NCBI GenBank assembly: GCA_951406725.2
Contig: OX597827.1
Span: 48,360,001 to 48,424,000, forward strand
Reading direction: 5' to 3'
Length of the DNA stretch: 64,000 bases
From: Octopus vulgaris
Lineage: Eukaryota
Position numbers and translations under genes: made by a program. The notes beneath the pieces were generated by a model. The model saw only the letters and a list, made by a program, of their open reading frames with translations. It was not told the origin of the DNA and did no database searches. The stretch's first letter is position 1; each line of letters opens with the position of its first letter. Shown here piece by piece: positions 1-64,000 of this stretch.

Positions 1-193
1 AGAATTCCACCCCCGCCCGCACCCAGTACATTTTTTAATGCTTGGTATTTAACGTTTCCCTCTCTTTTCACCCAACTGCTAGGTTACAAGGACATAAGCA
101 AACCAATACAGGTTGTGACGCGGAGAAAGTGGACAAACAAAAAGATACACACATGCATACACAAACACACATGAATATATATAAATACATACG

Positions 194-229
<36 letters not shown>

Positions 230-263
230 CTCATACACTACAGGCTCTACAGCCTGTAGTGTA

Positions 264-498
264 TGGACGTTTGATATCGTTTCTTATTACCTGCAGCAAA
301 TATTGAGATCTTGGTGTGTATAGGTAACTATTTCCAATTTAGCCAAGAATATTATGAAATCGACCATATTCAGAATAATAACACCATACACTTCCTTCAA
401 GGATTTGAAATTCAAATATAGTTTACCGCAGCAGAAATGCTCAACGGACACTCAGACTGAAAAGTATTACATGCAATTTGTTTTCAAATTATAGCATG
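264..498 (+). repeat. Dispersed repeat, inverted partner of 2440-2677
   Basis: TGGACGT..TTACCTGCAGCAAATATTGAGATCTTGGTGTGTAT..TCAAATTATAGCATG recurs as a diverged reverse complement at 2440-2677. Confidence 0.75.
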
Positions 499-960
499 CA
501 AACCTACTCACTAGGTTTTAGTCGTCCCGGATTATAGTAGAAGTCACAAGCTCACGTTGCCACTAGTGGGACTGATCTTGGAACCATGTAGTCGGGAAGG
601 AAACATCTTGTCGTACAACTATATACCCATGTGGGCGCGCACGTGTGTGTGTCGTCCGTAGAAGGAAGTATAGTATCTTTCTGTTCCATCGAAATGTTAG
701 TGGGGACGCACAACATTTGCCAGTAAAATACTAGAAGTATATTGATAGAGCAATTTTGGTGAAATATATATTAGACCAAAATATGTCAAAGAATAGAAGT
801 GATCTATTAGAAATTGCTACCAAGAATATCAACGAGAAATGCAACAGCAAAACCAAAGGTGCATACAACAAAATCAATAATGATATTTCATTGCGTGATG
901 TTATTCACTTTCGAACGTAATTTCCATCATTATTTTGACAAAGGAAAGGTTTCAAATACT

Positions 961-1348
961 ATTTTACTTGTTTTAGTCATTTGACTGCAGCCATGCTGGA
1001 GTATCGCCTTTACTCGAGCAAATCGACGCCCAGGACTTTGTAAATTATTACTTATTCTATCGGTCTCTTTTGCCGGACCGTTATTTTACGGGGACGTAAA
1101 CACACCAGCATCGGTTATCAAGTGATGTTGGTGGGACAAACGCAGATACACAAACATATACACACACATACATATATATATACATATATACGATGGACTT
1201 GTTTCAATTTCCGTCTACCAAATCCACTCACAAGGTTTTGGTCGGGCCGAAGCCATAGTAGAAGACACTTGCCCAAGGTGCCACGCAGTGGGACTGAACC
1301 CAGAACCATGTGGTTGGTAAGCAAGCTACTTACCACACAGCCACTCCT
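961..1348 (-). mobile_element. tRNA-type SINE family A
   Basis: Head GGAGTGGCTGTGTGGTAAG..GGTTCAGTCCC (A/B-box-like), internal (TA/TG)n, tail ending GACTAAAACAAGTAAAA; many copies in window. Confidence 0.9.
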
Positions 1349-2439
1349 TATATCTATGGCCCTCAGATCGTTCAATGACATTTTATGCTATTCTTAATCT
1401 GAATTCACTGTTCGCTTATCCAGCGCATTTGAATAATAATTTCTCATCTGCTCACTTTCTATATTACCTTGCATCATCTCTTAACACTGTCGATAGAGCA
1501 TCAACATTTTAATGACGTTCTAATAAGAGTCATCTTGAGGTAAATCTTCATGATAATTGATTAGGTCTTTTTCGCTTCTGCGATCAACCAACCGCCCTCT
1601 CACCCCAACTCTACGTTTATGAAAAGCACTTGTTGATCAATTGGTTCATAGACTCGAAATTATTGATCATAATCTAGAAAATGCTACCAATAGATAAAGA
1701 CATTTCCGTGAGTGAATGGAGAGGAGGAATTGAAAATACGAATCATCATGCTTATGAAAAAATATTGCTATATATATATATATTATAATTTGTACAAACA
1801 TTGCACCAATTCTCAATGGGAAATGTTTCCTCGAATAATTCATTATCTTTCTTAATGTCCACTTATAGATCAGAATATATTTTGATTTCTACTTCATTAG
1901 ATTTACGTTGCTAATAACATATCTGAAATGCTTGTCTCTTTATCTATCGCCACCGCTATGTACGCACGAACACAAGACCACGTATGGACACTCGGCGGGC
2001 TGCACGCTTTCTTTAGCAAACCAAGATCATCAATCTCTCACACCTCATTGAGAACTATCAATTAAACTCGCCGTATTTAATTAGCCTCTTTGGTAAAGAA
2101 TCCTTGTTTTATTTTCCGCCATTAACATAAATTAGCTTCGTTTCCGTTAACATAATGGAATTTTTGTTTACATAATTATGTAATGGCTGATTACAAATCT
2201 AACTATTCCCTTGTACCTGAACGACCTTCTCTAGTAGATTCCATACGAAAATATCTTGACGAATTGCATGATATATCCACATCATATAGAAATAATTCAT
2301 CCTACCACGGAATTCCTATCACATAAGTTCCAATCAATTCATCTTCGAAGGCATTCTAGTCATAAGCATCCAATCTTTGTTTCAAACCCGCTGCATCTAA
2401 GTCTACATTATACAAAATCTCTTACCAGATTTAAAATTT

Positions 2440-2677
2440 CATGATATAATTTGAGAATAACTTGTATGTAATTCTCTGCAGTCTGAGTGCCCGCATAGCA
2501 TTTCTGCTGCGGTAAACTATATTTGAATTTCGAATCCTTTAAGGGAGTGTATGGTGTTATTATGCTGAATATGGTCGATTTCACCTTATTCTTGGCTAAA
2601 TTGGAAATAGTTTCCAATACACACCAAGATCTCAATATTTGCTGCAGGTAAAAATCTGAAGAGATATCTAACGTCCA
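2440..2677 (-). repeat. Dispersed repeat, inverted partner of 264-498
   Basis: Reverse-complement match to 264-498. Confidence 0.75.
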
Positions 2678-3905
2678 GTTTCTTTACGTATTGTCAGCAT
2701 TATTTTATTATATAAAATGATTTTATTATATAAAATGATTTTATATGGAATCATGCAGTTCTACTTCTTAAATTATGCGTATTTCTGTGAGTAAATATTT
2801 CTGTTTAATAATAACTTAAAAACCAGCTTTCAGAATATTGGTTTCCAATGAAAATGAAATAGTAATGACATAATGATTACAGAATTGTTAAATTACCAGG
2901 TATTAGATAACGGAATATAATCGCAATCGAGGGAAATTCGCTTAGAAATAGGAAACGTTGTCACGTGTTAATTTCTTAATTTACTCTCATATTTCGTTTA
3001 CTTTCCTATCATTCAACGGATCTCATCTTGTTTCCACCTACTCCTAATGTAATTGGTTTAGGCAACTATATTTCTCCTATAGGGAATGCTAGTTAACAAA
3101 AATTTATTGAAATAAGTTCGTAAACCTTAGATTTCCCTAGGGATCAATCAATCAGAATTGAGTTTAACTATAATTCCAGAGCTATATATGTTCCAAATGA
3201 TGGATTACTTCGAGCAGGTAATTACACATGACTGCAATAAATCCAATTAAATCTTTAAATACTGGAATCAATGTCATAACGTTATTACATACTACATAAA
3301 ACTTTAAAATATTGAGTGACATCTCTCAGAAGATTACCTGGGAATAGTAATGACTTCATTAAAAGCTGCCAACTAAACCACAGTAAATATATATCGCAAG
3401 AAATATTTAAATAGCAGTCGACCGAACTATCAATCAGTCTATCTGTAAAGATATCTCTCCTTACTTACACTTTAAATAAATTTGAATTTCTTCCTTACAT
3501 TCCAATATACATATGCTGCGTTTAAGCAGAGGAAACCAGTATATATATTCGTTTATATAACATACGATATTTCTTTTGTTTTTTCACCCCAAATTAACCT
3601 TCACAAAGGCATTCTAGGTGTTAAAACGTAGTCTAAAAATAAATTAACCAAGTGTCCTGTCCACTGGTGAATTTAGAGACAGATTTTGGTTGTTATTACT
3701 AACAGGGAAAGTGTCCATGTAGATGTTTTTTCAATACTGAAAGTGTAGAATAACGCAAATTATATTGTTGTAAAGGCTGTTTGTGCCGCTAATAACAAAA
3801 TCATACACAGCCCGACAGATTTTCGCGACATCACTGACTATTTATCCTAATATTAAACTATATCGATTGGGTTCATTTTTCGATCTAGCATTAGGTATTT
3901 GGCTG

Positions 3906-3955
3906 ACTGTTACTGATGATCCATAATTTACGGTGAAATCACCTGATTCAACAGT
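3906..3955 (+). ncRNA. Degenerate type I hammerhead ribozyme motif
   Basis: ACTGTTA-CTGATGA-tccataatttacggt-GAAA-TCACCTGA-TT-CAACAGT; stem I 6 bp after one mismatch, imperfect stem II. Confidence 0.5.
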
Positions 3956-4014
3956 ACTATCTGTTGGTGCTGACGAAATTTCGTCAACCAATACAACCTC
4001 TGCATTTTAACATT

Positions 4015-4198
4015 TGTCGTCTACACGAAACAAATTCTCCACACGTTTACCGCAGTCCTAGGCGTTCTAAACAATATTTCCAAGTTAGATTTTGTGCTTT
4101 TATACACTACTTTATATATATAGATATATGTGAGTGTGTGTATATCTTAGTGTGTGTTTTGTATGCGTGTATATATGTGTGCAAGAGAGAGAGAGAGA

Positions 4199-4244
<46 letters not shown>

Positions 4245-4540
4245 TGTAAGAAGGAATTTCAACCTGTTTCGTGGTCTGCTACCACAACAGCTCCTTTATA
4301 GGTTCCAGTTAGCTCAAGGCATCATCAGGAGGAACCACGTCCGGTTTCGGCTCCTGCTCCTCTACCGTTTTGACGTGGCGCCCCCCTACTTTCGGAGGTG
4401 TCTTCAGCTTTGGTGTTGAGTGCATGTCTTCTTCCTCCTTCTTTCTTCTGTTCCCTGGCCTCTTCGATGTAGCGTGAACGAGTGTCAGCGGGCGAATGAC
4501 TGTCTTGTCAAATTTCCCTTTTAATACCTGCAGCCTCACA
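4015..4540 (-). mobile_element. Probable BEL/Pao LTR retrotransposon 3' end (ORF tail, polypurine tract, 3' LTR about 4015-4375)
   Basis: Peptide VRLQVLKGKFDKTVIRPLTLVH..GGRHV resembles Pao ORF ends; AGTAGGGGGG purine tract followed by CGTC..GACA termini and an internal CCTATAAAGG. Confidence 0.45.
4185..4240. repeat. (GA)n microsatellite
   Basis: Direct reading. Confidence 0.95.
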
Positions 4541-5084
4541 CAGAATATGCTTCAAAACAGAATATGCTTCAACACACGAACTCACATAAAGAATCTTGCA
4601 AACCAAATCCCAAAACGAAACACATGAACTCAATTTGCCCGTAATGATCATATAAATATCTATGCGTACAGATATAGAAATACATAGAAATATATACATT
4701 AATTCACATTTATACGCACACATATGCGTATAAATTAACATTACGGTACGACCATAAAAAGAAAAAAACAAAATTCAAAATAGAAGCCTACGGAGACGTA
4801 TAGACAAAGAGACACAAGTAAAATTACAATCCCAAGTCAAAGTAACTAATTCGCTAGAAAATGTTACTTTCACTTTTGAAATGATGGCTTTATGAAGATA
4901 AGGAGATAATTTAAAGGGAAGAAAGGAAAAGACCAGACAACCTATGACATAGACGGTTGAGATGTGGTAAAACTCATAAAATCGCCGACAGTCTACGCCC
5001 CCGTTCCGCTACATTTACGTAAATTGACGATAGGCCATCAAATACTCCCAGACATACTTAAAGACACACTCGCGCACACACACG

Positions 5085-5096
5085 CTTACACATACG

Positions 5097-5130
<34 letters not shown>

Positions 5131-5341
5131 ACTGTGTGTAGGTATATAGTGTGTGTATGTGAGTGTATATATACATGCATATATATATATATATCTGTGT
5201 GTATGCATACACAATGTGTATTACACACATTTATATATATGTAATGTGTGCGAGTATGTATATATACACATACACACATATATATACACACACACACATA
5301 TATATATATATATACACACACACACATATATATATATATAT

Positions 5342-5385
<44 letters not shown>

Positions 5386-5436
5386 GCACATAAGTATAGT
5401 TATATGTGTGTATATATGTAAATACATAGAGAGGTG

Positions 5437-5476
<40 letters not shown>

Positions 5477-5580
5477 CGTGTGTAGATACGCAATACGAAT
5501 TGTCTTATACTGAAAAACATACGCACACGCACACATACAAATATACATATGCATATATATACATAAGAGAACAAAATGTA

Positions 5581-5614
<34 letters not shown>

Positions 5615-5647
5615 CATATGTATATATATATATATATATGTATATAA
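5085..5647. repeat. Compound (TA)/(CA)/(TG)/(CATA)n microsatellite
   Basis: Direct reading; source of spurious YIYI/HTHT ORFs. Confidence 0.9.
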
Positions 5648-5992
5648 ACTGATGTTATACAATAGAAACTACTTTGTAAGCTCATGCGTGTTTTTATTAA
5701 TTCATTGAATTAATTTTATCTATCAATTTCTGGAGATTATTCGACTGAAGGACAACAAAAACGTAGATGAAAGGCTTGTTACAACTAAGAAATTAGTAAA
5801 GTTAAATGTTTCCCAACAATTACTTTTCTTCAAAGTTATAAGGGATAACGGTGCTAATAAAATTCTAAAACAGAAGACATACTAAATGAAACCTAGACTA
5901 ATTACCCTTGCATACACATCTGTGCGATACACATACACATGAATACACATACTCAAAGACATATACAAATAGATATTTGTTATACATACATA

Positions 5993-7247
5993 CAGGGTCC
6001 TACAAAGACGACGGACGTTTTTGTCAAAATTGTGTGGAAAACAATATCCCTCATGTGTTGTCCGTTTTCATTGAGGCATTTCTGAAGGTGTTCTTGGTAG
6101 TTTGCTTCCACTCTCTCCAGTATTGCTCTATCGATTTGGGCGACTTCCACGCTAATAGCGTCCTTCATATCGTCCAAGGTACGGGTCTTATGCGCATACG
6201 TATGTGTTTTGAGGTTTCCCCGCAAGAAATAATCACACATGGACAAATCAGGGGAGCCAGCAGACCAAGAAATGTCAATAAACCTGGAAATGCGGGGGTC
6301 ACCGAAAGAGGGCGAAGGATGTCCATTGATGCTTTCCCTATGTGGGCTGTCGCCACATCCTGCTGAAACCACACACATCGATAGACATACGTTTTCGTCG
6401 TAATTCAGGTACAAAGAAGTTCTTTATCATCTTGATGTAATGCCCAGAATTGACAGTAACAATATTTCCAATATTGTCTTCAAAAACGTAAGGACTAGTG
6501 ACGGCCGCATTACCAAAAGCACACCAGACCGTCACTTTTGAACTGTCCAGTGGTCTTTCGCGTAGTTCTCTTGGATTTTCAAGGGCCCAATTACCAAAGT
6601 TCTAATGATTCACCATTCCATTAAGATGAAAATGAGCTTCATCACTCATTAACAAAATGAGGTTACCATTTGCCTCAAAAATTGCTCCCATTTGACGTGG
6701 CATGTTATGCCCCTGTGCATAGTGCCATGGTTTCAACTCTTCCTTAATGGCCAAATTTTACCGGTAAAAATACAGGTTTTCGTGCAAAATACGCCTTACC
6801 GATCGATTACTGGTCCAAAGTTCAGTAGAATTCCCACGAGCAGAGTGATTTGGACTCCGTATCAGAGCTTATCTGATGCGTTCCACATTTTCTGGGGTCC
6901 ATAGGGCTGGTGCCCGCCCCCTACCAGTCTCCTATTCATTAGTGTACTAGGCTACGAAATGCATTCACCCAACTTAAGATTTTGTTACGTGTAGGAGCAG
7001 CTTGATTGCGGTGAATGTTGAAGTATGGAGCCGAAACTGACTCTGAAATGTTGTGATACACTCGTTACTCTTAATGCAACTGTCGTGGACAAACGTGCGA
7101 TGTTCTATCGTCTACAACGCCAAGACTTCACTTGAAAAACAATGCTAAAGCACCACGGACCGAATACTACCTGTCGCACATGTGACCCTCCCCCTGGGGC
7201 TGAGTAATAGCTATTTTCAAAACGTCCCTTCTCTCTGCACCACCCTG
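5993..7247 (-). mobile_element. Full-length defective Tc1/mariner element, DD41D (rosa-like)
   Basis: TA-CAGGGT..ACCCTG-TA termini; frameshifted transposase TVWCAF, WFQQDVATAH..SPDLSMCDYFL with about 41 residues between the last two Asp across the frameshift. Confidence 0.9.
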
Positions 7248-7358
7248 TATATATTTATATATATATATCACTGATGACTTCCTCTCTAGTAATGCCTTCG
7301 TTATATATTGAACAAATGTAATTCTTTCTTCCACAATTGAATTGAACTTCATATTCGA

Positions 7359-7407
7359 GGTTTTGATGAAGCTATGGTGCTTCTTATGGCAGAAACAGCT
7401 GTCAGCT
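7359..7407 (+). ncRNA. Degenerate hammerhead-like motif
   Basis: GGTT-TTGATGA-aGCTAT..ATGGCa-GAAA-CAGCTG-TC-AGCT; palindromic stem III, core C3 replaced by U. Confidence 0.4.
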
Positions 7408-7534
7408 AATCAAAGTTATCACATAACCGTTGTTTTTCATGTGTCATCTCATTTATTATATACATAAATATACATATTTGTTTGTATGTATATATATATA
7501 TTTATATATATATATGTGTGTGTGTGTGTGTATA

Positions 7535-8831
7535 CAGGGTGCAGTGAGAAAATATCGTCTAAATTACGCTAAAATGAATATAACACTGACATCTCATTTT
7601 AACAGATATATTTACCAAAATTGCATAAAACTGTCGTGAAATACTACAGAGTAAATTATTCAATAAAACCGCAATTGGCTTCAACCATGTCCTCCAAACG
7701 ACTTCGGAATCTCTTGCAACTATTCTGGACGGCCTTCTCGTTTAGGTTGCTGAATGCTACCATAATCCTTGCCTTCAGTTCATCTTTGGTATTACAAGGA
7801 CATTTGTTGGTCCCTCACTCGACAGAGCCCTGCACATAATTATCAAGGAGTTGCAATCTGGAAGTTAGCTGGCCAAATGTTTGGGGGTGCTGTGGTGGGA
7901 GAAATTGTCTGACAGCCATGATTGCGTTCTCTTGCTTGTTTAGCTTGGTGCAGAGTCCTTTTCCCGACAGAGGGTGTCCCAGCAGCCACCTTCTTGACTC
8001 AGGGAAACATTACCTCCTCCAGGCACTTGATGTGGGCTTCCGTATTGAGTCGTGGTCGTGTGGGAAGATGAATGAAGGCATAACGTCACCATCACTAATA
8101 ATCACTCCAAACACTTTGATGTTGACATGATATTTGACTGTTATTACTCTGAGCACATGTTTTGGGGACACGGCAAATCAGCAGTTGTTCTATGCGTTCA
8201 CCATCTGATCTTGGTAGAAATTTTTATCGTCAGAGAAAAATTAAAGCATGTTCGGTTAGAGGGGTTGTTTGAGTTTGTTGAAAAGCATCGTAATGCTGTC
8301 TTTTCTCTTGTCCTTGATGGCTTGGGAGGAAAATTGGCCCTTTCTCACCTTGTATGAGGAATTCCGAATGTCTTCATGCACCACCTGCCTAAGAAATTCA
8401 GACACTCCCATGTCCCTGGCGATTGACCTGATTGACTTGGAGGAATCGTTGTCAATCATGGCCTGGATCTCACCAACAAATTTAGGAATTTTTTTTCTTA
8501 TGAGAACGATCAGAGTGAGTTTTCCGATCTGCGTTACCTTCGTAATCACCATTAAACTCATCCAACTCTTTCTGAATCGTCTGCACTATCCTCCGACTGA
8601 CACCCAAACACTCTGAAATGTTCCTATTGAAACTTCCGGCGCGGGTGCCAAGCAGTACAGCATGTCGTTTCCAAATTTCTGGCAGAGTGAATTGCGTCAT
8701 GGTGCATTTTTTTCTCTCAGACGGTGCCAACTGACCCTACTCTGCTGTGTAGTCGACAAAATCAAGAACAAAGGATGCGCATGCGCGAAATTACAAATAT
8801 AAAGTGGCGACAATTTACACATTGCATGCTG
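7535..8831 (-). mobile_element. Defective Tc1/mariner element, maT/DD37D-like
   Basis: TA-CAGGGTGCAGTG..CATTGCATGCTG-TA ends; broken transposase (MAPSER.., KSIRSIARDMGVSE HTH, FSDDKNF, WPANFPDCNSLD). Confidence 0.85.
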
Positions 8832-9171
8832 TATTTACATACATATAACTGTGTGTGTGTGCGTATGTATGCATATATGTATGAATGTATGTGTGTATAA
8901 CTATATATATGTATATCTACATATGCAGGCAGTCAGTCAGGCAGGCAGGCAGACAGTCAGACAGGCAGACAGACATAAATATTTCATGATATTTATGTTC
9001 CAAATTGTAAAATAACAATATCAATGATATTTTATATAATTCGTCTCTATTTTCGAAACTAACTTAAACCAAAATCGTGTAGTTTGGAAATAATATGCAT
9101 AAGAAAACATTTTAATGTATTCCAAATGTCGTTACCGCATATTATATTTTATTTCTTTATATTTTACGCTG

Positions 9172-9211
<40 letters not shown>

Positions 9212-9880
9212 CAAATTGACTTGTATTTCTCAAGTGAGTAAACTACATATGAAAATAATATGCTATTTCGATCAGGTCGAGTGACCTGATAGATTCTGCG
9301 TCGCACTTTCCTATACCTTGCTTAGGTTTAAATCGAACAAGTTCTTATTCAATGAGACTAACGAATGGGCGGTATCTAACGCAGAGCAACAGACGTCACA
9401 ATCATTCAGAACTCAACAAATAGATGGCATTACGCGATTCACTTAAGTTCACAGACAATCTGAAGTCAATGATAAGGATAATATTAACTATCTTCCACTT
9501 GTAACCAAGTGAAACCAAATCAGTATTAAATGAGAATATATTGATGATTGTTATTTGTGTAACCCCATAACCCGTCTTGTCTACTGTCTGTTCACCCCGA
9601 TGATCTGAATAATTGATGTATTGTGTAATTTAAAGATGAAAGTTGATAGATGTAGAACCTTCTAATCAACGCGTCATTGTAATAACAATAATATTTACAA
9701 TTACAATGATATCTCACTAGTTTATGCTTAATGATTTCGTGATGTTCATCAGATTAAAAGCCACACTATCACAGTTGATTGTATAGTAGTTAGGAAGTTG
9801 AGATCAATGCGTCACTGATGTAGTTAACAAGTCTATATACAAAGATATATATATATATATATATATTTATATACATACAT

Positions 9881-9918
<38 letters not shown>

Positions 9919-9944
9919 AGAGAGATAATACCTACAATACATAA

Positions 9945-9990
<46 letters not shown>

Positions 9991-10039
9991 ACATATATAT
10001 AAGTCTGTGTGTGTTTGTGTGTGTGTGTAAAGTGAGTAA

Positions 10040-10324
<285 letters not shown>

Positions 10325-10374
10325 CATTTGATTGATATTGATACTAAGTTGCGTTAAACACTTCGACTGAACAC

Positions 10375-10678
10375 CACATTACTTTCGTTTCCTCTGATGT
10401 GGATATTTACACTGATTTTACTTTCAAAGCGTAAACGATCACGTATCATTTGCCGCCCAATGGAAGCCTCAAAATGTAGAAGCGACTTTTAATTACTTTT
10501 AAATTCTTTCAAGCAAGCGCCGAAAATCTCATGAGGTGGATGTAACACACACGTATGCAGGATGAGATGAAGCAAATATGTATTGTATTACTAACACCAA
10601 AGAAATGTGTTGTGAGCCACTTTCTTTAGCTCGCACGGGTATTCATATATACACATTCATACATATACATACAAACAC

Positions 10679-10697
<19 letters not shown>
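10375..10697 (+). repeat. Local direct duplication, copy 1 (copy 2 at 11589-11910)
   Basis: About 320 bp, apparently identical, offset 1214 bp. Confidence 0.9.
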
Positions 10698-10724
<27 letters not shown>

Positions 10725-11588
10725 TTAAATATTTGTCCTTATACAGTTACACACACACACATACTCACGTATCCACGAACACACCTACATCCAACACACC
10801 ACACACATACAACCTACATGCACATGTACGCACACTCTTATAAACACCTAGCAGAGACACACACACACATACCCGCACGTAAGCGCACACACGCACACAA
10901 GCACGCGCAAGTACATTACGCCAACACAACTCCAACCCCCCACACACACGCATACATTCACACACACATACATACGTACACACACATAATACATATATAC
11001 ATACATTCATACATACATACACACACATGCACACACATACTTACATACATACACACACATACATACACACACACATACATACACACACATACACACACAT
11101 ACACACATACATACATACATACATACAACATACATACAAACATGCATGCATGCATATGTAATTGGCTTATTGCAGGCGTGCGTCAGCGCGTGTGTGTGTG
11201 TGCCTGTGGATTCACATACATCCACACCATTTTTTTCCATCAATCTTTCAATTATAAAGCGTAGGCTTGCATACATATATATACACACATATGAAAATAT
11301 AAACACACATATAAACCTCTACATTTGTACACACACGCACATATATACATATATTCACTCGCACGCACGTACATACATACGCACACATACACACACATTT
11401 ACATATATATACTATACACGCACACACATATACACACGTACAAACACACACAAATTCACATACACACCGACACATATACATACACACAATATATACCTAT
11501 CCGCGCACGCACACATACACATATGTACACACACACATACAAATACAACGCACACATACATACACACACACACACGCAAATGAACCCA

Positions 11589-11910
11589 CACATTACTTTC
11601 GTTTCCTCTGATGTGGATATTTACACTGATTTTACTTTCAAAGCGTAAACGATCACGTATCATTTGCCGCCCAATGGAAGCCTCAAAATGTAGAAGCGAC
11701 TTTTAATTACTTTTAAATTCTTTCAAGCAAGCGCCGAAAATCTCATGAGGTGGATGTAACACACACGTATGCAGGATGAGATGAAGCAAATATGTATTGT
11801 ATTACTAACACCAAAGAAATGTGTTGTGAGCCACTTTCTTTAGCTCGCACGGGTATTCATATATACACATTCATACATATACATACAAACACACACATAC
11901 ACATACACAC
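11589..11910 (+). repeat. Local direct duplication, copy 2
   Basis: Matches 10375-10697. Confidence 0.9.
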
Positions 11911-12116
11911 ATGTGACCTCTTGAGCACCGCCAGCAATTTTTTTTCCTCTCTCTTCCCTTCTCGGGATCTTTCTTTCTCCTTGTTTCCGACGAAGTGCTC
12001 CGCTCGAAACGTTAAACCCTCCTTCTTCCCTTCTTTCCTGAGCGTCCAATAATACTTTATTTGTTCCACGTCCTCGCGTTGCTGTGTTTTTTTGTGTTTT
12101 CTTGTTTGGATTAACT
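11911..12116 (+). mobile_element. Short repeat with minimal hammerhead-like motif (11983-12017); relatives at 23790-23972 and 43316-43482
   Basis: GTTT-CCGACGA-a-gtgc tcc gctc-GAAA-CG-TT-AAAC; shared downstream TTCCTGAGCGT; ends at (TA)n. Confidence 0.6.
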
Positions 12117-12200
12117 ATATATATATAAGTATTACGACGAAGTGGTAGCATTAGCATTACTTCTAATTCATACTTATATGTAAATACAGCCTCAAATAAA

Positions 12201-12274
<74 letters not shown>

Positions 12275-12276
12275 GA

Positions 12277-12309
<33 letters not shown>

Positions 12310-12584
12310 GGGGTGAAATATAATTAATTTAATAAAATCAACCTATTAGTATTTCGGTATGGAAAAGGACCATATTCGGTAAAAACTTATATAATTATAA
12401 CAATAAGGGTTTTTGCAACACGTTGCTTGACCACATACCGAAAATTTTAGAAATAGCAGCCAAAGGACTACTATTTCCTTTTACTATAAAATATATCTCC
12501 ACAGACAACAATATTTGTAACTCACATATGGCAAAAAAAAGAGAAGAAAAATAATGAAATCAAACAGTCTTCGGTTAATTATGG

Positions 12585-12633
12585 ATGTACGTTTCTGGAT
12601 TAGAATCATAAGACTCATGTCCTTCATCAACAT
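12585..12633 (-). ncRNA. Degenerate hammerhead-like motif within a (TA)n-flanked repeat (about 12310-13070)
   Basis: Minus strand ATG-TTGATGA-aGGA..TCCa-GAAA-CG-TA-CAT. Confidence 0.4.
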
Positions 12634-13498
12634 AATATTCTGATAAATCTAGAAATGCTAGGAAAACTTACCTCCAATATTTCCGATCAAGCGACATCGG
12701 AACATATAAAAGCTAATCAGCATATCCACATTTATATAGACAAGTGAATTCGTATTTCCCTCCAGAACCTTTACCACGTGAGTCACAAAATAGTACTGCC
12801 GAAAAAAGATTCGTATTTTTGTCGTAGATATATATATGTAGATTTATTTTCTCCATTCCCTACACTTTTCAATTTAAACTCGCATGATGGGCAATCTTAA
12901 ACCCTGATTTGTATAGTTGATGTAATCTTACCGAAATCTTCGACATGGAACAAATATTATTAAATAATTAGTTGAAGGCGTACTCCTTCGATACATTTAT
13001 GACGTGTACATAATTGATGCTAATTAACTGCCTATATCAATACCTTTACGGATTGCACTACCTAGCCGCTATATATATGTATGTATGTATGAATGTATTT
13101 ATGTATGTATGTAAGCATGCATACTGTGTCTCCCACAATGTGTATACTCTTATTGAATCATCATAAAGTCAGAGTTTTTTGTACGAATAACAAAAAGGAA
13201 AAATTCAGTTTTAAGAATTTGCAAATACTTATACAATTGTTTTTTTAATTTTTTATGAACGCCTATTTTGAATCGGATGATCGTTCTAGACCAGATACTC
13301 CTAATTACTCGAAGCAATAGAAACACATTTCATTAGCACATTTGTGCATATTCTTTTTAACAATAAAGCTCCACAACTTCAATGGTTAGCATGGGTGGAC
13401 GTTGCAGGAAGTTCAGTAAACAGGACCAGTCACAACAATTAACGGTCCAGTCAAACACAATTTCCCTATTGTTGCTCCTGGAATATATATATATATAT

Positions 13499-13633
13499 AT
13501 ATAATTAATTAATACGGGTGAGAGAATTAGATACTAATTTAATAGTATATTTATTCCACACCAAGTGGCCTAGTGCTACGAGAAACCTGGATTATTATAA
13601 TATTTTATAACATATTATAATATTTTCACAAAA
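13499..13633 (-). repeat. Inverted partial copy of the 534-bp unit, abutting (TA)n
   Basis: Reverse complement of 14157-14291 with one mismatch; forms a palindrome with arms of about 128 bp centred at 13628. Confidence 0.9.
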
Positions 13634-13926
13634 TATTATAATATGTTATAAAATATTATAATAATCCAGGTTTCTCGTAGCACTAGGCCACTTGGTGTGG
13701 AATAAATATACTATTAAATTAGTATCTAATTCTCTCACCCTTATTAATTAATTATAATTATGCTGCATTTATTTCTAAATGCTGTATTTGTTTTCCGTGA
13801 GAGTTTGGCGCGCTGTTGGTTGGGGCATTTGAATTATAACGTCCGATGTAATCAATTGAACCGCACGCGTATTTATCGTTATGGTAAAATCTGGCGTGTG
13901 ATTGAGTGGATTTCATCCAGATAGTC

Positions 13927-14002
13927 TTGGCTGAAGAGCTACAAATGGATTACTGTAAGTAATATTACATTTAATTCATTAATAGCGAAACAATTGTCCC
14001 AA
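13927..14002 (+). ncRNA. Type I hammerhead ribozyme, copy 1
   Basis: TTGG-CTGAAGA-GCTA..TAGC-GAAA-CAATTG-TC-CCAA; extended stem II (AATGGATTA/TAATTCATT, TGTAA/TTACA); predicted cleavage after GUC at 13998. Confidence 0.85.
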
Positions 14003-14460
14003 AATAATCTGTATTTTTGTTATTTTTTATTTGCCCTGTCCGTGTGAGCTAACAGTCGTACCGGCTTTCATGGGAAACATGTATTTTTCGTGGTTGAAAC
14101 CTCTTGGATTAACTGGTGCTAGAGTGATCAATATAGTGAACACTCTCTTATATTTATTTTGTGAAAATATTATAATATGTTATAAAATATTATAATAATC
14201 CAGGTTTCTCGTAGCACTAGGCCACTTGGTGTGGAATAAATATACTATTAAATTAGTATCTAATTCTCTCACCCTTATTAATTAATTATAATTATGCTGC
14301 ATTTATTTCTAAATGCTGTATTTGTTTTCCGTGAGAGTTTGGCGCGCTGTTGGTTGGGGCATTTGAATTATAACGTCCGATGTAATCAATTGAACCGCAC
14401 GCGTATTTATCGTTATGGTAAAATCTGGCGTGTGATTGAGTGGATTTCATCCAGATAGTC

Positions 14461-14536
14461 TTGGCTGAAGAGCTACAAATGGATTACTGTAAGTAATATT
14501 ACATTTAATTCATTAATAGCGAAACAATTGTCCCAA
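14461..14536 (+). ncRNA. Type I hammerhead ribozyme, copy 2
   Basis: Same as copy 1; predicted cleavage after 14532. Confidence 0.85.
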
Positions 14537-14994
14537 AATAATCTGTATTTTTGTTATTTTTTATTTGCCCTGTCCGTGTGAGCTAACAGTCGTACCGGCT
14601 TTCATGGGAAACATGTATTTTTCGTGGTTGAAACCTCTTGGATTAACTGGTGCTAGAGTGATCAATATAGTGAACACTCTCTTATATTTATTTTGTGAAA
14701 ATATTATAATATGTTATAAAATATTATAATAATCCAGGTTTCTCGTAGCACTAGGCCACTTGGTGTGGAATAAATATACTATTAAATTAGTATCTAATTC
14801 TCTCACCCTTATTAATTAATTATAATTATGCTGCATTTATTTCTAAATGCTGTATTTGTTTTCCGTGAGAGTTTGGCGCGCTGTTGGTTGGGGCATTTGA
14901 ATTATAACGTCCGATGTAATCAATTGAACCGCACGCGTATTTATCGTTATGGTAAAATCTGGCGTGTGATTGAGTGGATTTCATCCAGATAGTC

Positions 14995-15070
14995 TTGGCT
15001 GAAGAGCTACAAATGGATTACTGTAAGTAATATTACATTTAATTCATTAATAGCGAAACAATTGTCCCAA
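14995..15070 (+). ncRNA. Type I hammerhead ribozyme, copy 3
   Basis: Same as copy 1; predicted cleavage after 15066. Confidence 0.85.
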
Positions 15071-15227
15071 AATAATCTGTATTTTTGTTATTTTTTATTT
15101 GCCCTGTCCGTGTGAGCTAACAGTCGTACCGGCTTTCATGGGAAACATGTATTTTTCGTGGTTGAAACCTCTTGGATTAACTGGTGCTAGAGTGATCAAT
15201 ATAGTGAACACTCTCTTATATTTATTT

Positions 15228-15268
<41 letters not shown>

Positions 15269-15438
15269 AGAAAAGGGTAAAATAAATTCATTAATTAATC
15301 ACTTAATTAATTAATAATTTCACCTAGTAGTTCGGTACGTTAAACTAACCTTTGTAGGTAAAATTATATAAATATTCTATAATTATAAACATAATTATTA
15401 TTAGGGGTCAACTAATTGCTTCGCCACACACAATTTAG

Positions 15439-15498
<60 letters not shown>

Positions 15499-15531
15499 AT
15501 GTATATATGTACGTATATATACAAACATATA

Positions 15532-15829
15532 TCAAGTGACCGACCAGACCATCAGATGTTGTTACACATCGCTGGTCACAATGCGTTTGTATTATTTTAG
15601 CCTTCGAATGAGGCCACCTCGCTGGCTAAGCGAGCAGGCCAACAGAAGAAAGAGTGAGAGAAAGAGTGGTGAAAGAGTACGGCAGAGATCACCACCCCCT
15701 GCCGGAGCCTCGTGGAGCTTTTAGGTGTTTTCGCTCAATAAACACTCACAACGCCCGGTCTGGGAATCGAAACTGCGATCCTGCGACTGCGAGTCCGCTG
15801 CCCTAACCACTAGGTCATTGCGCCTCCAC
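15532..15829 (-). mobile_element. tRNA-derived SINE family B
   Basis: Head GGAGGCGCAATGACCTAGTGGTTAGGGCAGCGGACTCGC..GTTTCGATTCCC; homologous to 22369-22678. Confidence 0.9.
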
Positions 15830-16142
15830 ACACACTCACACATATATATATATATACATATATATATAAAACCACTAGGCCATTGCGCCTCCACATATAT
15901 ATATATATATACATATATATATACATATATATACATATAATATACATACATTTATGTGCATATATATGTATATGTATACATATACATATCCGAGTGTATA
16001 TGTGTGTGTGTCTGTGTCTGAGTGTGTGTGTGTACACGAGCATGTGTATGTATAATTCAATTTGATGTTTCCAGTTCTTAAATTTACTTTTATAACTCCA
16101 CCAATTGAACTGTGATATTTCACATGAACATATTGATCATTA

Positions 16143-16208
<66 letters not shown>

Positions 16209-16236
16209 ATACACCTCGCTCAGAGATTTATTATTG

Positions 16237-16280
<44 letters not shown>

Positions 16281-16281
<1 letters not shown>

Positions 16282-16415
16282 GTTTCAGATTTTGGCACAA
16301 GGCCGGCAAATCCGAGGAAAAGTGTAAGTCGATTACATCGATGCCAGGTTTCTACTGGTACTTGTTTTATCGACCCCGATACGATAAAAGACAAAATCGA
16401 CTTTGGCGGATGACG
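16281..16415 (-). mobile_element. SINE family C fragment
   Basis: GGGGTCGATAAAACAAGTACCAG core. Confidence 0.7.
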
Positions 16416-17829
16416 TTCATATATATTAATATACATATACGTATGCATATACATATATACAACTAACTTTTATCCATCGTTACAGGTTTCCATTCGTTAT
16501 AATGTTCTGTTAGAAATATTCACTAATACTCGATGATCGTTGACAAAAATTTCAAACATTTTTTTATTACAATTCATTAACATTTATATTACCGGAAACT
16601 ATATTAAACGCATGAGCCGCTCTGTTTTTCGATAGAAAACTTATTTCTTGAAGCCACAGTATAGGTCTAAATGATGTTGGTGGAATTATGAATTCAGTTT
16701 TTTCGTGTATGTTTGTATATTTTCATGTGTCAAAAAAAAATTGAGAGTTGCATCCTCCTTTATTTTCTCCGTTTTACATTAACGCTTGTATCATGTTGAG
16801 AAACATATCTAAGCCAATAATCTATGTAATCGATTATTAGAATTTCATTGATCATTAAATTCTAGCTGATGCTAGTAAATTGTAAGAATAAGATAAGAGA
16901 CATGACATGTGAGTCGATGTAGTTATTTATTATCAATTGAGAGATTCGGTAGATTCTCTATATCTAAATTATTTCCGTTATTGCTCCTGAAATGCTTCTA
17001 TCGTAATGAATGATATTTAATCACAGCACAATAGGGAATATCTGGTCATATATCAGATATGTATCAGAATTTTTGCAGCTTTATATTACTCACGGAATTT
17101 GAGCAGTTAATTTATGTGAGTCGTGTGGCCGTACGCTATATCGTTATTATTGTTGTTGTATTGTTTGCTTTTAGCTAAGCCAGACCTACTGGAGCCTATA
17201 TACAATATATAAGCATCTATGTTCCAATTAGGACCGTTCTCTCGCGCTTTTCTTTCTTTTTAATTTAGTTCTACTAATTTCAATATGGATCCTCATTTTT
17301 TTTTGAAACGATAGAATAGGAGTGCATGGATATTTGTCATAGAAGCGAATAACTAATTGGTGTTTACGAATGCTTGTTGTCTGTTTTTTTTCTTCTTTAG
17401 CCTCAGGCCAGTTTCGAAGAGTTGACCAATTATCATCGACTAGCCAACCGTAGCCTTCCCATCTTTTATTAAATATAATGTACATAGGAATACATTTTCC
17501 AATGCGTTGCCTCCTTTAGAAAACAGCGGGGTGTATGACATAGGGAAGATTTTGATGCTAAATTAGGAGATGAACCACAAATGAAATCAAGATTCCAATC
17601 TTAGTTTTCCAAAATAAATGAATAATTTTGAATATTAATAAAAGCTAATCTAAATTTGATATTTTGACGCAGAAAACGTTCCAAATTACGTTAGAATTAA
17701 TTATTCGGTGAGTAAAAACAATATTACTCGTTAAACAGTTTTAATTAATTCAGTAAGTGTAACTGAAGATACCGAATTTATTTAAGTTTTGATATAACTT
17801 CATCAAAGGACAGTACATTCGCAGAATCA

Positions 17830-18240
17830 CGAGAGCATCGGTAAAAATATGGTCTGCTATTTCTTCCAGTTCTTGATGTTCTGTGTGCAAATCCTGGCGG
17901 TGCTGATAAATTAAGGTATTAGCCAAGTGCTGTAGTTAAATTAATCGTGTAACCCACCCCCCCACAAAGTGCTTGGCGGTATTTCTTCCGGTGTTTGTAC
18001 ATTCTGAGTGAAAATACCACGAAAATACCACCAACGCTAATGTAATGGAATATTAATCAAGTACTCTAGTCAATTTAATCAACAAATTAAACTTCTTAAT
18101 CCACAAATCCCTTCCGGTATTTCTTCCGGAATTTTTACGTTGAGTGCATATCCTAATGAGGCGATAATAATGCATACATGCGTAAAAGCGTACACGCATG
18201 CAAGTATGATGAATTTAATCGATGAAAATATCCATATTCA
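17830..18240 (+). mobile_element. Highly degenerate tandem SINE C-like units
   Basis: Repeated GGTATTTCTTCCGG..TTCTGAGTG..AAT segments. Confidence 0.45.
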
Positions 18241-18466
18241 CCCCTAAATAATGCTTTGCACCTTTGTTAGATCAATTATTAAATTATCAATGAAATATAA
18301 ACTTCGAGATAGTCGACAAAATAGTGTTGGGGAAAGCAGAAAGCTTTCTAGATTGTGGACGGGTTGGTGTAGACAACTACAACTATTTAAAGAACAAATC
18401 ACCTAGTGACACCATTCACAACCAAAATAGTAATTATGTTGGTGATAGTATACTGAATGCAGAGAG

Positions 18467-18612
18467 CATCATAAGGCAGGCAAACATTGATCATTGACGT
18501 ATATTAATTGGATATTTTTGCAAGTATATTTGTATATTTGTAACCACAATATTACGTAAAATATATCCAATTAAAATACCATCAATGATTAATTTTTGGC
18601 TGTCTTATGATG
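18467..18612. mobile_element. Degenerate fold-back (MITE-like) palindrome
   Basis: CATCATAAGGCAG..TTAATTGGATAT pairs with ATATCCAATTAA..CTGTCTTATGATG. Confidence 0.65.
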
Positions 18613-18690
18613 AAAATTGAAGAATTGGTATTGATTTATGGCAGCAAAATGATCTGTATAACATCCAAAGTTTACGAGTTGAAATATTTA

Positions 18691-18768
18691 ATTGAAATCT
18701 CAGCTGATTTCGTAGGAGGATTGATATAAAATGCTTACATGTCTGATAAGCACACGTCGTCAGTCAAT
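18691..18768 (-). ncRNA. Candidate degenerate hammerhead motif
   Basis: Minus strand ATTGA-CTGACGA-c-GTG..TAC-GAAA-TCagctgaGA-TT-TCAAT. Confidence 0.4.
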
Positions 18769-19232
18769 GCAGATAATAAATACGGATTTAATTTGAGATT
18801 AAAAAGAGTTCCAGGAATTAAAGCAGAAAAGACGTTTGAAGAAAATCTCTTTAATCTGGAAAAGAATTTAAAGTCCCGGAAGGTTAATAGCAGCTTTCAA
18901 AATCCTTAAAGAAAACAGTATATAACTTTTGGGATTCCAAATACAATTTTCGCTTAATCGGATAACACCATAAATCATAATGGTTCTGATATAAGCACGT
19001 ACATCAGAGTGCTGATCACGATTATCAATGCTATTTACAAAAGATCATAAATTAATGCGTATAATTCCATTAATCTAGAAGTTGAAAGATAATGTTTCTA
19101 GCAAACGTAGCATAGACCACAAGCCTGAATATTAAGTTCAAATTCATTGTGAAAGAATTCAAATATTAAGCGATATTTAAATAGCATGCACCTATCTACC
19201 TATGATATATTCCAGTTAGCTCCACAGTTTCT

Positions 19233-19443
19233 TATTTCCTTATTGCCAAATAGAGAGGGGACAAACAAGGACAGACAAACGGATTACATCAACCTCAGTG
19301 CGTAACTGGTACTTAATTTATTGACCCCGAAAGGATGAAAGGCGAAGTCGACCTCGGCGGAATTTGAACTCAGAGCGAAGCGGCAGAGGAAATATAGCGA
19401 AGCATTTCGCCCGGCGTGCTAACGTTTCTGCCAGCTCGCCGCC
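19233..19443 (-). mobile_element. SINE family C
   Basis: Head GGCGGCGAGCTGGCAGAAACGTTAGCACG..GAGTTCAAATTCC; core GCCTTTCATCCTTTCGGGGTC; flanked by CCACAGTTTCT repeats. Confidence 0.9.
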
Positions 19444-19690
19444 TCCCACAGTTTCTGTGTTCCACAGTTTCGCCGCTAGTTCCACAGTTTCTGCCCACTA
19501 CAAAACTGTGTAATAAGTATCAACCGTTTATGGTTCACACATGTTTTTTTTTTATTGAATTATCATTAGCTTAGGCATAAAATAAAACCACAAATGGAAG
19601 GGAGCAACGTGTTGTAAATATTAATACCAAAACCGCAGACAGTTTAAGCACTAATGTATTATTTTATTCACTTGATGTGATTGTTTAAGG

Positions 19691-20334
19691 CAGGGGTTCT
19701 CGACCCATTTGATTACTACTTTATTCTGGTGGACCCCCCAAACCACTATGTTTAAAAACTAGTAAAATAAACTTTTTCATAATTCTAATTCTGTTTTTCA
19801 TACATCAGCTTGTTTATGTTGAACTATGTAAAATGTTAGAAAAAGAAAGATGGCTGTATTTTACATTGCATACCAATACACAGTTAAAGCAAATTCTTTT
19901 TCAGGAGCCCTTAATGTACTATAAAACGATAAACGTCACCCTTTTCAAGCCTAAACAGGCTCATGGGCCCGGTTTCCCGGTTTTTGTGGCGTATGTGTTC
20001 CACTCAGCTGGGCGAGACGCCAGTCCATCACAGCGTGTGAGAGAAAGTTGTGGCGAAAGATTACAACAAGGCTCAACACAAGCCCCTGCCGGAGCATGGT
20101 GGAGCTTTTAGGTATTTTCGCTTAATAAACACACACAAAGCCCGGTCTGGGAATCGAAACCTTGATCCTCCGACCGCGAATCCGCTGCTCTAACCACTGG
20201 AGCCATTGCGCCTCCACTAATGTACTATTAGGGAACCCCAATTTACTATTTTGCTGTTAGATCCCCACAACACACACACACAAAATATTATATCGACCCT
20301 CAAGGGGCATATGGATCCCAGTTGAAAGCCACTA
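19691..20334. mobile_element. hAT-type MITE interrupted by a SINE
   Basis: CAGGGGTTCTCGAC..GTTGAAAGCCACTA ends; 8-bp flanks GTTTAAGG/GTTTAAAC. Confidence 0.65.
19923..20217 (-). mobile_element. SINE family B variant with a different tail
   Basis: Family B head; 11-bp TSD TAATGTACTAT at 19912-19922 and 20218-20228. Confidence 0.85.
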
Positions 20335-20449
20335 GTTTAAACCATGCATCCTTTATGCAAATTACTATATCGTATTTAATACAAAACTCAACAATATTTT
20401 CTGTAATAACAATTTCGCTATGACCAGGTGAAAGTAAAGTAAACAGTAG

Positions 20450-20484
20450 CTGAAGACATTGTTATGGCAATGGAAACTATAGTC
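20450..20484 (+). ncRNA. Hammerhead core lacking a pairable stem I
   Basis: CTGAAGA-CATTG ttatgg CAATG-GAAA-CTATAG-TC. Confidence 0.35.
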
Positions 20485-20644
20485 AATATTCTGACAGCAT
20501 CGTAATTGTATAATGAAAGGCAGACGTTTACAACTTGCCAATGCATTTAATTGATTTTAATTAGTTTACAAATACAGTGACAGTTCAAAATCTCTACGTT
20601 CATTACGTAGTATTCTATACCATATGTATGTATGTATTATGTAT

Positions 20645-20756
20645 ATATGTTATTATTCAGTTTAATTTCAAGATTTCTTGTTGATATAGAAAAAGCCGGT
20701 TTCTAACCTAGATTCAAGTCTCGTTCACTGGAATTTCAACATCAACAGGGTATTTT

Positions 20757-20788
<32 letters not shown>

Positions 20789-21152
20789 TGTATGTACATA
20801 TGTATGTATGTATGTATGTATTATCTATACATGTTATTATTCAGTTTTATTTCAAGATTTCTTGCCGATAGAGAAAGAGCCGGTTTCTAACCTAGATTCG
20901 CGGGAATTTCAACATCAACAGGTTATTTTCTTATGTATGTATGTATGTATGTATGTATGTATGCTTGCAGATTTCTATGCTTCGTTCTATGTATACCTTC
21001 TCATGCATATACTTACATATCGAGACATGCTGATATATGCTAAACTTCTCAAATTTTTTAAAGATTTTTACAGTTCCAATGATGGATTGGATGTGTAGTA
21101 TTCAAATCAGCTTTCTCTTTTCTATTCTTGATAAGCCTAATTTTTCAAGATT
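20645..21152 (-). mobile_element. R4/Dong-like LINE 3' ends (two tandem 3' UTR pieces) in (TATG)n
   Basis: CCGGTTTCTAACCTAGAT motif twice; homologous to 32130-32680 and 57640-58505. Confidence 0.7.
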
Positions 21153-22124
21153 GGTATGTATGTATGCATGTATGTATGTATGTATGTATATATGCATGCA
21201 TGCATGATATGGTCAAGTCCCTTTAAGTCATCTACTTGATGAGGAGAGGACGTATCGAGAAGGTGTACAATATTTAGAGGGAGGAGAAAAGAAGATGATA
21301 GAGAAAGGGCCAGTTAAATAAAAGAATAAGTAAATATATAAATAAATAAATAACTGTATCAATGAATACAATGGTATGTTTGAGAAATTAACTCTAATGT
21401 TAGGTCTTGAAAATGAACAGATCTAATTCTCTCCTCGAACGAGATAGATTAAAATTTTGTTTGAAAAACTTACTGCTTAATATTTTTAGGGACGAAGAGA
21501 AGTCGATTCTGACAGTAAGTAGAACGTCATTTTGGTACAAATCGCCACCAATAAGAGGGACGAATGTGTTGTGTTTATATAAAAGTTATAGACCCGCTAG
21601 GTCACAAAGCAGGACTGAAACCTGGTAATGTTGTAATGGGCAACATGATAATATAAATACATATGTTCTATGCTAGAAAGCGCAATACGCAAATTAATTC
21701 ACGCACGGCCGTAAAATCTAAGTGGCATACTGTTCTATTTAACACCTAAATTTCTCTTGGTAATGGCTGGGAAAGAGATTTAATAACCTTTCTCTGAGGA
21801 TTGGTAAAGAAGTCCTAAAACTGTTTGTCAACAGACACTTATCTTCCTGTTTCTCCAGAATGTATGGAAAGTAGAGTAGTACAATTGTTTCATGCTACTT
21901 CATTTTATTAAACACTGTAAGTATTACATAAGTTTTGAAATGTCGAGTAATCTTCAGCCACGTATAGAATTTTCCAATTAAACGGACAATGCACATTCCT
22001 ATCCATATTTCATTCTCCAACATTGCAAAGAGGGTACATATTTAGACAGAGAAGTTAATTTCATTCCTAAGAACATGATGGTAGTAAGTTCATTCTCCGT
22101 CTGTATATATATATATATATATAT

Positions 22125-22351
22125 ATTTCTTTACTACCCACAAGGGGCTAAACACAGAGGGGACAAACAAGGACAGACAAAGGGATTAAGTTGATTACAT
22201 CGAACCCAGTGCGTAACTGGTACTTAATTTATCGACCCCGAAAGGATGAAAGGCAAAGTCGACCTCGGCGGAATTTGAACTCGGAACGTAACGACAGACG
22301 AAATACGGCTACGCAGGTCGCCCGGCGTGCTAACGTTTCTGCCAGCTCGCC
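22125..22351 (-). mobile_element. SINE family C
   Basis: Full head, core and tail. Confidence 0.9.
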
Positions 22352-22368
22352 TTATATATATATATATA

Positions 22369-22678
22369 TCACCGTGATCACCGTCACCAACCAGCCTATC
22401 AGATGTTGCTACACATCGCTGGTCACAATGCGCTTCATTTGTTTTAAGCCTTCAAATGACGTTACACCACTGGCTAAGCGAGCAGTCAACACAAGAAAGA
22501 GTGAGAGAAAGTTGTGGCGAAATAGTACAGCAAGGATTGCCAGCAGCACCTGCCGGATCATCGTGGAGCTTTAGTTGTTTTCGCTCAATAAACACTGACA
22601 CGCCCGGTCTGGGAATCGAAACCGCGATCCTACAACCGCGAGTCCGCTGACCTAACCACTGGGCCATTGCGCCTCCAC
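22369..22678 (-). mobile_element. tRNA-derived SINE family B
   Basis: tRNA-like head; matches 15532-15829. Confidence 0.9.
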
Positions 22679-22807
22679 ACACACACGCGCGCGCACACAT
22701 ACACACACACTCATATATATATATATATATATACATAAGATATCTGTTGCCTAATATATATATATGTATGTATATACACGTAAATATATATCCATATATA
22801 TATATAT

Positions 22808-23655
22808 TGATAAAACGGTAAGATAACAAAAGAAAGAAAGAGACCTCAATATTATGTAAATAGAGGAAATTTATCTATACAATATGTTACATTACTCGGT
22901 AGTCAAGATAAACTCTGAGTTTCAGATGCCGAAGTGGAAATCCACAACACCATCTCTTCGGTTATCTGGCTATTTGAAAACGTTATGAAAAAATACCGTT
23001 AAAAATGAAGGGAAATTACTCTGTTATAACTCTGCTTTGCCTGCGTACTTATACATCGCTCGCATTTTTCGTCATAAAAATTATATAAAAATACATAAAA
23101 AAATATATAAAAATATATAAAAATATATAAAATCTTCTTGGGACATAACATAGAAAGCATGTTCTATCCGTTTTCTTTAGGGGACCAAAAACGTAACAGA
23201 AATTTAGTCACATGTGGGCATGATCCGAACATGGAGAGATGGCTTATCTGGAAAAGCAGCTTAGACCCTACCACATGTCTAAATACAAGGACAGAGCTTT
23301 TCGGATCATGCCCACATGTGACTAAATTTCTGTTACGTTTTTGGTCCCCTAAAGAAAACGGATAGAACATGCTTTCTGTGTTATGTCCCAAGAAGATTTT
23401 ATATATTTTTATATATTTTTATATATTTTTTAATGTATTTTTATATAATTTTTATGACGAAAAATGCGAGCGATGTATAAGTACGCAGGCAAAGCAGAGT
23501 TATAACAGAGTAATTTCCCTTCATTTTTAACGGTATTTTTTCATAACGTTTTCAAATAGCCAGATAACCGAAGAGATGGTTTGTGGATTTCCACTTCGGC
23601 ATCTGAAACTCAGAGTTTTATCTTGACTACCGAGTAATGTAACATATTGTATAGA
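22808..23655. mobile_element. Penelope-like element 3' end as an inverted pair (arms 22874-23229 and 23300-23655)
   Basis: Near-perfect arms of about 356 bp; central peptide ERWLIWKSSLDPTTCLNTRTELFGSCPHVTKFLL fits the E..I..LN.R.EL...C.H..K.LL end of PLE GIY-YIG proteins as recalled; hammerhead-like motif in each arm. Confidence 0.75.
23562..23623 (+). ncRNA. Hammerhead-like motif with CCGAAGA core (mirror copy about 22905-22967, minus strand)
   Basis: AGATAA-CCGAAGA-GATG..CATC-t-GAAA-CTCAGAG-TT-TTATCT. Confidence 0.55.
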
Positions 23656-23789
23656 CATATATATATATATATATGTATGTATATATACATATATACATAC
23701 ATATATATATATATACACATACATATATACATACACATACATATATACATATATATATACATATATACATACACACATACGTATCTACA

Positions 23790-23972
23790 TGTGGCGATTT
23801 TCTTTCTCCGTCTTCCCTTCTTTGGACTTTTTCTATATTTCTGACGAAAAGTTCCGCTCAAAACGTGAAATCCTCTTTCTTTTCTTTCCTTTCCTGAGCG
23901 TCCAATAACACTGTATTTATTCCACGTACTCGCGTTGTTGTTTTTTATTGCTTGTTCATGTTTGGATTAACT
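23790..23972 (+). mobile_element. Copy of the 11911-12116 repeat family
   Basis: TTT-CTGACGA-aaagttccgctc-AAAA-CGTG (GAAA lost); same tail TTTGGATTAACTAT. Confidence 0.65.
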
Positions 23973-24894
23973 ATGTACATATATGCCTGTGCGTGTGTGT
24001 GTGTGTGTAATTTATGTGTAAGCCTTTGAGTGTATAATTGCATATGTACGTATATGCGAATCCATATACCAGAATTTTCAATCTTTGCACTTTTCCTTCT
24101 TAACACCTGACAGATTTATATATTCGGTACCCCCAAAAATGTTTGATCTGTCAACTGAAGAAAACTATCGTTATTCTGAACGTGGCATAGATAACCATAT
24201 AACATTTCATAAGCCTTAACGATATTTTAATCTTTATGGATGCAACAGCTCTGACCAGTGTAGTCATTAATATCTTTTCGTCAATCCTGAATTATCTGTT
24301 TATGTGTATTCCATATTTCTACGTAGTAACGCCGAACATATGTGCATACATAACAATGAAAATTTCAGACACTAATAATAACAAAATCTCTCCGGGAATG
24401 TTCAATAAAATCTTCTGCCTTAGTTGTGTCGAAGTAATTATGTAGAAACCATACAGTTAGCTGTTCATCAAAGCAGAAAAAAAAATGACAATAAAGTTAT
24501 ATGGTTAGATCATATTGGAACTATATTAGAAAACTGATGTTGCTTTTCCCCATTTGAAACTTAAAAGAAAGCGTAAAAGGAATATTCAAATAGAGCAGCC
24601 AACAGAGATTCGCAAGAGAGGAATTAAGACCTCCCCTATATTATATCATTAGGAAATAGCGTACAAGTCATTGTTATCTGCCTGAATATGTGTTCCATTT
24701 TTTTTTTTAATGCAATGGAAATATGCCGATGCATTTAGCAAACTACGTTCTCTCCGATGACACCTCGATATGTATAAAATCTCTCTCTGTTTTTCTCACT
24801 GTTTCTCACCTTCTCTTCATTCATACATATATATGTGTGTGTGTATACATATATAGAAAAATATGTAGTATACACAGACACAAATACACACATA

Positions 24895-24951
<57 letters not shown>

Positions 24952-25960
24952 ATGCATATTGACAAGAAGCTATGTATGTATATATATATAGGTAGGGAAA
25001 TTGATAGATAGTAAACTCATATAAATAAATATATTAACGTATGCACACACATACATACATACATACACACACGCATATATACATATGAGCGAGAGAAAGA
25101 GATAGACAGAGACAGACGAAGAGAGAAAGAGAGAGAGGAATATATTCGAAATATTCTAGGAAGAAGAGTCTTCATTATATTATGTGAATTTGATGAGGTA
25201 TTTGTAGACAATTATGTTTTGATTTCTACTACCATAACATCTACCTGATCACGTCGATAAATATATACACACACACATACACAGATATATATATATATAT
25301 ATGCATATAGATATAGATATATTTACACGTATATTTACATATATATATATGTGTGTGTGCGTGTGTGTGTGTATATATATATATTTCAATACCGAGCAAA
25401 CAAATCACGAGAAAAATATTTCATGAATAAATAAAAATTTACAAAGTGACCATTGACTCTGTTATTATCAAGTGTAAAAAATTTAAAATGAAAGTAACAG
25501 AAAGAATAATAGTAGCGATTGCTGCTGGAAATAACCCTGAAAACATTTATTGAAATCACCAAAATACACTGATAACAACTACAGAAATCAAACGTCCATA
25601 GGCAAACGGGATAAGACAATCCTTCAGCATACATTCAAGTATTTGGACTCACGTGTACCGGTTTCTGGACTGACATAATAATCTAACCTTCCTCAACACG
25701 AGTTATGATAGAAATTCCCAACCCGTCGTGTCGAAGCAAGGAGACATACTTAGTATTTCCTTTGATTAATTTTTCATCCTTCAGGTGTATATAGTTATGG
25801 TATATTCTGTAAAGAACATAGTAGAGTACAGTATAAAGCTCGTCCAAGCTTCAGATTTAACCTGTGATGTCCAGTAGTAGTATTATACGTACTTCCAGGT
25901 TTGCGTTTGGGCATCTGTCATGTGTGAATAGGTACCTGAAGAAATTGGAGCCAGGGAATC

Positions 25961-26032
25961 GTCTGGGAATCGAAACCGCGATCCTACAACCGTGAGTCCA
26001 CTGCCCTACCCACTGGACCATTGCGCCTCCAC
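25961..26032 (-). mobile_element. SINE family B head only
   Basis: tRNA-like head sequence. Confidence 0.8.
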
Positions 26033-26042
26033 ATATTTTTTC

Positions 26043-26102
<60 letters not shown>

Positions 26103-27139
26103 TTACTTACATATATATGTATATTTATGTGTATACATTTATGTGTGTGTGAATGTATATATATGCATACATATACGTATATGCATGTATGTGTGTGTGC
26201 CCGCGTTCCCGTGTATACGTGTGTATGTGTCCGAGCGTTTAATCTTAAAGTACAGTAAGGAAAATTGCATGTGTAAGCAACCACGAAGAACAAATCATTA
26301 GTACAAAGAAATATAATACCAATCACTTTAAAATGGTAACCACTTGAACAGTACGAGAACCACCATCCCGCTACATCTACACATCCAAAGCAGTCTGCCA
26401 ACGCTCCTTCAGCAACAAAACACCCTGATAAACGAATTGACTCGCTCTAAATTCAGGCCATGAAAGAAAGAATGGATGTTCTGGAAGCTGAAGATTTTAA
26501 GCTTAAGGAGACAATATTTACGTATCGCATGAGGGAAAACAACTACATGTTTGGATATATATATATATATACATACATACATACAGCGAACCAGTTGCAT
26601 AATATATATTACCTCCACACCCGGAGAAGTACGATGCGTCGAAACAATTGTAGTGATTAAAAAATAAATGTCCAACCGAGCTCTCTCTTTTTCGATCCTA
26701 CTTCTTCAATTATATATATAAAAACATATATCATACATAATTTCCGGTGTCCTCATCCCATTAGTTTACATAGTATAGGGAATGAAGCTCTTAAGTGTAT
26801 ATAACAGATGCATTCACATACACACACAAACATTCATATGTACACACATTCAAACATACGCGCTCAAAATCCCATTTGCGGAAACGCGTATCTTTTTCAT
26901 TGATACCATTAGGATATACTTGTCTGTGCAAATTTCGAAACATTTGTTACGATATGCATTGAAACTAGAAATTATGCAGCTGAAACCAAGTTGCTTCAAG
27001 TTATATGAGTTGTAAATTACATACCAGTTCTCATAAGATATTCTTTTTTCAAATATATATATACATACATATATATATACATACATACATACATACATAC
27101 ATACATGCATACATATACACACACACACAAAGAGTTTGC

Positions 27140-27490
27140 GATGGGTAAGTTGTCTCAATATCATATTTATTTCGTGCATGAGCATTGTTTGCTGTTGATT
27201 TTGTCGACTACACAGTGCAGTAGGGTCAGTAGGGCACTGTCTGTGAGAAAAAGAGCGCCATGACGCAATTCATTCAGCCAGAAATTTGGAAACGATATAC
27301 TCTCTGGCATTCGCACCGGAACCTCCAAAACGAACATTTCAGTGTTTTGACTGTTAACCTGAATCAGGATGTTTGGTGTGACTACTAGTGATGGCGATGT
27401 TATGCCTCCATTCATCTTCCCACTAGGCCTTAGACTCAATACAGAGGCGTACATCAAATGCCTAGAGAAAGTAGTGCTGCCCTGGGTCAG
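27140..27490 (+). mobile_element. Internally deleted copy of the maT-like element at 7535-8831
   Basis: GTCGACTACACAG..ATGACGCAATTC..GAAATTTGGAAACG joined to GTTATGCCTCCATTCATCTTCCCAC. Confidence 0.75.
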
Positions 27491-27692
27491 TAAATGAGTC
27501 AGCAAATGCCAGAACGTAAGCGAGGAAGACAAATGAAAAAGAAATATATAATAATGGATGTCCACATAGTGGTCATCCGTCTTATATGTATGTAATATAA
27601 TGTTTCTGAATCTTCAGATTTTAATATGCTAGACCACTGGTTTTAAATTGATATTAATCAAATTAATATCCAATTTTTCACCCTTATAATTT

Positions 27693-28048
<356 letters not shown>

Positions 28049-28060
28049 TTATATAGAAGG

Positions 28061-28111
28061 AGCTTCTACAGGACTAGAACTGTTTCATTCAAGAGAAATC
28101 ATCAGGAAGCT
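28061..28111 (-). ncRNA. Type I hammerhead ribozyme motif
   Basis: Minus strand AGCTTC-CTGATGA-tTTC tctt GAAt-GAAA-CAG ttctagtc CTG-TA-GAAGCT; 6-bp stem I, GUA site. Confidence 0.7.
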
Positions 28112-28585
28112 AGTTAACAAGAATTGTTTTGGCATTTATACATTTAGGCAGGTTTAAAGCACGCATGGCAGAACACTATATAGCCTACATATTAGATGTT
28201 TTCTGTCAGTAAACTTCACTATAGATATGTCCAAAGAGCTCAAGTAGCACGCTTACACTCCATACTTATTTACCACTCCGCCATAATGACATCATGTAGC
28301 TGTCTGGATGCTTAGATTGCGGCATTACCAATGGTCAGAGTGGTCTCTGAGTGTCTGATTGGAATTTTCGATTGCTTTGCTTTCAGCATGTTTTGGCAAT
28401 TCGAGAAATTTGCAATGTCTGTTAATGATAGACAAAAACAGAAACAAAACAAAAAGAAAAAAATGAAAAAAAGAAAATGACTAGAATAAAAAGAGGTCAA
28501 CCACAAAGGTAATATCGGAAAGTTAATTAATTAATCTACTTCTTTTCAATTGTTCAGTTGTTCTCTTAGCCATTTTCTCTTCTTG

Positions 28586-28641
<56 letters not shown>

Positions 28642-28704
28642 ATGTTTATATTTCTTCTGACGTCTTCAGCTGCTATCATCTGTCGCCTGCTTCTGTCTTC
28701 TTTG

Positions 28705-29105
28705 AAATCATCATCATTTCGTCATCGTTGTCTTCGTCGTTATCTTGTTTGGCATCGTCTTCATTTTATTTTGCTTCTTCTTCGAGTTGTCTTCTGTAGC
28801 ATTTAGTTTTCTTGTCATAACCGTCGTCGTTGTCGTTGTAGTCGTCGACGACTTAATCATCGTCATCATCATCATTATCATCATCATCATCGTCATCGTC
28901 GTCGTCGTCGACATCGCCACCGACACCTCAGTCGGTATCGCCGTTGTCTTGATAATTATCCCATCACCATCATCTCATCAGCATCTCCATCATTATCATC
29001 GTTGTCGTCCACCTCCTCCTCCTCCTCCACACCATCATCATAATCTTGTTTCTTCTCGCTCCTCCTGTTCGTCTTCTCGTTGCATTTGTTCTCTCCATCA
29101 CATTC
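28705..29105. repeat. Degenerate trinucleotide (CAT/CGT/CCT)n tract
   Basis: Direct reading. Confidence 0.85.
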
Positions 29106-29599
29106 CACAGATGTCTACTAAAAAGACATTTACCTCCAGTATTAATAAATAAAATATAACAGCAAACTACACAAGAATTGGTAGATTTATTTTCGAATCG
29201 GAGAGGAAACTGTTTTGTATTGATTCAAACTTCATGCATTTCTGTTTTCGAATCTAGCCGAGGATAAATTCAAATTCCATTTTGTTCGTCAATTTAGGTC
29301 CGTGGATTGGTGGAAATAGTAAATAATAAAAGAAATGAAGAATATGCGTTACTATATCTCTTCTGGCACTTCCTCTTGTAATCCCATTCACTCCTGGAAG
29401 AAAAACTTCTTATCATCATCATCTTCACCATCATTCGTTAGCGACATTTCAATCGTCTTTACGTTCTGGGCTCAAATCCCGCTGAGGTTGACTCATCTCT
29501 TCCTGATCGATATGTACAAATGAATGCCTCGGGTCGATGTATTCGATTAGTCCACACCACCACTAAAAATACTACCCTTGTGGCAAAATTTGAAACCAA

Positions 29600-29612
29600 T
29601 TATTAGTATTAT

Positions 29613-29665
<53 letters not shown>

Positions 29666-29755
29666 ATGGTGATGTGGCGGTGGTGTGGTGGTGATGGTGA
29701 TGTGGCGTTGGTGTGGTGGTGATGGTAACAGTAGTAGTAGTAGAAGCAGCAGCAT
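29600..29755. repeat. (TAG)n/(TGG)n microsatellite
   Basis: Direct reading. Confidence 0.9.
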
Positions 29756-30221
29756 AGTATTTTACTGTTTTTAACTACATTTATTTTTATCATTATCCAG
29801 GTTTATTTTTATTTCTCTATCTTCTCACATTTTCATTTGTTTGTTTTGTGTCTTGTAAATGTCCACCATGTTTCCAGTGTTTTGTCGGTTGGTTATCCAG
29901 TTATCAACTTTATTTGTTTAGACATCAATATGTGAAGTAGACCGGGCCAAGTACGATGTTGGCTAAAGGAAGAAAACACATTGAAACCGGGGGAAAACAT
30001 CCAGACAGGCTTACAAACAAACACACACGCACACACAGGTATATATGCAAATACATATATGTTTATATATACACACACACACACACACATGTATATACAT
30101 ATATATATGTATGTATGTAGGTATGTATATATATATATATAAAGATATATATATTAACGTATATATATATGAACATATCTATATATATATATATATTAAC
30201 ATATATATATATGAACATATC

Positions 30222-30260
<39 letters not shown>

Positions 30261-30335
30261 TTATATACATACATAAATACATGTTTATATATATATATAT
30301 ATATATATTTACATATATATATAAACACGCACACA

Positions 30336-30384
<49 letters not shown>

Positions 30385-31040
30385 ATGTATTTATGTATGT
30401 ATACAAGTATATGAAGAGTAGAAGAGGAGACAGGAAAAGCGAGAGAGAGAGAGAGAAAGAGAGAAAGAGAGATAGATAGAGAGAGAGCAATCATTTCCGA
30501 TTAACAACATATTAGTGATAAGATATTAGCAAGGAGAGCAAGCGGAAAGTTTGCTTTTCTTTCTTTTTGTTTTTCAAGCAACACGTTCTTATTTTGTAAA
30601 GCACGTATGTAAATATTTATCCTATATACGAAAATGTGTTTAAATCATCAAATGCAAAATTGGCAAATTTCTCAGGAATAATAGAAGCTACCTTTTCTCT
30701 TAGCTTATATTCCTTTTTATGTATTTACATATTTACCTTCTATTTGTTTCATGACGATGACTACTGTCACTAGATATAACTTTTTAATGGATATCTCTTT
30801 GAGTGTGTATGTGTGTGAAGAATTCTGTATATGCTTAGCATATATATTCAAATTATATGTTCGAAGCAGCTCTAAAATAGAAACATGTTCATTGTTACTT
30901 ATTTAATGTGTGTGTGTTCTGTTAAGCGCTTTTAGTCTGTGGTATTTCGTCCAGGGACAGTTTGTGTAAAGATGTAGAGCACTAAAACAAGGAAGAAAAA
31001 CTGTATCATTGAAAGCCAGGCGAAATGAATGGCCGGCGTG

Positions 31041-31697
<657 letters not shown>

Positions 31698-32129
31698 AAT
31701 TTATCCCTAATATTCCTTCTAGCGTGCTATGTTTCCTATGATGGTTACCTCTTATGTGTTGAAATGTACACTGCATTCATACTGACTAATTTTTGTACAC
31801 CCTAGGCCATTGGTAGTAAAACTTTCTAAAATTTTCTTAGCCTGATATTATTAATTATTGATAATTTTGGGCAAATTTTCGAAGAAACACCGGAATTAGT
31901 TTTATTGGCTGCCGAAAAAAACTGCGCTTGCGCGGTGGATTTGAGAAGCTATAATATATAAGCACGGGGCACATGCTGGATTCCCACATCATTATATGTT
32001 TAATCTTGACGTACCTGTTTATGAAAGCTCCTCCTGGCAAATTATTTTATTTGCTAATATAGAGCTAGAAATCATGGTCCAGGAGATAGATGGTAAATGT
32101 TTTTTATTTTTCATTCCCTTCGAAATTTA

Positions 32130-32680
32130 TCCCTACAGTGCACAAACGTGGAAATTAGCCGTCCAGCATATGTTACCATAAAGCAGAAGATCAATGAAAA
32201 AGAGAATACTTACACTGAGCTATTGAGAAATCTACAGTTACTCTATCCAGATTACAGATACAGATTTATACCTGTAATTATTGGAGCCCTAGGATATGTA
32301 ACATACTGCCTAAGTACCAACCCTGAGAAATTTGGTTTCTCAAAACCAGAAAGGAGAAAGCTAATTCGAAGACTACAGATCCAGTCCATCACTGGAACTG
32401 TAAAAATCTTAAAATTTCCAGAGGTTTAGCGTTGAAATATATATGAGCATGTCTAGATATGCAACTATAAGCATGATAATACTTAAAGCAAAACATACAA
32501 ATCTGCGCAGATACATACATACATACATACGAACATACATATATATACATATACATACATACATACAGACAGACAAAGCAAAATACCCTTGGATCTAGGT
32601 TAGAAACCGGCTCTTAATCTATTGGCAAGAGACCTTAAAATAAAACTGAACAATGGCATACATACATAAATACATGCATA
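32130..32680 (+). mobile_element. R4/Dong-like LINE 3' end (restriction-like endonuclease C-terminus)
   Basis: EIS..KINEKENTYTELLRNLQLLYPDYRYRFIPVIIGALG; 3' UTR ends in (CATA)n. Confidence 0.75.
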
Positions 32681-33904
32681 CGGTATGACAGTAAATTCCA
32701 TTTGTATCTTTCCACAGGTGCATTAGGTCATATACAAGCAATTTTACAAAGACCTGAAAATAGTGGGTTTCTCGAAGAAAGTGCAAAAGAAACAGGTGTA
32801 GATTTTTCAAATCTAATCCAGGAGCGACGCAATGAAGACTAGTAAAAAATTTCGAAAATTCTTCATCTAGCAGTCCTCAGAGGAATATATGCGCACAGTT
32901 CGGTGTGTGCATCGACAGCTCAACAATCAAACCAACTCTACCACAAACTTACTATCACCGAGGTTTCTTCTAACTCAGAAATCTTGTCACTTTGTTAAAG
33001 ACCGTCTTGATCTCTCTCTTAAGAAGAACATACATATAATATGTGAACAGATACAATGCAGAGTGTTTTGTTGCTACGTGTTGAAATATCATTTGAACGT
33101 TAGAGTACCTTATTTAATTCTCTGATATGCATTCAACGTAACGGAACTGACCGATAATTTCGCTGAGATCCCCGTGCGAATCATGGTATGTGTTACTGCG
33201 TATTGGAAGAAATTAAATTATTGGATATCTATTCAATGGCAATGATTTATGTTTTAAAAGGTCTGATCACTATTCCCACGTCTTTCTCACGTCGTACGTC
33301 ATTGAGGCAAGGGATCCACGAAGCTCGGATTTTGGTGAAAGCTTATTTCATTGAATCACAGAAAGTAGTGTCTTCTACAATAATATTATTTTCTTTATAT
33401 TCTACTATGATCCGGTGGCAAGTATAACGGTGAAGGTAAGAGCTAAAAATCTATAATTTGAGAAAATAGACACTAAGCTGGTAATTAATTGAATTTTGAA
33501 AGCTTTTATACAATTGAAATTTAAGATTTTATATTTTATACGTCTAATATTGTTTCTGTTACTTCATTTGTAGACGATGTTTTCGTTTTATATTAATGCA
33601 ACTCATGTTCAATGACATAAAAACATCCACAGACACAAACAAAGACACATATACACACATCCACACTGATACCCGCGAAGATACACATAGACAGACACAC
33701 ACACACTTATATGCCACGCACAGACTCGTATATATGTGGTATTATTCGATTCAAGTGGATGCTACATTTTTCAATGGTGTCAGTTAAAGCATATAAATAA
33801 AATGAAATAAAACAGAGACTAGCAGAAAAATATGTCTTCGTCCAATAAACAAGAGCTGTTCAACAAGAATTTAATATTTTTCAACATTTACGCGCAGAAA
33901 TGAC

Positions 33905-34058
33905 CACATGACTAAGAACCTCGCGTGGCAACAACGTGGTTTCGTGTCCAGTTCCACCCTGCGACAATTTGGATATATGTCTTCTAATAAAGCCTCTGGT
34001 CGACCAATGCCTTTCTGATTAAATTTGGTCGACGGTAACTTTGTGGATGCCGGTCGCG
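33905..34058 (+). mobile_element. Degenerate SINE family A head
   Basis: GTGTCCAGTTCCAC..GTCTTCTA..GCCTCTGGTCGACC. Confidence 0.55.
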
Positions 34059-34129
34059 TATGTATATGTATATGTATATCTGTATGTATGTACGCATGTA
34101 TGTATGAATGTATGTATGTATATATATCA

Positions 34130-34648
34130 CAGGCCTTTAATTAGGACTTGACACAGTCCTTAAATCGCAGCCTTGGTTTCTGTCGGAGTCTCCTTCCATC
34201 CACAAGTTCTCGATAGAGCATCTGCTTAGGAATCCTTCTATCCTTCATTCTAATAAGGTGTCCAGTCCAACGCAACCGGTGCTTGTGCACCATCACCTCA
34301 ATACTCAAGATATCAGCTGTCTTCAGGATCTGTGTGTCTGGAATGTTTGGGAGAACAGTGCCTGTCATGGTCACAGATAGAGGAAGCAGGTTAAGGAGGG
34401 GATCGACACTTTTGAGAGAGCACGTATCCAGCATGAAGAACTTAAGCGAGCTGCACGAAAGCGCACGGCTCGTATAGTGAATGGGGAAAGCTTGGTCTGC
34501 AATGTTTGCAGTCGTGTATGCTTGTCAAGAGCCGGGCTCATTAGCCACCAACGGAGCCGCAAATGCAAAATATAAGTTAGTCCTAGAGCGCACAATGTTC
34601 CTGAAAGTCGGCAATGGTCTTCCTCGGTCACGAAGGGACGACTATCGC
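34130..34648. mobile_element. RTE LINE 3' end (plus strand, about 34350-34648) with inverted upstream segment (minus strand, 34130-34345)
   Basis: Minus: RLRWTGHLIRMKDRRIPKQMLY..PRLRFKD; plus: CNVCSRVCLSRAGLISH zinc finger and 3' UTR. Confidence 0.8.
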
Positions 34649-34667
34649 ATATATATATATATATATA

Positions 34668-34785
34668 TGTGCACTTTTAATGGTCAGTCCTCTAAATTTT
34701 GTAAGTAAAAAAATTTTAATGTTCGGCTTTTTGAAAATATGCTAACCCACTGGTTTTAATTGATTAATATCAATTTCTACCCTTA

Positions 34786-34839
<54 letters not shown>

Positions 34840-34957
34840 TAAGGGTAGAACTTGATATTAATCAATTAAAACCAGTGGGTTAGCATATTTTCAAAAAGCC
34901 GAACATTAAAATTTTTTTACTTACAAAATTTAGAGGACTGACCATTAAAAGTGCACA
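34668..34957. repeat. Inverted duplication (arms about 125 bp) centred on (TA)n
   Basis: 34668-34792 versus 34833-34957, one mismatch seen. Confidence 0.9.
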
Positions 34958-35016
34958 GCCTATATGTTAAACATAGACGTCAAATCGCCATTAGCACGAA
35001 GAATGTGTTCCCCAAT

Positions 35017-35135
35017 GCTTTGGTCGGCCCGAGGCTATAGTAGAAGACACTTGCCCAAGATGCCACGCAGTGGGACTGAACCCGGAACCATGTGGTTGGT
35101 AAGCAAGCTGCTTACCACACAGCCACTCCTGCACC
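35017..35135 (-). mobile_element. SINE family A head
   Basis: Matches family A. Confidence 0.85.
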
Positions 35136-35887
35136 TATGACTAATAATTTATTTTATAGACTCATGAGAGTTGGATGACAAAGTTAACTTCAGTGAGAAA
35201 TTTGAAACCAGAACGTAGATAGCAGGAATGGATGCAAGATCTTTCCAATCCATCGACATATTAATTAAGGGAATTTTTTGAAAAGGATTCAAAAGGTAAC
35301 GCTACTGGTGGAATCTCCTTATTTAAAGAGTAAAGACGTGACGCTATTCAAAGTTTATGAGATACGGTGGGTACAGGAGGTAAGAGGTCTATAAAAAATA
35401 GAATTATAATTAAATAAATATTAAATGAGAATTGTGGAGAAGCTTAGATTTAAGAAGTATAGAAACGGATGACAGGAGATTCCATCTATTTAGTGTTGGC
35501 AATTAAGGAGAGGAGTGATAAAAGAAATTAATGGAATGGGGAACAAACATTGATGAAAAAAGTAAATAATTAATAATGAAGAAGGAAATAAATGGTGCAA
35601 CATTACAAAAAAGTTAATTCGTAAGTTGTTGTAATACTTTAAATTAGAAAAGCAAGCTTAAATAAAACATAAAGGGGTTTGAAAGAAATATTTAAGTTAA
35701 TGTGATATTTATGAGCTGGTAATTAAACTAACAATGGAATTGAGAGAAGTAGGCTCAGGGAATTGTAGTAATAGCCCTTATATGAGAATAACGAAAAACG
35801 TTAATTCAAATTAAAATATGATAAATATCAACAAATATTTTTCGATTAAACTCATGTGATATTCATTAGTTGCTATGTATATGTCGC

Positions 35888-36457
35888 CAGTCGCTACGTT
35901 CTGAGTTCAAATTCTGCCGATGTCAAGTTTGCCTTTCATCCTCTCCTGGTCGATAAATTAAGTACCAGTTGAACACTGAGGTCGATGTAATCGATTATTT
36001 CCCTCCCACCAAATTTCAGTCTCTATGCATTTTGCAGAAAGGTCCTTTATTTTCTAAGGCGGCGAGCTGGCAGAAACGTTAGCACGCCGGGTGAAATGCT
36101 CAGCTGTATTTCGTCTGCCGCTTCATTCTGAATTCAAATTCCGCCGAGGTTGACATTGCCTTTCATCATTTCGGGGTCGATTAAATAAGTACCAGTTACG
36201 CACAGGGATCCATATAATCGACATAATCCGTTTGCCTGTTCTTGTTTGTCTTCTCTGTCTTTAGCCCCTTGTGGGTAGCAAAGAAATAGAAATAGGTATT
36301 TCGTCTGTCTTTACGTTGAGTTAAAATTCCGCCGATGTCGACTTTGCCTTTCATCCTTTCGGGATCGATAAATTAAGTTCCAATTGTGTATGGGGTTGAT
36401 CTAATCGACTGCCCCTCCCCCAAAATTTCAGGCCTTGTGCCTAGAGTAGAAAAGATT
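35888..36457 (+). mobile_element. SINE family C cluster (tandem units)
   Basis: Three GCCTTTCATC..GTCGAT cores. Confidence 0.85.
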
Positions 36458-37217
36458 AGTTGGTATAAGAAATAAGAAAAGAATGATGCTTAACTTCACC
36501 AAAAATTATTTTGATATTTGCTTTGTTACACATACTGATATAAAGTGAAATACTTATGGGAAGTTTGTGAAGGGAAATGTATGAATATTTTGCCTGCAAG
36601 ACATTACAGATTCAGGGAAATAAAGGAGTTGCTTTATCGAAGTATAAATCTAGGTAGACAATGTGTAAAATGGGTGGAAGAATGTATTTATATGACTAAG
36701 AGATAATGTATATAACACTTCATTATTCAGGAAAAACTGATACAGGTGTGTGAAAGCGATAAATTGCCTGTAAGAACTTTGTTGAAATATATTTCATGAA
36801 ATTCCTGTAATTCAAATAAATATAGCTTTCCTGCACAACTTCCATAAATTTTCACTTTTACTTTATCGTTCATTATCCGTATATGAACTCTTCCTTTGAT
36901 CAGCATTAACTTGTTAACTCTTTAAGGTATTAATTTTGCTATAACGTGATAATTTCAATATGGAAACCATAATCATTGAGGGGTGACATTATAGTCGAAT
37001 ATAGAAAAAAATGAATGTAATAACAAAACTTTATAAACGAAAGGAGATAATTCTATGTCATTTAACGATTAATGAATACATTGAATTACGTGTAGCTTTA
37101 AAATACCGCATGAATGATTGATACTTTCAATGCAAAAGTGTTGGGTTTTGTGTTACGTGATTATACCCTTTCTTGTTTAAAAGTAATTACTTAATTTACA
37201 ATATTACTATATTAAAA

Positions 37218-37325
37218 GCGGCGAGCTGGCAGAAACATTAGCACGCCGAGCGAAATGATTAGCGTTCGTCTGTCGTTACGTTCTGAGTTCAAATTTCGCC
37301 GAGGTCTACTTTGCCTTTCATCATT
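37218..37325 (+). mobile_element. SINE family C head
   Basis: GCGGCGAGCTGGCAGAAAC..GAGTTCAAAT. Confidence 0.8.
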
Positions 37326-37691
37326 GCCCTTCATAACAGTATTACGTTGGTCGATTGAAAATATACGTATCAACAGGCGTAGTTAAAAGAAACATTATTT
37401 AAGAGCACAAAATATATTAGTTTCCGTTTTTAAATACAATATGGTCAACCCATTATTTCAGGGAATGAACTACAAACAACTAAATACAATACAGTATTTT
37501 AAAACTCATATTAATCCATATTTTAAGAAGCACCATATCTAGATAATATAATTAATTAGGGTAGTTTATGTAGACCAGTTCAAGATAATTAAACTCAAAA
37601 CTTTTTGTTCTCATTTCCTCCCAACCGGTTATAATGTTTTCTTTTCCCTTCTGTCGATTGTTTTTCCATTAACTCACTTAACCGACGAAAT

Positions 37692-37735
<44 letters not shown>

Positions 37736-38606
37736 AAATACATATATATGGACACTTATAGATTAGATATTTTTTTTCATTTAATTTTGGTGTATATATA
37801 TGTAAGTATGTGTGTCGAAGTGTGTATGTGTATATTGATTTACTGTGAATGTATTGTATCGAAATATGTACGATAGAATGAACTCAATTTAATATGCTGT
37901 ACTTAATTTTACGTTCTAACTATATTTAGAATGTAATTAATTTTTGTATTTTGAAATGATTATCAGACTCTGATTTGCTTTCATAAACTAAAATTGTTCT
38001 TCACGAAGCTACTTCAATGTTTCATTTTCCCACTTGACTAGTAGATTATTGAAAAGCGCTCTTGCAATGCGCAAAATGTCCGTTCGAAAACTATAATCGA
38101 GTAACCATAACGAGATAAGAATATACCGAGAGTATTGTTCCTTCCAGCAGTACAAAACATAATTGATGCTGAAAAGGATTGACCGGCAACTCTCAGCCTG
38201 CGGGATAACCAAGTGTTTCTTTTCTTTACTCATGTAACCCGCATACGGGATTTGATATTGGATTCATCCGAACCACGAAGAAACAATTTTTGATTTACTA
38301 TGAACGTAGAATATTCGTTAATAAGGCATTGACGCAAATATATTGAAATGTTTTCTAGTCCTTTCTCTACATTACAAATCAATACTCTAATATCATGCTA
38401 ATGTCCATGGTTTTTGTATTACAGTAGGGTAGGTAGAACCATCCGCATGCATTTTCTGTTTGTATTTGTGTGTGCACATATATACATACATGTGCAATAC
38501 ATACACATACATGCACACACGTACAACGCACACTCACACACGAACACATATATATATTATGAAAGTATATATATATGAGTGTGTGTGCATATATATATTT
38601 GTGTGT

Positions 38607-38640
<34 letters not shown>

Positions 38641-39006
38641 GTATTTATATTGATATATATACATACACTTTTTTATACAAGGTGTGGCAATGCGAGCAAC
38701 AACCACAGGAACATTACAAAATTCAAAGATAGACCAAACACATACAAATCTTATATACTAATTTATATCTAAACACTCCGACATTTAAAAATATGTTTAA
38801 TTCAGTAATATATAAGTATCATATACAAATATAAATATAAATATAAATTTTTCATATAACACGCTTAAAACTGTTAGAATAAGAGAAATAAATATAATGA
38901 TAATAAAATAAATATGGCATATCAAAAGACGAATAAAATTCCGGCGAATAGTACATACACTATAATACATATACAAGCTTACAAAAATATAAGATATACA
39001 GAAGTC

Positions 39007-39087
39007 CATCTACGGGCCGTTTCGGGGATGTGCCAATTCATATTAGACATACCAGTACTCAAAATAGGCACTCCCCTCATCAGGATG
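39007..39087 (-). ncRNA. Canonical type I hammerhead ribozyme
   Basis: Minus strand CATC-CTGATGA-GGGGA GTGCC..GGCAC a TCCCC-GAAA-CGGCCCG-TA-GATG; complete core, G10.1-C11.1 pair, GUA site. Confidence 0.85.
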
Positions 39088-40214
39088 TCCTATACAACAC
39101 ATAAAACATGAACAAATACACAATCACATACCAGCCATTCTCAAAACACAGCATTTACGTACTCCCAGAAATGTTTTCGTCGATCCTGAATGGAACTTTA
39201 TACGGATACAATTCGATCCAGCCGCCATAGTAAATTGTATGCACATAACGCCATCTGGACCATTTCACTTCAGCACTTAATTTATTTTATTTTATTTTAT
39301 TTCAATTTTTCTAAATCCTCTCATACATGCAAAGCCACATATTCAGGTTCATGGTAAACGAGATAAAACTAAAGTAATGTAATTATTTTTTAAAATAGCT
39401 GTTAGTCGAGGACTGCTTACATCATTTGTACCTACCATATCAAATTACAAGGGTTTTTTTTTTACATTCCCTATGGATCCTTTTTGGAAAAGTTTCTATT
39501 TGCATTCTAATCGTTATATGTTTTCTGAATGTGGATATGCTACTCATACAGAAGTTTTGATGGAAAAATATATTTACTACAATAATCGAAGGAAGGGTTT
39601 TATAAATACCACTTAAAATTAATATTAACTGAGATCTGTGAAAATCAATATCATCTCCTCAGGCTTAATATTTTTATTGTTGAGCCGTGTAATTTTTAAT
39701 AATTTTATGCAACTAGATATTTGGATATTCCAATAAATTCTTTAATGACAAACAACATATTATAATTCAACTGTCCGTGTATCATTGATCGGCATTATGA
39801 GTATAGCGTTGCATTAAGGAACTGGATGCTATATAAGGGAGCTGTAGCCCTGAAAAGTTCAGAAATTATTGCTCTGCACTCTCATATCAGTCTGCTAGAG
39901 ATAGCAGTAAATCTTCCTCAGATCAAATTAGCGTTTTAAAAATCTATAAAACTTTGGACAGTTGACATGACCTTGACATGAAAGACTTTGAAGAGGAACG
40001 GTGTGTATTTAAACAACAATCAGCATTAAACATACACAACAATGAAACGTTTTTGTATCACTATGAATCACTATGACTATGGAACTTCTAAGTTGTTATT
40101 TGGCCTAACAGAAATATCAGTGACATCCCGTTTAAACCAGACCTTAGGAAAAATGAACTAAATACAAAATATAATAACGATGATAATAATGATATTACTA
40201 ATAATGATGGTTGT

Positions 40215-40525
40215 TAACCACCAAATTAACCACCAATGCTGGTCAGACCTGGCTACCGACCGTGATGCCTGGCGCCCCACGATCTTCAGCGCAGTCAGCA
40301 AGTTTGAGGAACAAAGAAGAGACGCACTTAAAGACAAGAGACGCAGGAGGAAGGCGCGAGTCGCCTCTGTCATCATACCGGATGTTACCTTCGTCTGTGG
40401 ACACTGCTCACGGACTTGCCTTTCCCATATCGGACTTCTCAGTCATGAGCGTGCATGCACGCAACATGGACAGCCTTCCTGATCTTCGTTCGCGAAGCCG
40501 AGCCATGATGAATAATGATAATGAC
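40215..40525 (+). mobile_element. RTE (BovB-like) LINE 3' end
   Basis: W..LA.DR..WR..FE..R..CGHCSRTCLSHIGLLSH; CTTCG..CGAAG stem-loop and (ATG)n-like tail. Confidence 0.85.
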
Positions 40526-41128
40526 GGTATATGTTAGATATTGCAGTAGTAGATAAAATGAATCTGAAATAAAATCTTGGACTGTTCACGTCTGCAACAT
40601 CATTGATTACACTTTTTTTTTGTTTTTGGTCAGTAAGTGTTATTTCATATTTGCTTCAGTAGAAATGAAAGGAAATGACGAGCATTCTCTTCAAACTTTG
40701 CTTTTGTAACCTGGACATCAATGTTTTGAAACTGACTTATATTCCATTACATTACAGACATATTAAGTACCGAGTTGCTGAAGCAGAAATATCGTTATAG
40801 CAAATATTCTTCTCATTACCGCAGATTTACATATCCTTGGCTTGGCCTTAAGCACTTGAACATGTTCCTAAGTGGCTGACAATATGTGCATCTCTGATCA
40901 TGAGCAGGAGTAGTAAGAGAGTATCATAGCTATGTGTTAAATGGAATTATTTGGAATTTGAGTAAATGTAACAAAGCAAATTCTGTAGGAAGTATTAGGC
41001 ATTTTCCTAGAGGTAAGTAAGTAGGGAACAGTAGTTGCTATCTAAGGACAAAACTCATGTTACACAGTGTTATATATCAGTTCAAATGCAGAGTATATAT
41101 TCTCTACACAATACCAAAAACAATAACA

Positions 41129-55824: not shown

Positions 55825-56942
55825 CACAAGGTCCAAAATTTGGCGGTGGGGTGGCCAGTTGATTAAATCGACCCCAGTACGTAACTGGTACTTAATTTAT
55901 CGACTCCGAAAGGAAGAAAGGCAATGTCGACCTTGTTGGTATTTGATATCAGAATGTAACGGCAGACGAAGTACCTATTTCTTTACTACCCACAAGGCGC
56001 CCTATATCACTATTATTATTAGGACGGCGAGCTGGCAGAATCGTTAGCACGCGGGGCGAAAGGCTTAGCGGTATTTCGTCTGCCGCTACGTTCTGAGTTC
56101 AAATTCCGCTGAGATCGACTTTGCTTTTCCTACTTTCGGGGTCGATTAAATAAGTAACAGTTACGCACTGAGGTGTATATAATCGATTTAATCCGTTTGT
56201 CTGTCTTTGTTTGTCCTCTCTATATTTAGCCCCTTGTGGGTAGTAAAGAAATAGGTATTTCGTCTGTCATTACGTTGAGTTCAAATCCTGCCGAGTTCGA
56301 CTTTACCTTTCATCTTCTGGGGGTCGATTAAATAAGTACACATTACGCACTGGGTTCGATGTAATCGACTTAACCCTTTGAGCCCTGACCGCCTGAACCT
56401 TATTTGACCATATACCTGGCACTACACCGGTACTCTACTGGTAGAGCGGTTCTACAGTATAGAGAAAAACAAGCCATCCACGGGTAAACATGTGTTATGG
56501 GCTCAAAGGGTTAGTCCCTTCCCCCAAATTTGAGGCCTTGTACTTCCAGTAGAAAGGATTATTATTTTTCGAGTTGCTCCACTCCCATTTCTTCTATAAA
56601 TATTTCTATTATTATTAAAAGGGCGAGCTGACAGAATCGTTAGAACGCCGGGCGAACGATGACCGGTATTTCATTCGTATTCAAGTTCTGATTTCAAATT
56701 CCGCAAAGGTCGACTTTGCCTTTCATCCTTTCGGGGTCGATAAAATAAGTACCAATCGAACACTGGGGTCACTGTGAACGAATCCCACCCCACAAAATTG
56801 CTGGCCTTGTGCCAAAATTTGAAATCAATATTTCTATTATTTATTTATTTATTTTTTGGCGGGGAACTGGCAGAATCATTATCACGCCGGAGAAAGTGCT
56901 TCGCAGCATTTCGTCCGACTTTATGAGTTCAAATTCCGTCGA
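55825..56942. mobile_element. SINE family C cluster (minus 55825-55997; plus 56022-56560, 56620-56830, 56858-56942)
   Basis: Repeated family C heads and cores. Confidence 0.85.
56374..56510. mobile_element. piggyBac-like MITE inserted in SINE C
   Basis: TTAA-CCCTTTGAGCCC..GGGCTCAAAGGG-TTAG. Confidence 0.75.
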
Positions 56943-57639
56943 AGCGTTTAACACGCGGTCCTTAACTTACTCGTTCTCAGAATCCACTTATCGTTACCAA
57001 TCGTTGAATATATACATAAGCAAGCTTCAAAAAATCTTCACCACCAGAACGAGATGCCGATAGCAAATTCAGCAGTAAATTAATATACAGCAGATAATAA
57101 AATTAACGAACATTAGTAAACCTATCAACCACCATTCGGTCATTCTCACTTCTCTTCAGCTCACTGATATCAATCTGTACAGATTGTAAATCAAAGCAGG
57201 AAGACCCATTAAGCTGCACGAAATAGAAAGAGGGAGAGAGAGAGGAAGCAAGCATCAATAAATACATGCATATATACATGCGTACATATACATATACATT
57301 TTCTATGGAAATCATGTGGTGAAATAAATTTTTAACTACACCGCATATAATTCTTTTTTTATTTGGTTTGCTAGATTCTTTATGTGGTTTCGTGTGTCGA
57401 AGCATATTTTATTGTGTCTGGGGAGAGTCATTTTGTTTTAATGCCCTATTAATAAACACATTCACCGGTTTGGTTTCTACTCATTTACTTATTTATTTTT
57501 TCTAAAATTTTTGTTGCATCTTGGAACCTCTTCAATAGTCGTTGACTTTGTCCATTATCGGAGCTGAGTTCTTTTTTATTCGTTTGTTTGTGCGCATGCA
57601 TGTGCGTCAGTGTGCATGTGTATAAACATATGTATGTAT

Positions 57640-58505
57640 GTATCTATGTGTCATTATTCAGTTTATTTCAAGATTTCTTGCAATAAAGAAAGAACCGGTT
57701 TCTAACCTAGATCCAATGTTCCTTCATTGGAATTTCAACAACAACAGCAGGGTATTTTTGCTTGTATGTATGCATGCATGCATGTGTACATGTATGTATG
57801 TATGTATGTATGTATGTATGTATGTATGTATGTATATTCATAGCTGCATGTCTGTGTATTGGAATATCAGCATTAACAACAGTATATTTTTGTATGTATG
57901 TGTGTATGTGCAGAATTGTATGTTTTCTCATGCATATAGTTACATATCTAGGCATGCTCATATATATATATATATATATATATAAATTATAAACTTCTGT
58001 AAAGTTTTACATAATTTTACATATCCAGTGATGGATTGGATCTGTAATCTTCGAATTAGCTTTCTCCTTTCTGATTTGAGAAGCCTAATTCCTCAAGATT
58101 CGTATTTAGACAGTGTGTTACATATCCCAGAGCCCCAAAACTAGCAGGTATAAACCTGAACTTGTAACCTAGATAGAGTAACTCTTGATTTCTCGATAGT
58201 TCAGCATAGGTGTTCTCTTTTTCACTGATCGTCAGCTTTATGTTAACATCCGCTGATCAGCTAATTTCCACAACTGTGCCCAATCTCTGTTCTCTACCCC
58301 AATCATTACATCAGGTCTGTTGTGCTTACATTTTATTGAAGTCTTCACTGGTACATTCCACCACCATTCCTTTTTATTATGAGTAGCTATGGCTTCTACC
58401 ATATTAAGGGTTATTATTTCTTTGTCTTCGGGATTATCCTCCCGACAGATTTCATTATAGAATGTCCTAGCTACTACGTCATGTCGCATCGGCAGATAAA
58501 ATCTT
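57640..58505 (-). mobile_element. R4/Dong-like LINE 3' portion
   Basis: YLPMRHDVVAR..WWWNVPV..KHNRPDVMI and EKENTYAEL motifs of a restriction-like endonuclease; flanked by (TATG)n. Confidence 0.8.
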
Positions 58506-59752
58506 TGTATGTATGTATGTATGTATGTATGTATGTAGAAGAAAACGTATAAGTTTGAGAGCTTATTTAGCAAAATAAAAATATGTATGATAAAACCAAT
58601 GACAACAACAAACAATACGCAAAATAACAACAGAGTAGACTAGTAAAAATTGCATAACAGAAAGAATTTTTAGTATAACTGTGTAAATTTGCAGAATCTG
58701 GAAGCAGACAAATATCCAACAAACAACAATAAACAGATGAAAATTTTCAGAAAAACAAGATGTAATTACAGGAGACAAGAAGACCACCGAAGTAGTCATG
58801 GAATGCTATAAAATGACAATGATTAAAAAGCCATAAATAAACAAACATCAACCAGGATGTAATATTATAATACAGAAAAGAAGACAGAGCTCCAATGAAT
58901 TTGCAAATGAATAGCAACAGCAGCTCTCAGACGAGGCCTCCATAAAACCACTTTATCAAGCGACAAATGACAACAGTAGATGCACAAAAGAGAATGGAGT
59001 TGCTTTCGTGCATATCAACTATTTTGAAAGACAGAGCAAAATCATTTGCTGCGACTCAATACTGGCCTAAATATCAAGCAAATATCGTATACTGTTTATT
59101 GGCATTAGATTATTTTCACACTGAAAATAATCAAACGCCAATAAATAATATACGATAAAACAAGAATTGAATTCTTTTTTGTCTTCTGTGAAGAATATTT
59201 AACATTTGAATGTACAAGCAGCTGTTTTAAAGTGGCTTAGAGAGCAAATTGTAAAGAGATTGTGTCCAGACGTTCAACAGAATATAGCTATGCCATCAAG
59301 AAATCGGTATTTGAAAATGTTTGACCCAAAGGTTGAAGATTATTGAAAACGTGTGATAGAATGCATGTCACTATGAAACATGAACAATGATATATACTCT
59401 TGGTGAACGCTTGACGTCAGAATCTGGAGTTTCCCATCGAGAAATGAATGATTTAACGGATTATGGAGCACAACTTAGAGATATGATAAAGAAGGTAATA
59501 TTTGGAAACTATATCAAGGGAGTCAAAAGCGGGTTACTATCTGTCAAAGAATTATAATGAAGCTAACAGAAAAAGAACCCTCTCCATATGGAAAAACTAC
59601 GTCACCCAACGAAAGCTTCACAAAAAGATAAATGAAAAAAATATGGTGGAAAATGTCGAAAATTGACAATGCAATCAATGAAAAAGGAGTTGATCTAGTA
59701 ATATATTTACCATCGAAGCTGGACACCATTGAAATATTCTAGAACAAACAGT

Positions 59753-59835
59753 CTTCTTCTTCTTCTTCTTCTTCTTCTTCTTCTTCTTCTTCTTCTTCTT
59801 CTTCTTCTTCTTCTTCTTCTTCTTCTTCTTCTTCG

Positions 59836-59873
<38 letters not shown>

Positions 59874-59936
59874 TTCCCCTTCTTCTTCTTCTTCTTCTTC
59901 TTCTTCTTCTTCTTCTTCTTCTTCTTCTTCTTCTTC
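59753..59936. repeat. (GAA)n tract, tail of the adjacent RTE element
   Basis: Abuts the element 3' end. Confidence 0.9.
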
Positions 59937-60635
59937 ATCCTGTTTGCTCCTTGTGGAGCATAGGGCCTCAACAGCTGTTTTCCACTTTTCGCGGTCATTG
60001 GAGTGTTTCTTGGCTGATTCCCATGTCAGACCGGTGGTCCTGAGATCGTCCAAAATGCTCCGCTTCCATGTCTGCTTCGCACATTCTCGCTTCCATTTCC
60101 CCTGCGGGTTCCAGTCAACTGCTTGTCGTGTCACATTTGAGGGTTCTTTCTGCAGTGTGTGTCCGATCTATCTCCATTTCCTTCGTCTAATCTGAACATA
60201 TGGGCTCCTGGTTGGCCCTTTCCCACAAGTCGGTGTTTGGCACTTTGTCGAACCACTTCAGATGGAGGATCTGCCGGAGACATTTGTTGATGAAGGTCTG
60301 GATCATCTTGTAGTTGCTGCAGGAGACTCTCCATGTATCAGAGCCATACAAAAGCACATATTTTACGTTTGAACTAAACGGAGTTTATTTCGAGTTGAGA
60401 TGGCAGTGGTCTTCCATACTGACCGAAGAATAGCGAAGGCTTGCCAACCCTTCTTGCTTCTTGTCGTGATTTCCTCGTCTGATCCACCTGATTTGTGATC
60501 TTGCTACCAAGATAGACAAACTCACCAACGTCCTCCACAGGTGCCCCCTCGATTGTGATTGGCTCTTCCTGCTTGTTGATGATATGCAACACATTTGTCT
60601 TTTCCTGGCTGATCCTCAAGCCCACTCTTTAGCAG
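59937..60635 (-). mobile_element. RTE LINE 3' portion (defective)
   Basis: GLRISQEKT..EDVGEFVYLGS; VLLYGSDTW; RQAVDWNPQGK..TWKR..DREKWK. Confidence 0.85.
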
Positions 60636-60676
60636 ATGGAAATTCAGTTTAATAAATTCAGTGAAACGAAAATATG

Positions 60677-60749
<73 letters not shown>

Positions 60750-60785
60750 TTGTGTGTGTGTGTGTGTGTCTTTGTGTGTGTGTGT

Positions 60786-60819
<34 letters not shown>

Positions 60820-60833
60820 GTATACATATTGTA

Positions 60834-61210
60834 GGCGCAGGGCTGGCTGTGTGGTAAGTGGTAAGAACCACATGGCTTCGGGTTCTGTCCCACTGCGTGG
60901 CACCTTGGGCAATTGTCTTCTACTATAGCCTCGGGCCGATCAAAGCTCTGTGAGTGGATTTGACAGAGGGAAATTGTAAGAAGGCCATTATATGTGTGTG
61001 TATGTGTGAGTGTGTTTGTGTTTGTCCCCCCTCCACCATTGCTTGACAACTGATGTTGGTGTGTTTACGTCCTCGTAACACTAGCGGTTCGGAAAAAGTG
61101 ACCGACAGAAAAAGTACAAGACTTACAAAGAATAAGTCCTAGGGTCAGCTGTTCGACTGAAGGCTATGCTCCAGCATGGCCGCAGTCAAATGACTGAAAC
61201 AAATAAAAGA
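60834..61210 (+). mobile_element. SINE family A
   Basis: Matches family A. Confidence 0.9.
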
Positions 61211-62099
61211 ATACAAAACAAAATTAAAAAGTAAAAGAATGTATATATATAATGACATACACATCTACAGGTACATACGTTAGGTTCAAAAGAAACATCA
61301 AAACTTAAAGTAAAACAGACTTCTAGCTTAGAATACAATGAAGTGCAGACTTATTCATATTCCCCATTATTTTCGTAAAGTATGCATTACTTCGAAGACA
61401 GAGTTGAAATCTTACCTACTAAATCTATCATCTCGAGTTTATTTATTTATTACTTTTTATTAATATATTATTAATTTCGTTGTTTGCTTTGAGCTTGCTT
61501 AATATGATACATATGTTAATATGATACATATAACAAGCTCACCGAGACATCGGATATTTCATAGTGTCACATTGAAAAATGATCGTTGTATTTGTACAAC
61601 TTGAATGTAGAGATGAATGAAGACAGGATGTACATATGCGCATATAATATTAAATATGTGCGTAGGTTGGTGTGTAATTTTACACATTTTATACACACAT
61701 ACAAAACGTATTTTTATCATAATGGCTTTGTGTCTGTATGCCTCGTAAGCAATGTCTTGAGTGCATCTATGCTTGCTGATACAAATATACATGCATATAC
61801 GTATAATATACATACACAGACACACACGCAAGTACGTATGTATGTATATATATTTGTGTGTGTATGTATGGATATACATTCATATATATATATATATATA
61901 TATTGGAAGGTTTGGAGATGATGTACAGGTATTATATATTAGAAAAAATGAGGTAATCAGATCGGATGGTTCATATTTATAGATATTTATTTATATATTA
62001 CATTTTTTACATATATATCATATCATTCAGATCATATCATTCGGATTAGCGCTTTCTCCCAATCGAGTGGACTTTTCAAATCAAATCAATTCCTTGTGG

Positions 62100-62160
<61 letters not shown>

Positions 62161-62460
62161 TATACATATATATATATACATTGTTTAAGTGTCTTCTCCC
62201 CAACAATATTAGTAGCTTTTATTAAGCTCATTGAGACGTTCACACTTGGACACCCAATATCAACTTGAACGTTTCACGCAGAAGGCTGTACACTTATAGC
62301 ACTAACCCAATTATTTATTCATCTATCATCTTCCTTCCATTCTGTCTCTTTCTCTCTCTCTCTCTCTCCCTGTCTCTTTCTATCACTGACAACATATACA
62401 TACATATATATATAAGTCTGCACATACACATATATATTTGTATGTATATATATTTGTGTG

Positions 62461-62504
<44 letters not shown>

Positions 62505-62841
62505 TCCTCTATCTGTCTACTTATTCTTCTATGTAACTTTTTATCTCATTATCCATCCATCTAAAGATGTAACAAGGGTTATGATTTTATAGATATTTTA
62601 AAGAATAACATTGAACCAATTACGGATATGGTGAGATAAAAATAGTCGAATAAGCTTTCGAGCGTTAAACTGCCTGGTTGCTAGACATTCCCTATATATT
62701 AAGACGTCATCTATAGACCTTTCTATCTCTCTTCTATCCAATCTACCAATGTACGATCTTAGATCTTTCTGTGATATATATATACTCTCTTTTACTTGTT
62801 TCAGTCATTTGACTGCGGCCTTGCTGGAGCACCGTCTTTTA

Positions 62842-62909
<68 letters not shown>

Positions 62910-62923
62910 AAACTTAGAAAAAC

Positions 62924-64000
62924 TTATATATGTTTCGACCAAAGATTGGTCCAGGCCATGTCTAACTTAATAGCACCACCTGATAGGATTATTCGAATCC
63001 TGTTTAAGTCAAGTTTCGTTTGAGTCAAGTTTTGTTCAAGTAGTGAGTTCTTGTTGGGTGAGTTGTATCCAATTATGGCTGGCTTATCTGGTATTCTTTG
63101 AAGGAATTTATCCAGACTCCGTTTAAAGTTGATGGGATCCTTTTCCTCTTTGATCTCCCTCGGGACAATGTTAAATAGGGCAGGGCCTGTTGAGGAAAAT
63201 AAATTATGTTGCAGTGTACATGTATGTTGTGATCTTGAATTGGGCAGGGGACGTATGGCCCGTGGTCCCAGTCTTGGATGAACCTTGAAGCTAATGTTAA
63301 GGTCGTTTGGACAAAGTTGGCGATATATTCTCCACATTGTACAAATGATGTACCGCTCACTGCGACGCTGGTGGGAGTAAAGTTTCAAGGCTTTAAGGCG
63401 ATCCCAATAATCGAGAGCAGCCATGCCTTCAATTCGTTTAGTGAGTGCCCTCTGGGGTGACTCAATTTTGGAGATGTTTTGTCTTGCATGGGGAGACCAC
63501 AGTGGGCAGCAGTATTCAAGGTGTGGCCGTACAAAGGAGGAAAAAAGTGGTATGATGACACTTTGTTCTCTGGACCGGAAAGTTCTTAAGATCCAGGAAC
63601 TCATCCTACGAGCTATATCGACCTTCTTGTTGATGTGTGCACTCCAACTGAGATTGTCATCAACAATTACACCCAGGTCTCTGATATTGTTAGAGGCTGT
63701 GATCGGTTCCCCTGAAGGAAGAGAGTATGGTTGTTTTAGTGAGGAATTTCTTCCAAAATGCATCAGCTCAAATTTTCCCTCATTCAGTTGCATTTTGTTT
63801 CTGTCTGCCCATTGACTCACAGAATATAGGTCAGACTGGAGTTGAGTTCGGTCTGCTTCTTCATTGACGATTTGCTGGAGCTTAGTGTCATCAGCAAAAA
63901 TTTTCACTTTGCAGTAATGTACAACACTGGAAAGGTCGTTTATGTAAATTATGAAGGGTAGCGGACCCAAAACAGTCGCCTGGGGAACACCGCTGGTGAC
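62924..64000 (-). CDS. CR1-clade LINE reverse transcriptase, C-terminal part (open at window edge)
   Basis: SGVPQATVLGPL.F..YINDL, FADDTKL, RDLGV, VRPHLEYC..WSP; uninterrupted frame. Confidence 0.9.
   Translation of the reverse strand, partial: VTSGVPQATVLGPLPFIIYINDLSSVVHYCKVKIFADDTKLQQIVNEEADRTQLQSDLYSVSQWADRNKMQLNEGKFELMHFGRNSSLKQPYSLPSGEPITASNNIRDLGVIVDDNLSWSAHINKKVDIARRMSSWILRTFRSREQSVIIPLFSSFVRPHLEYCCPLWSPHARQNISKIESPQRALTKRIEGMAALDYWDRLKALKLYSHQRRSERYIICTMWRIYRQLCPNDLNISFKVHPRLGPRAIRPLPNSRSQHTCTLQHNLFSSTGPALFNIVPREIKEEKDPINFKRSLDKFLQRIPDKPAIIGYNSPNKNSLLEQNLTQTKLDLNRIRIILSGGAIKLDMAWTNLWSKHI

Follow-up and report, generated by a model that had tools for sequence, protein, structure and literature searches.

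Within the 64-kb stretch of DNA analysed here, the window (contig C14, 48360001-48424000), an array of 534-bp repeats probably marks the recent insertion into (TA)n of a hammerhead retrozyme that codes for no protein, made when a dimeric Penelope-like (PLE) enzyme, probably of the Hydra clade, primed both nicked strands at two fixed sites, likely on one circular 534-nt RNA. There can be little doubt that the element is a retrozyme of the non-LTR type, and it is very likely that a PLE enzyme moved it. The retrozyme class is already known; the new part is the insertion footprint, read here from copies dispersed through the 2.8 Gb genome that was searched.

Structure of the locus

The array has a perfect 534-bp periodicity. 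At a lag of 534, 1065 of 1065 positions from 13630 to 14694 are identical and the direct array therefore extends from 13630 to 15228, a length of 1599 bp or 2.99 units (Table 1). Unit positions 1 to 534 correspond to window positions 14695-15228, with the predicted cut after unit position 372. The initial annotation described three identical 534-bp units within (TA)n. The repeat is indeed perfect and (TA)n adjoins it on both sides, but the first ~130 bp belong to no direct unit and carry unit positions 1 to 130 in inverted orientation, and the direct array has only 2.99 units. Positions 13500-13626 of this inverted arm pair with 13630-13756 with a single mismatch (13515/13741), and the arm together with 13630-13757 makes up a palindrome of ~128 bp whose loop is 3 nt long (13627-13629). 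The inverted arm and the two fixed ends documented below are the informative features of the insertion, and were missed at first reading. With 2.99 direct units, this locus could release no more than two complete monomers bounded by cleavage sites; the cuts originally placed at 13998, 14532 and 15066 agree with the positions predicted here but would yield two, not three.

The units are non-coding, as first described. The longest ATG frame in the circular 534-bp unit has 54 aa, there is no RT or GIY-YIG ORF, and no PLE protein match was obtained anywhere in the 64-kb window. Further copies of the 130-nt segment that resembles a PLE tail are present at 13627-13756 and 14695-14824, and motifs in this segment are common to related families with periods of 493, 506 and ~594 bp. 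Elsewhere in the window, two AT-rich, mirror-like repeats ~270 bp apart (23074-23132 and 23397-23455) are possibly a small two-armed insertion, and a single weak match to a hammerhead-like pattern (20450-20490) is probably due to chance.

Table 1. Features of the retrozyme insertion, in window positions
Feature	Positions	Strand	Basis
(TA)n target, left side	13483..13502	.	sequence
Inverted arm ending outward at site B; 'tail' segment, unit positions ~1-130	13499..13629	-	self-comparison
Direct arm, outer end at site A (unit position 534)	13630..15228	+	534-bp periodicity
Identical direct units	13630-14160, 14161-14694, 14695-15228	+	534-bp periodicity
Type I hammerhead copy 1, predicted cut after C13998	13918..14011	+	motif, fold, Rfam, covariation
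Copy 1, stem I	13918-13930 with 13999-14011	+	
Copy 1, core CUGAAGA	13931-13937	+	
Copy 1, long stem II, 49-nt region	13938-13986	+	
Copy 1, GAAA	13987-13990	+	
Copy 1, palindromic stem III	13990-13997	+	
First predicted 534-nt monomer between cuts (candidate circular RNA)	13999..14532	+	inferred from hammerhead positions; circular fold
130-nt segment, site A (14160) to site B (14290), PLE-type 'tail'	14161..14290	+	
Hammerhead copy 2, predicted cut after 14532	14452..14545	+	motif
Second predicted 534-nt monomer	14533..15066	+	inferred from hammerhead positions
Hammerhead copy 3, predicted cut after 15066	14986..15079	+	motif
(TA)n target, right side	15231..15265	.	

A hammerhead in each unit

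Each unit has, in order, CUGAAGA (starting at 13931, 14465 and 14999), a 49-nt stem II region, GAAA, the palindrome ACAAUUGU and GUC, with an extended stem I closing the structure. These are the CUGANGA, GAAA and NUH core elements and helices I-III of a complete type I hammerhead, with the long stem II and minimal palindromic stem III recognised in the initial annotation. The hammerhead region has a fold z of -2.2, and the predicted fold is supported by covariation across the related families. In eight distinct related-family sequences, 93% of cells are paired and 6 of 18 pairs have two-sided changes; none of 500 shuffles attains the covariation score, and slid controls pair in only 27-45%. 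The Rfam search that had been suggested gave a match to Hammerhead_1 (RF00163) in a 151-nt scan (26.7 bits, E 6.9e-5), but this is below the gathering score of 34, because the long stem II insert is absent from the model, and Hammerhead_1 was not found in a 4-kb scan of the locus. The miRNA matches returned by the 4-kb scan were rejected, as they reflect only the palindrome and microsatellites.

By prediction, stem III forms chiefly between two copies, in line with the dimer cleavage initially noted for hammerheads of this kind. The minimum-energy cofold structure is a double hammerhead (-49.4 versus 2 x -20.4 kcal/mol, 8.6 kcal/mol lower) and, in the fold of the circular monomer, stems I and II have probabilities of 0.77-0.99 and stem III of 0.04. 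This predicted fold agrees with the dimer regulation of hammerheads described in PMC4209133. The satellite hammerheads of newt and axolotl also have a weak palindromic helix III, with dimer-dependent cleavage (PMC7229834), whereas here helix III consists of 2 bp with a palindromic AAUU loop, and the second stem is far longer. Telling against the model favoured below, eight of nine Xenopus retrozyme dimers reported in 10.64898/2026.07.22.740005 did not cleave.

Hammerheads at four loci of related retrozyme families (L228, L219, L127 and L213) have CCGA(A/G)GA in place of CUGANGA with the covarying stems kept, and L228 is nevertheless a perfect 493-bp tandem; such cores are either a tolerated variant or a sign that cleavage is dispensable. 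A further tandem hammerhead family, at L079, has CUGAUGA, a long stem II and a ACGAUCGU palindrome in two copies ~530 bp apart, and its 3' flank resembles the Hydra-2 elements described below.

A genome-wide retrozyme family

The window copy belongs to a young, genome-wide family of 534-base non-coding repeats. There are at least 546 exact genome matches to a hammerhead 21-mer, 1,934 to the unit-junction sequence and 3,574 to a tail motif, with zero matches to the reversed control of each; the dispersed multimers that the initial annotation expected are thus present. Non-coding tandem units with a hammerhead in each, dispersed multimers and, where visible, target duplications longer than 4 bp (14-15 nt at the non-microsatellite sites L037 and L067) are features of non-LTR retrozymes, and the fold, the dispersal and the PLE-type insertion ends all support the original identification. 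Metazoan non-LTR retrozymes (PMC7229834; 10.64898/2026.07.22.740005) are likewise non-coding, low-GC tandem units with one type I hammerhead each, occur as dimers to multimers with long target duplications, and coexist with PLEs. At 534 nt the unit is above the 170-400 nt of PMC7229834 and within the 51-972 bp of 10.64898/2026.07.22.740005. The long stem II sets this family apart, as do head-to-head arms, two fixed ends and array clonality, which are not described in the passages of those papers used for comparison. The giant squid genome has 235 Hammerhead_1 loci, given as uncharacterised in PMC6962438. Searches of the open-licence literature gave no paper on a cephalopod retrozyme family or on a rule of one site per arm; the supplements of PMC8557442 and PMC7229834 may include this repeat or the Hydra families described below.

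Contigs from sequencing runs X1, X3 and X8, which we guess to be RNA but could be DNA, cover 28, 30 and 30 of 30 unit bins, respectively, and those of X8 are from a second organism. Contig depth over the unit in X3 is ~600-3500; such contigs are blind to ends, strand and circles. Raw reads of run X21, from another organism, gave no match to the unit, a result that carries no weight for expression. In low-depth X8 contigs over window positions 13990-14121, read without matched DNA, A>G changes are present at 11 places and T>C at one, relative to the + strand, a pattern resembling A-to-I editing in a + strand transcript. Among fixed changes, an imprint of such editing is not significant (A>G 14, T>C 9, p 0.09).

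Assembly errors typically produce identical units and palindromes, the locus was read from the assembly and its Rfam score is below the gathering cut-off, as would be expected of an ordinary satellite, or a collapsed, duplicated or chimerically inverted assembly, with a hammerhead by chance. This explanation is largely refuted and highly improbable. There are dozens of dispersed loci with their own haplotypes, differing lengths, the same two ends and target duplications, the tandem joint is present in independent runs X3 and X8, and covariation supports the fold.

Two fixed outer ends

The footprint was read from 62 mapped loci, a non-random sample. It comprises the window, top-identity unit matches, all places in the first 100 listed hammerhead 21-mer matches, a hand-picked set from the first 100 listed tail-motif matches and four others, with two duplicates (L038 and L135) dropped. 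In these loci, the outer 3' ends are at two sites 130 nt apart, A at unit position ~534 and B at ~130. Among complete two-armed insertions, 34 of 35 pair an A end with a B end, split evenly (17 each) between the two orientations; A+A and B+B are both absent, and the remaining insertion combines a B end with a non-standard one at position 290. (L053, cut by the edge of the retrieved segment, was excluded from this set.) With the A and B frequencies of the 26 one-armed insertions, of which 14 end at B and 12 at A, 34 mixed pairs under independent choice of ends have a p of ~6e-11. The rule also holds in the 493- and 506-bp families, in which all four two-armed copies obey it and tails are ~110 nt. 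(TA)n is present at 86 of 96 fixed ends. Host flanks on both sides of the insertions at L057 and L065 are inverted repeats of each other, which suggests rearrangement at insertion or nesting within another two-armed element.

As the fixed ends face the flanks, they would be priming points and, by the geometry of target-primed RT, the template would have to be the hammerhead (+) strand. The pairing of one A with one B end implies that, within one event, two PLE subunits use different sites. The ends have the signature of PLE insertion (tail, inverted arm, TA target), and an inverted 5'-truncated arm with the tail on one side, targets that are AT-rich or (TA)n, a pair of RT start sites and a hammerhead upstream of the ends are all shared with canonical EN+ PLE insertions that have an inverted pLTR (PMC3846280, PMC8557442, PMC11167929). 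In contrast to those elements, there is no ORF here, the tail is 130 nt rather than 30-40 nt, and there are up to 13 identical units per arm. In the same papers the tail is called optional or usually at one end, whereas here there is one of each end in 34 of 35 insertions.

The inner ends are scattered over the unit, with only 2 of 72 at the predicted cut site (367-378); an apparent pile-up at unit positions 1-8 was discounted as largely an artefact of the unit boundary. Overlaps at the junctions between arms are mostly 0-6 nt. A single priming event followed by RT fold-back, or by self-priming of antisense RNA, could also build an inverted arm, with the second end trimmed by an endonuclease at the other site; antisense-template self-priming (PMC3846280) and endonuclease-mediated tail resolution (PMC8557442) are published proposals. 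Consistent with this, the window copy is a near-perfect palindrome, and 11 of 36 junctions come close to one, their inner ends lying no more than 30 nt apart modulo 534 (p 0.002); the other 25 do not, with offsets of up to 267 nt. Since the longer arm may be either A or B, the second end would in every case have to fall at whichever site the first had not used. Each site serves as the sole end of some one-armed copies (A in 12, B in 14), and in vitro RT starts at both boundaries of the tail (PMC11167929). Fold-back is therefore distinctly unlikely, and priming at both sites is preferred.

Arms of up to ~6.8 kb are present, with up to ~13 identical units. A cut linear monomer would allow a maximum of 162 nt for an A arm or 292 nt for a B arm. 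These limits are exceeded by 41 of 46 A arms and by 39 of the 49 B arms, an excess inflated by the choice of loci by long or hammerhead matches.

Clonality of the arrays

Among 136 full units from 35 loci, compared over 520 columns, the median difference is 0 within arrays and 6 between arrays, and the 61 pairs of units from opposite arms differ by a mean of 0.9. There are 27 haplotypes among 36 multi-unit arrays, each common to the units of both arms. In the 26 arrays with at least three units, 57 within-array variants are singletons and 5 are shared, and almost none is common to different loci. A single circle copied by rolling would be the simplest account of both this clonality and the arm lengths, and is preferred to jumping between pooled monomers because the latter would give mosaics. 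Against this account, four arrays (L042, L053, L054 and L221) are mosaic. In the 12-unit arm of L221, one substitution, at unit position 86, recurs aperiodically in units 0, 2, 5 and 10; the recurrence there and in L053 could reflect either gene conversion or a circular template in which one modified base was misread repeatedly.

Two-site priming by a PLE could also occur on uncut linear multimers, with array length maintained by unequal exchange at the DNA level, no circle and a perhaps incidental hammerhead. For any single insertion, homogeneous young parents would likewise yield homogeneous daughters, L053 and L221 are mosaic, and local amplification is the model in 10.64898/2026.07.22.740005. 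Furthermore, cleavage is dispensable for PLE insertion in vitro, where hammerhead mutants still insert, and no RNA-seq ends were reported at the cut site in Anolis (both in PMC11167929). Against this, 27 haplotypes in 36 arrays, fixed over units and both arms, would need repeated bottlenecks of one unit followed by re-expansion, and gradual exchange would give adjacent blocks of shared variants rather than 57 singletons and 5 shared. The hammerhead fold is, in addition, conserved with compensatory changes. Insertion from linear multimers is accordingly judged unlikely, though it retains some weight, and copying from a circle is favoured.

Candidate helper elements

Four PLE groups were sampled, with 150 of 6,136 to 16,337 candidates scored in each protein search. 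Two groups are Hydra-type, with long open frames among the sampled candidates (899 aa in Hydra-1, up to 1091 aa in Hydra-2). Judged by the motifs listed in PMC8557442 rather than by phylogeny, they have the Hydra features DKT, a C-terminal GIY-like EN, CxxC, CxH, a TA target and a canonical hammerhead; the CxCx5C linker is in Hydra-2 only, RWL is in Hydra-1, and there is no RWK match in Hydra-2. A Pfam search of the Hydra-type proteins gave no RT or EN match. On its motifs, the Hydra RT was first read as Naiad, but DKT and the C-terminal position of the endonuclease indicate Hydra. Six Hydra-type loci (L271, L279, L280, L308, L315 and L332) have many near-identical intact frames, the longest with Asn-rich inserts, and tandems of at least 2.6 units; their tails of 120-155 nt compare with 30-40 nt in published elements.

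The Hydra-type groups share several features with the retrozyme. Hydra-clade PLEs in general have (TA)n targeting and canonical hammerheads (PMC8557442), and the local elements have a long stem II, with the same ACAAUUGU stem III in Hydra-2. Their tails are ~155 and ~120 nt and, scored by eye, 13 of 13 and 2 of 2 two-armed copies have one of each end. The 36 nt after the cut align with Hydra-2 at 20.5 versus 11.0 +/- 1.0 for shuffles, exceeded by none of 200, and with Hydra-1 also by none of 200, in a comparison made without a Neptune control. Alignments of the post-cut region as a whole are no better than shuffles (Hydra-2 125/500, Hydra-1 476/500, Neptune-like 70/500), stem II similarity to the Hydra groups is absent (194/200 and 199/200 shuffles), and an HMM of the family has no match on Hydra-1 or Neptune and at most 11 bits on Hydra-2. 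The retrozyme tail has no detectable homology to the sampled Hydra pLTRs and its ends, at +162 and +292 from the cut, are ~127 nt further away than those of Hydra-2 (+35 and +155). The initial proposal of retrotransposition by a PLE enzyme is supported by the tail, inverted arm, (TA)n target and long duplication at the ends, but an autonomous parent with a homologous tail was not found among the sampled PLEs.

The third group is labelled Neptune-like from its C-terminal GIY-YIG and linker cysteines. It has many intact 781-codon frames and (TA)n targets; the tail is 34 nt and the hammerhead a short U3-A8 type. As 3 of 3 two-armed copies have one of each end, the one-of-each rule marks PLEs in general, not Hydra. 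The mechanism could therefore be as proposed with a Neptune-like or unsampled PLE family as helper, the more so as 150 candidates were scored per search. The tail length, short hammerhead and absence of DNA similarity to the 534-bp unit argue against the Neptune-like family, which was also rejected as sequence parent, whereas Hydra tails and hammerheads resemble those of the retrozyme. Such a helper is improbable overall, and a minority possibility if a PLE is responsible. The Poseidon-like family was rejected as sequence parent, as it has no similarity and the copies examined are broken or decayed. The Hydra type is the likeliest helper because it combines the same end rule with tails of 120-155 nt; within the PLE model it is reasonably likely to be the source of the enzyme, as the best candidate without demonstrated parentage.

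At L206, a Hydra RT fragment is joined to a related retrozyme end. A template-switch chimera was considered and rejected, since the paralogous L243 holds a whole Hydra copy at the same site; L206 is thus a later insertion or rearrangement and no evidence of a shared particle. L241, L242 and L243 (C1, ~7.5 Mb and ~205.7-205.9 Mb) are near-identical segments ~198 Mb apart on one contig, either a segmental or an assembly duplication. Three Neptune-like copies (L104:768-2207, L112:781-2220 and L114:818-2257) have a 479-codon frame upstream of, and overlapping, the RT-EN frame, with no convincing Pfam match. EN+ PLEs have been described as single-ORF elements.

A model for insertion, and its meaning

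Following the precedent of other retrozymes (PMC7229834), the tandem locus would be transcribed from the + strand, neighbouring hammerheads would pair via their stem III palindromes and cut after GUC, and a host ligase would close the monomer into a circle, which would resist recutting because stem III is weak alone. A PLE protein would bind the tail region, and two endonucleases would nick opposite strands ~14 nt apart. One RT would then begin at site A on one strand and a second at site B on the other, each travelling around the circle for a number of turns that varies (up to ~13), reading through the cut site, before stopping. Joining of the inner ends by 0-6-nt microhomology would give head-to-head arms with different 3' ends, and a one-armed insertion would result when only one priming succeeded. 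The clonality of the arrays is the basis for proposing rolling, and the junctions for proposing joining by microhomology. For another, purified PLE, RT has been documented to start at two sites within the RNA, which form the boundaries of the tail, both strands are cut and extended, and a dimer is predicted; in that bulk assay, the start sites are alike on both strands (PMC11167929). More tentatively, and with somewhat less than an even chance, a Hydra-clade PLE dimer holds one RNA circle with each subunit committed to its own start site and DNA strand, both rolling.

Mobilisation of retrozymes by PLEs via circles has been proposed, not shown (PMC7229834, PMC4209133), and the origin of tandem and inverted PLE insertions is stated as open in PMC8557442. 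As a short, young and abundant family, the retrozyme provides countable footprints, the one-start-site-per-arm rule and clonal arrays, for both questions. Because the RT start sites are both predicted exactly, the template is 534 nt long and the candidate enzyme has intact frames, the model is testable in the existing in vitro PLE assay. If the model is correct, a single rule would explain the PLE tail, head-to-head arms and tandem arrays together, the 130-nt tail and hammerhead would constitute a portable cis-cassette for circle-templated, two-ended integration, and the insertions would be a genomic record of the full retrozyme/PLE cycle.
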